This document shows positions 1-64,000 of a DNA stretch of 64,000 nucleotides, in pieces. How positions within the stretch are numbered: position 1 is the stretch's first letter; each line of letters opens with the position of its first letter. Where the stretch lies: contig SLLL01000038.1 in assembly GCA_007134085.1 (NCBI GenBank), positions 21,555 through 85,554 on the forward strand, written 5' to 3'. The translations under genes and the position numbers were made by a program. The notes under the pieces are model-generated. The model was not told the origin of the DNA, ran no database searches, and saw only the letters and a program-made list of their open reading frames with translations. This stretch comes from Balneolaceae bacterium (GTDB taxonomy: Bacteria > Bacteroidota > Rhodothermia > Balneolales > Balneolaceae).

Positions 1-825
1 TGCTGTAAAGCCTAGCAATTCAGGCTCGAACGATCCAATCACATCAACAGCGTAACCGTTTTCGTGAAAAAGGTATCTTGCTGCTGCATATTCTATCACT
101 TGTGATGCATCTGCCTCATTTTCTTCAAATTCTGATACGGCCCCGTAAAAAAGAGTTTGAATATCGATGCCGGCAACAGAAACAGGCAATAGGCCAACGG
201 GTGTCAGCACCGAAAACCGCCCGCCAACATCATCCGGAATAATAAATTTTTTATACCCTTCTTCTTTGATGATGTTATTTAAAACTCCGCCTTCTGGGCC
301 TGTTGTAGCAATAATTCTATCCTTTGCATCATCATATTTTTTGTGCATCCAGCTTCTCAGGCTTCTGAAGGCAAGGGCCGTCTCCAGTGTGCTGCCGGAT
401 TTTGAAATAACATTCAGGTAAACCTGTTTTGTACTTCCATCCTCTTTAGGCTGATCAAGATACTCCAGCAATTCAGAAAGATATCGGCCGCTCATGTGGT
501 GGCCAGCGTAGATAATTTCAGGGTCTTTTCGCCCAAACTGAGGGGTGAGTGCTTTGATGAGCGCCATAGCCCCTGTATAGGATCCGCCAATACCGGCAAT
601 AATGAATATGTCTGCATCACGACGGATTTTTGCCGCAAGCGATGAAATCTCTTCCAGTTCAGCATCATTTGGTGTATCCAGAATGCGGCGCCAGCCTAAC
701 CATTCGCTGCCCGGCCCACTTTTCTCTTTTACCATTTTGATAGCAACTCCCGCCTTCTTTCTTGCGCTGTCTAATTCTTCTTCTTTAAGAAATTGAACTG
801 CGTTTGTAATGTCTGTTTTAATCAT
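1..825 (-). CDS. pgi: Glucose-6-phosphate isomerase, 3' end beyond the window edge; not in the ORF track
   Basis: Manual translation from ATG at 825 gives MIKTDITNAVQFLKEE... with GIGGSY, SKSGSTLET and VGGRFSVLTPVGLLP motifs. Frame is open to position 1. Lies directly downstream of pfkA. Confidence 0.92.
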   Translation of the reverse strand, partial: MIKTDITNAVQFLKEEELDSARKKAGVAIKMVKEKSGPGSEWLGWRRILDTPNDAELEEISSLAAKIRRDADIFIIAGIGGSYTGAMALIKALTPQFGRKDPEIIYAGHHMSGRYLSELLEYLDQPKEDGSTKQVYLNVISKSGSTLETALAFRSLRSWMHKKYDDAKDRIIATTGPEGGVLNNIIKEEGYKKFIIPDDVGGRFSVLTPVGLLPVSVAGIDIQTLFYGAVSEFEENEADASQVIEYAAARYLFHENGYAVDVIGSFEPELLGFTA

Positions 826-829
826 ATTC

Positions 830-1798
830 TTATCGTAATACTTTTGAAAGTTCTATAAGATCGAAATCTATTTTTTTAATTTTGCCGAAAGTTTCTTCGA
901 GTGGTGTAATTTTTACCTCGTTGTTTATCACTCCAACCATAACACCATTTAATCCATCGTTGAGTGCTTTGACCGCTTCATAACCAAGCCGGCTTGCCAA
1001 AACCCTGTCGTGCGCTGTTGGTGAACCTCCCCGTTGCATGTGCCCCAAAATAGCCACGCGCATATCATACTGTTTAAAATCCGGTTCAAGCTGTTCGCTT
1101 AATTTAAGTGCACCGCCGGTCTGCTCCCCTTCTGCAATCACAACAAGGGTACTTCGGCTTTTTGTTTTCAAAATCTCTTGGAGGGATGATTTAATTTCAT
1201 CCAAATCTCGATTATACTCTGGCAAAATAATTAACTCTGCACCACTCGCAAGGCCGGTTTCAAGGGCTATAAATCCGGCATGGCGTCCCATTACTTCAAC
1301 AAGAAACAGGCGCTCGTGAGCATCAGCCGTATCCCGTATTTTATCGATCGCCTCCATAGCCGTATTCAATGCGGTATCATAACCAATGGTTTCATCACTC
1401 CCTATTAAATCATTATCAATAGTGCCCGGTATGCCCACAACCTTAATACCATGCTCCTCTGCAATTACTGTGGCTCCACGAAAAGTGCCATCGCCGCCTA
1501 TTACAACAAGAGCTTCAATCCCCTGTGCTGTGAGGTTATCTGCAGCTTTTTGGCGCCCTTCTTTCGTCATGAATTCATCAGAACGAGCCGACTTCAATAT
1601 TGTGCCTCCCCGCTGAATGATTCCGGAAGCATTTGAGGATGTAAATGGCACAAAATCTCCCTCAATCAAACCGCGATAACCAAACCGGACACCAAAAATT
1701 TCAAAACCGAAATGCTCAGCCGACCGGATCACCGCCCTGATTGCGGCATTCATCCCGGGAGAGTCTCCGCCACTTGTAAGAACTGCTATGCGTTTCAA
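830..1798 (-). CDS. pfkA: ATP-dependent 6-phosphofructokinase
   Basis: TSGGDSPGMNAAIR, GGTILKS, IGGDG, PGTIDND, EVMGR and LGHMQRGG motifs. Confidence 0.97.
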   Translation of the reverse strand: MKRIAVLTSGGDSPGMNAAIRAVIRSAEHFGFEIFGVRFGYRGLIEGDFVPFTSSNASGIIQRGGTILKSARSDEFMTKEGRQKAADNLTAQGIEALVVIGGDGTFRGATVIAEEHGIKVVGIPGTIDNDLIGSDETIGYDTALNTAMEAIDKIRDTADAHERLFLVEVMGRHAGFIALETGLASGAELIILPEYNRDLDEIKSSLQEILKTKSRSTLVVIAEGEQTGGALKLSEQLEPDFKQYDMRVAILGHMQRGGSPTAHDRVLASRLGYEAVKALNDGLNGVMVGVINNEVKITPLEETFGKIKKIDFDLIELSKVLR

Positions 1799-1936
1799 AT
1801 GTGTAAAATAGATTGAGGAGGTTAGTATTACTTAAACTAAAAATCAGGTATGCATTGCGCAAATTATTAATGAGTAATATTTGTATTATTAATGCATTCA
1901 AAAAGTCTATCCAAAAGTACTCTGCAAGAGGTTTAA

Positions 1937-2935
1937 TTGAGCACAACAGATATTATATCGAAAAAAAATTCGCTCTCAGAAGTTACGGCTCCCGTAAAAG
2001 ACGACCTCACTGTATTCAGAAAATTTTTCAAAAATGAGATAAGCAGTGAAGTTTTTCTTCTCGATAAGATCATCCAGTATTTACTGAGACAAAAAGGAAA
2101 AGAGATAAGGCCCACTTTTGTCTTTATGACTGCCCGCATGTTTGGGGATGTTGACGGCCGTAGTTTTATAGCCGCAACGATGGTAGAATTACTCCATACT
2201 GCTACCCTGATCCATGATGATGTTGTAGATGAAGCAGACAAACGCCGCGGCTTCTTAAGTATCAACAAAATTTGGCGCAATAAGGCAGGAGTACTGCTTG
2301 GTGATTTTTTACTTTCCAAAGGGTTGTTGATTGCACTCGAACACAAAGAGTATAAACTACTGCATGTACTGTCTGACGCAGTTAAGAAAATGAGTGAAGG
2401 AGAGTTAAGGCAGCTCAAAACATCCAACCTTTTCAATATGACGGAAGAGCGCTACTTCCAGATTATTTCTGAAAAAACGGCAAGCCTAATTGCAGCATGT
2501 TGCCAGTGCGGTGCAATTGCTGCTACTGATGATGATTACATTGCCGAAGCGATGCATAATGTTGGGCTGGATATCGGTATAGCATTTCAGATTAAAGATG
2601 ACCTGTTTGATTATGGCAGGGATGACATTGGCAAGCCTACCCGTAATGATATCAAAGAGAGGAAAGTAACTCTTCCTCTTATCTACGCGCTCGAAAACGC
2701 ATCCAAGCCAAAGCAGCTGCAAATTCGCCGATTGATGAGAAAGCGAAAAAAATCCAACAAAGACATCAACAAGATTGTGGCATTTGTACATGAGTACAAC
2801 GGGCTCGAAGCAGCAGAAAAGAAGATGGGGGAATATACCGAAAATGCCTTAGCTACTCTTCGTACTCTGCCAATTAAACGTGGTTTTGAAGACTTCGAGG
2901 ATCTTATACGCTTCATCATTACACGAAACAAATAA
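1937..2935 (+). CDS. Trans-polyprenyl diphosphate synthase (IspB/HepT-like; chain length not determinable)
   Basis: Two Asp-rich motifs (LIHDDVVD...RRG and FQIKDDLFD), plus GKEIRP and KTA. Confidence 0.93.
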   Translation: MSTTDIISKKNSLSEVTAPVKDDLTVFRKFFKNEISSEVFLLDKIIQYLLRQKGKEIRPTFVFMTARMFGDVDGRSFIAATMVELLHTATLIHDDVVDEADKRRGFLSINKIWRNKAGVLLGDFLLSKGLLIALEHKEYKLLHVLSDAVKKMSEGELRQLKTSNLFNMTEERYFQIISEKTASLIAACCQCGAIAATDDDYIAEAMHNVGLDIGIAFQIKDDLFDYGRDDIGKPTRNDIKERKVTLPLIYALENASKPKQLQIRRLMRKRKKSNKDINKIVAFVHEYNGLEAAEKKMGEYTENALATLRTLPIKRGFEDFEDLIRFIITRNK

Positions 2936-2941
2936 TCCGGA

Positions 2942-3685
2942 ATGCAGCATATTTTTTTAGCTGATGTTCACCTTGGCGCGTTTCGCGAAGAGAAAAACAA
3001 GCGGCTCGAAAAATCACTAATCCATCTGATTGATTATTGCGAAGCCAACAACATTCAGATACACCTACTGGGCGATCTGTTCGATTATTGGATGGAATAC
3101 AAAAATTATACCCCGCCACTTGGCAAAAATTTGCTCGCCCGGTTCAAAGAGTACAACAAAACATTCAACTCACTGTTCATAACCGGTAATCACGACTTTT
3201 GGACGCGTGGCCACTTTAACGATACAGGCTTTCACACAGAACCGGAGTATTCTACATTAAAACTTGGCGAAGAAAAAATCCTGCTTTTCCATGGCGATGG
3301 TTTGTCAGATCCGGAATTCAAAATACCTCGTCCGTTCCTGAACAGTGTAATCCGAAAACCATGGTTTGTTGATCTATTTCAGTATATTCTTAGCGGTGAA
3401 GCGGGAAACCACTTTATGAAGAATTTTTCAGAATTCACCCGCGATGATGAGATGTTGCCAGTTAAGCTATCACACTGGGCAGAAAAATTTCTCTCTGAAA
3501 GTGAGTATAACGTAGTTATGACCGGCCATGATCATGTTCCAAGAATTGAAACTTTTGATGGTGGTTTGTATATAAACCCCGGTGCATTTCACCATTTTGG
3601 TACTCTGGCTTTTTATACCAACAACACGTTCAAAATCGTTGTATGGAACAGCGAGAGAAAACAATTTTTACCTTTTGCAGACTAA
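2942..3685 (+). CDS. lpxH: UDP-2,3-diacylglucosamine diphosphatase-like metallophosphoesterase
   Basis: Calcineurin-like motifs ADVHLG, LGDLFDYW, GNHD, FHGD and GHDH. Confidence 0.7.
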   Translation: MQHIFLADVHLGAFREEKNKRLEKSLIHLIDYCEANNIQIHLLGDLFDYWMEYKNYTPPLGKNLLARFKEYNKTFNSLFITGNHDFWTRGHFNDTGFHTEPEYSTLKLGEEKILLFHGDGLSDPEFKIPRPFLNSVIRKPWFVDLFQYILSGEAGNHFMKNFSEFTRDDEMLPVKLSHWAEKFLSESEYNVVMTGHDHVPRIETFDGGLYINPGAFHHFGTLAFYTNNTFKIVVWNSERKQFLPFAD

Positions 3686-3704
3686 AATCAATATTTACTA
3701 AGGC

Positions 3705-6011
3705 ATGAGCAAGGATCCTTCGAATAATAATGTAGATATGGAACGTTACTTTAACGATGCTGCATATCGTAAGCAGGTAGCTTCTCAGAGAAAATCTGCC
3801 AATGAACGCCCATATTATAAAAAGAAGAGGTTTTGGGTAACCTTATCGATTACTGCTGCGGTAATTCTTGCTTTCATTGGCGGATATGTGATCTATCTCT
3901 ATCAGGGCTTGCCATCAATACAAGAACTTGAAAACCCGAGAACTGCTATTGCATCAGAGATGCGCAGCCGTGATGGTGTGGTTCTGGATCGTTATTTCAT
4001 CGAAAACAGGACATATGTTTCTATTGATAATATCTCACCAAATGCAATAAATGCTCTGATTGCCACTGAAGATCACAGATTTTTTAATCACTGGGGGGTT
4101 GACTCTCAAAGCCTCATGAGGCTGCCATACTACTGGATTCAGCAGCGCTTTCAGGGGGGATCAACAATAAGCCAGCAGCTTGCCAGAAATCTCTACAGAA
4201 ACATCGGGTTTGATGTGTCCGTTACCCGAAAATTGCGTGAAATGATAACAGCTGTACAGATCGAAAATAATTACACCAAACGGGAAATTATCGAAATGTA
4301 TCTGAACACAGTAGAGTTCAGCAACAGCGCTTTTGGTATTGAATCGGCTTCACGAACGCATTTTGGCAAACCCGCAAGCGACCTTACCGTTCTAGAAGCA
4401 GCCACTTTGATAGGCCAGCTTCGTGCTGTTTACGCTTTTAACCCAAGGTTTTTTAATGAAAGAGCCACCCAGCGCCGAAATGTAGTTCTCTCCCTGATGA
4501 ATCGGCACGGCTTTATTACTGATCAGGAGTTCCAAAATTTACGTGAAGAAGATCTTGTTTTAAATTATCACCCACCATCGCGAGCGGGGCGAGAGAGTCG
4601 CTACTTTGGTGAGTATATTCGCCAACAAGTGCGTGGCTGGGTCGAAGAAAATGGGTACGATCTATACTCCGATGGCCTGATAATCTACACAACGATAGAT
4701 TCGCGCTTACAGCGACATGCCGAACGTGCTGTGCTCGACAGGCTCAGCGAATTCCAACCAAGGTTCGAGCGCGAATGGACCTCTCCGGGAGGAGATTATA
4801 TGGATCGGCTCTGGGAACAGTATCCACAATTTTTACGGGATTATATTCGTGAAACTGACAGATACAGAAACGGATTTGCCAAATACGAAACCAACCAGGA
4901 ATCGGTTGTTTTTCAAAACCTGATGGCAGATGAAGCATTTGTAGACTCCCTAAAACGAGCAAGAACAAAACTTCAGGCAAGTTTTACCGCAATTGACCCT
5001 AACAACGGGCACATACTCGCATGGGTTGGCGGTGCAGATTATGGTACACAACAGTTCGATCATGTACATCAATCCAGACGGCAGGCCGGTTCAACATTTA
5101 AGCCGTTTGTTTATGCTGTTGCGATTGACAATGGTTACATGCCGTATCACAGATTCTCAAAATATCCTATAAGCTTTCTTGAGCCGAGCGGGCGAATGTG
5201 GAATCCAAAAGACCGCTCTATACCAGCCGGCCCTGAAATGGTACCCTTACGCGAAGCACTCGCAAGAAGTTTGAACAATGTAACAGTACGCCTGCTCCCA
5301 GAAATTGCCGGAGCACCTGGAACCAATCGAACCGCCGATTTGCAGCCGGCTGCCCGAATGATTCAGAATATGGCAGTTAATTTGGGTATTAATATTGGAC
5401 AATCGCAGGTATTTCCATCCATTGCATTGGGTACTGCGGAAGTAACACTTCTCGAACTCGTTAGCGCCTACACCACATTTGTTAATCAGGGTGTCCATAT
5501 CGACCCAATTGCCATAACTCGTATCGAAGACAAGGAGGGGAATGTGCTTGTCGAATATTTTCCTGAATACAGCCAGGAAGCTATTAGCCCGGAAACTGCC
5601 TATATGATGCTTGATATGATGCGGGGCGTTGTTCGCGGGGGTGATGGGTATCACGGGACAGGTGTTCGGCTGAGAAATGTTTACAATGTTCAACAAGATG
5701 TTGCCGGTAAGACCGGAACCACCCAAAACAGTGCCGACAACTGGTTTGTTGCCATGATGCCTCACATTGTTATGGGCTCCTGGGTTGGAGGTGAAGACCG
5801 GCGTATTCGTTTCCCAACCAACAGCCCAACAAGTATCGGCCAGGGTGCAAGAACAGCACTGCCGATAGTTGGCACATTCATCAATAATGTTACGAGCGAC
5901 CCAGACGCCCCATGGAGTACCGAAGGCTTTACCCCTCCCCCTGGGTTTGTAATGCCTGAAGAGCCTGCAAGTGCCGATCAGGATTCGCACAGAGGGCGTA
6001 TAGGCTGGTAA
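3705..6011 (+). CDS. mrcA: Class A penicillin-binding protein (PBP1A)
   Basis: N-terminal TM anchor. Transglycosylase motifs EDHRF..H.G, GGSTISQQL and RKLRE. Transpeptidase motifs STFK, SLN and KTG. Confidence 0.93.
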   Translation: MSKDPSNNNVDMERYFNDAAYRKQVASQRKSANERPYYKKKRFWVTLSITAAVILAFIGGYVIYLYQGLPSIQELENPRTAIASEMRSRDGVVLDRYFIENRTYVSIDNISPNAINALIATEDHRFFNHWGVDSQSLMRLPYYWIQQRFQGGSTISQQLARNLYRNIGFDVSVTRKLREMITAVQIENNYTKREIIEMYLNTVEFSNSAFGIESASRTHFGKPASDLTVLEAATLIGQLRAVYAFNPRFFNERATQRRNVVLSLMNRHGFITDQEFQNLREEDLVLNYHPPSRAGRESRYFGEYIRQQVRGWVEENGYDLYSDGLIIYTTIDSRLQRHAERAVLDRLSEFQPRFEREWTSPGGDYMDRLWEQYPQFLRDYIRETDRYRNGFAKYETNQESVVFQNLMADEAFVDSLKRARTKLQASFTAIDPNNGHILAWVGGADYGTQQFDHVHQSRRQAGSTFKPFVYAVAIDNGYMPYHRFSKYPISFLEPSGRMWNPKDRSIPAGPEMVPLREALARSLNNVTVRLLPEIAGAPGTNRTADLQPAARMIQNMAVNLGINIGQSQVFPSIALGTAEVTLLELVSAYTTFVNQGVHIDPIAITRIEDKEGNVLVEYFPEYSQEAISPETAYMMLDMMRGVVRGGDGYHGTGVRLRNVYNVQQDVAGKTGTTQNSADNWFVAMMPHIVMGSWVGGEDRRIRFPTNSPTSIGQGARTALPIVGTFINNVTSDPDAPWSTEGFTPPPGFVMPEEPASADQDSHRGRIGW

Positions 6012-6022
6012 ATTTTTGAAAC

Positions 6023-6060
6023 ACTGCCGAAGGCTAAAAGGCTTCGGCAGTTTTTGTTTT
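6023..6060 (+). terminator. Rho-independent terminator after PBP1A
   Basis: ACTGCCGAAG-gctaaaagg-CTTCGGCAGT stem followed by a T-rich tail. Confidence 0.85.
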
Positions 6061-6210
6061 GTAAAGTGATCACTTCAAAATCAACCCTGCATATTTTTGA
6101 TCGTTATACACAAATCCTTTCTAATCGATGAAGCAGAGAATCTTACCTTTTTTTAAAAAAACAGTTCTACTTTGCGCTCAATAACTGCTATCTTCTACCC
6201 CTCAAACAGA

Positions 6211-6239
6211 TTGACATTACATGCATCTGGCGGTAATTT
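6211..6239 (+). promoter_or_regulatory. Sigma70-type promoter candidate for nuoA
   Basis: TTGACA-17 bp-TAATTT, ending 27 bp before the nuoA ATG. Confidence 0.6.
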
Positions 6240-6266
6240 AAGCGGAATTAAGAACCGACAAAATTT

Positions 6267-6656
6267 ATGCTCGAACAATATATCCCAATATTCGTTTTAC
6301 TTGGCATCGCATTAGTACTCGGCATCCTGCTGATGTCCCTTTCAAGGATACTCGGGCCATATCGTCCTAACAAGACCAAACTCCAGCCATACGAGAGTGG
6401 TATGGACCCTGTAGGTGAAGCCAAAGACCGCTATTCCATTGCCTTCTATCTGGTTGCCATGGAATTCATTGTTTTTGACCTCGAAGTTGTGTTTATCTAC
6501 CCTTGGGCAGTACGCTTTATGGAGCACGGAACCGGAACGTTTATTGCCATGGTTGTATTTATTGTAATACTCTTCATCGGCTTGATTTATACGCTGAAAA
6601 AGGGCACCCTCGACTGGGATTTAAAGAAATTAAAATATGAGGCTATAACGAAGTAA
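6267..6656 (+). CDS. nuoA: NADH-quinone oxidoreductase subunit A
   Basis: [23 protein letters not shown]; three TM helices. Confidence 0.95.
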
Positions 6657-6658
6657 TT

Positions 6659-7141
6659 ATGGGTTTAGAAAGTGCTTTAGGTAAAGGTTACCTCACCACA
6701 AGAATGGATACTCTGGTAAACTGGGCTCGCTCAAACGCAGCATGGCCAATGCCTATGGGTTTAGCATGTTGTGCCATCGAAATGATGGCATTTGCAGGGC
6801 CAAGATATGATGTTTCCAGGTTTGGCTCCGAGGTGATGAGATTCTCACCCCGGCAGGCCGATGTGATGATTGTTGCCGGCTGGTGTACATATAAAATGTC
6901 GCATGCCATCCGCAGAATATGGGACCAGATGCCTGATCCAAAATGGTGCATAGCTATGGGGGCTTGCGCATCAACCGGAGGTATGCACCGTTGCTACGGT
7001 GTGGTTCAGGGAGCAGATAATTTTCTGCCGGTAGATGCATACATTTCAGGTTGCCCCCCCCGTCCCGATGCGGTAATCCACGCACTCATGAAAATACAGG
7101 ACAAAATTAAAGCCGAACACTCCGTACTGCTTGATACATAG
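6659..7141 (+). CDS. nuoB: NADH-quinone oxidoreductase subunit B
   Basis: [27 protein letters not shown] (N2 cluster ligands). Confidence 0.96.
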
Positions 7142-7144
7142 ATT

Positions 7145-7660
7145 ATGAGCCTACAACTTTCAGAATCATTACAAAAAACTGTTGACGCATTAACAGAGAA
7201 TTTCTCTGATAAAGTTATTGAGGTATATCAATCTACGGGCGATACATTTATACGCGTTGAGGCTGATGCAATTGTTGAAATATCTACTTATCTGAGAGAT
7301 AAACTACACTACGTCTATCTAAGCGATATTTTTGGGATTGACCGATATACATCAGAAGAGAGATTTGAGGTAGTTTATAACCTACTCTCCCTGAAAACAG
7401 GCACCAGAGTTTTTGTTAAGGTAAGATGTGAAGAAGAAGGCCCAGTTGTTGATTCTGTTACATCTGTTTGGCCTGCCGCCGGCTGGAACGAACGCGAAGT
7501 TTACGACATGTTTGGTGTGTTTTTTAACAATCACCCTGACCTGAGGCGAATTTACATGCCGGAGGATTTCCAATACTTCCCACTAAGAAAAGAATTTCCA
7601 CTGCTCGGTATACCCGGTTCTATTGAGTTGCCAAGCACTACACCGGATAACGATCAGTAA
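7145..7660 (+). CDS. nuoC: NADH-quinone oxidoreductase subunit C
   Basis: WNEREVYDMFG..F.NHPDLRRI...PLRKEFP. Confidence 0.96.
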   Translation: MSLQLSESLQKTVDALTENFSDKVIEVYQSTGDTFIRVEADAIVEISTYLRDKLHYVYLSDIFGIDRYTSEERFEVVYNLLSLKTGTRVFVKVRCEEEGPVVDSVTSVWPAAGWNEREVYDMFGVFFNNHPDLRRIYMPEDFQYFPLRKEFPLLGIPGSIELPSTTPDNDQ

Positions 7661-7669
7661 AAAGAGCTT

Positions 7670-8962
7670 ATGAAACTTTCAGATATCCAGAGTAAAGTAA
7701 ATTCTACGTTTTTTAAGGAGCATCAAAAAAAACTGTATCAAAGCCTTGAAGATAAGCACACCTCAATTGAGGAGCTTGATGAAGGCGATCCGCTAACAAC
7801 TAAGATGATCCTTAACATGGGCCCTCAGCACCCGGCTACTCACGGTGTGTTGCGCCTTGTGCTTCAGCTAGATGGTGAAACCATCGAAAAAAACAAACTC
7901 GATATAGGCTACCTTCACAGAGGAGTTGAAAAAATTGCGGAGAATAAAACGTATCAGGAGTTCATGCCCTACACAGACCGTATGGATTACCTCTCTCCTT
8001 ACAGCAACAACGTAGCCCTGTGTACCGCGGTTGAAAAAATTGCGTCTGTTGAAGTACCTGAACGTGCTCATTATATCCGCATGATTGGATGCGAGCTCGC
8101 ACGAATTTCTTCCCATCTGTTGTGGCTTGGAACCATGGTGATGGATGCAGGTGCCATTTCGTTCTTTATTTGGACGTTTAAAGAGCGCGAAAAGATCTAT
8201 GACATCATGGACCGTATCGGCGGGCACCGATTTACCATTTCTCACAGCCGTATTGGTGGTGTGGCTAATGATCTTACAGATGAAGCTACTGCTTACATAA
8301 AAGAGTTTGTAAACACCTTCCCAAATGAACTTCGGGATTACCATAAACTGCTCGACAGAAACAGAATTTTCTTCGACAGAAATGAAGCCGTTGGGGTCCT
8401 AAAAACCGAAGATGCACTTAAAATTGGTGCAACAGGCCCTGTTCTTCGCGCATGTGGTTACGCACTCGATATTAGGAAGCTTTCTCCCTACGCTCGTTAT
8501 AATGAAGTAGATTTCGACATACCCACCCGCCTTGAAGGTGATAATCTTGCACGTTACTATGTAAGAATGGAAGAGATGGGAGAAAGTATCAACATTATAA
8601 ACCAGTGCCTCGAAAAACTGCCTAAAGGGCCAGTTAGAACAGATAATGCAAAACAGTCATACCCTTCTAAGGATGAAGTTTATTACTCCATGGAAGGCAT
8701 GATCCACGATTTCATGATGACCGATACCGGTATTTGTCCGCCTGAAGGCGCAGAGAGCTATCACGCGGTTGAATCGCCCAAAGGCGAGCTTGGATATTAC
8801 ATTCAGAGCGATGGCACAGGCCATCCCTGGCGTTTAAAAATCAACGCGCCATCATTCACAAATTTACAGGTACTTGAAAACGTTCTTGATGGTGAAATGG
8901 TAGCAGACACAGTGGTAATTATTGGTGGATTAGATCCCGTACTGGGAGAAGCTGACAAGTAA
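7670..8962 (+). CDS. nuoD: NADH-quinone oxidoreductase subunit D
   Basis: NMGPQHPATHGVLR, GYLHRG.EK, DRMDY, ESPKGELG. Confidence 0.97.
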   Translation: MKLSDIQSKVNSTFFKEHQKKLYQSLEDKHTSIEELDEGDPLTTKMILNMGPQHPATHGVLRLVLQLDGETIEKNKLDIGYLHRGVEKIAENKTYQEFMPYTDRMDYLSPYSNNVALCTAVEKIASVEVPERAHYIRMIGCELARISSHLLWLGTMVMDAGAISFFIWTFKEREKIYDIMDRIGGHRFTISHSRIGGVANDLTDEATAYIKEFVNTFPNELRDYHKLLDRNRIFFDRNEAVGVLKTEDALKIGATGPVLRACGYALDIRKLSPYARYNEVDFDIPTRLEGDNLARYYVRMEEMGESINIINQCLEKLPKGPVRTDNAKQSYPSKDEVYYSMEGMIHDFMMTDTGICPPEGAESYHAVESPKGELGYYIQSDGTGHPWRLKINAPSFTNLQVLENVLDGEMVADTVVIIGGLDPVLGEADK

Positions 8963-8967
8963 GAATT

Positions 8968-9498
8968 ATGGCATACGAATTTACAAAGGAAGATCTACAA
9001 GAAATAGAAACTATCAAGGCAAAGTATCCGGAAGTTATGCCGGCTACACTGCCCACCTTATGGGTTGCACAGCGGCGTTTTGGCCATGTTGAGCCTGAAG
9101 TACAAAGACTGGTAGCAGAAACTCTCGGCTTGCCGGAAGCACACGTTCATGGTGTTGCCAATTTTTACACACAATATTACAAAGAAAAGAAAGGCAAGCA
9201 CGTGCTTGATGTTTGCACCTGTTTAAGTTGCCAGCTTTGTGGCGGGTATGAAATACTCCACCATCTTGAAGAAAAACTTGGAATCAAAGCCGGTGAAACC
9301 ACAGAAGATGGTACATTTACCCTCAATCAGGTTGAATGCCTTGGTGCCTGCGGTTATGCACCAATGTTACAGGTAACGAACGACAAGTATGTGAATCACC
9401 TCACGAAAGAAAAAGCTGACGAATTGGTTGAAAAGCTGAAAAGTGGTGAAGAGCTGGAGTACGAACAAATCAAAATGCCACAGCATAAGAATATTTAG
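8968..9498 (+). CDS. nuoE: NADH-quinone oxidoreductase subunit E
   Basis: 2Fe-2S motif CTCLSC...ECLGAC. Confidence 0.95.
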   Translation: MAYEFTKEDLQEIETIKAKYPEVMPATLPTLWVAQRRFGHVEPEVQRLVAETLGLPEAHVHGVANFYTQYYKEKKGKHVLDVCTCLSCQLCGGYEILHHLEEKLGIKAGETTEDGTFTLNQVECLGACGYAPMLQVTNDKYVNHLTKEKADELVEKLKSGEELEYEQIKMPQHKNI

Positions 9499-9503
9499 TA
9501 ACT

Positions 9504-10796
9504 ATGAGTACTGTTGACTGGAAAAATTACACACCTGTACTTCTCCCCGATATCAAAGATCTGCATAAGATTGATGTGTACACCAAGAACGGTGGCTATA
9601 AAGCTCTGAAATCTGTTCTTACAGATAAGAAAAAATGGGAAGGGCCTAAGGCAGTGGTTGAAGAAGTAAAAAAGGCAAACATTCGTGGCCGTGGTGGTGC
9701 AGGCTTTAATGCCGGCCTAAAATGGTCGTTCATGCCTCCCGCTGATGGCGGCCCAAGATATCTTGCCTGTAACGGTGATGAATCGGAGCCGGGCACATTT
9801 AAAGACCGTAAAATATTTGAATACAACCCGCATGTTTTTATAGAAGGTGCTTTGATTGCAGCTTATGCGATGGAGATCACCACTATCTACGTTTACATTC
9901 GCGGGGAGTACAAAACCTACATCGATATGATGGAGAAAGCCATCTCCGATGCATACGATAAAGGATATATCGGCAAGAATATTCTTGGCTCGAAATTTAG
10001 TGTTGATTTCTATGTGCATTCTGGCGCCGGCGCATACATTTGCGGTGAAGAGACTTCGATGCTCGAATCTTTAGAGGGCAAGCGCGGGTACCCGAGGGTA
10101 AAACCACCATTCCCTGCTCAAAAAGGTTTATGGGGAAGGCCAACAACCATCAACAATATTGAAACACTATCTCATGTGACCGGAGTGATCAATAACGGGG
10201 CTGAGTGGTTTAGCTCAATTGGAGCGCCAACCCATCCCGGGCCGGTACTTTACGGAATCTCAGGCCATGTAAATAATCCCGGAGTGTACGAGCTGCCTTC
10301 CGGTGTACCTGTACTTGACCTTATTGAAGTTGCAGGTGGCATGAGAAATGGCAAAAAATTGAAAGCGGTAATTCCGGGAGGCTCATCAACACCGGTTCTA
10401 CGTGCTGATCAGCTTGATGGAATTACGATGGATAGTGATTCTCTGCGAACTGTGGGTTCTATGCTCGGTACAGCCGGTATGGTAGTGATGGATGAAGATA
10501 CAGATATGGTTGATGTGCTTTGGAGAATTGCACATTTCTATCATCACGAATCATGCGGACAGTGTACTCCATGCCGCGAGGGTACCGGTTGGCTCGAGAA
10601 AATTTTATTGAAAATTAAAAACGGTGACGGAGAAGTTAGAGATCTCGATCTCTTGCTCGACCTAACCACACAGATGGAAGGCAGAACCATTTGTGCACTG
10701 GCTGATGCAGCAGCTTGGCCTGTTCGGTTTACAATTAACCGTTTCCGTGATGAATTTGAAGCACGCTGTATAAAGAAAGCGCACGCAGTAGCCTGA
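9504..10796 (+). CDS. nuoF: NADH-quinone oxidoreductase subunit F
   Basis: RGRGGAGF, DESEPGTFKDR, GAGAYICGEET, ESCGQCTPCREG...C. Confidence 0.97.
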   Translation: MSTVDWKNYTPVLLPDIKDLHKIDVYTKNGGYKALKSVLTDKKKWEGPKAVVEEVKKANIRGRGGAGFNAGLKWSFMPPADGGPRYLACNGDESEPGTFKDRKIFEYNPHVFIEGALIAAYAMEITTIYVYIRGEYKTYIDMMEKAISDAYDKGYIGKNILGSKFSVDFYVHSGAGAYICGEETSMLESLEGKRGYPRVKPPFPAQKGLWGRPTTINNIETLSHVTGVINNGAEWFSSIGAPTHPGPVLYGISGHVNNPGVYELPSGVPVLDLIEVAGGMRNGKKLKAVIPGGSSTPVLRADQLDGITMDSDSLRTVGSMLGTAGMVVMDEDTDMVDVLWRIAHFYHHESCGQCTPCREGTGWLEKILLKIKNGDGEVRDLDLLLDLTTQMEGRTICALADAAAWPVRFTINRFRDEFEARCIKKAHAVA

Positions 10797-10865
10797 TTCA
10801 GATCGTCGGTTTTTTAACCGGTTTTTTCATCAACAAAATTATATTAATCAACAAGTTTAGATAAG

Positions 10866-12599
10866 ATGCCTGAAATTTTCATAGATGGCCACCGATACGA
10901 ATTTGAAGGTGAACACAAAGTATTACAGTTTATACAGGATCTTGGAAAAGAGGTACCTTTTTTCTGCTATCATCCATCGATGACAGCACCGGCTAACTGC
11001 AGGCAATGCATGGTAAAAGCAGGGCAATACATGAAAAGCCGTGAAACCGGCGAGTACGAAGTTGATGAAAATGGTGACCGCGTTATCCGGTGGTTCCCGA
11101 AGCTTCAGACATCCTGCAACCTGATGGCTGCTGATGGCATGGTTATTTTGACTCAGGAAACTGATGAGCAAGTAAAGCGCGCCCAAAAGGATAACCTCGA
11201 GTTAATTTTAATTAATCACCCGCTGGATTGCCCAATTTGTGACCAAGCCGGTGAGTGTCCACTTCAGATTCAAACCTACAAATACGGGCCGGAAGGAAGC
11301 CGTTTTGAGGTTAAGAAAGTACACAAACCAAAACGTGTTCAACTGGGGCCACGTGTAGTTCTTGATGCAGAACGTTGTATTAACTGCACACGCTGTACGA
11401 GGTTTACTCAAGAGATTAGCAAAACACATCAGCTTACAATTACATCAAGAGGTGATAAAAATTACCCGACAACAGCACCAGGCAGAGAGTTTGACGATCC
11501 TTATTCCCTGAATACTGTTGATATTTGTCCGGTAGGCGCGCTCACATCAGCTGATTTCCGTTTCAAAGCCAGAGTTTGGGAAATGAACCAGACACCAAGC
11601 ATTGATATCACAAACGGTAAAGGTACTAATATTGACCTCTGGACTCGGGACAATTTGATCCTTAGAGTTACTCCCCGCTTCAACTCAGAAGTAAACGACC
11701 ACTGGATGCCGGATGCCGGGCGTGAAGCTTACAAGATTTTCAATGAAAACAGAATTTCCAGGCCTCAGCAAAAGCTGGATGGCGAAAAAGTTCTCTCAAG
11801 TTGGAATAATGCAATTGCAACACTGGGCGAGCAAATTGAAGATACCGACAATGCCAAAATTGTGGTAATTGCCAGCCCACATGCATCTGTAGAAGAAAAC
11901 TATGCACTCTCTAAGTACACAAATTTATTAAGGTTAAACGCGCCGGTATTTACATCTCACATTGAAGAAGGCACCGGAGATGGCTTCTTATTAAGTGATG
12001 ATGTTGCACCGAATACCAATGGCTGCCGGTTACTCGGTTTTAAAGAGCTGGATAAATCCGCAATCAGCAAAGAAATTCAAAAAGCTGAGCTTGTTATCAT
12101 TTTGAATGATAATCTTGTTGATCGGTCTGTAGTATCAGCCGATCAACTTAAAGATAAGTTTGTGGCTGTTTTCGCAACCAATAATTCTGAGACAGCCGAA
12201 ATTGCTGATCTCGTAATTCCAATCACAACAGCTGCAGAACATGCGGCAAGCTATGTGAATGTTGATGGACGCATACAGAGAACTTACAGAGCGAAAGAGA
12301 CAAAATATACGAACCGAAGAATTGACCTTGAGATGTCTGAAGGCCGTTTAGACAGATACGGCACCAATTTTGACAACTGGGTTACCGAAGACAACAAAAT
12401 AGACTGTATGCCAATGTGGGAAATAGTTAATAATCTCGCAGATGCTGCCGGACTTGATATTAACTTTAAAGATGGCAGAGAAATTATGGATGAGATTGCT
12501 TCATCTGTAAGTAATTTCTCAGGTGTTAGCTTTGCTGCGATGGACGAGCAGGCTGGTATTCAGCTTTCGATTAAAAAAGAAACTTCAACGAGTAAATAA
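10866..12599 (+). CDS. nuoG: NADH-quinone oxidoreductase subunit G (short form)
   Basis: N1b (CYH..CRQC..SC), N5 (HPLDCPICDQAGECPLQ) and N4 (CINCTRC...CPVGAL) motifs. Confidence 0.93.
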   Translation: MPEIFIDGHRYEFEGEHKVLQFIQDLGKEVPFFCYHPSMTAPANCRQCMVKAGQYMKSRETGEYEVDENGDRVIRWFPKLQTSCNLMAADGMVILTQETDEQVKRAQKDNLELILINHPLDCPICDQAGECPLQIQTYKYGPEGSRFEVKKVHKPKRVQLGPRVVLDAERCINCTRCTRFTQEISKTHQLTITSRGDKNYPTTAPGREFDDPYSLNTVDICPVGALTSADFRFKARVWEMNQTPSIDITNGKGTNIDLWTRDNLILRVTPRFNSEVNDHWMPDAGREAYKIFNENRISRPQQKLDGEKVLSSWNNAIATLGEQIEDTDNAKIVVIASPHASVEENYALSKYTNLLRLNAPVFTSHIEEGTGDGFLLSDDVAPNTNGCRLLGFKELDKSAISKEIQKAELVIILNDNLVDRSVVSADQLKDKFVAVFATNNSETAEIADLVIPITTAAEHAASYVNVDGRIQRTYRAKETKYTNRRIDLEMSEGRLDRYGTNFDNWVTEDNKIDCMPMWEIVNNLADAAGLDINFKDGREIMDEIASSVSNFSGVSFAAMDEQAGIQLSIKKETSTSK

Positions 12600-12611
12600 C
12601 CAATAAAGGGG

Positions 12612-13613
12612 ATGGCAGAAGTAACCGCTACATCATACATCGTTTTAGGCACAGCACTATTTATGCTGCTAAATTCCGCAGCGATAACTGTATATGCCGA
12701 AAGACGAGTGGCTGCATTTATACAAAACAGAGTAGGCCCAAACAGAGTAGGCCCATTAGGTTTACTTCAGCCAATTGCTGATGTTGTAAAACTGCTTTTA
12801 AAAGAAGATGTAACACCAACGCAAGGAAACCGATTTTTACACACACTTGCACCCGTTATACCCGTTGTAACAGCCCTAATGACGGTAGCCGTAATCCCCT
12901 TTGGAGATGGCTTATATGCTACAGATATCAATGCAGGAGTTCTGTACCTGCTCGCAGTGGCCTCGCTTAGTGTATATGGAGTTACCTTGGCGGGATGGGC
13001 ATCAAACAGCAAATACTCACTGCTTGGTGGTTTAAGAGCTGCCGCCCAAATGATTAGCTACGAGCTTCCTCTGGGTATGGCTGTGGCTTCTGTAGTGATT
13101 TTTGTTGGCTCTCTGAGTGTAGTAGATATTGCACTGGCACAGGAAACATGGTGGTTTGTATTTCTAAACCCAATAGGGGCAATTATTTTCATTATAGCGG
13201 CATTTGCAGAGAGCAACCGTACTCCCTTCGATCTTGTTGAAGCTGAACAGGAACTTGTCGGTGGTTTCCACACTGAATACAGCTCCATGAAATTTGGGAT
13301 GTTTTTCCTTGCGGAGTATATGCACGTTGTGATCAACTCAATGCTGATGGTAACTTTTTTCTTCGGAAGTTATCACCTGCCTTTTGCGGGTTACTGGCTA
13401 CCGGAACTCTCTCCTTTAGTTAAAGGAATTTTGGACGTTAGTGTATTTGTGGGTAAAACAGCTTTCTTCGTTTTCCTCTTTATCTGGGTTCGGTGGACCA
13501 TCCCAAGATTCAAATTCAATCAGGTTATGAAGCTAGGCTGGTCTAAATTGCTTCCGCTAAGCATCATCAACTTTATTGTTATAGCTGCGATTCTTTACTT
13601 CATCGTAGGCTAA
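12612..13613 (+). CDS. nuoH: NADH-quinone oxidoreductase subunit H
   Basis: ERRVAAFIQNRVGPN, QPIADVVKLLLKED, AESNRTPFDL.EAEQELV.GF.TEYS. Confidence 0.97.
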   Translation: MAEVTATSYIVLGTALFMLLNSAAITVYAERRVAAFIQNRVGPNRVGPLGLLQPIADVVKLLLKEDVTPTQGNRFLHTLAPVIPVVTALMTVAVIPFGDGLYATDINAGVLYLLAVASLSVYGVTLAGWASNSKYSLLGGLRAAAQMISYELPLGMAVASVVIFVGSLSVVDIALAQETWWFVFLNPIGAIIFIIAAFAESNRTPFDLVEAEQELVGGFHTEYSSMKFGMFFLAEYMHVVINSMLMVTFFFGSYHLPFAGYWLPELSPLVKGILDVSVFVGKTAFFVFLFIWVRWTIPRFKFNQVMKLGWSKLLPLSIINFIVIAAILYFIVG

Positions 13614-13637
13614 ATTGTATGTCGAAGCCGAAATTCT

Positions 13638-13672
13638 AAAAGCTCTGTTCTAACCAATCAGAGCTTTTTTTT
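13638..13672. terminator. Bidirectional terminator closing the nuoA-H operon
   Basis: AAAAGCTCTG-ttctaaccaat-CAGAGCTTTT with A and T tracts on either side, between convergent genes. Confidence 0.85.
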
Positions 13673-14321
13673 ATGAAACATCCCAGAGGGGCTTGCCAAG
13701 AAAAGAAGAGAGTTGCTGAGCATCCTCTTTAAGGATTCTACCGTTGCCATGATCCACTATGTTTACTCTCGTGCCGTTTCTAAGTACAAGATTCAATTCA
13801 TAACTGTAGTAGGAGCTTTTATCACTTCTAACAAACTCTTTGATAAGCTGAAGTGCATAGATTTCACTCAGTGGTACTACATTATTTGTTGCAACTCGGG
13901 CAGTAGTGTGATCCGGTTTTTTCCATCCTTTCCAGTAGAATCCTTTCATTTTGTTAAACACAATTGGACGGCCGTAGAAATAATACATAAACCCTCCTAC
14001 AGCTACAAATATAGAACCAAACCCAATCAACATCAGTGTTTCTTGTATGGTGTTTAACTCTCCTGAATAGATAAAAATTGCAGGCATACCTGCACCAACC
14101 AGCATAAACAAATAAGCAAAAACCTTGGAACCAACCGACATTTTAAATTCGGCTCTGTTGAAGCCATCACTATAGAATTTGTGTGTTTTAAAATTGGTTC
14201 CACCACGTTTAGCAGGTTCCCAACTTATGGTGTTTGCAATAGGATCGTTAAACTGTGAAATATTTAGCTGTACGGGTGGTGTTGCTAGAGATCCTGCAAA
14301 TTTTTTAAGCTTTTTCAGCAT
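13671..14321 (-). CDS. Hypothetical two-TM membrane protein
   Basis: 216-aa ORF with two hydrophobic segments between soluble regions. No family recognised. Confidence 0.75.
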   Translation of the reverse strand: MLKKLKKFAGSLATPPVQLNISQFNDPIANTISWEPAKRGGTNFKTHKFYSDGFNRAEFKMSVGSKVFAYLFMLVGAGMPAIFIYSGELNTIQETLMLIGFGSIFVAVGGFMYYFYGRPIVFNKMKGFYWKGWKKPDHTTARVATNNVVPLSEIYALQLIKEFVRSDKSSYYSYELNLVLRNGTRVNIVDHGNGRILKEDAQQLSSFLGKPLWDVS

Positions 14322-14405
14322 GATTTTAAGGGAAAGAGTTACAGGTTAGATCTCCGAATATAGGTTTTTTTCAGAAATCTAAAATCAAGCTGAAAAGAAT
14401 TTTGC

Positions 14406-16817
14406 TCACCAGGGGTACTTAGCCGGGGCAGCCTCATGCATCATTTCGTAGATTTTTTCTATGATGTCTTCCTTTCCGGGTTTTGAAAAGTAATCTCCAT
14501 CAGATGCGTATGCGGGCCGGTGAGCATTTGCAGTTAAGCACTCCGCTTTGCTGTCGAGATAGTGATATCCGCCGTGTTCATCAAGAATAGTTTGCATCAT
14601 ATAAGCCGTAGCACCGCCCGGAACATCTTCATCCACAAACAAAACTCTGTTTGTTTTTTTGATGGAGTTTAAAATCACTTTATTCAGGTCGAAAGGAAGA
14701 AGTGTTCTCACATCAATCAATTCAACAGAAATGTTCAGCTCATCAAAATCAGGCAGCAGGCTTTCGATAATATTCAATGTAGAGCCGTAAGACACTACAG
14801 TAATATCGGTTCCTTCTTTCAGGATTTTTGGAACTCCCAGAGGAACAGTGAATTCACCAAGATTTACCGGCATTTTTTCTTTGAGCCTGTAAGCATTCAA
14901 TGGCTCAATAACCAGTGCGGGATCATCTCCCTGCATCAATGTGTTATAAAAACCTGCGGCATCCGTGAGGTTTCTGGGCACACAAACATGCATACCACGC
15001 AACCCATGAACAATCATACCCATTGGTGAGCCAGCGTGCCAGATCCCCTCAAGGCGATGGCCGCGCGTTCTTACAATAAGTGGATATGCCTGCCCGCCTT
15101 TCGTTCGGTAGCGTACTGTAGCCACATCATCACTCAACCCCTGAAAACAATAAAGTAAATAGTCGAGATACTGAATTTCTGCGATTGGACGCAAACCACG
15201 TAAAGACAAGCCTATCCCCTGCCCGAGTATTGTAGCTTCTCGTATACCTGCGTCATTTACACGTATTTTCCCATATTTTCCCTGCATGCCTTCAAGGCCA
15301 AGGTTTACGTCTCCAAGTTTCCCTACGTCTTCACCAAAAACCATGGTGTTAGGGTATTTTGTGAACAGGGCATCAAAATTGTTTCTGAGAACAACACGCC
15401 CGTCAGCTATTTTGGAGGACTCATCATAAACAGGTTCTGTCTCTTTTACATGTAGCGGTGAATTGGGGGTTTCACTGTACAGATGTGATTGATATAGTTC
15501 TCTGTTTTTATCTGTTTGATCTTTGATCCACTCTTGCAATGCTTCTTTTGCGGGTGAGCTCACACCTCTGAGATGCATCGCCGAGCGTCTAACCCTGGCC
15601 ATTATATCACGTCGGATCAGCTTAGTTTTACTTGACAGAGAGGTACGCAGTTCCTGCACTTTTTTAATGTCAGGGTGGGCTTTAATACAATCATCAAGAA
15701 GGCCAACAGCCTGCTTTTTCAACCTGAGAATTGGTTCCTGAAACTTTCTCCACGCTTTTTTCTGCTCTTCATATACTTTGGCTTTAGCTTCTTTTTCAAT
15801 AGCTAAAAGCTCTTCCTCAGTCGCAATTTCTTCTTTGATAATCCACTCTCTGAACTGGGTGATACAGCAATACTCACTCTCCCACTCAAGGCGTTCATCA
15901 TCCTTATAACGCTCATGAGAACCGGAGGTTGAGTGCCCAAGCGGCTGTGTAACTTCCTCAACGTGTACCAACACCGGCACATGTTCATCCCTGGCTATGG
16001 CGGCTGCCTCATTGTAAACTTCAATTAAGCCTTCATAATCCCAGGCATTCACTGTAAAAATTTCGAACCCGGTTTCTTTTTTTGTACGCTTGAAGCCTCG
16101 AAGTGCCTTTGATATACTCTCTTTTATGGTCTGATATTTTTTTGCAACAGAAATTCCATAGCCATCATCCCAAACAGAGATGATCATTGGAACCTGCATC
16201 ACGCCGGCTGCATTCAGAGTTTCCCAAAACAACCCTTCCGAAGTACTTGCATCACCGATGGTTCCCCAGGCTATTTCATTGCCGTTATCAGAGAACGTTT
16301 TCATCTCTTTAACGGCATCGCAATTGCGGTACACTTTCGATGCCTGAGCAAGGCCAAGCAGCCTCGGCATTTGACCCGCAGTGGGCGACATATCAGCAGA
16401 GGTATTTTTGCTCTGTGTTTGATCAATCCAGGTGCCATCATTGTTCACCAACCGCGTGGCAAAATGCGAGTTCATCTGGCGGCCGGCAGAGTTTGGGTCC
16501 TCATTAACATCAGGATTGGCATACACCTGAGCAAAAAATTCAGCAATGGTTAACTCACCAATTGCCATCATAAAGGTTTGATCTCTGTAATAACCAGATC
16601 TGAAATCCCCCTTTTTAAAGAATTTTGCCATTACAATCTGTGGCAGCTCTTTCCCGTCACCAAATATTCCAAACTTAGCTTTACCTGTAAGAACTTCTTT
16701 TCTGCCAAGGCGCGACATCTCTCTGCTAACACGTGCAAGCCGATAATCCTTAAGGACTTCTTCTATGTGTTGCTTTGAGTATTCTGTTTGCGTCGCTTCC
16801 TTGGATGCCATAAACAT
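14406..16817 (-). CDS. Fused 2-oxoacid (probably branched-chain) dehydrogenase E1 alpha+beta
   Basis: TPP-binding GDASTSEG...N and HSTSG in the alpha half. FGEDVG, IRE, EIQYLDY and ELIDVRTL in the beta half. 803 aa. Confidence 0.92.
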   Translation of the reverse strand: MFMASKEATQTEYSKQHIEEVLKDYRLARVSREMSRLGRKEVLTGKAKFGIFGDGKELPQIVMAKFFKKGDFRSGYYRDQTFMMAIGELTIAEFFAQVYANPDVNEDPNSAGRQMNSHFATRLVNNDGTWIDQTQSKNTSADMSPTAGQMPRLLGLAQASKVYRNCDAVKEMKTFSDNGNEIAWGTIGDASTSEGLFWETLNAAGVMQVPMIISVWDDGYGISVAKKYQTIKESISKALRGFKRTKKETGFEIFTVNAWDYEGLIEVYNEAAAIARDEHVPVLVHVEEVTQPLGHSTSGSHERYKDDERLEWESEYCCITQFREWIIKEEIATEEELLAIEKEAKAKVYEEQKKAWRKFQEPILRLKKQAVGLLDDCIKAHPDIKKVQELRTSLSSKTKLIRRDIMARVRRSAMHLRGVSSPAKEALQEWIKDQTDKNRELYQSHLYSETPNSPLHVKETEPVYDESSKIADGRVVLRNNFDALFTKYPNTMVFGEDVGKLGDVNLGLEGMQGKYGKIRVNDAGIREATILGQGIGLSLRGLRPIAEIQYLDYLLYCFQGLSDDVATVRYRTKGGQAYPLIVRTRGHRLEGIWHAGSPMGMIVHGLRGMHVCVPRNLTDAAGFYNTLMQGDDPALVIEPLNAYRLKEKMPVNLGEFTVPLGVPKILKEGTDITVVSYGSTLNIIESLLPDFDELNISVELIDVRTLLPFDLNKVILNSIKKTNRVLFVDEDVPGGATAYMMQTILDEHGGYHYLDSKAECLTANAHRPAYASDGDYFSKPGKEDIIEKIYEMMHEAAPAKYPW

Positions 16818-16981
16818 ATTTCTAAAAAATTCTTAAACAGTTTAAACAGGTATCACCATTAAATGGCGCAGTTATAATAACAGGAACTGTTCCTATTTAC
16901 AAAACAGATTATTCCCGTTTTGCCTAAATAAGGCAGAGCAAATTGTAATGTTTAGTTGAAGGGGGATTTCTGATTGATTAT

Positions 16982-18373
16982 TTACTCAGTAAATCCACCT
17001 TTGGTCATGTTCATCGGATTCAGAGCATTGCTAAGCTCCTCGTCAGAGAGGTCTGTCATTTCTTTGGCAACATCCATAACTGCTCTGTTTTCAGCAAATG
17101 CAGTTTTGGCAATTTTCGCTGCTTTGTCATATCCAATAAGTGGGTTGAGTGCAGTTACGAGAATTGGGTTTCGCCCAACCATATCTGCAATAACTTCTTC
17201 TCTCGCAATGAGTCCGCTTACAGATTTGTCTGCAAAGGTACGGGCTGCGTTTGCAAGTATTTCTATCGATTGAAGCAGGTTATGCGCTACAACCGGCAAC
17301 ATAACATTCAATTCAAAATTACTTGATTGCCCTGCAATTGTAATTGTAGCATCATTACCTATAACCTGGGCACAAACCATTGTGAGCGATTCCTCAATAA
17401 CCGGGTTTACTTTTCCGGGCATAATTGAAGAACCGGGTTGAAGAGCCATGAGTTGAACCTCGCCAAGCCCACTATTAGGCCCGGAATTCATCCACCTGAA
17501 ATCGTTACCGATTTTCATCAGTGATACTGCAAGTGTTTTCAGCTGGCCTGATAACTCAACCGGGGCATCAACTGTAGCCTGTGCTTCAAAATGGTTTTCT
17601 GCTTCAATAAATTTTTCGCCGGTAGATTTCGATACATCTTCCGCGAAAAGTTTTCCAAAATCTTTATGGGTATTAATTCCAGTGCCCACAGCCGTACCGC
17701 CCTGAGGAAGCTCTCTCATCCGCACCAGAGCTGATTCAATTCGTTCAATTGCGAGCTCTAATTGGCGGGCATAACCGCTGAACTCCTGCTGAATGGTTAC
17801 CGGCATTGCATCCATCAAATGCGTACGGCCTGTCTTAACCACATGCTTCAGTTCATCCCCTTTTTCTGTGATGGTCTTGTGCAGATGCTTAAGTGCAGGA
17901 ATCAAATGATTCTTTACAGAAAGAACTGCTGAAATCCGGATAGCAGTTGGGATTACATCATTCGAGCTTTGCCCGAAGTTTACATGATCGTTCGGGTGAA
18001 TGTTTACATCTGTACCTGATTTTATTTCGTTAGCGCGTTTTGAAATAATTTCGTTGGCATTCATATTGGTTGATGTACCTGAACCTGTCTGGAAAATGTC
18101 CAGTACAAAGTCATCATCAAACTTATTTTCTACCACTTCTGCAGAAGCTTTTTCAATTGCCTCTGCTACTTTTTTGTCTAAAAGGCCGAGATCTGCATTT
18201 ACTCTTGCAGCGGCATGCTTTACCTGCCCTACTGCCGAAATAAATACGGGGCTAAATCCTATTCCACTGATTTTAAAGTTTTCGAATGCTCTCTGAGTTT
18301 GGGCTCCATAGTATGCATTAGCGGGCACTTTAACTTCGCCCATTGAATCTTTTTCTATGCGAAAATCTGCCAT
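16982..18373 (-). CDS. fumC: Class II fumarate hydratase
   Basis: RIEKDSMGEV, QTGSGTSTNMN, GRTHLMDA, GSSIMPGKVNP. Confidence 0.93.
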   Translation of the reverse strand: MADFRIEKDSMGEVKVPANAYYGAQTQRAFENFKISGIGFSPVFISAVGQVKHAAARVNADLGLLDKKVAEAIEKASAEVVENKFDDDFVLDIFQTGSGTSTNMNANEIISKRANEIKSGTDVNIHPNDHVNFGQSSNDVIPTAIRISAVLSVKNHLIPALKHLHKTITEKGDELKHVVKTGRTHLMDAMPVTIQQEFSGYARQLELAIERIESALVRMRELPQGGTAVGTGINTHKDFGKLFAEDVSKSTGEKFIEAENHFEAQATVDAPVELSGQLKTLAVSLMKIGNDFRWMNSGPNSGLGEVQLMALQPGSSIMPGKVNPVIEESLTMVCAQVIGNDATITIAGQSSNFELNVMLPVVAHNLLQSIEILANAARTFADKSVSGLIAREEVIADMVGRNPILVTALNPLIGYDKAAKIAKTAFAENRAVMDVAKEMTDLSDEELSNALNPMNMTKGGFTE

Positions 18374-18574
18374 GATATTGTTTCTCCTTTGTTAGTTTTA
18401 CGTCATTATAAGGTAGGCTTTTTCTCGCAGATTTTGAAGAAAAACAAGGTAAATAGACGTTATAAATACCGTATTTAAAGACGGAAAATCCTAACGATTT
18501 TATTAGTAATTACAAATACGATGAGGCAATAAATTCGCTAAGGTGTACAGCTGATTTAAAAGATGTGATTTGCG

Positions 18575-19708
18575 CTACAGATTCTTGCTGTACATTCGGT
18601 AACGCTTATCGATAGTGCCGCCAATTTTCTCAGCAACCCTTAACATTTGGATATTATTTTCGAGAATCCAGCCAACTTCTGAGGAATAAAAATTCTTTTT
18701 AAGGCCGTTTTCTATTGCCTCTCTGTGCAGAAGAACATCAATACCCCTACCCTGATACTCAGGTATAACGCCCATGAGCGCAGTTCTGATTTTGTTGATT
18801 TTTCTCTTATTCCACAAAATTTTAAAGATCCCAAATGGCAGCAACCTCCCATTCATCTTTCTGAAAATCTGGTTGAAATCGGGCAGGGCTACCGAAAAAC
18901 CAACCGGTTTACCATCTATCTCCGCAATGTGAGCAAAATCATCATCTACAATAGTTTTTAGGTCTGCGGCAAGTGCATCGAACTCTTCAGTACTTAGCGG
19001 AATAAAACCCCAGTTATTTTTCCAGGCGCTGTTAAAAATCTCACGGATTATGGTTACTTCTTCCCTGATTTTCTTCAGTTTAATCTTGCGAATAGTAATA
19101 CCGGGCAGCCTTTTCTTTACAATCTCCATTGCGCGGTTAGCACGGCCTCTGTCAACAGAGTCCTGAGTAACAAGATACGTGAGAAGATCCATCTCTTTTT
19201 TATACCCGGCTTCGATCACCAGCTTATCGTAGTATGGCTTATTATAGGGCATTAGTATAGATGGATACTTATCGAAGCCCTCAACCAAAATCCCGATTTC
19301 ATCCATCATACCGGGGTTTGCCGGGCCAAGTACCTGTTCCATGCCTTTTTCGCGCAGCCAACCTTCTGCTACTTTAAAAAGCAGGTTTGATGTTTCGGGT
19401 TTATCAATCGATTCAAAAAAACCAAAAAAGCCGGTTTTAGTATTGTGAAACCGATTGTAGCGGTGATCAATAATTGCAGCAATTCTGCCGGCCGGTTTGT
19501 TATTCAGAGTGGCATAAAAAAATGCGATATCTGCATTATTGAAGAAGGGATTCTTTTCTGTACTCTGGAGCTTTTTTTGCTCAATCAAAAGAGGGGCTAC
19601 CCAAAACTCATCATCTTTATAATGATTGTAGGGAAAATGCAGAAAATTCTTTTTTTCCTCTTTTGTGGTAACAAATGTTACCTGATGAGTGTCAGGCCTC
19701 TTCTTCAC
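18575..19708 (-). CDS. GNAT-fold YghO-like protein; probable bacterial ceramide synthase (bCerS)
   Basis: F...P...Y.DD..WV.PL, GRIAAIID, GFFGFFES, GP.NP, G.LVEGF....MPYN..YY and E.GWILENN pattern. Starts 2 bp after the spt stop codon. Confidence 0.75.
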   Translation of the reverse strand: MKKRPDTHQVTFVTTKEEKKNFLHFPYNHYKDDEFWVAPLLIEQKKLQSTEKNPFFNNADIAFFYATLNNKPAGRIAAIIDHRYNRFHNTKTGFFGFFESIDKPETSNLLFKVAEGWLREKGMEQVLGPANPGMMDEIGILVEGFDKYPSILMPYNKPYYDKLVIEAGYKKEMDLLTYLVTQDSVDRGRANRAMEIVKKRLPGITIRKIKLKKIREEVTIIREIFNSAWKNNWGFIPLSTEEFDALAADLKTIVDDDFAHIAEIDGKPVGFSVALPDFNQIFRKMNGRLLPFGIFKILWNKRKINKIRTALMGVIPEYQGRGIDVLLHREAIENGLKKNFYSSEVGWILENNIQMLRVAEKIGGTIDKRYRMYSKNL

Positions 19709-19710
19709 GG

Positions 19711-20955
19711 TTAATCCGCTTCAATAAGTGACTGGCCATTCTCGTCTATAATGCCGTGCTTAATGCCAACCTTCCTAAAGGCATCAAGAATCTTGTTGAG
19801 ATGTTCATCAGTATGGGTGGCCATATAACTTGTTCTAACCAGTGCCTGGCCCTGTGGTACAGCAGGAGGAACAACAGCATTCACGTAAACACCCTCTTCA
19901 AACAGGTCTTTCCAGAATTGAAAACATCTCATCATATCCCCTACAACCACGGGAATAATCGGGGTTTGGCTGGACCATACATTAAATCCAAGATTACGCA
20001 GCTCAGTGCGCATATAGTTAGAAATTTCTTCGAGCCTCTCAAGCCTCCAGGGCTCTTCCTGTAGTATTTCGAGTGATTTCAAAACAGTGGCAACATTTGC
20101 GGGTGGCATACTCGCACTAAAAATGTGTGCGGGTGACTGATGCCTAATGAAATCAATAACCGTTTTATCACCTACTAAAAAACCACCAAGTGATGCGAAA
20201 GATTTTGAAAAGGTACCACTGATAAGGTCAACTTCGTCCATAAGGCCAAAAACGGATGCAGATCCACGGCCGCCATCGCCAACTACGCCAATTGCATGTG
20301 CATCATCAAGATAGAGGCCCGCATCAAACTCTTTTGCTAGCTTTACAAGTTCGGGCACTTTAGCAAGTGTACCGGACATTGAGAACACGCCATCTGTAAC
20401 TATAATTTTACCTGCATCGGGATCAGCCTTTTCAAGGTATGATCTCAGCTGCTCCATATCGTTATGGCGGTAACGAATTGTTTTTGCATTCGATACCTGT
20501 GTACCTACCACAATACATGCATGGTTGTCTCTGTCAGAAAAAATAAGATCGTTTCTGCCGGCTATTACCTGTATTGAACCTTCATTGGTTTGGTAACCGG
20601 TACTAAAAAGAACACACGCTTCTTTGCGCATGAAAGTGGCTAATTTTTCCTCAAGTTCAAGATGAAGATCTAACGTGCCGTTTAAATATCGTGAGCCGGT
20701 ACAGCCTGTGCCGTAAACATCAATTACACTTTTTGCGGCTTCAATGGTTCTTGGATCATTTGTAAGCCCGAGGTAATTATTCGAGCCGGCCATGATTACA
20801 TCTCTTCCTTCAATGTTTACACTTGTGCCGTCTGTAGCCTGCAGAGGTTTAAAATAGGGGTATAATCCAAGCTTTTTTATCTCCTCTGCGATGGTAAAGT
20901 CGTAAGCCTTTTTAAATACTTTACTGTAAGAGGGATCGGCTTTAGTTTCGGCCAT
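19711..20955 (-). CDS. spt: Serine palmitoyltransferase (alpha-oxoamine synthase family)
   Basis: GLYPYF, GSNNYLGLT, GTGCTGSRYLNGT, DNHACI, DDAH, GTFSKSF (PLP lysine) and IFSAS. This pattern fits SPT better than BioF or Kbl, and the neighbouring gene is bCerS-like. Confidence 0.85.
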   Translation of the reverse strand: MAETKADPSYSKVFKKAYDFTIAEEIKKLGLYPYFKPLQATDGTSVNIEGRDVIMAGSNNYLGLTNDPRTIEAAKSVIDVYGTGCTGSRYLNGTLDLHLELEEKLATFMRKEACVLFSTGYQTNEGSIQVIAGRNDLIFSDRDNHACIVVGTQVSNAKTIRYRHNDMEQLRSYLEKADPDAGKIIVTDGVFSMSGTLAKVPELVKLAKEFDAGLYLDDAHAIGVVGDGGRGSASVFGLMDEVDLISGTFSKSFASLGGFLVGDKTVIDFIRHQSPAHIFSASMPPANVATVLKSLEILQEEPWRLERLEEISNYMRTELRNLGFNVWSSQTPIIPVVVGDMMRCFQFWKDLFEEGVYVNAVVPPAVPQGQALVRTSYMATHTDEHLNKILDAFRKVGIKHGIIDENGQSLIEAD

Positions 20956-21038
20956 TATTAAAGGTAGTTGTATTCACATTAAACAGGTAAATATACCGAG
21001 ATATCTAATTCAATCAAATTCAGAACGTAACAAACCGC

Positions 21039-22151
21039 CTATTCATTCACAGATTTGAGGAATGAAATATAGTTTTCAACTACGGCATCCCAGGTAAATG
21101 TACCCATTACGTACTCCCTGCTTGTTTTTGAAAGGCTCTCAAGTTCATTGGCAAGAATAGCATCAATTTTCCCGGCAAATGCTTCGGCATCTCCATGCGG
21201 CAACCGGTAACCATTTACTCCCTGTTTAATCACATCTTTTATCCCTTCAAGGTCTGATGCTACGGCCGGCACCCCGGCTCTGTTTGCTTCAAGCAGAACT
21301 ATTCCAAACCCTTCCATATCTCCTTCTACCGGTATGTTGGGCATAATGAAAATGTCAGCTGCGGCATAACAAACGTGCAGCATTTCAATCGGTAATCTGC
21401 CTGTTAGAACAATTTTCTCCCCTTTACCGCACTGCTCTTTAGCTAAGATAATATTATCCAGTTCCGGCCCATCCCCAACAATCATATAAACCACATCCGA
21501 TTGTATCTTCCCGAAAGCATCTCTGATAAACCACTCATGACCTTTTCTTTTTACTTGCCTGCCAACCGTTAACAGAATCTTTGATTCCCCAAGATCAATC
21601 CCAAACTCTTTTTCCAGCATTTTACGGGCTGCCGGTTTTTCGGGTTGATTTCTTTCTGATGTGGCATCAAAACCGTTAAATAGTGCCCTCCCTTTTTCCG
21701 GGTCCATGCCCCTGTCGATAGATGCCTGCCGCGTAGCTGATGATACCGAAATTACACCACTAAGGTTTTTAAATATTTTCGGCACATACCATTGATAGAT
21801 AGGATTGGGAAGTGTTACGTCCTGCCCGTGATTTATAGTTACGCAAGGTACCTTAGGTTTACGAATCATTGCCGGCAACACACCCGATGTTACCATGGAA
21901 GAGAAAAGAATTACATCCGGCTCAAACCGTTTCACGGCTGCGGGAATTCTCCACAAAAGCCTTACCAGAAAAAAGAACGTCTTAATACCAATAAACCGCC
22001 AGGATGAGTGAAGTATAATGGCCTCAATTTCAAGATCATCCCTGCGCTTCATAGCTTTAATCATCTGCAAGCTAACGTTCTGCATACCGCCGATACTCTT
22101 TAACGGCTTGTTTTTAGGCGGATGAAGATGTGAGATATATAGAATGCGCAA
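21039..22151 (-). CDS. GT4 glycosyltransferase
   Basis: GT-B fold with VGRQVKRKG and EGFGIVLLEA. Confidence 0.9.
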   Translation of the reverse strand: MRILYISHLHPPKNKPLKSIGGMQNVSLQMIKAMKRRDDLEIEAIILHSSWRFIGIKTFFFLVRLLWRIPAAVKRFEPDVILFSSMVTSGVLPAMIRKPKVPCVTINHGQDVTLPNPIYQWYVPKIFKNLSGVISVSSATRQASIDRGMDPEKGRALFNGFDATSERNQPEKPAARKMLEKEFGIDLGESKILLTVGRQVKRKGHEWFIRDAFGKIQSDVVYMIVGDGPELDNIILAKEQCGKGEKIVLTGRLPIEMLHVCYAAADIFIMPNIPVEGDMEGFGIVLLEANRAGVPAVASDLEGIKDVIKQGVNGYRLPHGDAEAFAGKIDAILANELESLSKTSREYVMGTFTWDAVVENYISFLKSVNE

Positions 22152-22155
22152 TATT

Positions 22156-23295
22156 TTAGCCCTTTTCTTTTAATACTTCCCGGTAGTACCCCACCAAATT
22201 GTTATTAATAGAATCCCAGCTGTAGCTTTTTGATTTTTCCAGGCCATCCTGCCCCATACCTTTCCGTAGTTCTGAATCAGTCACCAGTTTATCAATGAAA
22301 GTATAGAATTTATCGGTGCTTTCAACAGGTATTACAAATCCGTTCTCACCATCTTTCACGAGAGACTTGCTTCCGGTGGCATCCGCAACAACTGCCGGCA
22401 ATCCACTCGCCATTGCTTCAAGAGTTACATTGCCGAAAGTTTCCGTATCTGACGGAAAGAAGAAAATATCACTGCTTGCGTAAGCTGTTGCTAAATCAGC
22501 ACCACCAAGAAATCCTGTAAATACGGCATCCGGCATTAGCTCTTTCATTTCGCCCATTGCCGGGCCGTCACCAACTATCATCGCTTTCGCATGTTCTCTT
22601 TTTTTTGTGATTTTATTCACCACATCAGCAAAGAGTTTCAGGTTCTTCTCCCATACCAGCCGCGAAATAAACGTGATCACAATATCTTCAGGCTCAAAAC
22701 CATGCTTTTTCCGCCATTCATCACTCCTTCTGCCAGGGTTGAATATCTCGCTTTCAATGCCACGGGCCCAAATTCTGAAATCTGTTTCTATCTTTTTCTC
22801 TTCAAGAATTTCCTGCATAGAGGGTGATGGCACAAAAACCAGTTCACACTTCCTGTAAAACCAGGAAAGATATTTCCACATTGCCGGTTCAAGCAGCGAA
22901 ACTTTATAATATTTGAGATAGCTGGAAAAGTGCGTATGATAAGAAGAAACAACAGGTTTATCATATTTCACAGCCCACTTTAAAGCCTTGTAGCCCAGCA
23001 GATCGGGCGTAGCGATGTGGATAATATCCGGATCAAAATCACGGAGTTTTTGCCGCTGTTCGCCCGGAAACGCCCTAGAAAAACGATATTCCGGCCTGCC
23101 AGGGAGTTTCATTGATGGAACTGAAATCAACGTACCGCTGTGATCAAGAGCGGGTTCATCAATCGTTGGGCCGAAAACCAAAACATCAATATCATTCTTT
23201 ATCAAATAGGCCACCAACCGATTCAGGGTGAGAGAAACCCCGTCGCGAATGTGGTTATAGTTACCGGTAAACAGAGCTACTTTAAACCGGCTCAT
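22156..23295 (-). CDS. GT4 glycosyltransferase of the lipid-glycosylating MgtA/Agt-like type
   Basis: DGVSLTL, IHIATPDLLG, SSYHTHF..Y, SRLVWEKN and ETFGNVTLEAMASG. Confidence 0.9.
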   Translation of the reverse strand: MSRFKVALFTGNYNHIRDGVSLTLNRLVAYLIKNDIDVLVFGPTIDEPALDHSGTLISVPSMKLPGRPEYRFSRAFPGEQRQKLRDFDPDIIHIATPDLLGYKALKWAVKYDKPVVSSYHTHFSSYLKYYKVSLLEPAMWKYLSWFYRKCELVFVPSPSMQEILEEKKIETDFRIWARGIESEIFNPGRRSDEWRKKHGFEPEDIVITFISRLVWEKNLKLFADVVNKITKKREHAKAMIVGDGPAMGEMKELMPDAVFTGFLGGADLATAYASSDIFFFPSDTETFGNVTLEAMASGLPAVVADATGSKSLVKDGENGFVIPVESTDKFYTFIDKLVTDSELRKGMGQDGLEKSKSYSWDSINNNLVGYYREVLKEKG

Positions 23296-23507
23296 TTCCC
23301 CTGTAGCATTTCATTTATCAACATGTACATCCGGTAGATATCTGTTTTGTTACGCTAATGCTGATCACTTTTTAGCAGGTTCGGTTTTTATCTTTTTATT
23401 GATGAACACAGTATCTTAAAGCGTTGGTTCAAAAAATAACAGTTATGGTATCAGCAGACATTTTTGAGCGCACTATTTAATATTAGGCCAATGAATATAC
23501 AAAGATA

Positions 23508-24482
23508 ATGAATGTATTTGTTACCGGCGGAACCGGTTTTATAGGCAGCCATCTTGCAGACAGTTTAATAGAAAGCAGCAGTGTTGGCGAGGTTAAATGC
23601 CTTGTTCGCAGTAACGAAAAGTGGCTTGAGGGAAAGCAGTTCACGAAAGTAAACGGAGATCTTCACTCTATAAGAACCATAGAAGAGGCTCTTGATGGCA
23701 TAGATACCATTTTTCACCTGGCAGCCATCGTTAAGGCACCATCAAAAAAAGAGTTTACCCACGCCAACGTAGATGCCCCCGAAAACCTGATGCGTCTCGC
23801 AAAAAAAGCAGGTGTAAAAAAAATGGTGATTCTCTCATCTCTCGCTGCAGCCGGCCCCAGCAACGGCACGCCATTAACCGAGCAGGATGAAATGAAACCC
23901 ATCAGCATGTATGGCCGCTCAAAAAAAGAGATGGAAGTGATGATTCATGAGCTTGCCGATCCCGATATGTCCATCACCATTTTGAGGCCGCCGGCTGTTT
24001 ATGGCCCTCGGGAAGATCAGATTTTTACCCTCTTCAAAATGATGAGTAAAGGAATTGCACCCATTGTTGGTGATGGCGAACACCCCCGTTTGTCGATAGT
24101 GTATGTGGCTGATTTGATTCAGGGTATTTTGAAGGCTGCAGAACAGATAGAAAAAGGCGTGCATACCTACTTTATAAGCGGAGAGGATGTTGCAAACTGG
24201 AACCAGATACGAGATATTGTTACAACCGTTCTGAACCGGAATGTCACATCCATAAAAATACCCCCAAACTGGGTTAAAAAAATTGCCGGAGTGATCGAAA
24301 CATCAGCGTCATTTTTTGGTTCATATCCCGTTATTAACCGGGAAAAAGCAAACGAAATGGTACTCGAGTGGACCTGCTCCCATCAAAAAGCGGCAAACGA
24401 ACTCGGTTATCAGCCGGAATATTCTCTCGAAGAAGGTATTTCCAGAACTCTGAGATGGTACAAAAAACATAATTGGTTATAA
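23508..24482 (+). CDS. Extended SDR (NAD-dependent epimerase/dehydratase family); candidate ceramide reductase
   Basis: TGGTGFIG, SSLAA, YGRSK (YxxxK), RPPAVYGP. The reductase role is inferred from context only. Confidence 0.85.
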   Translation: MNVFVTGGTGFIGSHLADSLIESSSVGEVKCLVRSNEKWLEGKQFTKVNGDLHSIRTIEEALDGIDTIFHLAAIVKAPSKKEFTHANVDAPENLMRLAKKAGVKKMVILSSLAAAGPSNGTPLTEQDEMKPISMYGRSKKEMEVMIHELADPDMSITILRPPAVYGPREDQIFTLFKMMSKGIAPIVGDGEHPRLSIVYVADLIQGILKAAEQIEKGVHTYFISGEDVANWNQIRDIVTTVLNRNVTSIKIPPNWVKKIAGVIETSASFFGSYPVINREKANEMVLEWTCSHQKAANELGYQPEYSLEEGISRTLRWYKKHNWL

Positions 24483-24488
24483 ACGTTT

Positions 24489-26021
24489 ATGCGATTACTA
24501 CAGACAAAGCTACTACTCATCTTTTCTCTGATTTTTCTTGGCCTCAGCAGTGTGGCAACTGCACAATTGCAGAAAGATCTTAGCCGGCAAATTCAAATCC
24601 CCGACATCAACAACCTCAACAGTTCGGTTACGCATCTTTATATTCTTTCTGAAAGTGAGGGATTGGTTGTTTTTCGTGCGCATGCCGATTCACTGCAGTG
24701 GCTTTATTCTTCAACAGGCATGCAACAGCGCGGCAACATTCTGGAAAGTGATATCCGTTTTGCATACCTCTACGGAACCGGAAGAAGGCTTACCGTAATT
24801 GAACCAACCTCTGTTCTTGGTGTTTATTCATCAACCATGCTCCCGGCGCGCCCGCTATCGGTAAAACGAATCGGTCAGCAGCTTTTTGTTGCGATGGGTT
24901 CAAACGGGCTTGGCACTATTAACCTGGAAACACCGGAGAGTGTTGATACCGATCTTAATATGATTGAGAGCAGTGAGAACATCCGTGATCTTGAATCGGA
25001 TGGGCGCAGAACTCTATATGCGCTTAACAACGACAACGAAATTTTGATCTACGAAATATCCGAAGAAGAAGTAGCCAACCGGCAGAGAGTGCAGGTAAAC
25101 CGAACCACATCGAAACTTTGGCTGCTTGATGATGAACTTTACGGCAGTGATAGTTCAGGCAGAATTTTCCTCATCAATTCCGATGGAAACACACGTACCA
25201 TTGCCCAACTTTCAGGTGAAATTGAACGATTTGATAAGTGGAACGGGCTGATGATTGCCCGAACCGAAAGTGGCGAAGTATGGAGAGGCCCGGTTGGTGG
25301 TGATATGGATATCTGGCGATCGAACAGACAGGCCGGTAACTTCTTCACGGTTTCCGAAGATAACCTGTGGCTCACCGAATTCGACGGACTCGCTCCAGTT
25401 TTAAGCAGGGAACAATCAGACAGCAGGCCGCAGGCTTCTGCATCCCTGCGATTAAAGCCGATCAACAATGTGGTGTTGCCATTCCCTCGCCCGCTGCTTC
25501 TGCCTATTGAGTTCGAATCACAAACCGATCCCTCTCAGGTTTCCATCAGCTATACTGCATCATTTAATAATGCGCGTATTCGGGGTAAATCGTTCTACTG
25601 GCAGCCTGCAACAGGGCAAACCGGCCGGCACAATGTTACCATTATAGCTACATCAGCCGGTGGCGAGACAGACAGCACATCATTCACCATTGACCTCCGC
25701 CCATTCAACTCTCCACCCAGGTTTACAGCTGCAAGGCCTATTACCATTGCTGTTGATGAAGCTTTCGATTTACAAATCAATGCCATTGACCCGGACGGTA
25801 TGGATCAAAATCTTATCCGATATCTTGGTGTTGATATGCCGGATGGTGCATCCATCAACGAGCGCACGGGAGTTTTCAGCTGGACCCCAAACGTTCGGCA
25901 GGTAGGCGGCCACGAATTTCAGGTGATTGCCACCGATCAATTCGGTGCTGCTGCTTCTCAGAATTTTACCATCAACGTGATAGAAATTGTAGAAGAGCCG
26001 CTTGATGATGAGCTCTACTGA
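24489..26021 (+). CDS. Exported protein with a beta-propeller-like N-terminal region and two C-terminal putative-Ig/cadherin-like domains
   Basis: Signal peptide; NSPPRFT, AIDPDG, PDGASINERTGVFSWTP and FYWQP repeats. Confidence 0.75.
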   Translation: MRLLQTKLLLIFSLIFLGLSSVATAQLQKDLSRQIQIPDINNLNSSVTHLYILSESEGLVVFRAHADSLQWLYSSTGMQQRGNILESDIRFAYLYGTGRRLTVIEPTSVLGVYSSTMLPARPLSVKRIGQQLFVAMGSNGLGTINLETPESVDTDLNMIESSENIRDLESDGRRTLYALNNDNEILIYEISEEEVANRQRVQVNRTTSKLWLLDDELYGSDSSGRIFLINSDGNTRTIAQLSGEIERFDKWNGLMIARTESGEVWRGPVGGDMDIWRSNRQAGNFFTVSEDNLWLTEFDGLAPVLSREQSDSRPQASASLRLKPINNVVLPFPRPLLLPIEFESQTDPSQVSISYTASFNNARIRGKSFYWQPATGQTGRHNVTIIATSAGGETDSTSFTIDLRPFNSPPRFTAARPITIAVDEAFDLQINAIDPDGMDQNLIRYLGVDMPDGASINERTGVFSWTPNVRQVGGHEFQVIATDQFGAAASQNFTINVIEIVEEPLDDELY

Positions 26022-27117
26022 AGACAGCCTTTTTTCGAAAAACCTGATTGATTGGTACCGGCAGAATAAACGGGACCTCCCCTGGCGAAACACGAATGAC
26101 CCGTACGCCATCTGGATTTCTGAGATTATGCTTCAGCAGACCAGGGTTGATACGGTAATTCCCTATTATCACCGGTTTCTTGAGGCATTCCCCACTGTAC
26201 ATGACCTGGCAAAAGCCGATCAACAGCAGGTATTAAAGCTTTGGGAAGGCCTTGGTTACTACAGTCGCGGCCGAAACCTTCACTATGCCGCCAGGCATGT
26301 TGTGGAACATTTCGACGGAACCATTCCTGATACCCATGAGGAGATTTCATCGCTTAAGGGAATTGGCCCCTACACTTCGGCGGCCATTTTGAGTATAGCC
26401 TATCAAAAAAAGTATGCGGTTGTTGATGGTAACGTGATCCGTGTGGTTGCCCGCTATTTTGGCATTGAGGATGACATCAGAAGTACCCGTACCAAAAATG
26501 AGGTGCAGGAAATTGTTGATGGGTTGATTCCTGCCGATAGCCCCGGCGATTTTAACCAGGCCATGATGGAGCTTGGGGCAACTGTCTGCACGCCTAAACA
26601 ACCCGGATGTGATTCTTGCCCGCTTTCAGTGCATTGTATGGCCTACAACAGCGCAAAAACAGAGGTGATTCCGTATAAGTCGAAAGCTAAAAAAGTGCCC
26701 CATCACCAGATTGGGGTGGGAATTATTGTAAATGAAGCCGGTGAATTGCTAATTGCACTGCGCCCTGAAGAGAGCATGCTGGGCGGGCTCTGGGAATTTC
26801 CCGGTGGCAAAAAGAAAACCGGAGAGGGTTTACAGCAAACCGTAGCCAGAGAGCTGAAAGAGGAGCTTGAAGTTGAGGTACAGGTGTACGATAAATTTAT
26901 GGGCCTGAAACACGCCTACTCCCACTTTAAAATTACGCTGCATGCGTACTGGTGTAAAATTGTTGATGGTACACCAAAGCCAAAATCGAGCCAGGAAATC
27001 CGCTGGGTTTCTCTGGAGGAGATCAGCAGTTATCCGTTTCCCAAAGCCAACACCACGCTGATTGGCAGATTGAAAAAACTGGATGCCGAAAATCTGTTTC
27101 AATTTGTATCCGAATGA
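26002..27117 (+). CDS. mutY: A/G-specific adenine glycosylase with a C-terminal Nudix domain
   Basis: RDLPWR, SEIMLQQT, GLGYYSR, HhH LKGIGPYT, VDGNV.RV and Fe-S motif CTPKQPGCDSCPLSVHC. Confidence 0.96.
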   Translation: MMMSSTEDSLFSKNLIDWYRQNKRDLPWRNTNDPYAIWISEIMLQQTRVDTVIPYYHRFLEAFPTVHDLAKADQQQVLKLWEGLGYYSRGRNLHYAARHVVEHFDGTIPDTHEEISSLKGIGPYTSAAILSIAYQKKYAVVDGNVIRVVARYFGIEDDIRSTRTKNEVQEIVDGLIPADSPGDFNQAMMELGATVCTPKQPGCDSCPLSVHCMAYNSAKTEVIPYKSKAKKVPHHQIGVGIIVNEAGELLIALRPEESMLGGLWEFPGGKKKTGEGLQQTVARELKEELEVEVQVYDKFMGLKHAYSHFKITLHAYWCKIVDGTPKPKSSQEIRWVSLEEISSYPFPKANTTLIGRLKKLDAENLFQFVSE

Positions 27118-27953
27118 TTAACAGGCCACCCCTCAGAAAACGATCCAAAAAGTCCCTTCTTGAGCTCAAGCCTTTTCTCGATGCCATAAATAGAGAGGTG
27201 GAAAAAGAGGATTATATCCCACGCGATCCCGTGCAGTTTATGCACGCTTTCACAGAAAAGAAAGATATTGAGATAGCCGGTTTTCTTGCCGCAACCATGG
27301 CATGGGGCAGGCGCGATATTGTTATTGCAAAAACGGATAACCTCCTTAAACGGATGCAATACAAGCCGTTTGAGTTTGTGATAAACTACACGCAGACAGA
27401 CTTTAAACTACTCGCCTCCTTTAAACACAGAACCATCAAACCCATTGATCTGCACGGAATAATACTGGCATTGCAAAACATCTACCAAAACTTCTCTGAT
27501 TTTGAAGAGTTCTGGTCCACGTGCTACCACTCCGCACAAAAACAGAACAGGCACTTTCTTGCCGTTTTTCATGATGAGTTTTTCAGCAGAAGCAGTGATC
27601 TTGCCGCGAGAACAAGAAAGCATATTTCCACCCCGGAAAAAGGAAGTACCTGCAAGCGGCTCTACATGTTTTTGAGGTGGGCCATCAGAAAAAACAGCCC
27701 GGTTGACCCCGGAATCTGGACGTTCATGAAACCTGCAGAGCTGCTCGTCCCTTTCGATGTGCATGTAGCAAGGCAAGCCAGAAAGTATGGCTTGATTACC
27801 CGCCGAACCAATGATCTCAAAACAGTGATTCAGCTTACAGAATCGCTACGGATAATGAACCCAACCGATCCCGCCATTTACGATTACGCCCTCTTCGGAA
27901 TTGGTGCCCTTGGCTACGAACTGCCGAAAAAATTTATTTTGAATAAGGTTTAG
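27114..27953 (+). CDS. TIGR02757/DUF2400 family protein
   Basis: DPVQF, AWGRR, CKRL.MFLRW.R, D.GIW, PFDVHV, DP..YDYALFG.G. Start overlaps the mutY stop (ATGA). Confidence 0.85.
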   Translation: MINRPPLRKRSKKSLLELKPFLDAINREVEKEDYIPRDPVQFMHAFTEKKDIEIAGFLAATMAWGRRDIVIAKTDNLLKRMQYKPFEFVINYTQTDFKLLASFKHRTIKPIDLHGIILALQNIYQNFSDFEEFWSTCYHSAQKQNRHFLAVFHDEFFSRSSDLAARTRKHISTPEKGSTCKRLYMFLRWAIRKNSPVDPGIWTFMKPAELLVPFDVHVARQARKYGLITRRTNDLKTVIQLTESLRIMNPTDPAIYDYALFGIGALGYELPKKFILNKV

Positions 27954-28162
27954 ATCCAGACTTACAATATCTTTCAGCAAAGAAAGAATAAATTAATGAA
28001 CTATATGATGTCCTATCGAGCGTCCCAAAGTGATCACTGTGTGGCAATCCCGACGCGTTTCAGGAGGGATTAAGACAAGATACTTTATTTTCGAATCGCA
28101 TTTGAAAAATAGGTGACAGATTACAGATTTTACTGTAAAGAGACTTCGGAGGTCTCCAACTC

Positions 28163-28843
28163 CTATCCCCCATTCCCCGACATTTCGGAGATCCTTCGAA
28201 TCGCAAAAATCATATACCCCAAAACACTCGATGCCAGCCCCTTCAACAGAATGAACATGATATAACCGGTGATGAAGGCGCTGAGCATCCGAATCCATCC
28301 CAAAAAGTCAGAAACCCTGAAGTAGTTTTTATACACCCAAAGCCCTGCTGCAGCTACAATTACACCGGGTATATTGGTGTTTAGTGCGGGGTCAGCGAGC
28401 GACATTCCCGAGAATGGCCATACCGGTATCAACAGAAGCAGTGGTATCATTGCAGCGCCAACCAGATAGCTGTTTAAAATCAACAGTGAAAAGAAACCCT
28501 CTGTGTAGCTGCGAAGAAAAAGCATTCCGGCTACAGAGAGCATCGGAACGAGAAAAAGAATCAGAATAAATGGCAGGAACCGGGTTGACATCAGCACATC
28601 CGTTAAAAACATCTGTTCAGACAGCTGCTGTAGCTGTTCATTTTCCATTTCGGGCACGGCCCCAGTTACATCCACATTAAAGTTCACCAGTATTGAGGTT
28701 AGCACAACCACGATCACTGCACCAATCAGCATAAATATTAGCGGCGCCTGGTAATCTGATTGATCAGTATGTACATAGGAATCTACCACATTGCGCGGCC
28801 GGGTGTACATCTCTTTCAGTGTGTTGATATATGAAGCAATCAT
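28163..28843 (-). CDS. Multi-TM membrane protein, DUF3667-like
   Basis: N-terminal T...RP..V..Y......Y..P pattern followed by about five TM helices. Confidence 0.6.
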   Translation of the reverse strand: MIASYINTLKEMYTRPRNVVDSYVHTDQSDYQAPLIFMLIGAVIVVVLTSILVNFNVDVTGAVPEMENEQLQQLSEQMFLTDVLMSTRFLPFILILFLVPMLSVAGMLFLRSYTEGFFSLLILNSYLVGAAMIPLLLLIPVWPFSGMSLADPALNTNIPGVIVAAAGLWVYKNYFRVSDFLGWIRMLSAFITGYIMFILLKGLASSVLGYMIFAIRRISEMSGNGG

Positions 28844-29038
28844 GTGATTTGGGGTGATTGAACTAATTTTTGTGCAGTAAGATATGGTTTCTGTTTCATT
28901 TTGGTGGATGTGAATATGAAGAAAACCGTGATTTTATTACCGGGCATTCCACCAGGGTTTTGGAGGTTTGGAGTGCCCCCCCTTTGAGAGCCTATGAGAA
29001 AAATGCCAAGCTACTATATTATAATCCTTTTCTTTGGG

Positions 29039-29465
29039 CCACGAGGGCACAAAGTCACGAAGACACACGAAGTTTAGTTATTTGATATTATTATACTTCG
29101 TGTACCTTCGAGCCCTCGAGTCTTTCCCATCGGGATCCCTGTAGGAGAAGGGAGACTTTTTTTAAACTTATTTCCTTTTGTCGAACGCACGTTAAATATT
29201 AAAATTCATTCCTGTCCAAAACGTATTGCCTTGATCCCATAGAGATCTAATTTGATTAGCCCTGACGAAACTGCCGGGGCTAAGACAAAGCAAATTTCAA
29301 GTGATACGTCGGCTGATGGATCAAATAGACGGGAAATCCATCCTGTCCATACAATGTATTCGACTATTTATTGAACCCCATTCGGGGTTCTTTATGGCAC
29401 ATTATCTTAAACCCCCGTCAGGTTTGCCGGGGGTTATTCATGTTTGATCCGCCACCGGATCGGAG
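29039..29465. repeat. Mosaic of short REP-like palindromes in a long intergenic region
   Basis: CACGAAG-unit inverted arms (29039-29072 / 29096-29120); TAGCCC..GGGGCTA (29257-29282); GAACCCC-attc-GGGGTTC (29373-29390); AACCCCCG..CGGGGGTT (about 29410-29435); GATCCG-ccac-CGGATC (29446-29461). Confidence 0.7.
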
Positions 29466-29623
29466 GTTAAAACACAATCTGCGGAATATTTACTTCAGCA
29501 CCTCAAAAACCTCCCGTGATCCAAAACATTGCACAACATAAAATTTGATGTCGAAACTATTTTTTATCGTAAAACATTTTTATCTTATAAGTCTCTAAAA
29601 AATTCAATAAACAAATTTTATTT

Positions 29624-29818
29624 ATGATCGGCGTTAACGTAAAAGATTCTGAAAGTATCGACCGTGCTATCAACCGCTTTAAGAAAATGGTAACACGCTC
29701 ACGAATTCTCAATGAGTACAAGGAGCGTCAGCAGTACATCAAACCATCAGAGCAGAAAAGAGAAGCTCTTAAGAAAAGTGTACGCGACGAGAGAAGAAGA
29801 CAGCGCGAGAACTACTAA
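29624..29818 (+). CDS. rpsU: 30S ribosomal protein S21
   Basis: ESIDRAINRFKK...Y.KPSEQKR. Confidence 0.96.
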   Translation: MIGVNVKDSESIDRAINRFKKMVTRSRILNEYKERQQYIKPSEQKREALKKSVRDERRRQRENY

Positions 29819-29822
29819 TTCG

Positions 29823-31163
29823 TTAAAGCCTCAAATCAGTTATTACGGCTGCGGATTGAACCATCACTGACATCTCCGCAGCTTTAACTTTTGGGGCAAC
29901 CACTTTCTTTAAGCCCATCTTCTCGGTTTCCCTAACTCTCTGCTCAAAAAAGGGAACCTTTCTTACTTCACCACCCAGCCCAACTTCACCAAAGTAAACT
30001 GTATCACGTTTTAGTGGCTTGTCTTTGAGGGATGAGATCAACGCGGAAACTACGGCAAAATCGGCCGAGGGATCAGTAACTTTTAATCCCCCCGCAATAT
30101 TGAGATATACATCATTCCCGGCAAAGCTTAACCCCGCTCGTTTTTCAAGAACGGCAATCAGAAGAGACAGCCGGCGTTGGTCAAAACCACTTGCCGTACG
30201 TTGCGGGGTGCTGTAGCTGCTGGGGGTAACAAGAGCCTGCACTTCCACCAGAATTGGGCGTGTGCCTTCCATTACGCAGGTAAGCGAATTACCGCTTACC
30301 TCAATCTCAGAATCGCTCATAAATAAAACCGATGGATTGACAACCTCCTCAAGGCCGCCCTCCTTCATCTCAAAAACTCCCACTTCCTGAGCCGGGCCAA
30401 ATCTATTCTTCACCGTTCTCAGCAATCTGTAGAGATGATTTTTATCCCCCTCGAAATGCAGAACCGTATCAACCATATGCTCCAGAATACGCGGGCCGGC
30501 AATGTCGCCATCTTTGGTTACGTGGCCAATCATCAAAATGGTGACATTCTCTTTCTTGGCCAGTTGCTGCAACAGTGCTGAGCACTCCCGAATCTGTTGA
30601 ACGCTGCCGGGCAAGCTGGTAAGATCATCGCTGAAAACAGTCTGGATAGAGTCAATAATCAGCAGGCCGTACGTACTGCTGCGAGCTTTGCTGATGATAT
30701 CCCGCACCTCGGTGTGAGAACTGATAAATAGATTTTCACCCGTTAACCCGATTCTGGAGGCCCGCTGTTTAATTTGTGAACCGGACTCCTCCCCCGCGAT
30801 ATAGAGAATTTTTTTATCCGGGCAGTTCTTTGCTACCTGGAGCATCAGTGTACTTTTGCCAATACCGGGATCTCCGCCAAGCAGCGAAAACGATCCGCGG
30901 ACAAATCCGCCATTCAAAACCCTGTCGAACTCTTTCAGGTTTGTGCTGAAACGGTCGGCATCGCTTATCTCGATATCAGAAAGGGCGGTGATTTTGCTGC
31001 CTCCATCATCAGAAATAGCAATCTTATTCTTCTCCTTGCCAGCCTTCACCACTTTCTGTTCAGAAAAGGTGTTCCATTCATTACAAGAGGGACATACTCC
31101 CTGCCACTTGGGTGAATCGTGGCCACAATTACTGCAAATAAACCGAATGCGCTCTTTCGCCAT
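29823..31163 (-). CDS. radA: DNA repair protein RadA/Sms
   Basis: C4 zinc finger, GDPGIGKS, DSIQT, KNRFG and a Lon-like C-terminal domain. Confidence 0.96.
   Translation of the reverse strand: MAKERIRFICSNCGHDSPKWQGVCPSCNEWNTFSEQKVVKAGKEKNKIAISDDGGSKITALSDIEISDADRFSTNLKEFDRVLNGGFVRGSFSLLGGDPGIGKSTLMLQVAKNCPDKKILYIAGEESGSQIKQRASRIGLTGENLFISSHTEVRDIISKARSSTYGLLIIDSIQTVFSDDLTSLPGSVQQIRECSALLQQLAKKENVTILMIGHVTKDGDIAGPRILEHMVDTVLHFEGDKNHLYRLLRTVKNRFGPAQEVGVFEMKEGGLEEVVNPSVLFMSDSEIEVSGNSLTCVMEGTRPILVEVQALVTPSSYSTPQRTASGFDQRRLSLLIAVLEKRAGLSFAGNDVYLNIAGGLKVTDPSADFAVVSALISSLKDKPLKRDTVYFGEVGLGGEVRKVPFFEQRVRETEKMGLKKVVAPKVKAAEMSVMVQSAAVITDLRL
29848..29893 (+). terminator. Probable rpsU terminator lying inside the radA 3' end
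   Basis: GCTGCGGA...TCCGCAGC stem followed by TTTAACTTTTT. Confidence 0.55.
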
Positions 31164-31165
31164 GT

Positions 31166-32224
31166 TTACTTCTCCACTTTGCCGGATGAATCAAGTTTCT
31201 CGGTAACCGTTTGGTTTACGTACCAGAACATAGCGAAAATTCCCAAACCGATGCTTATGTAGTAGGTAATAATTCGCCAGGTAAAAACCGCCAGGCCAAT
31301 AAATGCTTTTCGGTCGATAAGCGGGCCGAGGAAAATGGCAAAAAGCCCCTCTACCCCACCGGAGCCGCCCGGGGTGGGAATCACAAGGAATGCGAGGTTC
31401 ATCGATAAGCTTCGTAATACAAGAAGAATTTCATCAGCCGGCAAAAGGCTTAGTACTACAATAACCGGGATTGCGATTCTGCAGAGCCAGCTCATGGTAG
31501 AGAGGAAGAATGCTTTCAGCACAAAACTGAACGGTTTCTTTCGCAGCTCGATGGAATATTTTTCAAGGTTTTCTGCTTCAGCATTCACTTTTTCGGAGTA
31601 TTTTCGAAGAAACGGCAGCCTGAAAACCACATTCACAATTTTCTTCATGGCAGCGGGATTTACCAGCAACCCGTAAGCCAGTATTGCACCGTAAGCGAGT
31701 AATCCTCCATAAATGAGTGCCATTGTGATGTTGCCAACCAAGCCAATCTCTTCAGGTATTACCTGAAAGTAGATGCCCGAGATCAACAGAATGGGTACCG
31801 CAAGTGCGTACCAGAACTGATCTAAAAGCACTCCATAAAGTACAATTGCCGATGATTTTCCAAGCTTAAGCCCTTCCCGTGTCATCGCGTAAGTTGCAAC
31901 GGGAGCACCGCCAATAGTGGATGGCGTTACGGCAGAGGCAAAGTCCCACGTGAGGGCAATTCTCATTGCCGCCATTTTGCTGATAGCCTTATCCGCCAGA
32001 AAACGAATCTTCGCCGCAGAGAAATAGACCTTCAGAAACGTAACAAAAATAGCCAGTACAAGCCCCGGCATCCGCTTGGGTTTCAGGTGTTCAAGAATAC
32101 CCGGGGTGTAGGTGAGGTAGATTACAACCCCCATGCTAACCATGCTCAATACAATGGAAATTGCCATGTATTTGAAAGAGATCAGGGGCCCGCTTTTGGT
32201 GGTATTTTGCAGGGTGTCAGCCAA
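31166..32224 (-). CDS. Lysylphosphatidylglycerol-synthase-TM / UPF0104 flippase-like membrane protein
   Basis: TPSTIGG, PTPGGSGGVEG, WRIITYY; multiple TM helices; TTG start. Confidence 0.85.
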   Translation of the reverse strand: MADTLQNTTKSGPLISFKYMAISIVLSMVSMGVVIYLTYTPGILEHLKPKRMPGLVLAIFVTFLKVYFSAAKIRFLADKAISKMAAMRIALTWDFASAVTPSTIGGAPVATYAMTREGLKLGKSSAIVLYGVLLDQFWYALAVPILLISGIYFQVIPEEIGLVGNITMALIYGGLLAYGAILAYGLLVNPAAMKKIVNVVFRLPFLRKYSEKVNAEAENLEKYSIELRKKPFSFVLKAFFLSTMSWLCRIAIPVIVVLSLLPADEILLVLRSLSMNLAFLVIPTPGGSGGVEGLFAIFLGPLIDRKAFIGLAVFTWRIITYYISIGLGIFAMFWYVNQTVTEKLDSSGKVEK

Positions 32225-32265
32225 TGGTTGTAAAACTCAATTCCGGTTAGCAGGAAAAAACAGGC

Positions 32266-32303
32266 AAAAAAAAGCCATGCCTTAACTACTTCGGGCATGG
32301 CTT
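32266..32303 (-). terminator. Terminator after fbaB
   Basis: On the minus strand, AAGCCATGCC-cgaagtagttaa-GGCATGGCTT followed by a T tract. Confidence 0.85.
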
Positions 32304-32314
32304 GAAAGGATTAA

Positions 32315-33391
32315 TTAAGCGATGGTTATTTCATCGTTCAGATAAACATCCTGAATGTAGTTCAGAAGTTTAACGCCTTCGCCCATTGGACGCTGGAATG
32401 CCTTACGGCCACTGATGAGCCCCATTCCGCCGGCGCGCTTGTTCACAACAGCAGTTTTTACAGCATCGGCAAAGTCGTCGCTTCCGGATGCACCACCTGA
32501 GTTGATAAGCCCTGCACGGCCCATGTAGCCATTCGCTACCTGGTATCTTGTAAGGTCGATAGGATTATCTGATGTAAGTTCATCATAAATACGCTGATCG
32601 AGCTTACCATAGCTTGAATCGCCAGCATTAAGTGCAAGGTAACCGCCGTTGTTTTCTGGCAATTTTTGCTTTACAATGTCTGCACCAATCGTTGCTCCGA
32701 GGTGGTTAGCCTGGCCGGTGAGGTCGGCAGATGAGTGATAATCAACACCATCAACTTTAAATGCGTTGTTACGTGTGTAGCACCAAAGAACGGTTGCCAT
32801 GCCCAGCTCGTGAGCATAATCGAAAGCTTCAGCTACTTCCACGATCTGGCGTGATGATTCTTCTGATCCAAAATAGATGGTTGCACCAACAGCTGCAGCA
32901 CCCATGTTGTACGCTTTCTCGATAGAACCGAACATAATCTGATCGAACTTGTTCGGGAATGTGAGAAGCTCATTATGGTTGATCTTTACCAGAAACGGAA
33001 TTTTGTGCGCATATTTTCTCGCAACCGCACCCAATACGCCAAATGTTGAAGCAACTGCATTACAGCCGCCTTCAATGGCGAGTTCAACAATTTTTTCAGG
33101 ATCGAAATAGGCAGGGTTTTTCGCGAACGATGCACCGGCACTGTGCTCAATTCCCTGGTCAACAGGAAGAATAGAGAGGTATCCGGTACCGGCAAGGCGC
33201 CCGTGATCGAACATTCTCTGAAGGTTGTGCAGCACTCTGTTATTTCTGTCTGAGTGATACCACACATCATCAACATAACCTGAAGTTGGCAGGTGTAAAT
33301 TCTCTTTTGGTATGGTTTTACATACATGATTTAATAAAGAGTCGGCATCTTTACCCAGTAACTCTTCAATACTTGATTTTGCAAGTGTCAT
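32315..33391 (-). CDS. fbaB: Class I fructose-bisphosphate aldolase (DhnA type)
   Basis: [31 protein letters not shown] and ADIVKQK (Schiff-base lysine). Confidence 0.96.
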
Positions 33392-33607
33392 TATTTTGTA
33401 CTCCTTTTTTATTCGGAATTTCGTTTAACACTCTAATATACAGGTTAAATAAACAATTGGCTATTCTCGGCATAGCAGAATCGGGCTGGAAGCGCTTCAA
33501 ACTGAAAATATTTAAGATTTTTTTATCTGAAAATCGGTTTTCAGCCACTGAACCACAGATGATATATCATTTCTTAGCCATCATCCCTTAAAACTCGTAT
33601 TTTTATA

Positions 33608-33702
33608 CCCGTCAGTTCGAGCCTGTCTGCTGACATAGGCAGGCGCAATTCCGCCGCTTTTTGGCACCGAGCAATCGGGGCAGGCGGAATGAAGACGAGA
33701 AC
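33608..33702 (+). repeat. Dispersed small repeat, copy 1, carrying a nested 22-bp palindrome
   Basis: CCCGTCAGTTCGAG-[CCTGTCTGCTGACATAGGCAGG]-CGCAATTCCG...CGGAATGAAGACGAGAAC, matching 40933-40986. Confidence 0.8.
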
Positions 33703-33762
33703 ACTTTCTTTATCAATCACTAAATATTAACCACCTCGAACTACTTTCATTAATCCAACCCT

Positions 33763-34752
33763 ATGAACATCGATACCATCAACTTAGGCAACCGTCCACT
33801 CTTTCTGGCTCCAATGGAGGATGTTACCGACTCCCCCTTCCGGCAGATTTGCAAGAAAAAGGGAGCCGACATTGTCTATACGGAGTTTATCAGCTCTGAG
33901 GCGATCATCCGTGATGCCGATATTGCCATGCATAAAATGCAGTTCGAAGAGATTGAGCGCCCATTTGGCATTCAGATTTTTGGCGGACGCGAAGAGGCGA
34001 TGGAAGGCGCCACAAAAGTAGCTGTTGCCAACAACCCCGACCTGGTGGACATCAACTTTGGCTGCCCGGTTTATAAGATTGTGAAGAAAGGCGCGGGCTC
34101 TGCCTGCCTTAAAGATATCGGTATGATGGAACGCATGGCCGGCACCGTGGTTGATGCCGCCGGCAACCTTCCCGTTACCGTTAAAACCCGCCTCGGCTGG
34201 GATGATAACACCATCCGAATCAGCGAGGTGGCACTGATGCTGCAGAGCCTGGGCGTAAAAGCCCTGACCGTACACGCACGTACACGCGCCCAGAAATATA
34301 AGGGCGATGCCCGCTGGGAGTGGCTCAAAAAACTGAAAGATACCCCGGGGCTCGAAATCCCTATTATCGGTAACGGCGATGTTACCACACCACAGCTTGC
34401 TAAAAAAATGTTCGATGAAACCGGCGTTGACGGCGTAATGATTGGCCGCGGCGCCATCGGCAACCCGTGGATTTTTGAACAAACCCGTCACTACATGGAA
34501 ACGGGAGAACTGCTGCCCGAAGCAACCGTATCTGACCGTTTAGAACTCTGCGCCGAACAGCTTCGCCTCTCCGTTGCCCACCACGGCGAACGCTATGGCG
34601 TTATCATCATGAAAAAACACTACGGGCAGTATCTGAAGGGCATCCGCAACGGCAAAAAACTGCGCGCCTCCATTATGGACGAAAAAGAGATGGCCCCCAT
34701 CCTGGAAAAGCTGCTCAATTTTAAGGATGAAGAGTTGTTTGCGGTGGTTTAA
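33763..34752 (+). CDS. dusB: tRNA-dihydrouridine synthase B
   Basis: LAPMEDVTD, DINFGCP (catalytic cysteine), VHART, IIGNGDV, VMIGRGA.GNPW. Confidence 0.95.
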   Translation: MNIDTINLGNRPLFLAPMEDVTDSPFRQICKKKGADIVYTEFISSEAIIRDADIAMHKMQFEEIERPFGIQIFGGREEAMEGATKVAVANNPDLVDINFGCPVYKIVKKGAGSACLKDIGMMERMAGTVVDAAGNLPVTVKTRLGWDDNTIRISEVALMLQSLGVKALTVHARTRAQKYKGDARWEWLKKLKDTPGLEIPIIGNGDVTTPQLAKKMFDETGVDGVMIGRGAIGNPWIFEQTRHYMETGELLPEATVSDRLELCAEQLRLSVAHHGERYGVIIMKKHYGQYLKGIRNGKKLRASIMDEKEMAPILEKLLNFKDEELFAVV

Positions 34753-34978
34753 ATTCCAAAAAACTTTCTACAAATCATTACTTACAGCAATTCAGGAATA
34801 TGAATTCAAGTAAAAAGTGCGATAGCGCGTTGTTTTAGGGCTTGCTGGTATTAGCAAGTAAAGATATATGCTTAGAAGATTATCAGACTTAAAATGGAAT
34901 ATGCCATCTATTAATGTAGTTGCCAAACACTCTAATGGCATTCATTTTGACTAAAACCAAAAATTTCCAATTTTTTTA

Positions 34979-35276
34979 TTAATCAGGTTTGCGAGACAGA
35001 AATCTTGCTTCGTGAATCACACTAAGAATCTCTATGAACTTCTCTTGGTCTTTAATCAAATAGATAATTCGGTAGGGGTGAAAAAATACTTCCCGAATAT
35101 CTTCTCTTTCGTACTCAGGAACCATTCAGCCCTTGTGAGGATATGGAGCTATTGATTCAGACTTTTTAATGATTTTTTCAACTGTTCGATAGGCATAAAG
35201 AACAGAATCTTCTACAATGTAATTAAAAATTTGCCCTAACTGTTTTTCTGCCTTTTTTTGTCCAGGCTATTTTCAT
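34979..35276 (-). pseudogene. ParE/RelE-family toxin pseudogene (frameshift plus nonsense codon)
   Basis: ATG at 35276 overlaps the antitoxin stop (ATGA). Removing one base from the T7 run (35253-35259) gives MKIAWTKKAEKQLGQIFNYIVEDSVLYAYRTVEKIIKKSESIAPYPHKG*MVPEYEREDIREVFFHPYRIIYLIKDQEKFIEILSVIHEARFLSRKPD, with an in-frame TGA at 35126-35128. Confidence 0.88.
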
Positions 35277-35461
35277 GTAACCAATTGGTATTTTTTTAAA
35301 ATCTCTTCATGAGAGACAATCCTGCCCTCTTCCGAATCTTTCAAACCCTGCTCTATAGATTGCCGAACGTAGATTTTATACATGAGGTCATCCCAATCCG
35401 CATCATCCGGAAGATCTCTCAGTAAAGTCTCTATTTCCTTTTTTAATTCTGTTTTTTCCAT
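35273..35461 (-). CDS. Small acidic antitoxin-like protein of a type II TA pair
   Basis: 62 aa with LPDDA.WDDLMY.IYV...IEQGL.D.E.GR.VSHEE pattern, translationally coupled to the ParE-like pseudogene. Confidence 0.8.
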   Translation of the reverse strand: MEKTELKKEIETLLRDLPDDADWDDLMYKIYVRQSIEQGLKDSEEGRIVSHEEILKKYQLVT

Positions 35462-35576
35462 AGCAATTTTATTCTTTATGTGTTGTGTAAAAATAGTATC
35501 GTGAGCTAATCTTAGAAAAACAACGACAATTCCGCAGTTAGAATTTTATTTTTCTAAGTGAATTAACGCATTCAAA

Positions 35577-35780
35577 TCACAAATTCGGCACAATCAATGC
35601 AAGCGTAATAGCCGCCAATACACCGCAAAAATAAGCTAACTGCATGTTTCTGTAGCGGCCGGGATCTTCTGCTTTGTCTTTAATCACAGAAATGGTGATT
35701 GATTTTTGCGTAGCAAACTGAAGTATGATCATACAGATGAAAGCTCCGGCGAGAGCCCCAAATAGAAATTGTATCATCAT
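35577..35780 (-). CDS. Small two-TM hypothetical protein
   Basis: 67 aa with two hydrophobic helices and a GGAG-type RBS just upstream. Confidence 0.6.
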   Translation of the reverse strand: MMIQFLFGALAGAFICMIILQFATQKSITISVIKDKAEDPGRYRNMQLAYFCGVLAAITLALIVPNL

Positions 35781-35866
35781 TTATCTCCTTTAGTTTATTT
35801 GATTAGAGAAGACATGCAGCCAGAAACTCAAAAATCCAGCTGCATCAGTTTGTAATTAATCATCGC

Positions 35867-37126
35867 TCAAACTCTCTTCAAATACGTACCCAACCTCCAG
35901 AGCCTTTCTAACGGGCCCATTTTGTATTTACTGAAATACCATTTACTCAGATATACCTGAATTGTAAATATCAAAAGTGCGAGTGGCAGTATGAAGATGG
36001 GCGGGAATTGGCCAATCAACCCGAGGCCAAAACTGTAAAAAATGGTTGCGCAGATTACGCTCTGCATGATGTAGTTGGTGAGGGCCATCCTGCCAACGGG
36101 GGCAAAACGTTTCAGAAAGGTTGTGGCTTTGCCGTCATCCAGCCATTTGAGAATAAACCCGCAGTAGCCAAACATCATCAGCGGTGCGCCAAACAGGATG
36201 GAAACCATCTGCACCAGATACCAGTAATTGAAAAACACGGGATCTGTGTAGAGAAACGTAGTGGCATAGATAACGGAGAGGATGAAGCCCGCTATAAAGA
36301 ATTTCCACCGGCGGGGAATAAGCAGTTCACGCAACAGTTTTGGCTTTTGCAGCAGCCCTTTACGGCCAATAAGAAGACCTATCAGAAAAATGGAGATTAT
36401 GTATGGCATCCCCATCGGTGAGATGAACATGCCCGACCATGCAAACGCCAGCTCTTCCCCACGGTACTCAATTATCTCTGCGTAAGTGCCATTTACCAGT
36501 ACTTCGTAACCCCGATCAAGCAGGTCCTGAAAGCCTTCAGCCGACTCCGCAAATCCTGCTTTTATGCCGGGAGCCACATCAGGCATACTCATGCCCCACA
36601 TCACAAAAACAATCAGCAGCGTAAACAGGGCCAGGAAACCACCAATAAACAACCCTATCCAAACTTTAATGGTTTTATCCGTTCGATAAAGGAAGAGCAT
36701 AATTACAAATCCGCCAACTGCGTAGGGAACAAGAATATCACCGGGCCATAACAGCCAGGCATGCATCATCCCGATGATAAAGAGCAGCACCATCCTGCGA
36801 AAATAGACACGCCGTACGGGCATCCCCTTCTCTTTGAGGCGTTCCGTAAAGATGTAGAAGCCAAGCCCAAAGAGAAACGAAAAGAGGGTGATGAATTTCC
36901 CTTCAAAAAAGGCCCGGCTAAAGAAGAGATAGGCCTGATTGTACCACTCTCCCCACATAGCGGAATCGGCAGCCAAAATGGCGATGGGGTTTGCAAAAAG
37001 AAAGAGGTTTACAACCAGAATGCCAAAGAGGGCAATTCCGCGAAGTATATCGAGGTCAACAATCCGTTCCACCGGTTTTACCGGCCCGGCCTTTACCTTT
37101 GCCGATGGTGTTTGTGGCTGTTCCAT
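35867..37126 (-). CDS. DUF418 (YeiB-like) membrane protein
   Basis: RIVDLDILRGIALFGIL.VN, KF..LFSFLFG.G, GRMALTNY..QS, GPLERLWR. Confidence 0.9.
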   Translation of the reverse strand: MEQPQTPSAKVKAGPVKPVERIVDLDILRGIALFGILVVNLFLFANPIAILAADSAMWGEWYNQAYLFFSRAFFEGKFITLFSFLFGLGFYIFTERLKEKGMPVRRVYFRRMVLLFIIGMMHAWLLWPGDILVPYAVGGFVIMLFLYRTDKTIKVWIGLFIGGFLALFTLLIVFVMWGMSMPDVAPGIKAGFAESAEGFQDLLDRGYEVLVNGTYAEIIEYRGEELAFAWSGMFISPMGMPYIISIFLIGLLIGRKGLLQKPKLLRELLIPRRWKFFIAGFILSVIYATTFLYTDPVFFNYWYLVQMVSILFGAPLMMFGYCGFILKWLDDGKATTFLKRFAPVGRMALTNYIMQSVICATIFYSFGLGLIGQFPPIFILPLALLIFTIQVYLSKWYFSKYKMGPLERLWRLGTYLKRV

Positions 37127-37237
37127 TGAGGGCTTTGTTTACAGGTTAGTATTCCATCAAAGCGAACAATATAATTAATAAGAGGTTATTAGGAAATTTG
37201 AGGATGGGTTTAAATCGTTTCCTCAAACAAAATAACA

Positions 37238-38689
37238 CTATTTTATCCAGCCGGCATTTGTGAGCCGTAACGAGTTCAATTCTATACTTTCGGAGGGATT
37301 CAGGATGATGGGCTGGAAAGTATCGTGAATCGAATTTGTTTTATAAATGATAAATTCTGCCTCCCCGCCGGCTCCAACACGTATCAGAAAGAGCTGATAC
37401 TCCCCCACACTTGTAGCAAGATATGGCTCAACCTCCCTTGGCCTTAAATAGCTTTCGCCCGGCACGGGGCCATCCTGAACAAGTACAGCCGGAGACCAAA
37501 ACTGATAATAACTGAGATCGCGGCCTTCACTAACTTCACCGATATTGAGTTGCACGGCTGCTTCTTCTGTTTGTATCTGCCTTTGCACCCGAAATGTAGC
37601 ATACAAGAGTTGCGGCGTATCAAAGCTGATTGAATATCCCGGTAAATCAACATAAAATCTTTCTATGCCTAAAAAGTGCATCCCTAATTCACTAATCATC
37701 TTATTGATTTGATCGATCGCATTCGAAAACCGGATCAGGCCTGAAGGTTCTGAAAATGGTTCAGGATCTCCGAACCATTCTAATCTCATGTTCGGGTTCT
37801 GCAAGCTTAGATGAATGTTTGAATCCATCTCTGTCTCAAACTCACTCAATAAAAAAGTGATATCCTGTTCAGAGGGAAATGAACGGATTCCTGCAAGATC
37901 GTAATCCAGTTGCAGATGCTTCCAGGCATTGCGTCTGCTTTCAGTGCCCCAGTCCAGTTTTGCGAACTCTTCTCCATCCCTCAACATTGAAATCACTACC
38001 CTTCGAACCGAGTGGTAACGAATCAAATCTGAGGACACTAAAACCTGCCTTTTAAGAAGTTTAAGGAACGGATAGCTGATTTCATTTGAAACACTTGAAA
38101 AATCATACTCTGCATATAATGTTTTATTCTCAAATTGATAGTTAAAACTCAGATTCTCAGGAAGGTTTTGCTCAATCCTATTCAGTTCGTTGAACATGTC
38201 GGCTTTATCTGCCATTTTGAGCATCTGCTCATTTACAGCCCATGCGATTAGAATGCCAACTATACTGCCAGCTAATCCTGTTCCGGTATGCCGTAAAATT
38301 TGTGAACGGCTGCGGGGAAACCAGCCATCACCCGGCTGCCTGTATAAAGTGGCGAAGAGAACACCCGGCCACCAGAACGCAACAATCAGAATATCTAAAA
38401 ACAAAGTGGCAAGTATTCCGCTCGGAGCACCCTGCCATGCTCTGAACCAAAAAATAGTTGTAGCTAATGCTGCAACGAGAAAAATGAATTTATATGCAAA
38501 GCGGGAACTCTCTGCGGCTGATTTCTCTGTACGAATGACCGTGACAATGAAAAGAACCAGAGTAGCTCCCACAAACAGAACCACGCTATCGGCAAATGAG
38601 GCGGCATCTGCCAGGGTTAAATAAAGTAATAAACATCCTGCAGAGCCAAGATTCCAGAGTACAGCCGGATGAAAAAATTTCATCTTCAC
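37238..38689 (-). CDS. Hypothetical protein with about five N-terminal TM helices and a large soluble domain
   Basis: 483-aa ORF; no family recognised. Confidence 0.75.
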   Translation of the reverse strand: MKMKFFHPAVLWNLGSAGCLLLYLTLADAASFADSVVLFVGATLVLFIVTVIRTEKSAAESSRFAYKFIFLVAALATTIFWFRAWQGAPSGILATLFLDILIVAFWWPGVLFATLYRQPGDGWFPRSRSQILRHTGTGLAGSIVGILIAWAVNEQMLKMADKADMFNELNRIEQNLPENLSFNYQFENKTLYAEYDFSSVSNEISYPFLKLLKRQVLVSSDLIRYHSVRRVVISMLRDGEEFAKLDWGTESRRNAWKHLQLDYDLAGIRSFPSEQDITFLLSEFETEMDSNIHLSLQNPNMRLEWFGDPEPFSEPSGLIRFSNAIDQINKMISELGMHFLGIERFYVDLPGYSISFDTPQLLYATFRVQRQIQTEEAAVQLNIGEVSEGRDLSYYQFWSPAVLVQDGPVPGESYLRPREVEPYLATSVGEYQLFLIRVGAGGEAEFIIYKTNSIHDTFQPIILNPSESIELNSLRLTNAGWIK

Positions 38690-38746
38690 TTATCCTGTTA
38701 TTATCACTGTATCATAATGACAAAGTTTGGCCATTTTTAAGGCTAC

Positions 38747-39079
38747 TCAATAGTTCTGAACCTTTTCCAATAACTCTGGAACCCGGTTTTGAACGAAATC
38801 CCATAGTGCTGCAACATCTACTATGTCATAACCATGAGCCAGAATATTCCTGAAATCAATAATTTTTCTGTACTCAGGAATTCTTTTAGCCAGTTTATCC
38901 TGTTCAATTTTTTCTAACCGAAATAGTGCTTCCCCAATAATTTCAAACTGCCTTTCAATAGCTAATTGTAATAAACGATCTTTTAGGAATTGTTCATAAG
39001 ATTTACCCGCTGTAAAGTCGTTAATTTCATTGCAGGAAAGAGTAATATCGAGTAGTAATTTTCGTGGGCTATGCGGCAT
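38747..39079 (-). CDS. hepT: HEPN (DUF86) ribonuclease toxin
   Basis: AIERQFEIIGEA and the RX4H motif RNILAHGY. Confidence 0.9.
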   Translation of the reverse strand: MPHSPRKLLLDITLSCNEINDFTAGKSYEQFLKDRLLQLAIERQFEIIGEALFRLEKIEQDKLAKRIPEYRKIIDFRNILAHGYDIVDVAALWDFVQNRVPELLEKVQNY

Positions 39080-39371
39080 ACAAAAGTGTTTTCGATTTTT
39101 CTACTTCCTCTTCAAACAGAGGATTTCTGAATTTTTTGTACGTAATCAAATCAACACTTCGGTTGTATATCTTTTCAAGCCTTTCTTTTAAGCCCATGAA
39201 CTGGTTAAAAGCACCTTCAAAACCGGATCGATCAAAAACTACTAAAAAATCTAAGTCACTATTTTTTTGAAAATTATCTGTAACAATCGAGCCAAAAACA
39301 TAGAGCTCCCTAACTTGATATTCTTTACATGCCTGCTCAAGTTCACTGTTTTTAAGGTCTGATATCTTCAT
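39069..39371 (-). CDS. mntA: Minimal nucleotidyltransferase (MNT) antitoxin
   Basis: LYVFGS...SDLDF (GSX10DXD) and VDL; overlaps the HEPN gene by 11 bp. Confidence 0.9.
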   Translation of the reverse strand: MKISDLKNSELEQACKEYQVRELYVFGSIVTDNFQKNSDLDFLVVFDRSGFEGAFNQFMGLKERLEKIYNRSVDLITYKKFRNPLFEEEVEKSKTLLYAA

Positions 39372-39497
39372 GAATTGCTTGGGTTTAATTCACTACAAAT
39401 GTAAGTAAAAACGCAAAATTTTGAATTCAGAATTATAACTATAAACTATTAACGAAATTAATAGCTAACAAACATAGAAATCTGAAGAAATAAATAA

Positions 39498-40766
39498 CTA
39501 CATCTTCTCTGTACCCATATACGGCTGCAGAACCTCCGGCACATTCACATCGCCGGCTTCGGTTTGATAGGTTTCCAAAATAGAGGCTACAATGCGTGGA
39601 AGGGCGAGTCCGCTTCCATTAAGCGTGTGCACCATTTCGGTTTTGCCCTTCTCATTTTTATACCGAAGCTGCATCCGCCGCGCCTGGAATGAGCCAAAAT
39701 TAGAACAGGAGCTAACTTCCAGCCATCGCTGCTGGCCGGGGCTCCACACTTCAAGATCGTATTTTTTGGTTTGGGTAAAACCCATATCGCCGGTGCACAT
39801 CAGTAGTGTGCGGTATGGCAGGTTTAGTTTTTCGAGGAGTGATTCGGCATATTCGCGAAGTGTTTCGAGCTCGGCATCGGAGTTGTCGGGATGTACAAAT
39901 TTTACCAGTTCCACCTTGTCGAACTGGTGCAGGCGGTTGAGCCCGCGTACATCTTTCCCATAACTACCCGCTTCGCGCCTCCAGCAGGGGGTGTAGGCCG
40001 TGTAGTAGATTGGCAGCTCATCCATGCTCAAAATTTCATCACGATGAAAATTGGTGACCGGAACTTCGGCAGTTGGGATGGCAAAAAAGCCATCGCGCGG
40101 AACGGTGTACATCATATCCTCCTTATCGGGAATCTGTCCGGTACCGCGGGCGGAATCTTCATTCACAAAATAGGGAGACTGAATTTCGGTGAAGCCATGC
40201 GCCACAGCTTCGTTCAGGAAAAAGTTAATGAGTGCCCGCTGCAGCCGCGCCATCTGCCCCACATAGAACGGAAAACCGGCTCCTGTTACTTTTGAGCCGC
40301 GGTCAAAATCGATCCACTTTTTCTCTGCCGCGATATCCCAGTGAGGAAGGAGCCAATCTTCTTTTACCGGCTCGCCCCAGGTTTTATAAACCTGATTATC
40401 CTCTTCGCTATGCCCCACCGGTACACTTTCATCCGGCACGTTGGGAATCTGATAGAGCAGATTATCCCGTTCGGCCTGCACTTCGGCGAGTGTGGATTCC
40501 AGCTCTTTTACTTTCTCTTTGTTATCGCCCGTCTCTTTGATGATTTTCTGAGCCTCTTCTCTTTTTCCCTGACCCATCAGCTCGCCAATCATCTTCGCTT
40601 TTTTGTTGCCTTCGGCCCGGAGCCTGTCTAACTGGGTGACCACACCACGCCACTGCTCATCCTTTTCGATGACAAGATCAACAACATCGGTGTTTTTCTC
40701 CCCTTTGTTCACCATCCCCTGCTTTACAAGAGCACTGTTTTCGCGAATAAAAGTAATATCAAGCAT
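39498..40766 (-). CDS. serS: Seryl-tRNA synthetase
   Basis: MLDI.FIREN, IPTAEVP, WRREAG..G.D, HQFDKVE, SSCSN, TLNGSGLA. Confidence 0.97.
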   Translation of the reverse strand: MLDITFIRENSALVKQGMVNKGEKNTDVVDLVIEKDEQWRGVVTQLDRLRAEGNKKAKMIGELMGQGKREEAQKIIKETGDNKEKVKELESTLAEVQAERDNLLYQIPNVPDESVPVGHSEEDNQVYKTWGEPVKEDWLLPHWDIAAEKKWIDFDRGSKVTGAGFPFYVGQMARLQRALINFFLNEAVAHGFTEIQSPYFVNEDSARGTGQIPDKEDMMYTVPRDGFFAIPTAEVPVTNFHRDEILSMDELPIYYTAYTPCWRREAGSYGKDVRGLNRLHQFDKVELVKFVHPDNSDAELETLREYAESLLEKLNLPYRTLLMCTGDMGFTQTKKYDLEVWSPGQQRWLEVSSCSNFGSFQARRMQLRYKNEKGKTEMVHTLNGSGLALPRIVASILETYQTEAGDVNVPEVLQPYMGTEKM

Positions 40767-40856
40767 AAATTTTCTTAGATCTCAAATAGTTAGGTTTTCA
40801 GCCTTCAAAGATACAAGTAGTTAACTCATCAATAAAGTTTTTTCGGAGGTGGATTG

Positions 40857-40986
40857 GTTTTTTGATTTGCGGGTTGACACTTAGTACACAATCCGTCGAT
40901 GTGACGTTCTGGGTTGATACATAGCATACAACCCCGTCGGTTCGAGCGCAATTCCGATGCAGTTCAATCGGGATGAAGTCGAGAAC
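40857..40986. repeat. Inverted pair of repeat units (copy 2 at 40933-40986 plus a degenerate inverted copy at 40857-40906) forming a long hairpin
   Basis: CCCGTCGGTTCGAGCGCAATTCCG...CGGGATGAAGTCGAGAAC matches 33608-33702. Central GGGTTG/CAACCC stem. Confidence 0.75.
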
Positions 40987-41095
40987 ACACACCCCATCAA
41001 AAAATCACGAAATAGTTCTCAAATACACCTGTTTATCTAACAAATTAAAGTTTATATTCAAATGAATTAGAAATTTTAGGCAGACTACCATAATT

Positions 41096-41575
41096 ATGAC
41101 CTATCAACTGGACGAAACAGACATCAAAATTCTTAACCATTTACAGGAAGATGGCCGGGCGCAGCGTAATACCATCGCTGAAATTGTGCATCTTTCCGTT
41201 CCTTCTGTATCTGAGCGAATGCGCAAACTAGAAGAAAAGGGGCTTATTGCCACGTATAACGCCATTCTTGATGCAAAGAAATTTAATTTTGATATAACTG
41301 CATTTATTTTCGTTGAGGTTGACAGCTCTGAGCGTTACCCCAACTTTATCGACAAAATTACCAAGCACCCTGAAGTGCTTGAGTGCCATTCTATTACCGG
41401 CGACGGCTCTCACATCCTGAAGGTTAGAACCAAAAATACCGAATCACTGGAGCGTTTTTTGTCTCTCATTCAAACATGGGATGGCGTTTCACGTACCCGT
41501 TCAAATATTGTACTTTCCACTTTTAAAGAGACCCGCAAGCTTGCCATTGAACGCAATGTTGAACTGAAAAAATAA
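41096..41575 (+). CDS. Lrp/AsnC family transcriptional regulator
   Basis: LDETDIKILNHLQEDGR HTH region; CHSITGDGSHILKV RAM domain. Confidence 0.93.
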   Translation: MTYQLDETDIKILNHLQEDGRAQRNTIAEIVHLSVPSVSERMRKLEEKGLIATYNAILDAKKFNFDITAFIFVEVDSSERYPNFIDKITKHPEVLECHSITGDGSHILKVRTKNTESLERFLSLIQTWDGVSRTRSNIVLSTFKETRKLAIERNVELKK

Positions 41576-41586
41576 TATCCGCCACT

Positions 41587-43080
41587 GTGCAGCTATTGCT
41601 TTCGCTACTTTTTTACTGGCTGATATTTATCCCAAACTCCGCAAACGAGCTAACCGACAGTAACAGTGCCGGCAACAGAATTGCCATTCATATAGATTCG
41701 GACAGCTCCTTTCCTAATGATGAACAGCTTCAACTTGCCCGCACTATCGGTGTAGATTTGATTGAAATTGAAGACCCAATACGGCTCAGTTCAACTGCAC
41801 TTGCTAACTTTTACATACTCCTCTCATCAGATAATAAATTTCTTACACCTCGGCAGATCACAGAAGATCGCGATCAGTTGATAAACCGTACGGTTCAGCG
41901 GTATAGCGGGTTCTCTTCTCAGATTCAAAACCGAATCGCGGCGGTAAGCATGTTAAAATATCCCGCTGATTTTGCGCATAATTTTGGCAGGGAACTCTCT
42001 TTTATTGGGGATTCACTATCTCAAACCCTGAGTAAACCGATCTATTATCAATCTGCTTTTGCTGAGCCGAGGCACTTTCCGCAGCCACTTGGGTTTATTT
42101 CTGTTTCTTATCACGTGAATAGTACGGATAGTTTGCCTTCAACCCCTGTAATACATTTCAATCCCAATCCTCAGGAGAACAGAAAATCAGTACAAAAACT
42201 TGAAGAAGTTCTGAATGCCTCTCTTGCCCATGAAACCAGTATCATTATTCTGCCGTCAGATTGGTTTTTCCAAACGTTAGATCTTCAGCCCGATCTTGCC
42301 ATTTTACTTACCGATCATGTTATCGGCAAGGAGGTTTTATTCCCATTACCGGCAAAGGATGCTCCCTCAATGGCTCCAAACTGGCATATCATATTGCTTT
42401 TTGTAATTTTTGTACTACTGCTTCTGCATTATAAGTATCAGCCGTTTTTCATCTCTTTTGCGGGGCGATATTTTTTCAATCACAGCTTTTTTATGGCTGA
42501 CCTTTTTGAAGGCCGGGTTCGAAGTAAATCATCAGGCTATGTGATTTTTGTGGTTCATGCACTCGCTACAGGCCTGTTATTCTACGTGGTTTCGCGTGTT
42601 CTGATCAGCCCAACAGGTTTTGCAGCACTTGAATATTATCTGCCCCATTTTTTCCTTGCCGGTTTTGAGCAATACACACTATTTATCACTGGCTTTTTAC
42701 TGGCGATACTCTCACATGGCATTTCTGTTTTTTGGCTTATACTCTTTAACAAAAAAATCACTCAGCTTACACAAGCCATTCATCTCTATTGTTGGCCACT
42801 CCTTATAAATATTATCCTGCTATTTTTGATAGTAGTTCTTGCTGAGACTCAATCTTCTCCATTGTTAATTCTCTCACTCTCAGCTATTTTCCTTGTTGTT
42901 TGGTTCTTCAGCTTTAATATTGCAGCTATAGACGGCAGCCGGCAACTGGATGGCAGCCCAATCTGGAATCTTGCATTAACGGTTGGCTTACATGCTGTTT
43001 TGATATTTTCTGCACTTTTTTCGGTGCTTTTGAACCCGGCACTTTTGGAGCCAATTCATCTGGTTTTAAACTTGCCGTAG
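41587..43080 (+). CDS. Membrane protein: signal peptide, periplasmic domain and C-terminal multi-TM region (DUF4271-like)
   Basis: GTG start; about six C-terminal TM helices. The family call is tentative. Confidence 0.65.
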   Translation: MQLLLSLLFYWLIFIPNSANELTDSNSAGNRIAIHIDSDSSFPNDEQLQLARTIGVDLIEIEDPIRLSSTALANFYILLSSDNKFLTPRQITEDRDQLINRTVQRYSGFSSQIQNRIAAVSMLKYPADFAHNFGRELSFIGDSLSQTLSKPIYYQSAFAEPRHFPQPLGFISVSYHVNSTDSLPSTPVIHFNPNPQENRKSVQKLEEVLNASLAHETSIIILPSDWFFQTLDLQPDLAILLTDHVIGKEVLFPLPAKDAPSMAPNWHIILLFVIFVLLLLHYKYQPFFISFAGRYFFNHSFFMADLFEGRVRSKSSGYVIFVVHALATGLLFYVVSRVLISPTGFAALEYYLPHFFLAGFEQYTLFITGFLLAILSHGISVFWLILFNKKITQLTQAIHLYCWPLLINIILLFLIVVLAETQSSPLLILSLSAIFLVVWFFSFNIAAIDGSRQLDGSPIWNLALTVGLHAVLIFSALFSVLLNPALLEPIHLVLNLP

Positions 43081-43099
43081 CAGCTGCTTATTCCTCAGG

Positions 43100-44608
43100 T
43101 TAAACAATCTGCTTTCGCAGCCTGGCAACAGGCAGGTTTAAACTCTCTCTATATTTACTAACGGTTCTCCTTGCAACCTTAAATCCCCGATCATTTAAAA
43201 TGTCGGTGAGTGCCTGATCGCTCAGCGGCTTCCTCTTATTTTCTTTTGAGATTACATCTTCAAGAATTTTTTTCACCTCCCTGCTCGATACATCCTCACC
43301 GCTCTCAGTTTCCAGCCCCTCAGTAAAAAAGTATTTAAGCTCGAAAACGCCAAAATTGGTCTGAACATATTTGCTGTTCACAACTCTTGAAACGGTTGAA
43401 ATATCCATCCCGATTCGCTCAGCGATATCTTTCAATATCATTGGCCTGAGGCCTTCACCATGCTTAAAAAACTCCTCTTGCAATGCCACAATGGTGCGCA
43501 TGGTTTTCATCAATGTTTGCTGCCTTTGGCGTATGGAATCAATAAACCACTGTGCCGATTCTACCTTCTCTTTGATAAATTTTTGCGCCTGATTGTTCTC
43601 ACCTTTCGGGGCCTTTTTCATGCTGTCCCACATCTGTTTGTATTCGGGTGATATTCTCAGCGGCGGAGTATTTCGCTGATTTAACCGAATTACAAATTCA
43701 CCATCGCTACTGTTTTCATCATCGTCAGATGGTTCAAACCACACTTCAAAATCGGGCTCAATAAAGTACCGGTTCTCCTCTTCCCTGCTGATTTCAGCAC
43801 CCGGCCGGGGATTCAAACTTTTAACCAGAGAGAAAACCCGCTTCAGGGTTTCATCATCAATATCGAGGCGTGTTTTAAGCTTTTCAAAATGTTTCTTTTC
43901 AAAAGCATCCCACTCATTTTCCAGCAAGTCTGCAGCTATCTCTCTGATGATGGGATCTCCTTCCGATTGTTTCACCTGGCATAGCAAGCAGTCTTGCAGG
44001 TCTTTTGATGCAATTCCCAGCGGATCAAGATGCTGAATTCGCTTACGAACGCTCTCCACCTGCTCTTTTTTCACCAGAATGCCGTGGTTAAATGCGATAT
44101 TATCCACCACAGCTTCGCTCTCACGCCGGAAGTAGCCATCCTCATCAAGCGAACCCAAAATCTGATCAGATATCAGCATCTCCTCATCGCTAAAGTTTAG
44201 GAGTGCCACCTGTTTTTCAAGCTCTTCAAGTAGTGATTCATGATAAGGGTTCGGAATATCCCGCCAGTCATCTTCTCCGGAGTAAGCAGAGTAGTTCACC
44301 CCGTCGTATTCCGTGTTGTGCATAAACGAATCCCAATCGATCTCTTCATTCTGGTCAACAGGATCAATATCGGGTTCATCTTCATCTCTCTCTTTCTTCT
44401 CCTCCCATTCAGGCTCTTCAAGATCGACTCTCTCTTCAAGGAACGGGTCGGCCTCTTCCAAAACCGGATTCATTTCCATCTCCTGCTTCACGCGCTGTTC
44501 AAGGCCGAGGGTAGGCAGCTGCAGCAATTTCACAAACTGAATCTGCTGTGGAGACAGTTTTTGCTGCAAGGCCTGCTTCTGCGATATGTTTTGACCTGTT
44601 TTAAGCAT
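43100..44608 (-). CDS. rpoN: RNA polymerase sigma-54 factor
   Basis: Gln-rich region I, DISTVSRVV HTH and RpoN box ARRTVSKYRE. Confidence 0.97.
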   Translation of the reverse strand: MLKTGQNISQKQALQQKLSPQQIQFVKLLQLPTLGLEQRVKQEMEMNPVLEEADPFLEERVDLEEPEWEEKKERDEDEPDIDPVDQNEEIDWDSFMHNTEYDGVNYSAYSGEDDWRDIPNPYHESLLEELEKQVALLNFSDEEMLISDQILGSLDEDGYFRRESEAVVDNIAFNHGILVKKEQVESVRKRIQHLDPLGIASKDLQDCLLCQVKQSEGDPIIREIAADLLENEWDAFEKKHFEKLKTRLDIDDETLKRVFSLVKSLNPRPGAEISREEENRYFIEPDFEVWFEPSDDDENSSDGEFVIRLNQRNTPPLRISPEYKQMWDSMKKAPKGENNQAQKFIKEKVESAQWFIDSIRQRQQTLMKTMRTIVALQEEFFKHGEGLRPMILKDIAERIGMDISTVSRVVNSKYVQTNFGVFELKYFFTEGLETESGEDVSSREVKKILEDVISKENKRKPLSDQALTDILNDRGFKVARRTVSKYRESLNLPVARLRKQIV

Positions 44609-45193
44609 CTACTTTTTTACGCCATTGCGCACTTCATCACACGCTTCCAAAAAATTGTTATACCACTGTTCGCCGTATCGTCTTACGAGGGAATCCTTTA
44701 AAAAATCAGCCAGATAAATACCCTCATCCTCGCCTCGTCTGCAACCAGCTGAGCAGAGCTCGGGGATGTACTCAAAATTAGCATAATCAAAACCGGCAAT
44801 ATGTTTCAGGCGAACCGGATAAAGGTGGCAGCTTATGGGCTTTTCCCATGTAAACCGGCCTTCATAATACGCACTCTGAATGGCGCAAGTTGCCACACCT
44901 GCATCATCTTTTTGAACAAAAATACATTCACCACTCTCAACACAAGTTATTTCATATCCGGATGATGAATCACCCTGAACCACTCCTTTCTCCTCTGCAA
45001 CTTTTACGGCTTCCGGATTGAGTTCACCTTTCAGTTCATTAAACGCTTTCCGTAGAACCGGAATCTCTTCTTTTACAACCGGTGCGCCGGCATCACCAAC
45101 CACACAGCACGCGCCTTTGCACCGTGTAAGGTTACAGGCAAACTTGGCAGTTGCAATATCTTCCGACAAAATAACATCGTGTACTCGTATCAT
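44609..45193 (-). CDS. DUF3109 family Cys-rich protein
   Basis: FACNL..CKGACCV.GDAGAP, KPISCHLYP; abuts the rpoN start. Confidence 0.9.
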   Translation of the reverse strand: MIRVHDVILSEDIATAKFACNLTRCKGACCVVGDAGAPVVKEEIPVLRKAFNELKGELNPEAVKVAEEKGVVQGDSSSGYEITCVESGECIFVQKDDAGVATCAIQSAYYEGRFTWEKPISCHLYPVRLKHIAGFDYANFEYIPELCSAGCRRGEDEGIYLADFLKDSLVRRYGEQWYNNFLEACDEVRNGVKK

Positions 45194-45332
45194 AATTTCA
45201 CTTCAAAAATAACCCTATAATCGTTCGTATAAAAACAGTGCAATAAGGCAATCGAGGTAAAAACCACGAAATTAAACCTCTAATATCTTTTTGTGAGAAG
45301 AACAACAATTAACGTTTTCCCGGAGGCTGATA

Positions 45333-46457
45333 TCAAACCAGCTCAAAATACTTACCGGCTTTTTGCCTCACAGCTCCCTGCATCTCAAGATCTAAGAGTA
45401 GCGGCAAAAGTTTAAACGTTGGGCTCCCCAGTTTCCCACTGATTTGGTCGATGTGCAGTTCACCCTCGGCAAGAAGTTTACAAATAGTTTCCAACTCACT
45501 GTTAAGCTCAAGGCTTTCCCACTTCTTGGCTGTTTGAACTGCTTTTTGAGCCTGAACTTCATTCGTGGTAATAGATACCTCTTCAAGAATATCATCCAGC
45601 CTTTGAACCAGTTTGCCCTGCCCCATTTTTATGAGATAGTTACACCCCTCGCCCCTGGCATAATCAAGCTGATGGGGTACAACAAACACTTCCCGGTTTT
45701 GGTCGAGGGCATATCTTGCTGTAATCATACTGCCGCCTTTTATTCCGCTTTCTACAACAAGCACTCCATGGCTCATGCCGCTTACAATTCGGTTCCTGGC
45801 GGGGAAATTAACCGCATCAGGTGGTGAGCCGGGAGGATATTCTGTGATAACTGCGCCACCATTTTCAGCCATCTGGCGGGCAATGTTACTGTTTTTCGCA
45901 GGATAAATCACATCAATACCGGAGCCCAAAACTGCCACGGTTTTCCCGCCTGATTGCAGGGCTGTTTTGTGTGCAATGGCATCAACACCGTATGCTAGCC
46001 CGCTGTTAACAGTAATTCCGGTTTCGGCCAACTGTTTTGCCCAAACAGCCGTTTGCTGCATACCGTAAGTTCCCGGCCTTCTTGTGCCAATGATAGCTAC
46101 ACCATCACTGTTTAAAACCGATTTATCCCCTTTTACCCACAAAAGTATGGGTGGATCATAAATCTGTCTCAACATCCTTGGGTACTCTTCATCATCAACA
46201 GCAACCAGATCGGCACCGGCTTTTTCGGTTTTCTCGAGAATAGCATCAACCTCATTCCAGCCATCAAACGTTACAATATTTCTGGCTACATGTTCGCCGA
46301 AGCCGTCAATCTTTAGAAAGTCATGCACTTTCAGGTTGAATAGTTCTGCAGCATCACTCACGCCGGTTTTGTGAAGCAGCTGTTTGATGCGCCTAAGCCC
46401 CATATCGGGTACGGATTGCAGCGCGAGTAACGCCCTATAGTGACTCCTCCTCTTCAA
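45333..46457 (-). CDS. dprA: DNA-processing protein DprA
   Basis: AIIGTR, SGLAYGVDAIAH, VLGSGID, FPARNRIVSG, ESGIKGGS..TA; C-terminal winged helix. Confidence 0.95.
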   Translation of the reverse strand: MKRRSHYRALLALQSVPDMGLRRIKQLLHKTGVSDAAELFNLKVHDFLKIDGFGEHVARNIVTFDGWNEVDAILEKTEKAGADLVAVDDEEYPRMLRQIYDPPILLWVKGDKSVLNSDGVAIIGTRRPGTYGMQQTAVWAKQLAETGITVNSGLAYGVDAIAHKTALQSGGKTVAVLGSGIDVIYPAKNSNIARQMAENGGAVITEYPPGSPPDAVNFPARNRIVSGMSHGVLVVESGIKGGSMITARYALDQNREVFVVPHQLDYARGEGCNYLIKMGQGKLVQRLDDILEEVSITTNEVQAQKAVQTAKKWESLELNSELETICKLLAEGELHIDQISGKLGSPTFKLLPLLLDLEMQGAVRQKAGKYFELV

Positions 46458-47433
46458 ACCCCTGTAGTTTCTCCCAGATTTTTTCTTTCAGTTGATCAAT
46501 ATTGTGCCCGGTAGCTGATGAAATTTCAATCACTTCTACGTTGTCATCAAAAACAACGGGCTCTTCAAATTTGTAGCCAGGCACAAGGTCCATTTTGGTG
46601 ATGGCCAGCAGGCGTGGCTTATCAAGCAGGTCAGCCCTGTACTCTCTGAGTTCGTGTAAGAGGGCATCATATTCCGCCTGAATATCTGTATCTGCGGCTA
46701 CCATAAAGAGCAGCAGTTTGTTGCGTTCAATATGCCGCAGAAACTGCAGGCCGAGCCCTTTCCCTTCGTGGGCATCCTCAATTATTCCGGGAATATCTGC
46801 CATTACAAAACTGCGATAGTCAGAAAAAGTTACCACTCCAAGATTTGGCTCAAGTGTGGTGAAGGGATAGTCGGCAATTTTTGGCCGTGCCTCACTCAAT
46901 GCACTCAGAAGTGTACTTTTTCCCGCATTTGGAAAGCCAACAAGGCCTATATCTGCAATCAGTTTCAGTTCCAGCTCTACAACCCTCTCTTCGCCCTCCT
47001 CGCCTTCCTGATAGTGCTGTGGTGTTTGGTTGGTTGCACTCCTGAAATGCCAGTTCCCAAGGCCTCCTTTACCACCATGGGCAATGATTACTTCTTCTCC
47101 AGCATCCGTGATTTCGCCGAGACGCTCTTTGGTTTCGGCATCGTAAACAACGGTTCCGAGTGGCACTTCAAGAATTTCGGGCTCACCATCTTTGCCTGTT
47201 TTTCTGGCACTGCCGCCATGTTTTCCATGCTTGGCTTTTATGAATTTTCGGTACCGAAGATCAAGGAGCGTGTTTAACTGTGGATTTCCCCTCAACACCA
47301 CATCACCACCTTTACCCCCGTCGCCGCCGTCCGGCCCTCCACGGGGTACGTATTTCTCTCTTCTGAAATGCGCCATTCCGCTGCCGCCATTTCCGGCTGT
47401 AACATAAATTTTTGCGTAGTCAGCGAATCTCAT
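46435..47433 (-). CDS. obgE: GTPase ObgE
   Basis: Gly-rich Obg fold, GFPNAGKS, YPFTT, DIPG, TKMD. Confidence 0.97.
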   Translation of the reverse strand: MRFADYAKIYVTAGNGGSGMAHFRREKYVPRGGPDGGDGGKGGDVVLRGNPQLNTLLDLRYRKFIKAKHGKHGGSARKTGKDGEPEILEVPLGTVVYDAETKERLGEITDAGEEVIIAHGGKGGLGNWHFRSATNQTPQHYQEGEEGEERVVELELKLIADIGLVGFPNAGKSTLLSALSEARPKIADYPFTTLEPNLGVVTFSDYRSFVMADIPGIIEDAHEGKGLGLQFLRHIERNKLLLFMVAADTDIQAEYDALLHELREYRADLLDKPRLLAITKMDLVPGYKFEEPVVFDDNVEVIEISSATGHNIDQLKEKIWEKLQGFEEEESL

Positions 47434-47544
47434 GATGGATTATTTATCAAATTGAATGTTACGGACAATCCAGGTTTGTGCCCTCTTTACGAACTGAGTC
47501 TGTTCTTTAAAATGCTTTTTCTTATAAAAAGCTAAAATCTGCCT

Positions 47545-48396
47545 CTACTCCTTCCCTTTATTTTCGAGAATCTTCAGCAGCCGCGAAAGTTTTCGCTTCA
47601 ATTTTGGCCTTTTTACAATGAAATCGAGAAAACCGTGTTCCAGAAGGTACTCTGATGTTTGAAAACCCTCGGGCAGATCCCTTCCAATGGTTTGGCGAAT
47701 AACCCTCGGGCCTGCAAACCCAATCAATGCCCCCGGCTCAGCGATGTTAAAATCACCAAGCATTGCATAACTGGCAGTTACACCACCTGTGGTTGGGTTG
47801 GTCATAAGTGAGATGTATGGCACATTTTCCTTATCAAGGAGGGCAAGCTTTGCAGAGGTTTTTGCCATCTGCATCAGGCTGAAAACGCTCTCCATCATCC
47901 GTGCGCCACCTGACTGTGAAATAATAACCAGCGGGAACTTTTTCTCTCTTGCGTGATCTATCGCCATACTAAGCCTTTCACCCACAACAGCACCCATACT
48001 GCCACCGATGAATGCAAAATCCATACAGGCGATAACGATATCACGTTTATCCAATTTTCCAACTCCAACACGGCACGCATCAGAAAGCCCTGATTTTGCC
48101 TGTGTCTGTTTTAACCTTTCGGAGTATTTTTTTCTGTCGGCAAATTCGAGTGGATCGGTAGGTAGAATGTCATCCGCAATCTCGGTGAATTTTCCTTCAT
48201 CAAACAAAAATGAGAAATACTCTTTACTCCCAATTCTGAAGTGATAACCGCTTAATGGATCTACCCAAACATTTTCTTCCAGTTCGCGCCGGTGAATGGT
48301 TTCTCCAGTAGTTGGAACCTTAATCCAGATTCCTTCCGGCATATCTTTTTTCTTATCGGTTTGAATGTTGGTGTCTTTTCTTTTAAACCACGACAT
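47545..48396 (-). CDS. accD: Acetyl-CoA carboxylase carboxyltransferase beta subunit
   Basis: DFAFIGGSMG, SGGARMME, PTTGGVTAS, IGFAGPRVI. Confidence 0.95.
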   Translation of the reverse strand: MSWFKRKDTNIQTDKKKDMPEGIWIKVPTTGETIHRRELEENVWVDPLSGYHFRIGSKEYFSFLFDEGKFTEIADDILPTDPLEFADRKKYSERLKQTQAKSGLSDACRVGVGKLDKRDIVIACMDFAFIGGSMGAVVGERLSMAIDHAREKKFPLVIISQSGGARMMESVFSLMQMAKTSAKLALLDKENVPYISLMTNPTTGGVTASYAMLGDFNIAEPGALIGFAGPRVIRQTIGRDLPEGFQTSEYLLEHGFLDFIVKRPKLKRKLSRLLKILENKGKE

Positions 48397-48457
48397 ATTC
48401 GATCATTAATTTATTTGTGATGGCAAAAAATAACGAATTAAGCCCTAAGCAAAAATC

Positions 48458-49153
48458 TTATTTCCCGATGGCAGTATTATTTATCTGTGCCATTGTAAGA
48501 TAATCCGGCTCAAAACTCTCCACATTTTGTTCGGTAAACAGGGCTTTAAATGCAGAGTTATTCCACGCATGAATCAGATTTTTTGCACTAATCGCTTCCG
48601 TGCCGGCTTTTTCTACCTTATCAGCATTTTGCAATTGCAACCTCTCCCAACCGGTTCCTACAATACTTTCACCGGGTTTGATTTCAGCTGCTAAATCAGC
48701 CAGTTCCTTAACCACAGGCTCAGAAATGGCCAATTCCCCACTTTCTGCCAGTTCAACTTTTTGATGATAGAGATGCTGCCTTCGCGCATCGATAACTGCA
48801 TGAACAGTTGACCCTTGCTGGCTGATTTTTACAGCCGAAAAACTGACAAGAGAAGACAGTGTAAAAAGCGGCACATTCTGGCCAAAAAGCAACCCTTTAA
48901 TTGCTGCTGCCCCAATACGCAGCCCGGTGTAAGAACCAGGGCCGTTGCTGAACAAAACCGCCTCAAGGCCATTTATTCTGAGATTATGCCGCTCAAGCAG
49001 CTCATTGATAAACACAAATGTACGTTCAGAGTGCACACCCCTTCCTTCAATTCTTTTTTCGATAACACTTCCTGGCTTACCAAGGGCTACGGAACAGACG
49101 GGTGTTGATGTTTCAATTGCTAAAATCATCGGTCTGGAAGCTCTATGAACCAT
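48458..49153 (-). CDS. tsaB: tRNA t6A biosynthesis protein TsaB
   Basis: ILAIETST..CSVA, HSE, GPGSYTGLRIG, IDARR. Confidence 0.94.
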   Translation of the reverse strand: MVHRASRPMILAIETSTPVCSVALGKPGSVIEKRIEGRGVHSERTFVFINELLERHNLRINGLEAVLFSNGPGSYTGLRIGAAAIKGLLFGQNVPLFTLSSLVSFSAVKISQQGSTVHAVIDARRQHLYHQKVELAESGELAISEPVVKELADLAAEIKPGESIVGTGWERLQLQNADKVEKAGTEAISAKNLIHAWNNSAFKALFTEQNVESFEPDYLTMAQINNTAIGK

Positions 49154-51129
49154 GTATCATTACTAAGGTTTACCCAGCGCTCATAAATTCGCCGAAGTTG
49201 GCTATACACATCGGGTGGAAACTCTTTTAGGGTAATTTCCACGTTGAATGTGTATTCAATGGAGTTCCCTTCAGTAAAGTATTCTTCAAAAAGTGATGCA
49301 CCGCGAAGTGACGTTGAGAATGTTTCTCCTGTTACATCAAACAAATACCCACTGGGCAGGGTTATGTTGTATTTGATTGAAAGCATTTCCGGAGCATCGA
49401 GTGTTATGGGTACCCGGCGTTCTGTTGGCTCGAATGGATTATTGAATAGATATCCTACAATCATCGGGCGGAACTCAATACCCTCCGAAAACGTGATGGC
49501 GTAGTTAGGAATCTCAAAACGTGTACTCAGGCTGATGTTGTCCCGATCAGCAGTGTCAATCTTTATGATGCTCTCATCAAATATGGCGTCTTCATAAATT
49601 TCGAAAAATGTCTCTGCCAAAATCTCACGTGCTGGAATACCTGTAGAAAGTTTCTGACGAATCTGCTGCGAAGGGTAACCGGCTGTATTTGCCCGAAGTA
49701 CACCACGAAGCGTACCGTTTTCAAGAAGCTCAGCATCAACTTCAATATCGAAACTGAAGATGCTTCGTTCCGGGGCAATTTCTACCCATTTATACTCGCT
49801 TTCGGTTAAAATCATCCCCTGCTCATTAAACGAATCTACGGGTATAAGATTAGGGATACTGCTTGGGTATGATGCATCCAAAAAGTACGATTTACCATCT
49901 ATGTTACTATGAACCATCATACGGTTAAACTGAAAAAGAGATGGAAATGATTGATTGATTCGCCCAAACTCTCTGCCGGATAGATAGATGGGGTGTGCAT
50001 CTATACCGCCGCCACGCAACATACCCAGCAGAACCATATTGATTTCTGATTGCGATGCAGGCACCCCCCGAAGAACATGCTCTACCCCGCTCTCAGCAAA
50101 TACCGTTCTCTGGCCATTAAACTGTACCGTATCGTTCACATATTGAAATATGGAATCCTGTGCAGCAGCTGTATTTTCTGTTTCGCTGCGAATTTGCCGT
50201 CCCAACTCTTCTAAATAATCATTCTGTTCAAAAAATGTATAAGGGTTATTATTCCGCAAAATTTGTGCTGCCACAAACTCCCAGCTGTTCTCGAGCGGCT
50301 GCCTTGGCAAGCCAAACTCACTGATCTGAAACCTCAGCTTTGCACGGATATCCACAACTGATGAGATGTAAGCCAATGCATCAACTGCAGGTATATCAGA
50401 AGCCTTCCATGTCTGGACAAAAACCGGATCAGGCCTGCTAAATGTAAATACCAATGGCACGCTGCTTGTATCAATCCGCTGTTCTTCGTAGCTAAGCTCA
50501 AAATCTATGTTCTCCTCCACTACATCGTAGCGGATAAAGTCGGCGTTTTTAAAATATATTGTAGCATCTCTCGTGGGTACCCGGTGAGATAGAAAGATAT
50601 CAGGCAACTCTTCTATATACCGCCGTTCAATGCGGTACTTATACTCAATCACATCTCCCTGTTGTACGTTTGGCATTTCGAATTCAAGAATTCGGTAACG
50701 GTTATTCAGTTCAACCGTGCGAACGGTGCTTGTATTCAGATAGGTGCGCTCACCGTTCGCATGATGAGTAATTCCCTCAATTTGCGAAACCTGTTCAATT
50801 CCATCAGCAAAATAGAAGGGTATGCCAACCATCGATGCTTCAGCAATGTAGAATGGGTCGTCACTGTGAACTTTAATGCGAATTAAATGATCGAGAACAA
50901 CCACTATGCCACGGCTTCTCTCGTGAACCTGAATAGCCGTTTTCTTCTCAAGAAATTCGTAGGGGTAGGCAGCATCGGGATTTTGATGAAGCATATCTTC
51001 AGAAATCATCCCAAACTTTTCGAAGATCCTGAGATCTTCAAGAACCTCATGAGAATTCTGTGCTACAACTGATACTGCAAGAGTGGTGGCAAGAAAGAAG
51101 AAAGAAAAAAATCTGAATAACAACTGCAT
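49126..51129 (-). CDS. DUF3857 / transglutaminase-like / DUF3858 exported protein
   Basis: Signal peptide, F.MPNV..GDVIEY.Y, central TGase-like region (Y.LDA) and C-terminal beta domain. Confidence 0.8.
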   Translation of the reverse strand: MQLLFRFFSFFFLATTLAVSVVAQNSHEVLEDLRIFEKFGMISEDMLHQNPDAAYPYEFLEKKTAIQVHERSRGIVVVLDHLIRIKVHSDDPFYIAEASMVGIPFYFADGIEQVSQIEGITHHANGERTYLNTSTVRTVELNNRYRILEFEMPNVQQGDVIEYKYRIERRYIEELPDIFLSHRVPTRDATIYFKNADFIRYDVVEENIDFELSYEEQRIDTSSVPLVFTFSRPDPVFVQTWKASDIPAVDALAYISSVVDIRAKLRFQISEFGLPRQPLENSWEFVAAQILRNNNPYTFFEQNDYLEELGRQIRSETENTAAAQDSIFQYVNDTVQFNGQRTVFAESGVEHVLRGVPASQSEINMVLLGMLRGGGIDAHPIYLSGREFGRINQSFPSLFQFNRMMVHSNIDGKSYFLDASYPSSIPNLIPVDSFNEQGMILTESEYKWVEIAPERSIFSFDIEVDAELLENGTLRGVLRANTAGYPSQQIRQKLSTGIPAREILAETFFEIYEDAIFDESIIKIDTADRDNISLSTRFEIPNYAITFSEGIEFRPMIVGYLFNNPFEPTERRVPITLDAPEMLSIKYNITLPSGYLFDVTGETFSTSLRGASLFEEYFTEGNSIEYTFNVEITLKEFPPDVYSQLRRIYERWVNLSNDTWFIELPDR

Positions 51130-51148
51130 TGAGAACGATTGTCAGAAC

Positions 51149-52450
51149 TTAGTTTCTGAGCGTGGATTCCGAAAAGCGCCCTTTATTGTACAGTGCGATA
51201 GCCCTGCCGGTAAGAGTTTCGCCGATATACGGGGAATTTTTCGATTTTGAGCGTACTTCATTGCTGCTATAAACCCACTCCTCATCCGTATTAAACAGAG
51301 TAAGATTAGCTTTATTACCTGTTTTGATTTGCGGCACACTGATATTCAAAATTTCACGAGGTTTAGCAACCAGTTTTTCCAGAATCTGTTCGAGTGAAAG
51401 CAGCCCCGGTTTCAACAACCGTTTTACACAGATACTCCAAGCAGTATCAAGGCCGGTTATACCGTTTGGTGCGTAAATAAATTCAACTTCTTTCTCTTCT
51501 ATGGAGTGCGGAGCATGATCGGTACAAATTACTTCAATGGTACCATCAACAAGCCCTTCAATCATGGCGTCTACATCGTCCTGCGTGCGAAGCGGTGGAT
51601 GCATCTTCACATTGGTATCAAAATTTCTGCGTTCAACTTCTTCATCCGTCAGGTCAAAATGGTGGGTACACACTTCGGTTGTTACGTTAATGCCGTCTGC
51701 CTTAGCACTACGCACCAAATCAACCGCTTTCCGCGTACTGATGTGTGCCACATGCACGTAGCCGCCTGTAAACTCTGCAAGCAGAATGTCACGGGCAATC
51801 ATGGCCTCTTCTGCGATAGATGGCGTACCATCCAGCCCTAATCGTGTAGATACCGCACCTTCGTGCATGTGGCCAGGCCGCGAAAGGTCGAGGTCTTCTT
51901 CATGATTAATAATCGGCACACCAAGCATGGAAGAGTATTCCAAAGCAACACGCATAACTTGTGAATTGTAAACAGGATCGCCATCATCACTGAAAGCCAC
52001 AGCGCCACCCTTTTGCATATCGGCCATTTCGGCTATGGATTTCCCTGCCCGATCTTTGGTAACACAGCCAATTGGGTGAACCTCAACAAGCTGATTTTTT
52101 GATTTATTCTTGATGAATTCCACAACATCGCGGGTATGGATGGCAGGCTTTGTGTTCGGCATACAGGCAACTTCCGTGAATCCCCCAAACATTGCTGACC
52201 TGCAGCCTGTTTCTATCGTCTCTTTGTGCTCAAACCCAGGTTCGCGGAAATGTACGTGCATATCCATCCAGCCACCGCTTATGTATGCCCCCTTTGCATC
52301 GAAAAGCTCTTCTTTGTCTGCTTGTGTGAGATTTTTGGATATTTCTGAAATGATTCCGTTCTCAATCCTGATATCTATCTGAGTATTTCCATCGAAACCA
52401 TCGCCAACCGGTTTACAATTTTTGATGAGCAGGTTTGGTTTGTCTGTCAT
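51149..52450 (-). CDS. pyrC: Dihydroorotase (multifunctional-complex type)
   Basis: DMHVHFREPG, MPNT, FSDDG, HVAHIST, KMHPPLR, TDHAPH. Confidence 0.95.
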   Translation of the reverse strand: MTDKPNLLIKNCKPVGDGFDGNTQIDIRIENGIISEISKNLTQADKEELFDAKGAYISGGWMDMHVHFREPGFEHKETIETGCRSAMFGGFTEVACMPNTKPAIHTRDVVEFIKNKSKNQLVEVHPIGCVTKDRAGKSIAEMADMQKGGAVAFSDDGDPVYNSQVMRVALEYSSMLGVPIINHEEDLDLSRPGHMHEGAVSTRLGLDGTPSIAEEAMIARDILLAEFTGGYVHVAHISTRKAVDLVRSAKADGINVTTEVCTHHFDLTDEEVERRNFDTNVKMHPPLRTQDDVDAMIEGLVDGTIEVICTDHAPHSIEEKEVEFIYAPNGITGLDTAWSICVKRLLKPGLLSLEQILEKLVAKPREILNISVPQIKTGNKANLTLFNTDEEWVYSSNEVRSKSKNSPYIGETLTGRAIALYNKGRFSESTLRN

Positions 52451-52581
52451 TATGAAATTTTTTTGATGATTCTTTTTCCTGAGGGATACAGATCGTAATA
52501 CAAATATTTACATAAAATAGCTTATTGGGAGTCTTTATCCCTGATAAATATACCCCGATTTGCAATGAAAAACGATTGAAG

Positions 52582-52605
52582 AGAGCCTTTATAATCAAGG
52601 GCTCT
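52582..52605 (-). terminator. Probable terminator after the surface lipoprotein gene
   Basis: AGAGCC(T)TT-ataatc-AAGGGCTCT hairpin about 30 bp past the stop codon. Confidence 0.55.
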
Positions 52606-52634
52606 GAACGGTTATGAAAAAAATGGATTTCGCT

Positions 52635-54965
52635 CTAATCGTTCTGCTGCCAGAATAGAATCGGATAGGTATCTGTGGTAATCCAGATCGTTTCCCAGTT
52701 AAATGCCGTCATTATCTCGGTTGCATCTTCACCCTGCATCTGCTCTGTAGTAAGGCCTGTAACTCCTTCAGTTTCTGCGTCAGTACCAGTTGCATTATCG
52801 TTGCCTGAGCTTTCAGTATCCCAATAAGAACCTGCAATTGTACCGTTTTTAGTACCTACAAATCCACCTGCTGCGATTATACCATCAACAGAACCTGTTG
52901 AGTAACTAAACTCAATCATTGCTGAAACTCCAAGATTCCCAACTAAACCACCCGAGTTTTCCTCGGTAGATGTTACTGAACCACGTGCGTAAGAATTTCT
53001 GATGACAGGCGCACCTGTTCCGTTTGAACCAACCAACCCGCCAACACGGTCAATTGCGGAAACACTGCTCGAGGAGAAAGATTCATCTACCAGGCCACCG
53101 GATACATTTGAACCAACCAACCCGCCTACTTCCGAGTTTCCTTCAACCGCTCCCGTAGAGTAGCTTCTGAAAATGGTTCCGCTGTTAATTCCTGTCAATC
53201 CACCTGTATCATCATTCCCATCAACTAAAGCTGTAGAGTATGAGATCATAATTTCTCCGGTATTTTCCCCGGCAAGCCCACCTGTATTATTGTTTCCAGT
53301 AACCGATCCCGAGCTGTAGGAGTCTTCAATCAAACCCAGATTTAATCCAACAAGCCCGCCTGTTGAATTTGAACCGGTAATTGTACCGCTGTTTGAGTAG
53401 CTATTCACAATTTCTCCGCGATTTTCACCGGCAATCGTACCGGTTCTGTCACCACCAGAGATTTGTGCGTCAATCAGGCCAAGATTTTCCACACGTCCGC
53501 CATCAATGAAGCCAAAGAGGCCGGTATTTGGTATATCATCACGGTTCAAGGTGAAATCTGTAATGGTGCGATTATTTCCATTCAGTGTTCCTGTAAACGG
53601 TTCAGCCTGTGAGCCTATAGGGAAAAACCCTTCACCCGAATTTAGTGTATCAGCTGTAGTACCATCAAGATCGTTTATGAGAATATAATTGGCGTCGGGG
53701 AAGCGGTTAATAAACTGCAACTGATACATATTACCAATCTGGTACGGATTTAACTGGCTGCCGTCCCCATCTTCAAAAACACTAAATATCGCAGTAATAG
53801 AGAGGTTATCTTCGATGGTAATTACATATGGGTTAGCTGTGGTATCGGCGTCGCCACCCCATCCTGTAAACCTCCAATTTTCTGCAGGGATGGCTTCAAT
53901 TTCAACCTCTGACCCGAACAGGAATCCGGTAGCAGTCTCCGTTCCGCTAATGAGTGTTGTGTTAACCGTTCCCTCGCCATCTGTAACAACATCGAATGTA
54001 AATTCCTGTCGCTCAAAGTTGGCAACTATCGTTTTATTGCCGTTCATCGTAAGGCTGAATGGGTTCACAGTTCCGGTAAAATCTCCCTCCCAACCGGTAA
54101 ATAGCCATCCTTGATTCGGCTCTGCGGTTACCTCAAATGTGGTATCGCGTATGTATCTGCCATCTTCAGGAGTAATTACCCCTCCCTCTTCGGGTTGCGC
54201 AACTGCGGTGAACTGGAATGTTCTGAGGAAGGTAGCGGTAACTTCTTTTGGCCCATCAACAGTTATAATGATGGTTGTATCAGCACCTGATGCATCCCCA
54301 GCCCATTCTGAAAATGCCCAGTCATCTTCAGGAATTGCCGTGAGCTGTACAGCTGTACCTGCGGTATAATCAGTAGTTCTCATTTGAACCACTTCCTGCT
54401 CTACATCCCCTTCACCCACAATGTTTACTGTTAATGGATATTCAATTCGTGTAAAGATACCTGTTACTTCAGTTTCGCCATCTATGGTAATGGTTGCAGG
54501 ATTTTCATCCCCTTCAAGATCACCTTCCCAGCGGTTAAACTCCCAGCCGGCTGCGGGTTGTGCCGTAAGTTCAATAGTGGTGCCGTGGGGGTAATCAGTG
54601 GTTCTCTGCTGAACTATTTGCTCAATAATTTGTCCTTCTCCTTCAGTAAGAAGCGTAAGCGGATAGTCTCTTTTTATAAAAATAGCGGCAATATCTTTAT
54701 CGGAATCAATGGTAATAATTACGGGATTCTCAGAACCAGTATGATCTCCCTGCCATTCGCTGAATACCCAGTTTTCATTCGCGGTAGCTGATATTTCGAG
54801 CGGCCTTTCGCGGTCGAATTCAACATTTGCGGGAGTTACCATACCACCCTCTTGCGGTACAGCTGTTATTGTGAGCCTATAAGTATCGTTATCGCTTGAA
54901 CCACATCCACTTAGAAGTAATGGCAACAGAAAAATAGCCCAGATAAATTTTCGCATAAAATGCAA
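52635..54965 (-). CDS. Surface lipoprotein with five divergent InlB B-repeat-like domains and a GLUG-motif region
   Basis: Lipobox LLSGC. Five ~70-aa repeats with A.P..GW.F..W.GD..G..NP..IT.D....A.F. Then GDGS..NPYQI and multiple GGL(V/A/T)G.N repeats. Confidence 0.85.
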   Translation of the reverse strand: MHFMRKFIWAIFLLPLLLSGCGSSDNDTYRLTITAVPQEGGMVTPANVEFDRERPLEISATANENWVFSEWQGDHTGSENPVIITIDSDKDIAAIFIKRDYPLTLLTEGEGQIIEQIVQQRTTDYPHGTTIELTAQPAAGWEFNRWEGDLEGDENPATITIDGETEVTGIFTRIEYPLTVNIVGEGDVEQEVVQMRTTDYTAGTAVQLTAIPEDDWAFSEWAGDASGADTTIIITVDGPKEVTATFLRTFQFTAVAQPEEGGVITPEDGRYIRDTTFEVTAEPNQGWLFTGWEGDFTGTVNPFSLTMNGNKTIVANFERQEFTFDVVTDGEGTVNTTLISGTETATGFLFGSEVEIEAIPAENWRFTGWGGDADTTANPYVITIEDNLSITAIFSVFEDGDGSQLNPYQIGNMYQLQFINRFPDANYILINDLDGTTADTLNSGEGFFPIGSQAEPFTGTLNGNNRTITDFTLNRDDIPNTGLFGFIDGGRVENLGLIDAQISGGDRTGTIAGENRGEIVNSYSNSGTITGSNSTGGLVGLNLGLIEDSYSSGSVTGNNNTGGLAGENTGEIMISYSTALVDGNDDTGGLTGINSGTIFRSYSTGAVEGNSEVGGLVGSNVSGGLVDESFSSSSVSAIDRVGGLVGSNGTGAPVIRNSYARGSVTSTEENSGGLVGNLGVSAMIEFSYSTGSVDGIIAAGGFVGTKNGTIAGSYWDTESSGNDNATGTDAETEGVTGLTTEQMQGEDATEIMTAFNWETIWITTDTYPILFWQQND

Positions 54966-55201
54966 ATTATGTTGTAATAGCCATTAATAATTTAACCTAT
55001 TTAGGGCTGAATGCACAATTGAAATTTTATAATGCTCTAATATTCATAAGTCCTGTCTTACTAATTATTTGCCTATATAGTTATAGCCAGTGAGCTCTTT
55101 TTACTTTTATAATTGCATTAACTGATAAAGTTATTTAACAAATGAGTTACAACCCTCAGAAGCATTTATAAAAAATTCCAATTAGATATGCAGGCCAGTC
55201 T

Positions 55202-57637
55202 ATGAGCAAATTGAGTTCTGAGCAGTGGCAGGCTGCACAAGATTTATTTCTTGAAGCAGTTGATCTTGAAGCTGAAGAGCAAGCTAAATTCCTATCTAAT
55301 CTTGAAACAGATCATCCCGAGCTATATACGGAGGTGAAAAAGCTTCTCAGGTCTCATAACGCATCTGGTGCTTTCTTATCCGGTACCGTACTTGATAATA
55401 TAATTGTTCAAACCGGAGAGCAAATTGGCCCATGGACAATCATTAAGGAGATTGGCCAGGGAGGAATGAGTACAGTTTATCTGGCTGAACGATCGGATGG
55501 TACATTTAGCCGAAAGGTAGCTGTAAAATTTCTGCACGGCCTTTCTCCCGATAAAAAAATGATTGAAAGGCTACGGGCTGAGCAATCCATACTAGCCAGG
55601 CTCGATCATAAACATATCTGCAAACTACTTGATGCGGGAATAAAGGATGCAGGCAGGCCTTATTTCATTATGGAGTACATTGACGGGCTACCAATTGACG
55701 AATATTGTAAAGAAAAAAACCTAAGTTTAGATGAAAGGCTTGCCCTGTTTATACAGGTTTGCGAAGCTGTTCAGTATGCACATAAAAGGCTTATCGTGCA
55801 TCGGGATATTAAACCTTCGAACATTCTTGTAGATGCAGAGGGAAATGTAAAGCTACTCGATTTTGGCATTGCCAAACTTGTTGATGAAGACCCTGAAATT
55901 GATATCACCAATACTAATACAGTGCTTTTTTTGATGACTCCAGAGTACGCCAGCCCTGAACAGGTTGAACACTTACCTATTACTACTACTACGGATGTTT
56001 ACTCCCTTGGGCTTTTACTTTGTAAATTAATCACCGATAAGCTCCCATATGAAATAGATTCAAAAACACCACTCGAAATCGGCCAAACAATTATACAGGC
56101 TGACCCTGCAAAACCAAGTACTCTTGTTACCGTAAAACCAAATGGTAAAGCAGCTAATACGGAAGATGAAAAAGCAGCATCACTCTATTTAAAACAAGCG
56201 CAGAGAAAATTAAAGGGCGACCTTGATAATATCATTCTAAAAGCACTTAGAAAAGAACCGGAGAGAAGGTACGATTCCGCTGGGCAGTTGCTTCAGGATA
56301 TTCAAAACTATCAAAATCATATGCCGGTAATGGCACGCCCCGAAAGCAGAATATATAGGGCAAAAAAATTTATTTTTCGAAATAAAACGGCTGCAGTTGC
56401 AGCCGGATTGATATTTTTAATATTGATAGGAGCAACCTGGATTTCTATAAATCAGGCAAATACTGCAACTGAACAGCGTTTAATTGCAGAACAAAGGTTT
56501 GATGATGTAAGAGAACTTGCCAACAGCCTCATCTTTGAACTACACGAAGAGATTGTAAACCTTCCAGGAGCCACAGCAGCACGTATTTTAATTGTTGAGC
56601 GGGCACTTCAATATCTAAGTGCACTAGCTGCTCACGAGAATGCTGATCTTACTTTAAAAATGGAAGTTGCCACGGCATACCGTGTGGTTGGAGATGTTCA
56701 GGGAAATCCTACAAATTCTAATCTTGGCCGCCATACTGATGCCATTACCAGTTACCGCTATGCGCTTGATTTAATCAACTCTGTACTTGATGTAGAGTCT
56801 GGAAATGTAGAATCAAGAAGAATTCTTGCAAACATACTTGAAAATAAAAGTGACGTCCTTAGTGCAATTGGAGAGCTAGAATCAGCAGAAGCGAATCAAA
56901 AACTCTCTAATGATATTTATAGAGAGCTTGCAGAAGAGTATCCTGATGAAACATCACATCTTCGTGAATATGCTATTTCACTTATCAAATACGGCGACCT
57001 ACTTGGCCACCCCTCTTTCATTAACCTCGGCAAACCAGAAGAAGCACTTGAAAAATTTAATATGGCCGAAAATTTACTGGATTTCCTATACGCTCAAGAT
57101 CAAAAAAATATTCTACACTTGAGATATATTGGCTTAATACATGAACGCCTTGGCAGGATGTTCCAGCTATTTGAGGATTACGACAAATCACTCATCCACT
57201 ACAAAAAATCTATGGAGTTTCGAACAATATTTGTGGAACGTAATCCCACTAATTCCAACGCTATTAGGGATGAAGCCGTATCTCATGAAAATCTTTCAAG
57301 AATTTATGTAAGCCTAAATCAACTCGAGAATGCACTGGAACACATGCAAATAGCATTTAATATCTATAAATGGCAGCATGAGAATGACCCTATAAATACG
57401 ATGGCTAAAATATCATATGCTATCAGTAATATTCACCTTGGAGATATTTCGCATCATGCAGATAGAACAAGTTTTAAAGACACAAACTCGGCTAAAACCT
57501 ATTTTCTGCGATCTAAAGGCCTGCTCGAATCAGCACTTGAAGCGGATACAACAAATGTGCGAACTCGTAATCTGCTTGACCTGGTGAACCGTCGCCTCAC
57601 ATGGATAGAAGGGCAACTGGATTCGTCTTCGGGGTAG
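55202..57637 (+). CDS. Membrane Hanks-type Ser/Thr protein kinase with an extracytoplasmic TPR region
   Basis: IGQGGMSTVY, VAVK, HRDIKPSN, DFG, MTPEYASPEQ, DVYSLG; TM helix AAVAAGLIFLILIGATWISI; helical repeats C-terminally. Confidence 0.93.
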   Translation: MSKLSSEQWQAAQDLFLEAVDLEAEEQAKFLSNLETDHPELYTEVKKLLRSHNASGAFLSGTVLDNIIVQTGEQIGPWTIIKEIGQGGMSTVYLAERSDGTFSRKVAVKFLHGLSPDKKMIERLRAEQSILARLDHKHICKLLDAGIKDAGRPYFIMEYIDGLPIDEYCKEKNLSLDERLALFIQVCEAVQYAHKRLIVHRDIKPSNILVDAEGNVKLLDFGIAKLVDEDPEIDITNTNTVLFLMTPEYASPEQVEHLPITTTTDVYSLGLLLCKLITDKLPYEIDSKTPLEIGQTIIQADPAKPSTLVTVKPNGKAANTEDEKAASLYLKQAQRKLKGDLDNIILKALRKEPERRYDSAGQLLQDIQNYQNHMPVMARPESRIYRAKKFIFRNKTAAVAAGLIFLILIGATWISINQANTATEQRLIAEQRFDDVRELANSLIFELHEEIVNLPGATAARILIVERALQYLSALAAHENADLTLKMEVATAYRVVGDVQGNPTNSNLGRHTDAITSYRYALDLINSVLDVESGNVESRRILANILENKSDVLSAIGELESAEANQKLSNDIYRELAEEYPDETSHLREYAISLIKYGDLLGHPSFINLGKPEEALEKFNMAENLLDFLYAQDQKNILHLRYIGLIHERLGRMFQLFEDYDKSLIHYKKSMEFRTIFVERNPTNSNAIRDEAVSHENLSRIYVSLNQLENALEHMQIAFNIYKWQHENDPINTMAKISYAISNIHLGDISHHADRTSFKDTNSAKTYFLRSKGLLESALEADTTNVRTRNLLDLVNRRLTWIEGQLDSSSG

Positions 57638-58007
57638 CTGCCAACTCATTTATCAATTTTAAGCAGTTAATTTGTGCTGGAATTCAATTCTACTAATGAT
57701 GAGAAGCTTAATGATTAACCGTTGCCATGCATACGGCAAACAGTATATTCATATTTACATGCTATCTGCAATTACTGAATTATGAATGAGACTCAGGTAA
57801 CAGTAGCTTTGAAAAACCAGTTTTTTTGGCCATGATCAAGGCCAAAGGGATTTTAAAACCGAAGCACATTGATTATATGTGAGGATTTTAAAGTCCCGAT
57901 AACGATGAGCTTTGGCAAAAAGACGGTTCTGCAAAGCCTCCTATCATTTTACCGGGACAAATAGTAAGCACAATTCAATATTGTAATTTGCTATAAACTA
58001 CCAAGCT

Positions 58008-59168
58008 TTAATTGTTTGGCCGAAGCGGGTTGATTGGCTGCCAGTTGCCTTGCAGAGAGCGATGATCGAAGGTGGGGTCGTTCGTGCCATAGTAATTACC
58101 CATACCATCAGTAAAATTGTATTGATAATGGCCTTCAACCCGGCGCTGGAACCCGGTGTGAGGGTCATCAAACGTACTGTATCCTGTTATCGCATCAAGA
58201 AACTGATCGTTTGAACTATATCCGCTGCCTGCTGATGTACTGCCGGTATTCCATGTCCCAAAAAAGTTTTCGCTCCATTGCCGGTTTTGTTCAGCAAATT
58301 GATTTCTCTGGGCCGCCATTCTCTGCTGGTGGTTCTGCTGGCTTTGTTGTTGATAAGCCTGCGAAATCTGCTGAACTCTTTGTGTGAACTGTGGATTTCG
58401 CTCATAACTGAGTTCTATAGCACTGTACGTCTCCATGGTTTGATCCAAGCGATTTTCAGGCGCCAGAATGAGCTGAGTCATAATCATCCCGTTTTGCCCT
58501 CCAAAGCCCATTGAGGGAAAATCTGATTTCACTATCTGAAACAGCCCATGCACCGGCCTGCCATTTCTGGAACCTTTGATTTCTATTTCCAGTGGGTCAG
58601 CTGGAAATCCAGCCTGAACCAGTTCATTGTATGATTTAGATCTTAACAGTGACTCGCTTCGCTGTAGACTACCTGTGGTTAGATTTTGAATCTCACCTCT
58701 TAAGGTATTTTGTAGAGCCCTTCTCAAAGCCTGATCAAAACTTTGGCCATACATATCTCCAAAAAGCTCAGAACCGAAAGTTCTGATGCTTTCACCCTCA
58801 GGGCCGCTGTATTCTGAAATATAGCGATCGAATGTGCCTGTTTGGGGATTTGTATAGATATCATACTGAAGGTTCCAGCTTGCAGGTATGGTTACCCTTG
58901 CCATCTCCATCTGTACTCCTCTGTCGAATATGGTAATCTGCTGCCCCCTTCCAGATCCAAAACGAGAGAAAAATGTGCCACTACGTTGGTTCTGAGAATC
59001 CTGTGATGGTTGCACTCCCTGCTGATGAGTCTGCTGATTAAAATCCTGTTGATACGCCAATTGGCTGGCAGGTTCATCATCCGGGTAAAACAAAATGATT
59101 GCAAAAATTACAACACCCACACCTAAGAGTACTTTCTGCTTGAGCGGTAGTTCTTTTATTTTTTCCAT
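58008..59168 (-). CDS. Membrane-anchored Gln-rich hypothetical protein
   Basis: N-terminal TM helix, two Gln-rich low-complexity tracts and a C-terminal DDPHTG..V.GHY.Y...D.MGNYYGTNDP motif. Confidence 0.8.
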   Translation of the reverse strand: MEKIKELPLKQKVLLGVGVVIFAIILFYPDDEPASQLAYQQDFNQQTHQQGVQPSQDSQNQRSGTFFSRFGSGRGQQITIFDRGVQMEMARVTIPASWNLQYDIYTNPQTGTFDRYISEYSGPEGESIRTFGSELFGDMYGQSFDQALRRALQNTLRGEIQNLTTGSLQRSESLLRSKSYNELVQAGFPADPLEIEIKGSRNGRPVHGLFQIVKSDFPSMGFGGQNGMIMTQLILAPENRLDQTMETYSAIELSYERNPQFTQRVQQISQAYQQQSQQNHQQRMAAQRNQFAEQNRQWSENFFGTWNTGSTSAGSGYSSNDQFLDAITGYSTFDDPHTGFQRRVEGHYQYNFTDGMGNYYGTNDPTFDHRSLQGNWQPINPLRPNN

Positions 59169-59335
59169 GATCTTTTTGATTCGATAATTATGATTTAGAT
59201 TATTGGCTTTCTCTCAAATGCACTATTACCAGCAAAATCAGCTCTATAAATTCCTTTTTTTCTAAATTGAGAGACACTTTTCTGATGCCCTGTACCTGGC
59301 TAATCTTTCCCAACGATTTAATTGGCACCACTAAA

Positions 59336-59371
59336 AAATAAAACCCCTCCGATATCACTCGAAGGGGTTTA
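59336..59371 (-). terminator. Terminator after the OMP/cytochrome gene run
   Basis: On the minus strand, AAACCCCTTCG-agtgatat-CGGAGGGGTTT followed by TATTTTT. Confidence 0.75.
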
Positions 59372-59496
59372 GTCGGTTCGCTTACTTAATAGATATCCAT
59401 GTTTAACTTGCTAAATGTTAAATATTATGAGACCCACTTAATTTGGCACCTTAATAGCATATGTTTTTATAAATTTTACGCAAAATAGATAACCAA

Positions 59497-59985
59497 CTAT
59501 TTCAGATAAAACCGAAAACCGGCAGCACCCATAAAGCTGAAAAAGAAATCAGGAGAAATATCCACATAAGGTGCTAATTCAAGAAAAATACCCAGTGGAG
59601 CGCTGCTAAAATCAGCGCCAATACCTATTGGGGCCCGCAGTGAAATTTCCAGGTCGCTGAATCCATAATCATAAAGTGCAATTCCAGGGCCATAGTAGAA
59701 GTGGAGAGAGCCTTCATCCCAGCTTGTATCATAAATTCGGTGCAGCAAAAAATCGGCTGTAAAAAAAATGTGTGATATTTCATCAGCAAAACCAAAACCA
59801 AGCCCTGCCGCAATTGCCTTATCTTCAGCGAGGTAGTATTTCATGCTTACGCCATACGGATCTCCAATAACACCACCAACTCCAAATGTTCTGTCCTGAG
59901 CGTATGCCTGATGAGAAAAAATTGTGAATGCGATAATTGCCAAAACGATAAAATGTATTTTTTTCATTTTACTATTCCCTATCAA
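59497..59985 (-). CDS. Small outer-membrane beta-barrel protein (likely start ATG at 59967)
   Basis: Signal peptide; alternating strands FGVGGVIG, FYYGPG, LRAPIG, IFLELAP, GFRFYL. Confidence 0.8.
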   Translation of the reverse strand: MIGNSKMKKIHFIVLAIIAFTIFSHQAYAQDRTFGVGGVIGDPYGVSMKYYLAEDKAIAAGLGFGFADEISHIFFTADFLLHRIYDTSWDEGSLHFYYGPGIALYDYGFSDLEISLRAPIGIGADFSSAPLGIFLELAPYVDISPDFFFSFMGAAGFRFYLK

Positions 59986-60104
59986 TTAATGAGTTATGAT
60001 TGATTTACTTCGTTAATTTGGAATGCAACAAAAAGTTTAACTTCAGCTCATTCTCTAATCAGAGAAGCTTATCTCATCATTTAGAACCACCATTATCGGT
60101 TCAA

Positions 60105-61316
60105 TTATTGATAACGGCCTTCAACAGCTGCCTTCGACTGCATAAACATTCTGTGATAATGCAGCTCATGTTCTGTAAGCTGATCTGATAAAATCGCCAC
60201 ACAATTTGTATCAGGCGCACATTCAGTGAACTGAAAACCTGGATCGGCCATCCAGCCAAGCCATAACCAGGGCAGTGCCAAATCCTGAAAAGTTTCTCCT
60301 GTAAGCCTGCGAATATGGCTTTCGGGTAAATTAAGTTCTTCGATAGTTGGTGAATCAGCAAAAAACTGCCCAATATCCCAGAATGGATTTCCTATTCCGG
60401 GATCTGTCCTGTTCAGATCAGAAAGTATCTCTTCGATAGAATTACTTCCCTGCTCCCCCTTTTCTCCTGATAATCTAAAACTGTGTTGAGCAATTAACTG
60501 TGCCTTGTATTTTGAGTAGGATAGAAAATCTAAACTACCTGCCTGTGTGGTAAAGTCTGACTTTGAAACGAATGATAGCAACTCCGATAGTTCCTTTATA
60601 CCGGCATTGGCTGTGTAAGCAAACTGTAATTCATTAAACAAGTATTCCCGTGAACCAGAAGGCCGGATTGGAGCCAATGGAAGCCAATCACCCAACATAC
60701 CGGCACTGCTGCTGTAATATGGATCTTCACTCCAAAGATTCATCCGAATGCCAACCGGCATGTCAAAAAGGTTTATCTCTGCCAGTTTCTCAGCTTGTTG
60801 ATGTGCATCTTCTTCTTTGTCAAACCAATCAATGAAGAGTATTAAGCCAATATCTTTAAGGAAGCCACCAAACTCTGCATCTCTTTCCTTGTTTGATTGC
60901 CCCTCGATTGGAAGCTCTCCCGGTTGGAAAGGAATCCATTCCCGGGGGTCAACAGAATCAAAACTGTACTTAACCTGTAATGCCTGAATCATGTTAACTA
61001 TATCTTCGAGTTTACTGGCATTTAGTGTTTCAATACCGGGCGCTGCATGTCCGGATCCTCTCCTTCTTATGGTGAAATTGCTGTAGTTCAATTTAGCGAG
61101 ATCTATCCCATCCGGTGCATGGCATTGAACACATGCTGCACCACCTGCAATAGCTCCCGGCATTCGCCAGGCTATTAAGCCTGTCTCAATTATCTCATTA
61201 AGTTCAGCTTCAGAAAGTGTATCATAATCAATTGATTCTATGTTTATGCTGCGGCTACACCCAACCCAAACTGCTGAGAGCGCTAAACACAGAATAATCC
61301 ATTGAAATACCTTCAT
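60105..61316 (-). CDS. Lipoprotein with a single c-type haem-binding motif
   Basis: Lipobox VWVGC; CVQCH (CXXCH) near residue 62. Confidence 0.7.
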   Translation of the reverse strand: MKVFQWIILCLALSAVWVGCSRSINIESIDYDTLSEAELNEIIETGLIAWRMPGAIAGGAACVQCHAPDGIDLAKLNYSNFTIRRRGSGHAAPGIETLNASKLEDIVNMIQALQVKYSFDSVDPREWIPFQPGELPIEGQSNKERDAEFGGFLKDIGLILFIDWFDKEEDAHQQAEKLAEINLFDMPVGIRMNLWSEDPYYSSSAGMLGDWLPLAPIRPSGSREYLFNELQFAYTANAGIKELSELLSFVSKSDFTTQAGSLDFLSYSKYKAQLIAQHSFRLSGEKGEQGSNSIEEILSDLNRTDPGIGNPFWDIGQFFADSPTIEELNLPESHIRRLTGETFQDLALPWLWLGWMADPGFQFTECAPDTNCVAILSDQLTEHELHYHRMFMQSKAAVEGRYQ

Positions 61317-61332
61317 CTCTTTTCACCTTAAA

Positions 61333-61953
61333 CTAAATCGGGATTCGAATACCTGCCCCAAATACAAGTTGATCGGCATCTCCGCCTAAGCCGGAGTATC
61401 GAAGCTCACCAAAAATTGCCCCGAAATTGATCAGATATTCTGTGCCTACGCCAATATTGAATCCAAACTCAGAGCTGCTCATTGTTGGTGCAGCGTTAAA
61501 TGGTGGCATAGATTGATTTTGCATTGGCGGTGGGCCCCCTTCCACAGGTGATGCCTGCATAAATAAATCATTACCCGGAATGAAAGTTGTTGCCCCGGAA
61601 AATTCTGCGGAGAACCTGAAATAGTTTATACCGGCCAGCCCATACACATTGATGGCATCTCTTTCCATAAAGATGTAGTGCATGTTTAGGTTGAACTCAA
61701 AGCGCTTCACTTTATCAAATTCACCCGATTCCGGGAAATAGAACCCAAGGTCTAACGCCCCTCTTACCTTATCAGTGAAAGAGTAGGTGCCATCTATCCG
61801 AAAACCTGCTTGTTCAGCTTCAAACCCATAAAAAAGTCCTCCGCCCACTGAAATTCCGGAACCTTCAGAATCACCGTTTTGTGCAATACCCTGCAAAGGA
61901 AGTAAACATATAATGAGTACTATTATTGATATTGTTTTTTTCATGTCGTTCAT
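61333..61953 (-). CDS. Outer-membrane beta-barrel protein with a Pro/Met-rich loop
   Basis: Signal peptide, amphipathic strands (VYGLAGINY, FGFNIGVG, LVFGAGIRIPI) and an inserted FMQASPVEGGPPPMQNQSMPPFNAAPTM segment. Confidence 0.8.
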   Translation of the reverse strand: MNDMKKTISIIVLIICLLPLQGIAQNGDSEGSGISVGGGLFYGFEAEQAGFRIDGTYSFTDKVRGALDLGFYFPESGEFDKVKRFEFNLNMHYIFMERDAINVYGLAGINYFRFSAEFSGATTFIPGNDLFMQASPVEGGPPPMQNQSMPPFNAAPTMSSSEFGFNIGVGTEYLINFGAIFGELRYSGLGGDADQLVFGAGIRIPI

Positions 61954-61968
61954 CAGTTAGTTTTATTT

Positions 61969-62616
61969 TTAGAATAGAATACCTGCTGTAATTGAAAACA
62001 CTCTGTTTTTTTCATCGCTTTCGATTTGGCTTTCAAAAACTGAGGTAATCCCAATAGTATATGAGGCACGCAACCTTATATTCAGAGATTCCCTTCGGAT
62101 AACTCCTCCCCCGCCAAGTATCAGGCCAACATCGGCCGCTCGAATAAATTCATCTATTTTGTCGATGTATAAATCATCTGCTTCATTTGCTTTAGAGCTG
62201 ATATTTACCGCGAGATAAGGCCCAGCGATTATCTGAGGATGAAAAGAACCTGATCGCTCAATTTCGAATTTGGCAAGAACAGGTATATCCACATAGTCAA
62301 GTTTAAGTGTGCCTGCATTTCCCGCATTACCTCCAGGTATGCCTATGCCTATCGGGGCACGATAAAAGCCTGTGGCACCTTTTTGCGAATAGTACGCACC
62401 TGTTTCAATATCAAATATCTGCCCCTCCAGTGGAATCTCTACCGATATTCCAGCCAAGAACCCTGTGCGGGATTCATAATCAATTTCAACGCCTGAAAAA
62501 TTGGCTATGTTAATGCCTGCATGAGCACCAAACTTCAGATTACTTTGTGCAACTGCATTCTGTATTGATACTGACAGCATCAGAATCAAAAAAAACACTG
62601 TAGATTTATTATTCAT
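61969..62616 (-). CDS. Porin-family small beta-barrel OMP (paralog A)
   Basis: FGAHAGINIA, YSQKGA, LDYVDIPVL, AGPY and a terminal Phe. Confidence 0.88.
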   Translation of the reverse strand: MNNKSTVFFLILMLSVSIQNAVAQSNLKFGAHAGINIANFSGVEIDYESRTGFLAGISVEIPLEGQIFDIETGAYYSQKGATGFYRAPIGIGIPGGNAGNAGTLKLDYVDIPVLAKFEIERSGSFHPQIIAGPYLAVNISSKANEADDLYIDKIDEFIRAADVGLILGGGGVIRRESLNIRLRASYTIGITSVFESQIESDEKNRVFSITAGILF

Positions 62617-62642
62617 CTTTATACGCGTTTATATGATTAAGT

Positions 62643-63329
62643 TTAGAATGTAAATCCCGCAGCTACCGTAAATACGCCATGCTTTTCGCCCTCATCAGAA
62701 CGGTTTTCATATACAGGGCTTAAACCGAGAGAATATCTTGCCTGCACATTCAGTTTGCGGCCGCTTATTTTAAAATCACCTCCGGCCCCAATTAACAAGC
62801 CAAAGCCGATTCGCTTTATCTCTGCTGATATATCTTCTATGTAGGCTATATTTTTACTCGCTTTTACCTCAGAATTGAGGCTTATATCCAGATATGGCCC
62901 GGCCAGTATGTAAGGTGAAACTGCTGCCTCTGTATCAAACCGATATTTTGCGAGGAGAGGTATTTCGAGATAATCGAGCTTGAATGTACCTGCATTGCCC
63001 TCGTAAGAACCTTTAATAATGCTCTCTTTGTAGCGTCCTTCGGCACCCTTTTGTGAATAGAACAGGCCCGACTCAAATTCCACAGGCAGCGATTCTGCTG
63101 AATACCCTATTGCTAACCCTGCGAATAGCCCGGCCCGGGTTGCTAATTCATGGGGGCCGCCATTCAGGTTGGCTATATTAAGCCCGGCTTTAATTCCCAG
63201 CTCTAAGCCACTCTGTGCATTTATATTAGTTGGTGTAATGAAGAGTAACAACTTGAATAAGAAGCATATTATCAGATATTTTCTCATTTTAGTTTTTATT
63301 GGTTTGAGATTTTTCCAGTTATCCTGCAC
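62643..63329 (-). CDS. Porin-family small beta-barrel OMP (paralog B; likely start ATG at 63287)
   Basis: LGIKAGLNIA, YSQKGA, LDYLEIPLL, AGPY and a terminal Phe. Confidence 0.88.
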   Translation of the reverse strand: MQDNWKNLKPIKTKMRKYLIICFLFKLLLFITPTNINAQSGLELGIKAGLNIANLNGGPHELATRAGLFAGLAIGYSAESLPVEFESGLFYSQKGAEGRYKESIIKGSYEGNAGTFKLDYLEIPLLAKYRFDTEAAVSPYILAGPYLDISLNSEVKASKNIAYIEDISAEIKRIGFGLLIGAGGDFKISGRKLNVQARYSLGLSPVYENRSDEGEKHGVFTVAAGFTF

Positions 63330-63526
63330 TCATTGCAGTTTTAGTTATTTGATAATGCAACAAATTGATCGATAGTAGCTCACTCGTTGAGTAATTGAAC
63401 AACCTGGCCGGTGTACTTTTCTCTTTCACTATTCTGTTTTTTTATTATTTTCGATGAAAGAATTACTGCGGGCTTACTTAAACTGTACCGGCCGTATCCT
63501 TACAGGAATGAAAAAGCTTACTTCAT

Positions 63527-64000
63527 ATGTCTGATGAACAAGGCGAATTAACGGCGCTTCTAAATTCACTTAGTGGGGATTCTGGAGCAATTAATAAAGC
63601 TCTGCCAATTGTGTATGATGAATTGAGAAATCTTGCCCACAGACAGCTTAGAGGTGAGCGTAAAGATCATACACTAAATACCACTGCCCTGGTTCATGAG
63701 GCATATATAAAACTCATTAATCACCCGCCTGACGGAGACTGGGACGGGCGGCGCCACTTTTTCGGTATCGCTGCCAGAGCAATGCGGCAGATTCTAGTAA
63801 ACTACGCTATGATGCGTAACCGAAAAAAAAGAAGTGGAAATTTGGGTATTCAACCATTTGAAGATGAAATTTACCTTTCAGAAGAGAAGGCAGAAGAACT
63901 TCTTGTTCTTGATGAGGCCTTAAAGGAGCTTGAGAAGCTAAATGAACGGCAGGGGCGCGTGGTAGAGTGCAGATACTTTGCCGGATACAATATTGAAGAG
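63527..64000 (+). CDS. ECF sigma factor, TIGR02999 type; runs off the window and is not in the ORF track
   Basis: Manual translation: MSDEQGELTALL...LPIVYDELRNLAHRQLRGERKDHTLNTTALVHEAYIKL...HFFGIAARAMRQILVNYA...LDEALKELEKLNERQGRVVECRYFAGYNIEE. Confidence 0.92.
   Translation, partial: MSDEQGELTALLNSLSGDSGAINKALPIVYDELRNLAHRQLRGERKDHTLNTTALVHEAYIKLINHPPDGDWDGRRHFFGIAARAMRQILVNYAMMRNRKKRSGNLGIQPFEDEIYLSEEKAEELLVLDEALKELEKLNERQGRVVECRYFAGYNIEE

What the first reader, a model, noticed from the sequence alone, without database searches (positions are those of the whole stretch)
18575..24482. Compact putative glycosphingolipid biosynthesis cluster (GT4-GT4-spt-bCerS plus divergent SDR)
Seen: four co-oriented genes (gaps 4, 83 and 2 bp) encoding two GT4 enzymes, an SPT-type alpha-oxoamine synthase and a YghO-like GNAT protein, with an extended SDR transcribed divergently. 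Established: the Caulobacter ceramide pathway uses Spt, a GNAT-like bCerS and a reductase CerR, and GT4 enzymes glycosylate ceramide in Caulobacter and sphingomonads. Inference: this organism makes ceramides and glycosylates them from one locus. I am not aware of such a self-contained spt-bCerS-GT-GT operon being characterised in Balneolaceae/Rhodothermota, but could not check the literature.
Basis: partly seen in the sequence, partly recalled or inferred. Interest (0 to 1): 0.75.

Follow-up and report, generated by a model that had tools for sequence, protein, structure and literature searches.

The report
Glycosphingolipid operon in LPS-less Balneolaceae
This Balneolaceae bacterium carries a compact, order-wide conserved gene cluster that most likely makes ceramide and attaches sugars to it. 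Its whole bacterial class shows no lipid A (LPS) synthesis genes, so these lipids may stand in for LPS in the outer membrane, as they do in Sphingomonas.

Summary

- **Spt:** the AOS is 50% identical, without gaps, to the crystallised Sphingobacterium multivorum SPT and groups with it in a tree. The genome's own Kbl and its cysteate-acyltransferase paralog group elsewhere.
- **bCerS:** the GNAT is a tandem-GNAT, YghO-family protein. It is 35% identical end to end to the cerS-position gene of a Caulobacter-type sphingolipid cluster in Sphingomonas. In 50 of 73 loci from many phyla it lies directly downstream of an Spt-like gene.
- **CerR:** the SDR is the genome's best match to the cerR-position reductases.
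- **Glycosyltransferases:** that the two GT4 enzymes act on ceramide is inferred only.

New context found here:
- The full cluster is conserved across the order.
- The spt-bCerS pair and GT4-A are present in 121/121 and 120/121 genomes of the class.
- LpxC, LpxB and the Kdo transferase were found in 0/121 genomes of the class. LpxC was found in 76/76 genomes of the rest of the phylum.
- BamA is present.

Verdict: a new member of the known bacterial ceramide and glycosphingolipid pathway, in a lineage that appears to lack LPS. Lipid chemistry is untested.

The parts
23508..24482 (+). Extended SDR, candidate ceramide / 3-ketosphinganine reductase (CerR-like). It has the motifs GGTGFIG and YGRSK and no signal peptide.
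   Evidence: Pfam Epimerase/3Beta_HSD. The best NCBIfam families are lipid-type reductases, below cut-off: HpnA 140 bits, OleD 100 bits. It is the best hit in the own genome for the cerR-position genes of Sphingomonas (102 bits against 53) and E. coli (117 against 66). Pairwise alignments are end to end at 24-26% identity. A homolog lies next to Spt-GNAT in 33 of 50 cross-phylum loci.
23296..23507 (.). 212-bp AT-rich divergent intergenic region, the presumed promoter region for both transcription units.
   Evidence: Sequence read. The sigma-70 consensus scan is no better than shuffles, so promoters are not located.
22156..23295 (-). GT4-A, a retaining GT-B glycosyltransferase with the E-x7-E motif ETFGNVTLE. 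It is the candidate first, lipid-acceptor sugar transferase.
   Evidence: Pfam Glyco_transf_4 plus Glycos_transf_1. The top NCBIfam matches are all membrane-lipid glycosyltransferases and all far below cut-off: GlcNAc-PG synthase 147 bits, IagA/BgsA 97, Mgs 94. It is a single-copy ortholog in 120/121 genomes of the class.
21039..22151 (-). GT4-B, a second GT4 glycosyltransferase with the E-x7-E motif EGFGIVLLE and a TTG start 4 bp after the GT4-A stop. It is the candidate second sugar transferase.
   Evidence: Pfam. NCBIfam matches are unspecific: BshA 91 bits, glycogen synthase 74 bits. It is 31% identical to GT4-A over 184 residues only. It is variable across the family: present in 33 of 40 Balneolaceae regions, absent in 3, and replaced by another GT4 in 2.
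20956..21038 (-). 83-bp spacer between GT4-B and spt. An internal promoter is possible.
   Evidence: Sequence read. No terminator-like site was called in the spacer.
19711..20955 (-). Serine palmitoyltransferase (Spt), a PLP-dependent alpha-oxoamine synthase. Conserved motifs are H145 (NHA), D217-D-A-H220, K251 in TFSKS, and R374.
   Evidence: It scores 430 bits and is 49.9% identical, without gaps, over 385-386 residues to S. multivorum SPT 8guh/3a2b. For comparison: BioF/Kbl 297 bits, Kbl about 265, Cfat 223. NCBIfam SerpalmtaseCFB scores 504 bits, below the cut-off of 640. Tree. The genome has separate Kbl and Cfat paralogs.
18575..19708 (-). bCerS-type N-acyltransferase, a YghO-family tandem-GNAT protein. 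Its GTG start lies 2 bp after the spt stop.
   Evidence: It is 35% identical end to end (E 3e-78) to the GNAT at the cerS position of the Sphingomonas parapaucimobilis sphingolipid cluster, and 37.8% identical to E. coli YghO. An Spt-like gene lies directly upstream in 50 of 73 loci from many phyla. The AF2 model has pLDDT 94.4 and matches tandem-GNAT folds.

Best explanation
The locus encodes a complete route to a glycosylated ceramide.

1. Spt condenses L-serine with a long-chain acyl thioester to give 3-ketosphinganine. The thioester is probably acyl-CoA, as in Bacteroidota, because no dedicated ACP or acyl-ACP synthetase is linked.
2. The YghO-type tandem-GNAT protein (bCerS) N-acylates the amine.
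3. The divergently transcribed extended SDR (CerR-like) reduces the 3-keto group to give dihydroceramide. The order of acylation and reduction is not resolved. The SDR has no signal peptide, so it is probably cytoplasmic.
4. GT4-A then transfers a first sugar to the 1-OH of ceramide with retention, giving an alpha linkage. GT4-B adds a second sugar. This would parallel Sgt1 and Sgt2 of Caulobacter.

Shown here: gene content, family membership by sequence, structure prediction and phylogeny, and conservation. Inferred: all substrates and products, co-transcription, and the ceramide specificity of the GT4 enzymes.

The lineage has no detectable lipid A pathway, so the product is likely a major and perhaps indispensable envelope lipid.
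For: **Spt**
- 50% identical, without gaps, to crystallised S. multivorum SPT. The PLP lysine and the His/Asp/Arg motifs are conserved.
- in the tree it lies with S. multivorum SPT and all GNAT-linked AOS genes. Kbl (SH-aLRT 99), BioF and Cfat lie outside (branch support 86).
- the genome has its own Kbl (698 bits, above cut-off) and a Cfat/SulA-like paralog (455 bits to 28eh). This copy is therefore a third, distinct AOS.

**bCerS**
- full-length homology to the GNAT that sits at the cerS position of Caulobacter-type clusters in Sphingomonas (CerR-ACP-Spt...LptF-LptG...GNAT) and in E. coli (AasR-CerR-ACP-Spt next to yghO). The layout of the Caulobacter cluster is described in PMC11324152.
- reciprocal best hits.
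- spt-GNAT adjacency in 50 of 73 loci from Ignavibacteria, Zixibacteria, Gemmatimonadota, Acidobacteriota, Planctomycetota, Binatia and others.
- tandem-GNAT fold.

**CerR**
-.

**GT4 enzymes**
- GT4 domains, E-x7-E motifs, and best matches to lipid glycosyltransferases for GT4-A.
- same-strand tight linkage conserved across the whole order.
- outside the class, unfused GT4-A homologs were found only in Spt-positive genomes (28 genomes in 5 families, and 0 of the Spt-negative genomes apart from a fused 800-aa form in one family).
- Precedents: Caulobacter Sgt1 and Sgt2 are adjacent GT-4 enzymes that glycosylate ceramide sequentially (PMC6445935). B. fragilis AgcT is a GT4 alpha-galactosylceramide synthase (bioRxiv 10.1101/2023.05.23.541633).

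**Importance to the lineage**
- Spt is in 121/121 and GT4-A in 120/121 genomes of the class.
- LpxC, LpxB and WaaA are in 0/121, while LpxC is in 76/76 genomes of the rest of the phylum.
Against: - No lipid has been analysed, and no paper on Balneolaceae sphingolipids was found.
- Spt scores below the NCBIfam equivalog cut-off (504 against 640 bits).
- No direct comparison was possible with the experimentally characterised bCerS and CerR proteins (CCNA_01212, CCNA_01222, BF9343_4218, BF9343_4240) or with Sgt1, Sgt2 and AgcT. The bCerS link runs through synteny-defined orthologs.
- SDR similarity to CerR is only 24-26%, which is typical of any pair of extended SDRs.
- The flanking housekeeping genes (fumC, mutY) are equally syntenic in the family. 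Conservation of the GT4-spt adjacency within the order is therefore weak evidence of function on its own.
- In the rest of the class, GT4-A and the SDR are not linked to spt.
- GT4-A homologs of 35-44% identity occur in LPS-positive Bacteroidota, where their acceptor is unknown and could be diacylglycerol.
Confidence: 0.66

Rival explanations
1. Spt, bCerS and CerR make ceramide, but the two GT4 enzymes act on another acceptor, such as diacylglycerol (glycoglycerolipids) or a polysaccharide or small molecule. Ceramide would then carry a different head group, or none. The GT4 genes would be only historical neighbours of spt.
For: - The GT4-A orthologs of the other order(s) of the class lie far from spt.
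- The whole neighbourhood, including fumC and mutY, is syntenic in the family.
- GT4-A's best curated matches (GlcNAc-PG synthase, BgsA/IagA, Mgs, Dgs) all act on glycerolipids.
- GT4-B's matches are unspecific.
- GT4-A homologs occur in LPS-positive Bacteroidota.
Against: - The genes are on the same strand, with a 4-bp and an 83-bp spacing and no terminator-like site in between.
- The linkage is kept in four families of the order.
- Unfused GT4-A homologs outside the class were seen only in Spt-positive genomes.
- The known ceramide glycosyltransferase AgcT belongs to the same GT4 lipid-glycosyltransferase neighbourhood as BgsB (bioRxiv 10.1101/2023.05.23.541633).
Confidence: 0.22
2. The AOS-GNAT-SDR trio makes a sphingolipid-like but non-serine lipid. 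Examples are a 1-deoxy (alanine-derived) or glycine-derived base, or a capnine or halocapnine-type sulfonolipid as known from Salinibacter.
For: - Spt is below the curated equivalog cut-off.
- Salinibacter, of the same class by taxonomy, is known for a sulfonolipid (PMC10626005, citing Corcelli 2004).
- 1-deoxyceramides are made by Bacteroidota (PMC11334938).
Against: - The genome has a separate, much better Cfat/SulA homolog (455 bits against 223 for the window's AOS).
- The window's enzyme is 50% identical to a serine-specific, crystallised SPT and keeps its motifs.
- The tree separates it from Cfat.
Confidence: 0.08
3. The genes are unrelated neighbours, and the GNAT is an ordinary acetyltransferase of other function.
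For: - Only a weak Pfam GNAT hit and no NCBIfam or PDB sequence hit.
- 15 of 73 GNAT loci have no Spt within 10 kb.
Against: Adjacency to Spt across phyla, and homology to the cerS-position gene of proteobacterial sphingolipid clusters.
Confidence: 0.03

Closest known systems
Caulobacter crescentus ceramide and glycosphingolipid pathway: Spt CCNA_01220, bCerS CCNA_01212, CerR CCNA_01222, and the GT-4 pair Sgt1/Sgt2 CCNA_00793/00792 (PMC6445935, PMC11087976, PMC11324152)
   Same: - The same three enzyme families build the backbone.
- Two adjacent GT4 enzymes are proposed to add two sugars in sequence.
- The GNAT and the SDR are homologous to the cerS- and cerR-position genes of Caulobacter-type clusters.
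   Different: - There is no dedicated ACP or acyl-ACP synthetase, and no LptF2/G2, in the cluster.
- The cerS homolog is in the same putative operon as spt, 2 bp downstream. For Rhodobacteria, cerS is said always to lie in a different operon (PMC11324152).
- The GT4 genes are inside the cluster. In Caulobacter they lie elsewhere.
- The SDR has no signal peptide, whereas Caulobacter CerR is reported to be periplasmic.
- Spt is only 36% identical to an alphaproteobacterial Spt.
Bacteroides fragilis Spt, CerS BF9343_4218, CerR BF9343_4240 and the GT4 alpha-galactosylceramide synthase AgcT BF9343_3149 (bioRxiv 10.1101/2023.05.23.541633; PMC9692976)
   Same: - The same phylum in GTDB terms.
- An acyl-CoA-type Spt of the Bacteroidota clade.
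- A GT4 lipid glycosyltransferase makes an alpha-glycosylceramide.
   Different: - In Bacteroidota the genes are reported as dispersed (PMC11334938). Here they form one cluster.
- Bacteroides has LPS.
Sphingomonadaceae, LPS-free diderms with glycosphingolipids in the outer membrane
   Same: A ceramide pathway together with absence of the lipid A pathway, with an outer membrane retained. BamA is present and LptF/G are present.
   Different: - An independent lineage, in Bacteroidota rather than Alphaproteobacteria.
- Here the loss of lipid A genes spans a whole class.
- The role of the sphingolipid in the outer leaflet is untested.
Sphingobacterium multivorum serine palmitoyltransferase (PDB 3A2B, 8GUH)
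   Same: 49.9% identity, without gaps, over 385 residues, with the same catalytic motifs.
   Different: It belongs to a different clade within the Spt group: the Sphingobacteriia/Saprospiria clade, against the Rhodothermia clade that is sister to Ignavibacteria.
Cysteate-C-fatty acyltransferase (Cfat/SulA/CapB) of sulfonolipid synthesis (PDB 28eh, 7u7h; PMC9304779)
   Same: The same AOS superfamily and an analogous first step.
   Different: The window's AOS scores 219-223 bits to these enzymes. A separate paralog on another contig scores 444-455 bits. The window gene is therefore not the sulfonolipid enzyme.

Membership tests
Bacterial serine palmitoyltransferase (AOS family, Spt clade) | PLP-binding lysine and the His/Asp/His/Arg active-site residues of SPT | tested here: met
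   K251 in GTFSKS, H145, D217..H220 and R374 align without gaps with S. multivorum SPT.
Bacterial serine palmitoyltransferase (AOS family, Spt clade) | Groups with characterised Spt rather than Kbl, BioF or Cfat | tested here: met
   In the IQ-TREE quick tree of 65 AOS sequences, Kbl, BioF and Cfat lie on the other side of a branch with SH-aLRT 86. The window's protein lies in a 57-row group with S. multivorum SPT. Support is moderate.
Bacterial serine palmitoyltransferase (AOS family, Spt clade) | Reaches the curated NCBIfam equivalog cut-off | tested here: not met
   NF047600 SerpalmtaseCFB scores 504 bits against a cut-off of 640. It is still the top family by more than 110 bits. That model appears to be built on Bacteroidia-type sequences.
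Bacterial serine palmitoyltransferase (AOS family, Spt clade) | Condenses L-serine with long-chain acyl-CoA or acyl-ACP | not testable with these tools
   This needs an enzyme assay.
bCerS (bacterial ceramide synthase, YghO-type GNAT) | Full-length homology to the cerS gene of experimentally defined clusters | tested here: inconclusive
   Met for synteny-defined orthologs: the Sphingomonas GNAT after LptF/LptG (35% identity, E 3e-78) and E. coli YghO next to AasR-CerR-ACP-Spt (37.8% identity). The characterised proteins CCNA_01212 and BF9343_4218 themselves could not be fetched.
bCerS (bacterial ceramide synthase, YghO-type GNAT) | Genomic association with spt | tested here: met
   An Spt-like gene lies directly upstream in 50 of 73 loci from many phyla. 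The pair is adjacent in 16 of 17 sampled loci of the other families of the class.
bCerS (bacterial ceramide synthase, YghO-type GNAT) | GNAT-fold acyltransferase | tested here: met
   The AF2 model has pLDDT 94.4. The top Foldseek hits are tandem-repeat GNATs (7q3a, 2wpw, MshD), with TM about 0.6.
bCerS (bacterial ceramide synthase, YghO-type GNAT) | N-acylates 3-ketosphinganine or sphinganine | not testable with these tools
   This needs an assay or genetics.
CerR (bacterial ceramide reductase, extended SDR) | Extended SDR with a TGxxGxxG NAD(P) motif and a catalytic YxxxK | tested here: met
   The motifs GGTGFIG at residues 7-13 and YGRSK at 135-139 are present, together with the Pfam Epimerase domain.
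CerR (bacterial ceramide reductase, extended SDR) | Orthology to the cerR of known clusters | tested here: inconclusive
   It is the best hit in the own genome for the Sphingomonas and E. coli cerR-position genes, by about twofold in score, and is adjacent to spt-GNAT across phyla. Identity is only 24-26%, and the characterised CCNA_01222 and BF9343_4240 were not compared.
CerR (bacterial ceramide reductase, extended SDR) | Periplasmic location (reported for Caulobacter CerR, PMC11087976) | tested here: not met
   The protein starts MNVFVTGGTGFIG and has no signal peptide. This is a property of one characterised member and may not define the family.
Ceramide glycosyltransferases (Sgt1/Sgt2, AgcT, Cer-GlcAT; CAZy GT4) | GT4 retaining GT-B fold with an E-x7-E motif | tested here: met
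   Pfam Glyco_transf_4 plus Glycos_transf_1 in both proteins. The motifs are ETFGNVTLE and EGFGIVLLE.
Ceramide glycosyltransferases (Sgt1/Sgt2, AgcT, Cer-GlcAT; CAZy GT4) | Sequence relationship to a characterised ceramide glycosyltransferase | not tested
   The reference sequences (ACL94258.1, ACL94257.2, CAH08930.1, ATI80198.1, AAV90581.1, as named in PMC13318209) were not obtainable with the tools.
Ceramide glycosyltransferases (Sgt1/Sgt2, AgcT, Cer-GlcAT; CAZy GT4) | Ceramide as acceptor | not testable with these tools
   This needs an assay or lipidomics.
LPS-free, sphingolipid-containing diderm envelope (Sphingomonas type) | No lipid A (Raetz) pathway | tested here: met
   LpxC, LpxB and WaaA were each found in 0/121 genomes of the class at 90% completeness or more. 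LpxK was found in 0/5. LpxA was above cut-off in 1/5. The controls and 76/76 genomes of the rest of the phylum are positive for LpxC.
LPS-free, sphingolipid-containing diderm envelope (Sphingomonas type) | Outer membrane present | tested here: met
BamA is above cut-off in 5/5 genomes.
LPS-free, sphingolipid-containing diderm envelope (Sphingomonas type) | [quoted passage not shown] | not testable with these tools
   This needs membrane fractionation and lipidomics.

The most novel reading that the evidence does not exclude
The whole class that contains this organism is a lineage of diderm bacteria that lost lipid A. By the names on related records, the class is GTDB Rhodothermia, that is Balneolales plus Rhodothermales, including Rhodothermus- and Salinibacter-like genomes. 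[quoted passage not shown] That would make them a second, independent and much deeper 'Sphingomonas solution'. In Balneolales the pathway has been condensed into a single locus.
Probability: 0.45. Interest if true: 0.85.

Novelty: new member of a known kind. Interest (0 to 1): 0.66.

Why it matters
Bacterial ceramide synthesis was defined genetically only recently, and very few bacterial ceramide glycosyltransferases are known. This locus offers a compact five-gene set that could be moved as a unit to test the pathway. It could settle the debated order of acylation and reduction, because here the reductase has no signal peptide. It could also reveal the sugar specificity of two new GT4 enzymes.

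The class-wide absence of LpxC, LpxB and the Kdo transferase, next to universal and highly conserved Spt, bCerS and GT4-A, gives a concrete hypothesis for what replaces LPS in an abundant group of marine, saline and thermophilic Bacteroidota. Cultured strains are available to test it. If confirmed, it would bear on three things: outer-membrane biogenesis without LPS, including what LptF/G transport in these cells; the interpretation of environmental sphingolipid biomarkers; and the immunological inertness of these bacteria.

Tried and rejected
- **Reference paper not held.** Stankeviciute et al. 2022 (PMC8891067) is not in the library, and the supplement of PMC11334938 holds no sequences. Characterised bCerS and CerR sequences could therefore not be compared directly. 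I used synteny-defined orthologs from annotated Sphingomonas and E. coli records instead.
- **First alignment too diverse.** A 34-sequence GNAT alignment was too diverse for the search for related loci. A 10-sequence one worked.
- **Control genomes without handles.** A family search on the own genome was tried as a way to reach named control genomes. The controls are reported without handles, so they could not be used.
- **PDB sequence search with the GNAT.** Only noise, E above 0.5.
- **Promoter and terminator scan.** The counts are no better than shuffles: 15 against 13.8 expected for promoters, and 10 against 6.3 for terminators. It gives no information on the operon.
- **LptD Pfam search.** 0/5, but the Bacteroides control is silent too, so it is uninformative. 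LptF/G are present, but they are also present in LPS-less controls such as Thermus and Thermotoga, so they do not discriminate.
- **The look-up of sequencing runs was closed.** Co-transcription and expression could not be examined.
- **BioF/Kbl identity considered and rejected.** The genome has its own Kbl above cut-off, and the tree separates the window's enzyme from Kbl and BioF.
- **Sulfonolipid Cfat identity considered and rejected.** A separate and much better Cfat paralog exists on another contig.
- **Literature searches.** Searches for Balneolaceae plus sphingolipid, Balneol* plus LPS/lpxC, Rhodotherm* plus lpx, and Rhodotherm* plus diderm plus LPS returned nothing relevant. This covers only the held library.

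Full report
**1. Observation**

- On the minus strand lie four genes: 22156-23295 (379 aa), 21039-22151 (370 aa, TTG start), 19711-20955 (414 aa) and 18575-19708 (377 aa, GTG start).
- The gaps between them are 4, 83 and 2 bp.
- On the plus strand, 212 bp away and divergent, lies 23508-24482 (324 aa).
- Pfam and NCBIfam give two GT4 glycosyltransferases, an alpha-oxoamine synthase (AOS), a protein with only a weak C-terminal GNAT hit, and an extended SDR.
- The flanks are housekeeping genes (fumC and a 2-oxoacid dehydrogenase E1 on one side; mutY and DUF2400 on the other), plus a secreted He_PIG/Ig-domain protein.
- The closest homologs carry Balneolaceae and Rhodohalobacter names.

**2. The AOS is an Spt**

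- *Sequence.* Against PDB sequences it scores 430 bits to Sphingobacterium multivorum SPT (3a2b, 8guh). The other scores are 297 for Thermus BioF/Kbl, about 265 for Kbl, about 260-275 for alphaproteobacterial SPT and 219-223 for the cysteate acyltransferases.
- *Alignment.* The alignment to 8guh has no gaps over 386 residues and is 49.9% identical. It keeps the PLP lysine (TFSKS), the NHA histidine, DDAH, and the arginine near the C-terminus.
- *Curated family.* NCBIfam puts SerpalmtaseCFB first at 504 bits, but below its cut-off of 640.
- *Paralogs.* The assembly is 3.1 Mb and 91% complete. It has two further AOS paralogs: a true Kbl (698 bits, above cut-off, followed by an SDR) and a Cfat/SulA-like enzyme (455 bits to 28eh). 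The window's gene is therefore a third, distinct AOS.
- *Tree.* A maximum-likelihood tree of 65 AOS sequences places it in a clade of its own class (SH-aLRT 99) that is sister to an Ignavibacteria clade. Both lie inside a group that holds S. multivorum SPT and every GNAT-linked AOS. Kbl, BioF and Cfat lie across a branch with support 86.

**3. The GNAT is of the bCerS family**

It has no NCBIfam or PDB sequence match. It nevertheless belongs to a very large family, with 1,499 representative clusters at E of 1e-30 or better.
- *Named homologs.* tblastn against annotated plasmid records found E. coli YghO (37.8% identity, 97% coverage) and a Sphingomonas parapaucimobilis N-acetyltransferase.
- *Sphingomonas context.* The Sphingomonas gene lies in a cluster of NAD(P)H-binding protein, ACP, AOS..., LptF, LptG, desaturase, GNAT. 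This is the layout described for Caulobacter CC_1165-CC_1152, where cerS (CC_1154) follows LptF2/LptG2 (PMC11324152).
- *E. coli context.* yghO lies beside a fatty acyl-AMP ligase, an SDR, an ACP and an AOS, next to LptG and LptF.
- *Pairwise and reciprocal.* The window's GNAT aligns end to end with the Sphingomonas protein (35% identity, E 3e-78). In the reverse direction, the Sphingomonas and E. coli Spt, CerR-position and CerS-position proteins all find the window's genes as their best hits in the own genome.
- *Synteny across phyla.* Of 80 loci recovered from named genomes of many phyla, 73 have enough upstream sequence. In 50 of these an Spt-like gene lies directly upstream on the same strand, and 33 of those 50 also have a homolog of the SDR within 3.5 kb. 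This matches the published statement that Spt, bCerS and CerR are often clustered (PMC11334938).
- *Fold.* An AlphaFold model (pLDDT 94.4) is a tandem-repeat GNAT.
- *Limit.* I could not obtain the characterised CCNA_01212 or BF9343_4218 sequences, so the link to bCerS is through synteny-defined orthologs.

**4. The SDR**

- It has the motifs GGTGFIG and YGRSK and no signal peptide.
- Its best curated matches are HpnA and the lipid keto-reductase OleD, both below cut-off.
- Identity to the cerR-position proteins is only 24-26%. It is still their best match in the genome by about twofold in score, and its homologs accompany spt-GNAT in other phyla.
- A CerR or 3-ketosphinganine reductase role is therefore likely.
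- The order of the reduction and acylation steps cannot be read from sequence.

**5. The GT4 pair**

- Both proteins have the GT4 E-x7-E motif.
- GT4-A's best curated families are all membrane-lipid glycosyltransferases: GlcNAc-PG synthase, IagA/BgsA, Mgs and Dgs. All are far below cut-off. GT4-B's matches are unspecific.
- Precedent exists. Sgt1 and Sgt2 of Caulobacter are adjacent GT-4 enzymes that act sequentially on ceramide (PMC6445935). AgcT of B. fragilis is a GT4 enzyme related to BgsB-type glucosyl-DAG synthases (bioRxiv 10.1101/2023.05.23.541633).
- Ceramide as the acceptor remains an inference.

**6. Conservation**

- *bCerS in the family.* The ortholog was found in 81/81 Balneolaceae genomes from 43 genera.
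- *Cluster in the family.* In 40 regions fetched from about 39 genera, the order SDR | GT4A-(GT4B)-Spt-GNAT is invariant. Thirty-three regions have both GT4 genes, 3 have only GT4-A, 2 have a different second GT4, 1 has three, and 1 is truncated.
- *Cluster in the order.* Three other families of the order have the full cluster.
- *Rest of the class.* In the other 15 families sampled, only spt-GNAT are adjacent (16 of 17 loci), with no SDR or GT4 within 8 kb.
- *Caveat.* fumC, mutY and the He_PIG gene are equally syntenic in the family, so adjacency inside the order is weak functional evidence.
- *Independent hints.* GT4-A is a single-copy gene in 120/121 genomes of the class at 46-68% identity. 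In a phylum sample, unfused GT4-A homologs occur outside the class only in Spt-positive genomes, namely 28 genomes in 5 families. A fused form of about 800 aa occurs in one Spt-negative family. These genomes are related to each other, so this is only suggestive.

**7. Unexpected context: no lipid A pathway**

- *Own genome.* LpxC, LpxB and the Kdo transferase domain are not found.
- *Family.* LpxC is not found in 81 Balneolaceae genomes. LpxB is not found in 41 high-quality ones.
- *Class.* LpxC, LpxB and WaaA are each found in 0/121 genomes at 90% completeness or more, from 19 families.
- *Rest of the phylum.* In the same phylum sample, LpxC is found in 76/76 genomes outside the class and in 0/25 inside it.
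- *Controls.* The named controls behave as expected.
- *Other markers.* LpxK is 0/5. LpxA is above cut-off in 1/5. BamA is above cut-off in 5/5. LptF/G are present in 5/5.
- *Spt.* It is present in 121/121 genomes of the class at 62% identity or more.
- *Naming of the class.* By the names on related records (Balneolaceae, Rhodothermales) the class corresponds to Rhodothermia in the GTDB sense.
- *Literature.* I found no paper in the held library that reports either Balneolaceae sphingolipids or loss of LPS in this group. The library is incomplete, so prior description cannot be excluded.

**8. Mechanism proposed**

1. Spt makes 3-ketosphinganine from serine and an acyl thioester. Acyl-CoA is likely, because no linked ACP or acyl-ACP synthetase was found, as in other Bacteroidota.
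2. bCerS N-acylates it.
3. The probably cytoplasmic SDR reduces C3.
4. GT4-A and then GT4-B add sugars with retention of configuration.

Steps 1-3 are well supported by homology and context. Step 4 is plausible but untested. In a lineage without lipid A, the product is a candidate major outer-membrane lipid.

**9. Verdict**

- As a gene set it is a new member of a known pathway. It has an unusual, self-contained organisation: the cerS homolog and both glycosyltransferases share a locus with spt.
- Its interest is raised by the class-wide absence of lipid A genes.
My results agree with that note but do not prove it.

Noticed in passing
whole genome G000 and its class (outside the window): LpxC, LpxB and the Kdo transferase (PF04413) were each found in 0/121 genomes of the class at 90% completeness or more. 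LpxC was found in 76/76 genomes of the rest of the phylum. LpxK was 0/5. BamA and LptF/G are present. The lineage looks like an LPS-less diderm lineage.
   Followed up: yes
G000 contig C257:1411-2640 (locus L003), outside the window: A third AOS paralog is strongly similar to the cysteate-C-fatty acyltransferases (455 bits to PDB 28eh, 444 to SulA 7u7h). The organism probably also makes capnine-type sulfonolipids.
   Followed up: partly
G000 contig C143:1028-2170, outside the window: A second YghO-like tandem-GNAT paralog, about 28% identical to the window's protein, is present in most Balneolaceae and lies among housekeeping genes. It might N-acylate another amino lipid such as capnine, but its function is unknown. 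A stand-alone FabZ lies at C143:5611-6075; the LpxC matches elsewhere in the phylum lie in roughly 470-500-aa open frames, longer than LpxC alone.
   Followed up: partly
window 24489-26021 (+): A 510-aa protein with a signal peptide and a C-terminal He_PIG/Ig domain starts 6 bp after the SDR stop. It is syntenic in 38 of 40 Balneolaceae regions and may be co-transcribed with the reductase. Its function is unknown.
   Followed up: partly
L088 (E. coli record NZ_MG591698, 846-19949): In this E. coli record, yghO lies next to a fatty acyl-AMP ligase, an SDR, an ACP, an AOS, LptG and LptF. That is a full Caulobacter-type sphingolipid gene set beside the glc operon. The record is labelled a plasmid but carries chromosomal genes.
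   Followed up: no
G050:C1:3702845-3703609 (a Balneolaceae genome): One of five genomes tested has an LpxA-family gene above the curated cut-off (274 bits), although LpxC, LpxB and LpxK are missing there. It may be a recruited or transferred acyltransferase.
   Followed up: no
L066 (Longimicrobiaceae MAG) 39-2961: Outside the class, a bCerS homolog is followed by a GT4-A-like gene (239 bits). This may be an independent case of linkage between a ceramide-pathway gene and a GT4 gene.
   Followed up: no
L091, L092, L098, L103, L113, L122 (Balneolaceae regions): The second glycosyltransferase slot varies. It is missing in three genera, replaced by a different GT4 in two, and one genome has three GT4 genes. 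This suggests variation of the head group within the family.
   Followed up: partly

Follow-up and report, generated by a model that had tools for sequence, protein, structure and literature searches.

A putative glycosphingolipid locus in Balneolaceae pairs an Sgt1-type glycosyltransferase with a second GT4 enzyme unrelated to Sgt2

Introduction

Detailed knowledge of bacterial glycosphingolipids comes from only a few lineages (sphingomonads, Caulobacter and Bacteroides); some of these lipids act as potent immune ligands or take the place of LPS. In Caulobacter, ceramide is made by Spt, bCerS and CerR, a pathway that PMC11087976 credits to Stankeviciute and colleagues. Sgt1, the Caulobacter ceramide hexuronosyltransferase, then adds hexuronic acid to ceramide, and in vivo it glycosylates ceramide and not diacylglycerol (DAG) (PMC6445935). 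The first sugar is likewise added by retaining GT4 enzymes in Bacteroides fragilis (the alpha-galactosylceramide synthase BF9343_3149) and in Zymomonas and Sphingobium (ceramide glucuronosyltransferases) (PMC9692976, PMC13318209). The references that have been used to find ceramide enzymes include an Agrobacterium GlcDAG/GlcADAG synthase (PMC13318209).

Cultured Balneolaceae contain unidentified glycolipids, with GL1 and GL2 resolved in Fodinibius alkaliphilus (PMC12260241, PMC12162075); our literature search yielded no relevant report of sphingolipids from Balneolales or Rhodothermales. Here we describe a Balneolaceae locus within a 64-kb stretch of DNA (the window, to which all positions refer). 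On balance we judge it probable that this locus is a glycosphingolipid cluster, in which one enzyme (GT-A) places the first sugar on ceramide and another (GT-B) the second, yielding a diglycosylceramide. The pathway is of a known kind, and its second transferase is unrelated to Sgt2.

Two GT4 genes adjoin a set of ceramide genes

The two distinct GT4 genes described in a sequence-only reading of the window are genuine. GT-A (22156..23295, minus strand, 379 aa, ATG start) is an Sgt1-type GT4 glycosyltransferase predicted to add the first sugar to ceramide, and GT-B (21039..22151, minus strand, 370 aa, TTG start) is a second GT4 glycosyltransferase predicted to add the second. Both have the Pfam domains of the family, over gathering score: Glyco_transf_4 (E = 1e-29, 103.7 bits in GT-A; E = 4e-13, 50.2 bits in GT-B) and Glycos_transf_1 (E = 2.5e-33, 115.4 bits; E = 1.4e-32, 113.1 bits). 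Aligned with each other, the two proteins match only in their C-terminal domains (35% over residues 205–374, E = 3e-14). The TTG start of GT-B is credible because its first 22 residues are conserved in orthologues, with H8, P11, G21 and G22 invariant.

AF2 models of GT-A (pLDDT 94) and GT-B (pLDDT 91.4) both have the two-Rossmann fold of the GT-B fold class (a class name distinct from our protein label) and show two GT4 features, an EX7E motif and an R/K pair for phosphate binding; these residues are invariant (R212/K217 and E285-x7-E293 in GT-A; R198/K203 and E280-x7-E288 in GT-B). Fold searches with both models placed BshA, MshA, PimB' and GlgM at the top of the PDB (TM 0.77–0.81), which are generic GT4 matches at 17–21% identity and silent on acceptor or donor. 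The N-domains of the two proteins are basic (pI 9.2 for GT-A and 10.2 for GT-B) and point to action at the membrane surface; that of GT-B also has a long hydrophobic helix at residues 54–76.

Both genes lie upstream of spt and a bCerS-type gene on the same strand, with a CerR-like reductase gene divergent from GT-A. The GT-B start is 4 nt past the GT-A stop, and the gaps along GT-A, GT-B, spt and bcerS are 4, 83 and −4 nt. The Spt, a serine palmitoyltransferase-type alpha-oxoamine synthase (19711..20955, minus strand, 414 aa), was recognized from profile and PDB matches. It scored 504 bits against the NCBIfam CFB-Spt model (SerpalmtaseCFB), under the cut-off of 640 and well above the KBL/BioF models, and its best PDB match was the Sphingobacterium multivorum SPT (430 bits), against 297 bits for KBL and about 220 bits for cysteate acyltransferases. 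We considered a cysteate acyltransferase (sulfonolipid) identity for this protein and rejected it on the difference between 430 bits to a solved SPT and about 220.

The bCerS-type ceramide synthase (18575..19708, minus strand, 377 aa), whose start overlaps the spt stop by 4 nt, has a C-terminal GNAT domain (Pfam Acetyltransf_1, residues 221–363) and is 35% identical over 377 aa (E = 1e-76) to a protein of Caulobacter sp. X that NCBI names 'ceramide synthase' (WP_099535984.1). The CerR-like SDR, of the NAD-dependent epimerase/dehydratase family (23508..24482, plus strand, 324 aa), matches the Pfam/NCBIfam models Epimerase, 3Beta_HSD and OleD-like keto-lipid reductase. In Caulobacter sp. X the closest match to it (31%, E = 6e-24) is encoded directly upstream of Spt, and homologues lie between bCerS and GT-A in Leadbetterella and beside Spt in a Saprospiraceae MAG. 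The locus thus holds all three gene types (Spt, bCerS, CerR-like SDR) that would supply GT-A with a ceramide acceptor; it has no gene for ACP or an acyl-ACP synthetase.

The reading that the glycosyltransferase genes head an spt operon stands in part. They share a strand with spt, and the 83-nt gap between GT-B and spt has no terminator-like site, but it does contain a conserved promoter-like motif, TTTGATTGA-N14-GTATATT (20990..21018, minus strand), of the Bacteroidetes −33 TTTG / −7 TAnnTTTG type. The motif emerged solely from comparing orthologous spacers: 11 of 12 Balneolales loci keep both TTTG and TATATT, and the rest of the spacer is only 45% identical. The pattern occurs twice in the whole window. 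Scanning for sigma-70 promoters gave no more sites than chance would (16 versus 17.5 expected). Because of the conserved motif, spt–bcerS probably has its own transcription start; GT-A and GT-B may nevertheless be co-expressed with spt.

GT-A belongs to the clade of Sgt1

The proposal that a first enzyme glycosylates ceramide gains support from GT-A, which is Sgt1-like. It aligns with Caulobacter Sgt1 (ACL94258.1, P0423 in our protein set; accession verified) over its full length with a single gap (376 aa, E = 3e-109), at 41% identity, a level that fixes neither the acceptor nor the donor of GT-A. Starting from Caulobacter sp. X, cluster look-ups combined with accession numbers gave the identity of Sgt1, whose neighbourhood was read from genome G440; an initial protein search and the MAG L050 (Caulobacteraceae) had led to no named Caulobacter vibrioides match, and genome position alone was unconvincing. 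In trees from quick searches, with SH-aLRT as the sole support measure and no bootstrap, Sgt1 fell within a 34-row clade (SH-aLRT 99) holding all Balneolales and Rhodothermales GT-A sequences. Firmicute, Chlorobiaceae, Ignavibacteria, Cytophagales and cyanobacterial members fell outside it. The Thermosynechococcus member (L087) served as an outgroup only, as its neighbours did not confirm an SqdX identity. By sequence, then, GT-A belongs among the retaining GT4 lipid glycosyltransferases of the Sgt1 clade, and its predicted acceptor, ceramide, is suggested by gene context. Homologues at 37.5–40% identity are present on sphingomonad replicons.

GT-A has the three motifs DGV..T, ATP..LG and YHTHF that had been noted in this gene (D18-G-V-S-L-T23, A95-T-P-D-L-L-G101 and Y119-H-T-H-F123). 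They are conserved family-wide, with the third reading SLHTLF in Sgt1. Their interpretation as a signature of lipid-acting GT4 enzymes did not hold: they mark a GT4 subfamily, and neither lipid acceptors in general nor ceramide, because Bacillus and Paenibacillus members carry them and we found no bCerS in the three such genomes searched. The nearest NCBIfam models to GT-A were GlcNAc-PG synthase, BgsA/IagA and alMGS (NF053787, NF053513 and NF049988), at 147, 97 and 94 bits against cut-offs of 480, 460 and 400. With regard to the donor, the genome encodes three NDP-sugar dehydrogenases, so a hexuronic donor (UDP-GlcA) could be made, which says nothing about the specificity of GT-A.

GT-B occupies the slot of Sgt2 without being its homologue

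The second enzyme is no relative of Sgt2. Against Sgt2 (ACL94257.2, P0434), GT-B showed no homology beyond the generic GT4 C-domain (25% over 163 aa, E = 2e-4). Its best NCBIfam model was BshA (TIGR03999), at 90.7 bits against a cut-off of 273.7, and we rejected a bacillithiol role on that score; it was also below the cut-offs for DAG/PG glycolipid synthases (51 against 480 and 45 against 460).

GT-B was present in 67 of 75 sampled Rhodothermia, all 67 of them GT-A-positive, and in none of 226 other Bacteroidota. GT-A without GT-B does occur (G040/L010, Chlorobiaceae and others). The two genes are adjacent across two orders, and in one genome (G131) GT-B is far from GT-A. The genome studied here has no Sgt2-type gene. 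In six sampled Balneolaceae genomes without GT-B, a GT4 protein 44% identical to Sgt2 (E = 3e-113) is encoded between GT-A and Spt. Such Sgt2-type proteins, 44–45% identical to Sgt2, fill the GT-B slot in genera g11 and g19, so that the replacement rests on one or two evolutionary events only. A further genome, L031, has both GT-B and an Sgt2-like gene; the two types are therefore not strictly alternatives.

Stepwise mono- then di-glycosylation, as foreseen for this pair, with GT-A acting first and GT-B second, would fit the distribution, because GT-B is never found without GT-A and GT-A occurs alone, and because GT-B alternates with true Sgt2 homologues in one slot.

GT-A relatives recur in sphingolipid loci

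The contiguous order GT-A, GT-B, Spt, bCerS is found in about 36 of 40 relatives from seven families. Part of this conservation reflects slow rearrangement, since Balneolales synteny also takes in the unrelated genes mutY and fumC. Rhodothermales have the GT-A/GT-B pair, unlinked to spt.

Linkage of GT-A relatives to sphingolipid genes was also seen, in other gene orders that look independent, in Leadbetterella (Spt–GNAT–SDR–GT-A, with an Spt of 658 bits, above the cut-off), in Saprospiraceae, in Longimicrobiaceae (GNAT–GT-A) and in an alphaproteobacterial MAG (AOS–sphingolipid delta-4 desaturase–GT-A–Sgt2-like). Caulobacter sp. X has a second GT-A-family paralogue three genes from its ceramide synthase. 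A bCerS homologue was found in 10 of 11 non-Firmicute genomes with a GT-A relative, and none was found in three of three Bacillus/Paenibacillus genomes or in one Thermosynechococcus, all of which have a GT-A relative. Among 300 Bacteroidota, 160 were GT-A-positive; six of these lacked Spt, and four of the six had the weakest GT-A matches.

Family f29, Spt-positive in 16 of 16 genomes searched, had no GT-A homologue at E ≤ 1e-50, so the enzyme of B. fragilis probably branches further away. Family f22, which has many GT-A homologues, was at one point taken for Bacteroidales carrying the B. fragilis enzyme; this was rejected, as f22 is Chlorobiaceae.

A proposed pathway and its alternatives

In the pathway that we propose, Spt would condense serine with an acyl thioester, and the divergent SDR (CerR-type) and the GNAT protein (bCerS-type) would complete ceramide. 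At the cytoplasmic face of the inner membrane, GT-A would then glycosylate the 1-hydroxyl of ceramide, drawing the first sugar from a nucleotide-sugar donor. The linkage is expected to be alpha, from the retaining chemistry of family GT4. With a second sugar added by GT-B, this monoglycosylceramide would become a diglycosylceramide, its headgroup possibly distinct from that of Caulobacter GSL-2, and the glycolipid would presumably be exported to the outer membrane.

The alternatives differ in which step they dispute. GT-A might make the monoglycosylceramide while GT-B makes a parallel, alternative monoglycosyl lipid or uses a non-lipid acceptor (polysaccharide, LPS core or a small molecule). 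The unrelatedness of GT-B to Sgt2 and its lack of any characterized relative would fit, as would its best matches, which are soluble-acceptor enzymes (GlgM and BshA are the nearest structures, at 18–21% identity), the co-occurrence of GT-B with an Sgt2-like gene in L031 and its distance from GT-A in G131. We nonetheless consider this rather unlikely, given that all 67 GT-B genomes in the phylum draw are GT-A-positive, that GT-B neighbours GT-A in two orders (4 nt apart in the window) and is exchanged for Sgt2 homologues at one gene position, and that its N-domain (pI 10.2, with the hydrophobic helix at 54–76) is as expected of a membrane-surface enzyme. A dispute over the acceptor of both enzymes, in which GT-A and GT-B make mono- and then di-glycosyl DAG and the adjacency to spt reflects shared regulation or inheritance of phosphorus-free membrane lipids, is in our view unlikely. 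The acceptor can switch within the GT-A family, because its members include those of Bacillus and Paenibacillus genomes in which no Spt or bCerS was found, as well as the Agrobacterium GlcDAG/GlcADAG synthase that served as a reference for ceramide enzymes (PMC13318209). The nearest NCBIfam models to GT-A are likewise DAG/PG glycolipid synthases, the Rhodothermales pair lies apart from spt, and spt has its own promoter-like motif. Set against this, every NCBIfam score is far under its cut-off, and GT-A shares its clade with Sgt1, which in vivo has no effect on DAG glycolipids. Its relatives also appear repeatedly within sphingolipid loci of unrelated lineages and co-occur with bCerS outside Firmicutes and cyanobacteria, and true Sgt2 homologues replace GT-B in its slot.

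The backbone itself could be other than canonical ceramide, if the alpha-oxoamine synthase used another amino acid to give a sulfonolipid-like or other amino lipid that the glycosyltransferases decorate. Salinibacter, of the same class, makes capnine-like sulfonolipids, Balneolaceae have unidentified aminolipids, and Spt is under the CFB-Spt cut-off (504 versus 640), all of which would suit such a product. We regard it as very improbable: the Sphingobacterium SPT (430 bits) is a much nearer relative of the enzyme than KBL (297) or the cysteate acyltransferases (about 220), bCerS and CerR homologues accompany it in the locus, and the closest characterized relative of GT-A acts on ceramide. Stepwise glycosylation of ceramide by GT-A and GT-B remains our preferred reading.

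Significance and comparison with known systems

No new kind of system is revealed by the Balneolaceae locus. It does place an Sgt1-clade gene throughout a whole order of bacteria from marine and hypersaline settings and its sister order, joined in Balneolales into the ceramide locus, with a second transferase of at least two unrelated types interchanged between genera. More tentatively, and a little short of what we would call probable, GT-B may be the founder of a glycosylceramide-extending family that displaces the Sgt2 type and is confined, among the genomes sampled, to Rhodothermia. Under the same proposal, the glycolipids of Balneolaceae and Rhodothermales (GL1/GL2, Fodinibius) would prove to be mono- and di-glycosylceramides whose headgroup departs from that of GSL-2, and the locus would be cassette-like, its second and sometimes third transferase swapped between genera. 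The GT-B and Sgt2-type variants would form a natural panel of second-step enzymes for defined glycosylceramides, and the two locus types would allow headgroups to be assigned to genes for the 'unidentified glycolipids' of Balneolaceae.

Among described transferases that add a first sugar to ceramide, the B. fragilis enzyme BF9343_3149 (CAH08930.1) and the Zymomonas and Sphingobium enzymes resemble GT-A in the role predicted for it and in being retaining GT4 enzymes. The DAG glycolipid synthases (Acholeplasma alMGS, BgsA/IagA, GlcNAc-PG synthase and the Agrobacterium GlcDAG/GlcADAG synthase) share a broad GT4 lipid-headgroup neighbourhood with GT-A; however, GT-A scores three- to five-fold under the cut-offs of the DAG/PG synthase models and groups with Sgt1 rather than with Firmicute members.

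The closest comparison is with Caulobacter crescentus. Like GT-A, Sgt1 (CCNA_00793) adjoins a second GT4 gene, and the Balneolaceae genome has homologues of Spt, bCerS and CerR. Sgt1 differs from GT-A in its third motif (SLHTLF in place of YHTHF). The Caulobacter sgt1 and sgt2 genes are far from spt, in the PhoB regulon (PMC6445935), whereas GT-A is beside spt. Homologues of all three enzymes of the Caulobacter ceramide pathway are adjacent in the Balneolaceae locus, which differs in that its Spt is of the Bacteroidota type and its glycosyltransferase genes are physically joined to the core genes. GT-B holds a position next to an Sgt1-type gene equivalent to that of the second-sugar hexose transferase Sgt2 (CCNA_00792). 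It is an analogue of Sgt2 by position and not by family, and the sugar that it adds, or the linkage, may therefore differ.

Organization of the locus

Two different GT4 genes lie in tandem in the 3.1-Mb Balneolaceae source genome (91% complete), as the sequence-only reading had proposed: GT-A (23295..22156, minus strand, 379 aa) and, after a 4-nt gap, GT-B (22151..21039, minus strand, 370 aa, TTG start). Each has two GT4 Pfam domains, yet they align only in their C-terminal domains and are therefore distinct GT4s; the three sequence motifs named in that reading were all found in GT-A. On the same strand follow an SPT-type alpha-oxoamine synthase gene (spt, 20955..19711, 83 nt after GT-B) and a gene for a 377-aa bCerS-type protein with a C-terminal GNAT domain (19708..18575, its start overlapping the spt stop by 4 nt). 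An SDR gene of the epimerase/dehydratase family (23508..24482, plus strand) diverges from GT-A.

The Spt reached 504 of the 640 bits that the NCBIfam model for Bacteroidota Spt sets as its cut-off, well above the KBL/BioF models. Its closest solved relative was the Sphingobacterium multivorum SPT (430 bits), compared with 297 bits for KBL and about 220 bits for sulfonolipid cysteate acyltransferases. The GNAT protein matched a Caulobacter sp. X protein named "ceramide synthase" by NCBI (35% over 377 residues, E 1e-76), and the top match of the SDR in that genome (31%, E 6e-24) takes up the CerR position, directly upstream of Spt. By homology, the genes adjoining the GT pair are assigned to the bacterial ceramide trio Spt, bCerS and CerR.

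A second bCerS-like GNAT paralogue (about 28–30% identical, about 380 aa) lies outside the window in the same genome (G000:C143:1043-2152) and in most Balneolales genomes, at a site separate from spt; N-acylation of another amino lipid would be a possible role, and unidentified aminolipids are described from Balneolaceae in the literature. Downstream of bcerS, after 201 nt, are genes for a class II fumarase/aspartase (fumC/aspA) and an 803-aa fused E1 alpha-beta 2-oxoacid dehydrogenase (14406-18373, minus strand), which stay near bcerS throughout the order in varying gene order; any tie to the supply of branched-chain primers for iso-C15 lipids would be speculative. The CerR-like SDR opens a plus-strand group (23508-27117) with a 510-aa He_PIG/Big_9 Ig-domain protein and a MutY-Nudix fusion (7-nt gap, 20-nt overlap), grouped across Balneolales (L010, L011, L012, L026, L030, L072 and L079). 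Such tight packing of apparently unrelated genes warns against inferring function from spacing alone.

No terminator-like site was found between GT-B and spt, and read-through from the GT genes into spt-bcerS is possible. The 83-nt gap also contains TTTGATTGA-N14-GTATATT (21018..20990), a motif that resembles the Bacteroidetes -33/-7 promoter type and whose TTTG and TATATT parts are kept in 11 of 12 Balneolales loci while the rest of the spacer is poorly conserved. This conserved promoter-like motif makes a separate transcription start for spt-bcerS probable, so the description of the GT genes as heading an spt operon was overstated. The heptamer GTATATT, the same core, recurs beside the SDR start (23480-23507, minus strand) and several Balneolales loci keep it at the end of the SDR/GT-A intergenic region nearest the SDR (as GTATATTTGG in L025 and L030); it is a candidate -7 box of a GT-A promoter, or an SDR leader.

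GT-A belongs to the Sgt1 clade

In Caulobacter, genetics has proven two ceramide glycosyltransferases: Sgt1, a hexuronic acid transferase, and Sgt2, a hexose transferase (PMC6445935). With accessions from PMC13318209, we used Sgt1 P0423 (ACL94258.1), retrieved via cluster look-ups, and Sgt2 P0434 (ACL94257.2) from the C. vibrioides representative genome, in which sgt2 is divergent from sgt1.

GT-A aligned to Sgt1 with 41% identity over 376 residues and one gap (E 3e-109). In a 71-row tree, which like an earlier first tree was a quick search without bootstraps, Sgt1 fell within an alphaproteobacterial subclade (SH-aLRT 97) nested in a 34-row clade (SH-aLRT 99) with all Balneolales and Rhodothermales GT-A sequences. 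Members from Bacillus/Paenibacillus, Chlorobiaceae, Ignavibacteria, Saprospiraceae/Cytophagales and Gemmatimonadota/Longimicrobia fell outside it. GT-A is thus classed as an Sgt1-clade enzyme, and the earlier proposal that it adds the first sugar to ceramide, now backed by direct homology, was largely right. Sequences of Rhodothermales and Balneolales flank the alphaproteobacterial clade in the tree, and a single Gemmatimonadaceae MAG is placed within the Rhodothermales; this suggests movement of the Sgt1-type gene between phyla in a direction not fixed by the uncertain root.

Ceramide or diacylglycerol as acceptor

About 36 of 40 relatives, representing seven families of the order, have GT-A, GT-B, Spt and bCerS in one uninterrupted block, and one relative (G037, 90% complete) has none of the four genes. 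Because mutY, the He_PIG protein, fumC and E1 are likewise syntenic, the conserved block carries little weight by itself. More telling are unrelated lineages in which GT-A relatives accompany sphingolipid genes in differing arrangements: Spt (658 bits, over the cut-off)-GNAT-SDR-GT-A in Leadbetterella; GT-A, a GT-B-like gene, SDR, Spt and GNAT in a Saprospiraceae MAG; GNAT-GT-A in a Longimicrobiaceae MAG; a second Sgt1 paralogue (P0273) three genes from ceramide synthase in Caulobacter sp. X; and, co-directionally in an alphaproteobacterial MAG (L080:3737-8325), an alpha-oxoamine synthase, a sphingolipid delta-4 desaturase-type protein (PF08557 and PF00487), and Sgt1-like and Sgt2-like proteins.

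The alternative that the pair makes glycosyl-DAG keeps some probability, since the GT-A family has members from genomes in which no ceramide pathway was found; a bCerS homologue was sought without success in three Bacillus/Paenibacillus genomes and one Thermosynechococcus. The literature searched yielded no Balneolales sphingolipids, and cultured Balneolaceae show unidentified glycolipids, among them GL1 and GL2 in Fodinibius alkaliphilus. The context of GT-A relatives elsewhere points to sphingolipids. A bCerS homologue (35–42% identity) occurs in 10 of 11 non-Firmicute genomes bearing a GT-A relative. GT-A homologues were present in 160 of 300 Bacteroidota drawn, and only six of these 160 were without Spt, four of them with the weakest GT-A matches; Spt-less families mostly lack a GT-A homologue, the exception being the family (f21) that supplied those four.

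The L080 synthase has no good match to any Spt model and its Sgt1-like protein is 47% identical to GT-A; the row would be a compact, undescribed-looking locus for an unsaturated glycosphingolipid. P0273 lies with two nucleotidyltransferases, an LPG_synthase_TM flippase-like protein and a GDSL lipase, downstream of LptF/LptG (L100, G403:C1:836000-855999), a group through which certain Caulobacter strains may make a further sphingolipid headgroup. Among Chlorobiaceae (f22; L004-L006, L015-L019), a GT-A-family gene (36–44% identity) was found in 63 of 63 sampled genomes, an Spt-like gene in 61, and a bCerS homologue in the one genome checked (G514), which fits the aminoglycosphingolipid reportedly present in Chlorobium.

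Predicted structure, chemistry and export

Both enzymes are predicted with high confidence to adopt GT-B folds (pLDDT 94 for GT-A and 91.4 for GT-B). Their closest solved structures (BshA, MshA, PimB' and GlgM) are only 17–21% identical and uninformative on the acceptor, and neither family varies at the R/K phosphate-binding pair or the EX7E glutamates. Basic N-domains (pI 9.2 and 10.2), acidic C-domains (about 4.9) and a long hydrophobic helix in GT-B (residues 54-76) would fit enzymes acting at the membrane surface. Alpha linkages are expected from the retaining chemistry of GT4. Sequence does not reveal which sugars are transferred; three NDP-sugar dehydrogenases in the genome make a uronic acid donor possible.

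In Rhodothermales the pair is unlinked from spt and convergent with genes for an MMPL-family transporter (PF03176) and a DUF3047 protein (L008:6709-9246, L009:5582-8937). The transporter, a candidate glycolipid exporter, has an orthologue on another contig of the window's genome (G000:C61:14971-17484; 45% identical, one in-frame TAG in the match).

Two unrelated families occupy the second-transferase slot

Of the 75 Rhodothermia sampled, 67 have a GT-B orthologue, against 0 of 226 other Bacteroidota sampled, and each GT-B-positive genome also has GT-A. GT-A occurs without GT-B in Chlorobiaceae, in G040 (L010, where it directly precedes spt with no second GT) and elsewhere, a pattern that fits an initiating GT-A and a dependent GT-B.

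In six sampled Balneolaceae genomes without GT-B (genera g11 and g19), a different GT4, sharing 44% identity with Sgt2 across 386 residues (E 3e-113), stands between GT-A and spt. Sgt2 homologues in the locus (44–45% to ACL94257.2) lie at L102:1830-3002 (G233), L103:1801-2982 (G308) and L031:7178-8353, the last a MAG with GT-A, the Sgt2-like gene (45%) and GT-B in one row; no Sgt2-type gene was found in the window's own genome. Loci thus carry one to three transferases, number and type varying among genomes. That two unrelated GT4 families fill one slot argues that GT-B would play an Sgt2-like role, perhaps adding a different sugar or forming a different linkage; no more than one or two evolutionary events underlie the replacement. 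A second-step role for GT-B, as first proposed, is therefore plausible by position, but not through homology to Sgt2 (25% over 163 aa, E 2e-4, against ACL94257.2). GT-B is an analogue of Caulobacter Sgt2 rather than a homologue, alike by position only, and the locus probably encodes a known pathway in which the second transferase has been swapped between unrelated families.

Follow-up and report, generated by a model that had tools for sequence, protein, structure and literature searches.

The window, by which we mean the whole 64,000-nucleotide stretch of Balneolaceae DNA that was analysed, carries two regulatory genes on the (+) strand at its right-hand end, with six open reading frames on the (-) strand between them. 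The first regulatory gene (55202..57637) codes for an 811-aa receptor Hanks-type Ser/Thr kinase, hereafter KIN, made up of an N-terminal extension, a kinase domain, a transmembrane (TM) helix and a TPR-like region. A Pfam search places the Pkinase domain at residues 79-358 (160.6 bits), and the catalytic motifs are intact (Gly loop 85-92, VAVK 106-109, HRD 200, DFG 220, SPE 251). The domain is preceded by a helical extension of 78 aa and followed by a single hydrophobic segment at approximately residues 396-416; for the C-terminal part, TPR_2 scores 29.6 bits, barely above its cut-off, with other TPR matches falling below theirs. The predicted topology is one TM helix and then a periplasmic TPR-like region. 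The best match among solved structures is PknS(1-364) from Xanthomonas citri (9EED), where the alignment begins at residue 5 and pairs KIN residues 5-78 with PknS residues 5-86; the N-terminal extension of PknS is reported as 83 aa (PMC13147305). KIN has the features of PknS/PknT-type kinases, namely intact catalytic motifs, an N-terminal extension of ~80 aa and, on the predicted topology, a single TM helix leading into an extracytoplasmic TPR region, in keeping with an earlier note on this DNA that had described a TM kinase with a TPR region here.

The second regulatory gene (63527..64000) runs 90 nt beyond the window end, and we completed it from the contig to a 187-aa ECF sigma factor ending at window-equivalent position 64090. 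In a profile search the full protein scores 193.8 bits against TIGR02999, for which the curated family cut-off is 126.15, and the window-internal part alone scores 145.8 bits; the PF07638 match is 178 bits, and no solved structure matches the sequence. These scores place the protein in the TIGR02999/ECF43 (Sig-70_X6) group, the assignment made in the earlier note. Region 2.2 agrees with this placement: the protein carries HTLNTTALVHEAY, in which NTTA (N51-T52-T53-A54) stands where the acidic DAED is normally found, and both are unchanged across eight sigma orthologues. In ECF43 members xTTA replaces DAED, and the phosphosite in EcfP and EcfK is the second Thr (PMC8999054, PMC13147305); the predicted phospho-acceptor is here most likely T53.

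ECF43 sigma genes are expected to lack a co-encoded anti-sigma gene and to have a Hanks kinase gene directly beside them. The annotated neighbours on either flank, including those in the 8.3 kb of contig that follow the window, comprise no anti-sigma gene, and the earlier note had likewise seen none. An adjacent kinase gene is also missing: the sigma gene is followed by hisI and DUF2237 and preceded by an outer-membrane protein operon. Further along the contig lie a GSDH-type dehydrogenase and ccm genes, and the closest kinase gene, that of KIN, ends 5.9 kb upstream. The suggestion that the cognate kinase might sit just past position 64000 is thereby contradicted. The same genome holds six other TIGR02999 genes, each with a kinase gene directly after it.

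The six genes between the two regulators code for secreted or membrane proteins, each beginning with a signal peptide, lipobox or membrane anchor, and three of the six match outer-membrane beta-barrel families. Nearest KIN is a gene (58008..59168) for a Q-rich protein of 386 aa with an N-terminal membrane anchor and no family match, homologues of which occupy the equivalent place in two relatives, G102 and G104. The next, omp162 (59497..59985), codes for a small secreted protein of 162 aa that has a signal peptide and is probably an outer-membrane beta-barrel; it has no Pfam match, translation probably begins at the ATG at 59967, and its orthologues are in G102 and G104. The remaining four form an operon in the order omp228-omp215-omp206-lipoprotein, led by omp228 (62643..63329; 228 aa, PF13568; likely true start the ATG at 63287) and continuing through omp215 (61969..62616; 215 aa, PF13568) and omp206 (61333..61953; 206 aa, PF13505) to a lipoprotein of 403 aa (60105..61316) with one CxxCH(x)PDG haem-c motif, which is invariant. 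This lipoprotein has nine known relatives, all hypothetical, every one of which keeps CxxCH, and its family is confined to Balneolaceae. A Pfam search finds no family for it even at E = 10, and a PDB fold search with its AlphaFold model (pLDDT 72) yields no match below E = 0.1. The earlier description of six opposite-strand envelope genes is thus borne out, as are its outer-membrane and secreted components, but the 'cytochrome' is a lipoprotein with a single CxxCH.

Kinase and sigma factor in related genomes

To what kinase does a sigma factor without an adjacent kinase gene belong? We compared the locus with 30 relative genomes. In three of these (G105, G108 and G120) a kinase gene directly follows the sigma orthologue (72%, 68% and 60% identity, respectively, with paralogues reaching at most 51%), and this kinase is in each case the best match of KIN, at 815, 727 and 420 bits; the next-best matches reach 350, 285 and 295 bits. 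Reciprocal best hits hold in G105 and G108. In a kinase tree KIN and the sigma-adjacent kinases form one clade (support 100/97). Sigma orthologues and kinases of this clade are, moreover, found in the same seven of the 30 relatives, and neither is found in the other 23, so that the sigma co-occurs with a specific Hanks kinase lineage. The flanks of the three adjacent pairs have nothing in common with the window locus. Given the shared clade and the co-occurrence, KIN is, on sequence comparison, the displaced cognate partner of the sigma factor, rather than the second input that the earlier note had thought it might be. Behind the sigma orthologue of another relative, G112, there is a 213-aa open reading frame; this was considered as an anti-sigma and rejected on its CX5R P-loop and weak match to LMW phosphatase/ArsC-like proteins.

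The genome codes for 12 Hanks kinases and seven ECF43 sigmas, and KIN may consequently not be the only input. One of these kinases, KIN2 on contig C28, is a co-orthologue of KIN that falls inside the same clade but has a different TPR sensor; it is the better candidate for a second input. A stronger version of this argument is that KIN2, or one of the remaining ten Hanks kinases, is the main controller of the sigma factor and that KIN has another substrate. The surplus of kinases over sigmas and the clade membership of KIN2 are compatible with this, as is the observation that the sigma-adjacent kinase of G120 has KIN2 as its best match. However, only KIN retains similarity to the partner kinases of G105 and G108 over its full length, sensor included. 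In G000, G102 and G104 KIN is also linked to the cassette and the sigma gene, all three on a single contig, and the regulon motif described below is found on KIN and its orthologues but not on KIN2 genes. We therefore regard control by a different kinase as unlikely.

A promoter-like motif at the kinase and cassette genes

The cassette is marked by a rare bipartite motif, TGAGC-N18-TGCAT, which is common to cassette genes and KIN and tracks the sigma orthologues between genomes, being invariant at seven of the eight loci. A matrix trained on the relatives alone and then run on the 3.1 Mb genome gives six matches of at least 23.7 bits, four of them within this 8.3 kb; the best match after these six reaches 16.3 bits. 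The highest score genome-wide (31.1 bits) belongs to an exact match at 55091..55118 on the (+) strand, ending 83 nt ahead of the KIN start codon; this site recurs at the KIN orthologues of G102, G104, G112 and G116, and as a TGATC variant at the orthologues of G105 and G108. The second highest (29.7 bits) is an AGAGC variant with one mismatch at 59218..59245 (-), ending 49 nt ahead of the Q-rich gene. An exact match at 60023..60050 (-; 27.0 bits) lies in the interval from the lipoprotein stop codon to the omp162 start, a position also occupied in G102 and G104, and another at 63355..63382 (-; 26.3 bits) lies in the divergent intergenic region, aimed at the omp228 operon and away from the sigma gene; this last site is invariant at seven of eight orthologous loci. 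The other two strong sites, on contigs C154 and C155, are each ahead of a lipoprotein gene.

The motif is orientated with respect to genes. Read in one orientation, 28 of 30 sites are closely followed by a gene start; read in the other, 16 of 30 are. Across five relatives the pattern has whole-genome counts of 13-31, and a backwards control 1-4. We rejected the opposite, autoregulatory reading (ATGCA-N18-GCTCA, toward the sigma gene) on the ground that all sites between co-oriented genes would fire antisense, whereas the first orientation fits 28 of the 30. A sigma-54 promoter, suggested by TTGCAT, was also rejected, since inspection of the sites showed that the GG element is absent at the required spacing.

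Does the motif belong to this sigma factor? The usual ECF promoter is GGAAC/CGTC, which the motif does not resemble, and our literature search found no published ECF43 promoter motif; its only tie to the sigma is that the two lie together in different genomes. Most ECF sigmas autoregulate, but no motif stands ahead of this sigma gene, and TGAGC-N18-TGCAT might conceivably belong to another regulator. It would then be the site of another sigma or transcription factor, and the cassette would be near the sigma gene by coincidence or through a shared island without being its regulon. The lack of a motif at the G120 sigma-kinase pair, and the further copies elsewhere in the relatives' genomes, can be read in the same way. 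Against this, the seven motif-rich loci have no genes in common apart from the sigma-kinase pair: neighbours at the G105 and G108 loci are completely different, and there is no further conserved regulator. The motif is absent near the six paralogous ECF43 loci, and two distinct 5-mers at a fixed 18-nt spacing, in a fixed orientation before gene starts, have the look of a sigma-type promoter. Ownership by another regulator accordingly seems to us quite improbable.

A proposed circuit

The notion of a kinase-to-sigma pathway controlling the cassette gains comparative support from the ECF43 membership of the sigma factor, the lack of a kinase gene just past position 64000, the clade and co-occurrence of KIN, and the shared motif. 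We consider it probable that the locus holds an ECF43 sigma system that is switched by phosphorylation and whose two genes have come apart. KIN would sense something periplasmic through its TPR-like domain and phosphorylate the sigma factor, most likely at T53 of NTTA, thereby giving region 2.2 the negative charge required for binding RNA polymerase. A point against this is that in EcfK mutation of the region 2.2 Thr alone leaves function, since a Thr in the linker also counts (PMC13147305). The active sigma would transcribe from TGAGCT-N16-TTGCAT promoters, its predicted targets being the omp228 operon, omp162, the Q-rich gene and the two lipoprotein genes on other contigs. As the motif precedes the KIN gene and not the sigma gene, positive feedback is predicted at the level of the sensor, with the sigma gene outside the control of this promoter. 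That the sigma might instead be active without phosphorylation and be controlled only through its own transcription or stability is very improbable: it would fit the missing autoregulatory site and the function of EcfK T51A in X. citri (PMC13147305), but N, T, T and A replace the polymerase-binding acidic residues in all orthologues, and the sigma is co-inherited with a specific kinase lineage.

More tentatively, the interval between the KIN and sigma genes could be a plastic regulon island with feedback through the kinase, and with the C28 kinase perhaps as a second input. Regulator genes and motif may stay, with the intervening genes replaced from one species to the next, each bringing or gaining a promoter copy. 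Examples of such genes would be the small barrels and the haem lipoprotein here, three PD40 propellers and NHL proteins in G104, and a 2202-aa T9SS cargo in G112.

The proposed phosphorylation-switched, split system matters in two respects. When adjacency is the sole criterion, a cognate pair can be overlooked or wrongly assigned; the KIN-sigma pair was recovered from its kinase clade, from co-occurrence and from a shared motif. Moreover, comparison alone gives, for this member of the Balneolaceae, a full testable circuit consisting of a kinase, a candidate phosphosite (T53), four putative local promoters and a small envelope regulon.

To our knowledge, EcfP and EcfK are the only phosphorylation-activated ECF43 sigmas studied in depth, and both are from Proteobacteria; a third, from Hyphomonas neptunium, is reportedly kinase-activated. 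Closer to hand, the six TIGR02999-kinase pairs of the same genome (contigs C188, C172, C48, C45, C235 and C122) have sigmas 39-48% identical to ours with the same region 2.2 pattern, and most of their kinases have an N-terminal extension, but in these the kinase gene is directly behind the sigma gene and TGAGC-N18-TGCAT is absent nearby. EcfK/PknS of X. citri (PMC13147305, PDB 9EED) is an ECF43 sigma with a Hanks receptor kinase, the pair controlling a T6SS. PknS resembles KIN in its ~80-aa N-terminal extension, kinase domain, single TM helix and periplasmic TPR region, and in both systems the (here predicted) target genes adjoin the pair. However, the Xanthomonas genes are adjacent, whereas here they are 5.9 kb apart with the targets between them; EcfK carries QATE and, in the linker, another critical Thr, whereas our sigma has NTTA and its orthologues conserve no Ser or Thr in the linker; and the EcfK/PknS targets form a secretion system, in contrast to the small outer-membrane barrels and lipoproteins of the cassette. 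EcfP/PknT of Vibrio parahaemolyticus, an ECF43 system for the polymyxin response (Iyer et al. 2020, summarised in PMC8999054), likewise has xTTA in place of DAED in region 2.2 (STTA in EcfP, NTTA here) and no anti-sigma, and the predicted switch is again phosphorylation of the second Thr. It differs in that our case is from another phylum (Balneolaceae, within the Bacteroidota-related group), with a split gene order and a promoter motif proposed from comparison only. What is new with respect to both EcfP/PknT and EcfK/PknS is the split gene order, together with a motif that stands at the kinase gene and not at the sigma gene.

The kinase, the sigma factor and the genes between them

The window lies on contig C244 of an assembly of 3.1 Mb in 261 contigs. 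At 55202-57637 (+), it codes for a Hanks-type kinase of 811 residues (Pkinase over residues 79-358, 160.6 bits), with intact Gly-loop, VAVK, HRD, DFG and SPE motifs; a single hydrophobic segment lies at about residues 396-416, and the C-terminal half, which is helical, gives weak TPR matches. Its best match among solved structures is PknS(1-364) (PDB 9EED), with the N-terminal extension falling within the alignment, and the two proteins are alike in architecture. The ECF sigma gene begins at 63527 (+) and continues past the window end; read from the contig, its 187-residue product matches TIGR02999 (193.8 bits, cut-off 126.15) and PF07638 (178 bits). Region 2.2 reads HTLNTTALVHEAY, and its NTTA (N51-T52-T53-A54) is kept without change across the orthologues of this sigma.

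Between the two genes lie six minus-strand ORFs, each opening with a signal peptide, lipobox or membrane anchor. Three (omp228, omp215 and omp206) match outer-membrane beta-barrel families, omp162 (162 residues) has the look of a small barrel with no family match, and the Q-rich protein is membrane-anchored. The sixth is a lipoprotein of 403 residues (60105-61316, -) with a single CxxCH haem motif. Only nine members of its family occur in a collection of 5.8 billion proteins, those with a named source all being Balneolaceae, and the CxxCH-PDG is invariant across nine relatives, restricted to this family of bacteria. The lipoprotein has no family match, and its predicted all-alpha fold matches no solved structure. 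Profile matches, motifs and N-termini all bear out the earlier note's description of the kinase, the sigma and the six ORFs.

Probable partnership of the kinase and the sigma

It had been suggested that the true kinase might lie just past 64000, the kinase at 55202 being perhaps a second input. The contig runs 8.3 kb beyond the window, and the sigma gene is followed there by hisI, DUF2237, a GSDH-type dehydrogenase, ccmF/E/D/C and cardiolipin synthase; no kinase or anti-sigma gene is found in these 8.3 kb, which refutes the first suggestion. In one relative only (G112), a 213-residue ORF with a CX5R P-loop and a weak low-molecular-weight phosphatase/ArsC-like match stands between the sigma and hisI (L032:10589-11230, contig C100).

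The genome of the window (G000) shows an expansion of both families, with seven TIGR02999 sigmas and twelve Hanks kinases in its 3.1 Mb. A kinase gene directly follows five of the six other sigmas, and at the remaining one, at a contig edge, the next ORF opens with a kinase-type N-terminal extension (the six pairs are on contigs C188, C172, C48, C45, C235 and C122); the window sigma is the only one of the seven with no kinase directly 3'. On C122 (L006, ~820-1100), the paralogous ECF43 sigma has a divergent gene for a small secreted Gly-rich protein upstream, and a sigma beside a small envelope protein gene may be a recurring layout.

Among 30 relatives, sigma orthologues share 95, 85, 85, 75, 72, 68 and 60% identity with the window sigma (paralogues at most 51%). 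In three more distant genomes (G105, G108 and G120) a kinase directly follows the sigma orthologue, and it is this kinase that is the window kinase's best genome-wide match (815 bits against 350 for the next, 727 against 285, and 420 against 295, respectively). With the G105 and G108 partners the alignment is full length, sensor domain included, and the best hits are reciprocal. In a maximum-likelihood tree of 28 kinases, the window kinase with its close orthologues, the three sigma-adjacent kinases and a sister group typified by a kinase on contig C28 of G000 form one clade (100/97 support), separate from all other paralogues. Of the 30 relatives, exactly the seven with a sigma orthologue have kinases of this clade, and the 23 others have none, though the genomes are kin, so that the count cannot be treated as a statistic on independent samples. 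The layout of the window recurs in G102, where a single contig carries the sigma, the cassette and the C-terminal end of the kinase; in G104, kinase and sigma share contig and strand, the kinase lying ~14 kb upstream and the cassette that separates them being larger. The most parsimonious account has the two genes adjacent in the ancestor and separated later in a sub-lineage. Clade, best hits and co-occurrence thus argue that the kinase at 55202 is the sigma's displaced cognate partner rather than a second input.

A co-orthologous kinase, KIN2 (C28:593-2953, L058, in G000; C199 in G102; C204:1223-3559 in G116), has 54% identity to the window kinase across the first 426 residues and differs in its C-terminal domain, which is strongly TPR-positive. 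It directly follows the kinase orthologue in tandem in G116, and its C28 copy is the best match of the G120 partner kinase. KIN2 may feed into this sigma as a second input.

A promoter-like motif at the locus and in relatives

Aligning the upstream regions of eight sigma orthologues revealed, in seven, two invariant 5-mers a constant distance apart, TGAGC-N18-TGCAT, in otherwise diverged sequence. An autoregulatory promoter of the sigma was rejected, as further copies between co-oriented cassette genes would then read antisense. When the motif is read as 5'-TGAGC-N18-TGCAT-3', a gene start falls between -70 and +300 nt of the site end at 28 of 30 sites, against only 16 of 30 in the opposite direction. 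The extended consensus, TGAGCT-N16-(T/A)TGCAT, consists of two unlike hexamers 16 nt apart and is thus arranged like the -35/-10 pair of a sigma-70-family promoter. It does not resemble textbook ECF promoters.

A position matrix trained on 23 sites, from relatives only, gave six matches across the whole G000 genome (23.7-31.1 bits; next 16.3 bits). Four fall inside the 8.3-kb kinase-to-sigma locus: 55091-55118 (+), 83 nt upstream of the kinase start; 59218-59245 (-), upstream of the Q-rich gene; 60023-60050 (-), upstream of omp162; and 63355-63382 (-), upstream of the omp228-omp215-omp206-lipoprotein operon. By our own arithmetic, the chance that four of six random positions cluster within a single 9-kb stretch of the 3.1 Mb is ~1e-9. 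The other two, on C154 and C155, lie 40-80 nt upstream of lipoprotein genes, one coding for an NHL-repeat protein. The motif is found neither at the six paralogous sigma loci of G000 nor at the KIN2 genes. A one-mismatch copy (AGAGC...TGCAT) at 55011-55038 (-), 46 nt before a divergent InlB-repeat/GLUG lipoprotein gene (52635-54965), scores low, and the same position in G102 and G112 has no matrix match above 15 bits; this copy is probably due to chance.

Counts of the exact pattern in five relatives range from 13 to 31 per genome (backwards control 1-4), the 31 of G112 including about a dozen copies of one repeat. This repeat, which holds TGAGCGACTTCTCCCGATTGAACTGCAT and is spread over ~12 contigs, inflates the count and is unrelated to the regulon. 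The motif lies upstream of each kinase orthologue in G102, G104, G112 and G116; a TGATC variant lies in the short sigma-kinase gap of G105 and G108, and the G120 pair has none. Neighbours of motif-rich loci are completely different from genome to genome: PD40 propellers and NHL proteins in G104, a 2202-aa T9SS cargo in G112, a beta-lactamase-fold protein and an FHA-trypsin protein in G108. As nothing but the sigma-kinase pair is constant across these loci, we assign the motif to the window sigma. Within the enlarged G104 cassette (C300, L031:6411-10632), a separate copy of the motif goes with each of three PD40 beta-propeller paralogues that stand in tandem.

The window sigma gene itself has no such motif, and is thus predicted not to be autoregulated through it; a separate promoter probably drives it. 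Five orthologues share a conserved T-rich block (TTTTTTATTATTTTCG-like), at ~63440-63470 in the window and at the corresponding positions in G102, G104, G112 and G116; it lies ~70 nt upstream of the start codon and may be the gene's housekeeping promoter.

A proposed phosphorylation chain and known ECF43 systems

Knowledge of ECF43 sigmas rests on EcfP/PknT and EcfK/PknS; such sigmas lack the acidic DAED of region 2.2, a patch in contact with polymerase beta-prime, and have xTTA in its place, and phosphorylation of the second Thr by the kinase activates them (PMC8999054, PMC13147305). In EcfK, a linker Thr contributes too (PMC13147305). The window sigma, with its invariant NTTA, fits the EcfP/EcfK pattern, and given also the PknS-type architecture of the kinase we propose a similar chain. 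A periplasmic signal would render the kinase active, the active kinase would phosphorylate the sigma at T53, and the phosphorylated sigma would bind polymerase, so that transcription would begin at the six motif sites; the site upstream of the kinase gene would provide positive feedback. Each step past gene content and motif statistics is one that we infer. The predicted regulon consists of envelope proteins (four small barrels, the haem-motif lipoprotein, the Q-rich anchored protein and two off-contig lipoproteins), which suggests a remodelling of the outer membrane when a signal is received. The kinase-to-sigma model of the earlier note is therefore supported and corrected on three points, the kinase being the displaced cognate partner, the sequence past 64000 holding nothing relevant and the sigma lying outside its own motif control. 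Compared with known ECF43 pairs, the locus offers a split layout, together with a promoter and a regulon derived from genome comparison.
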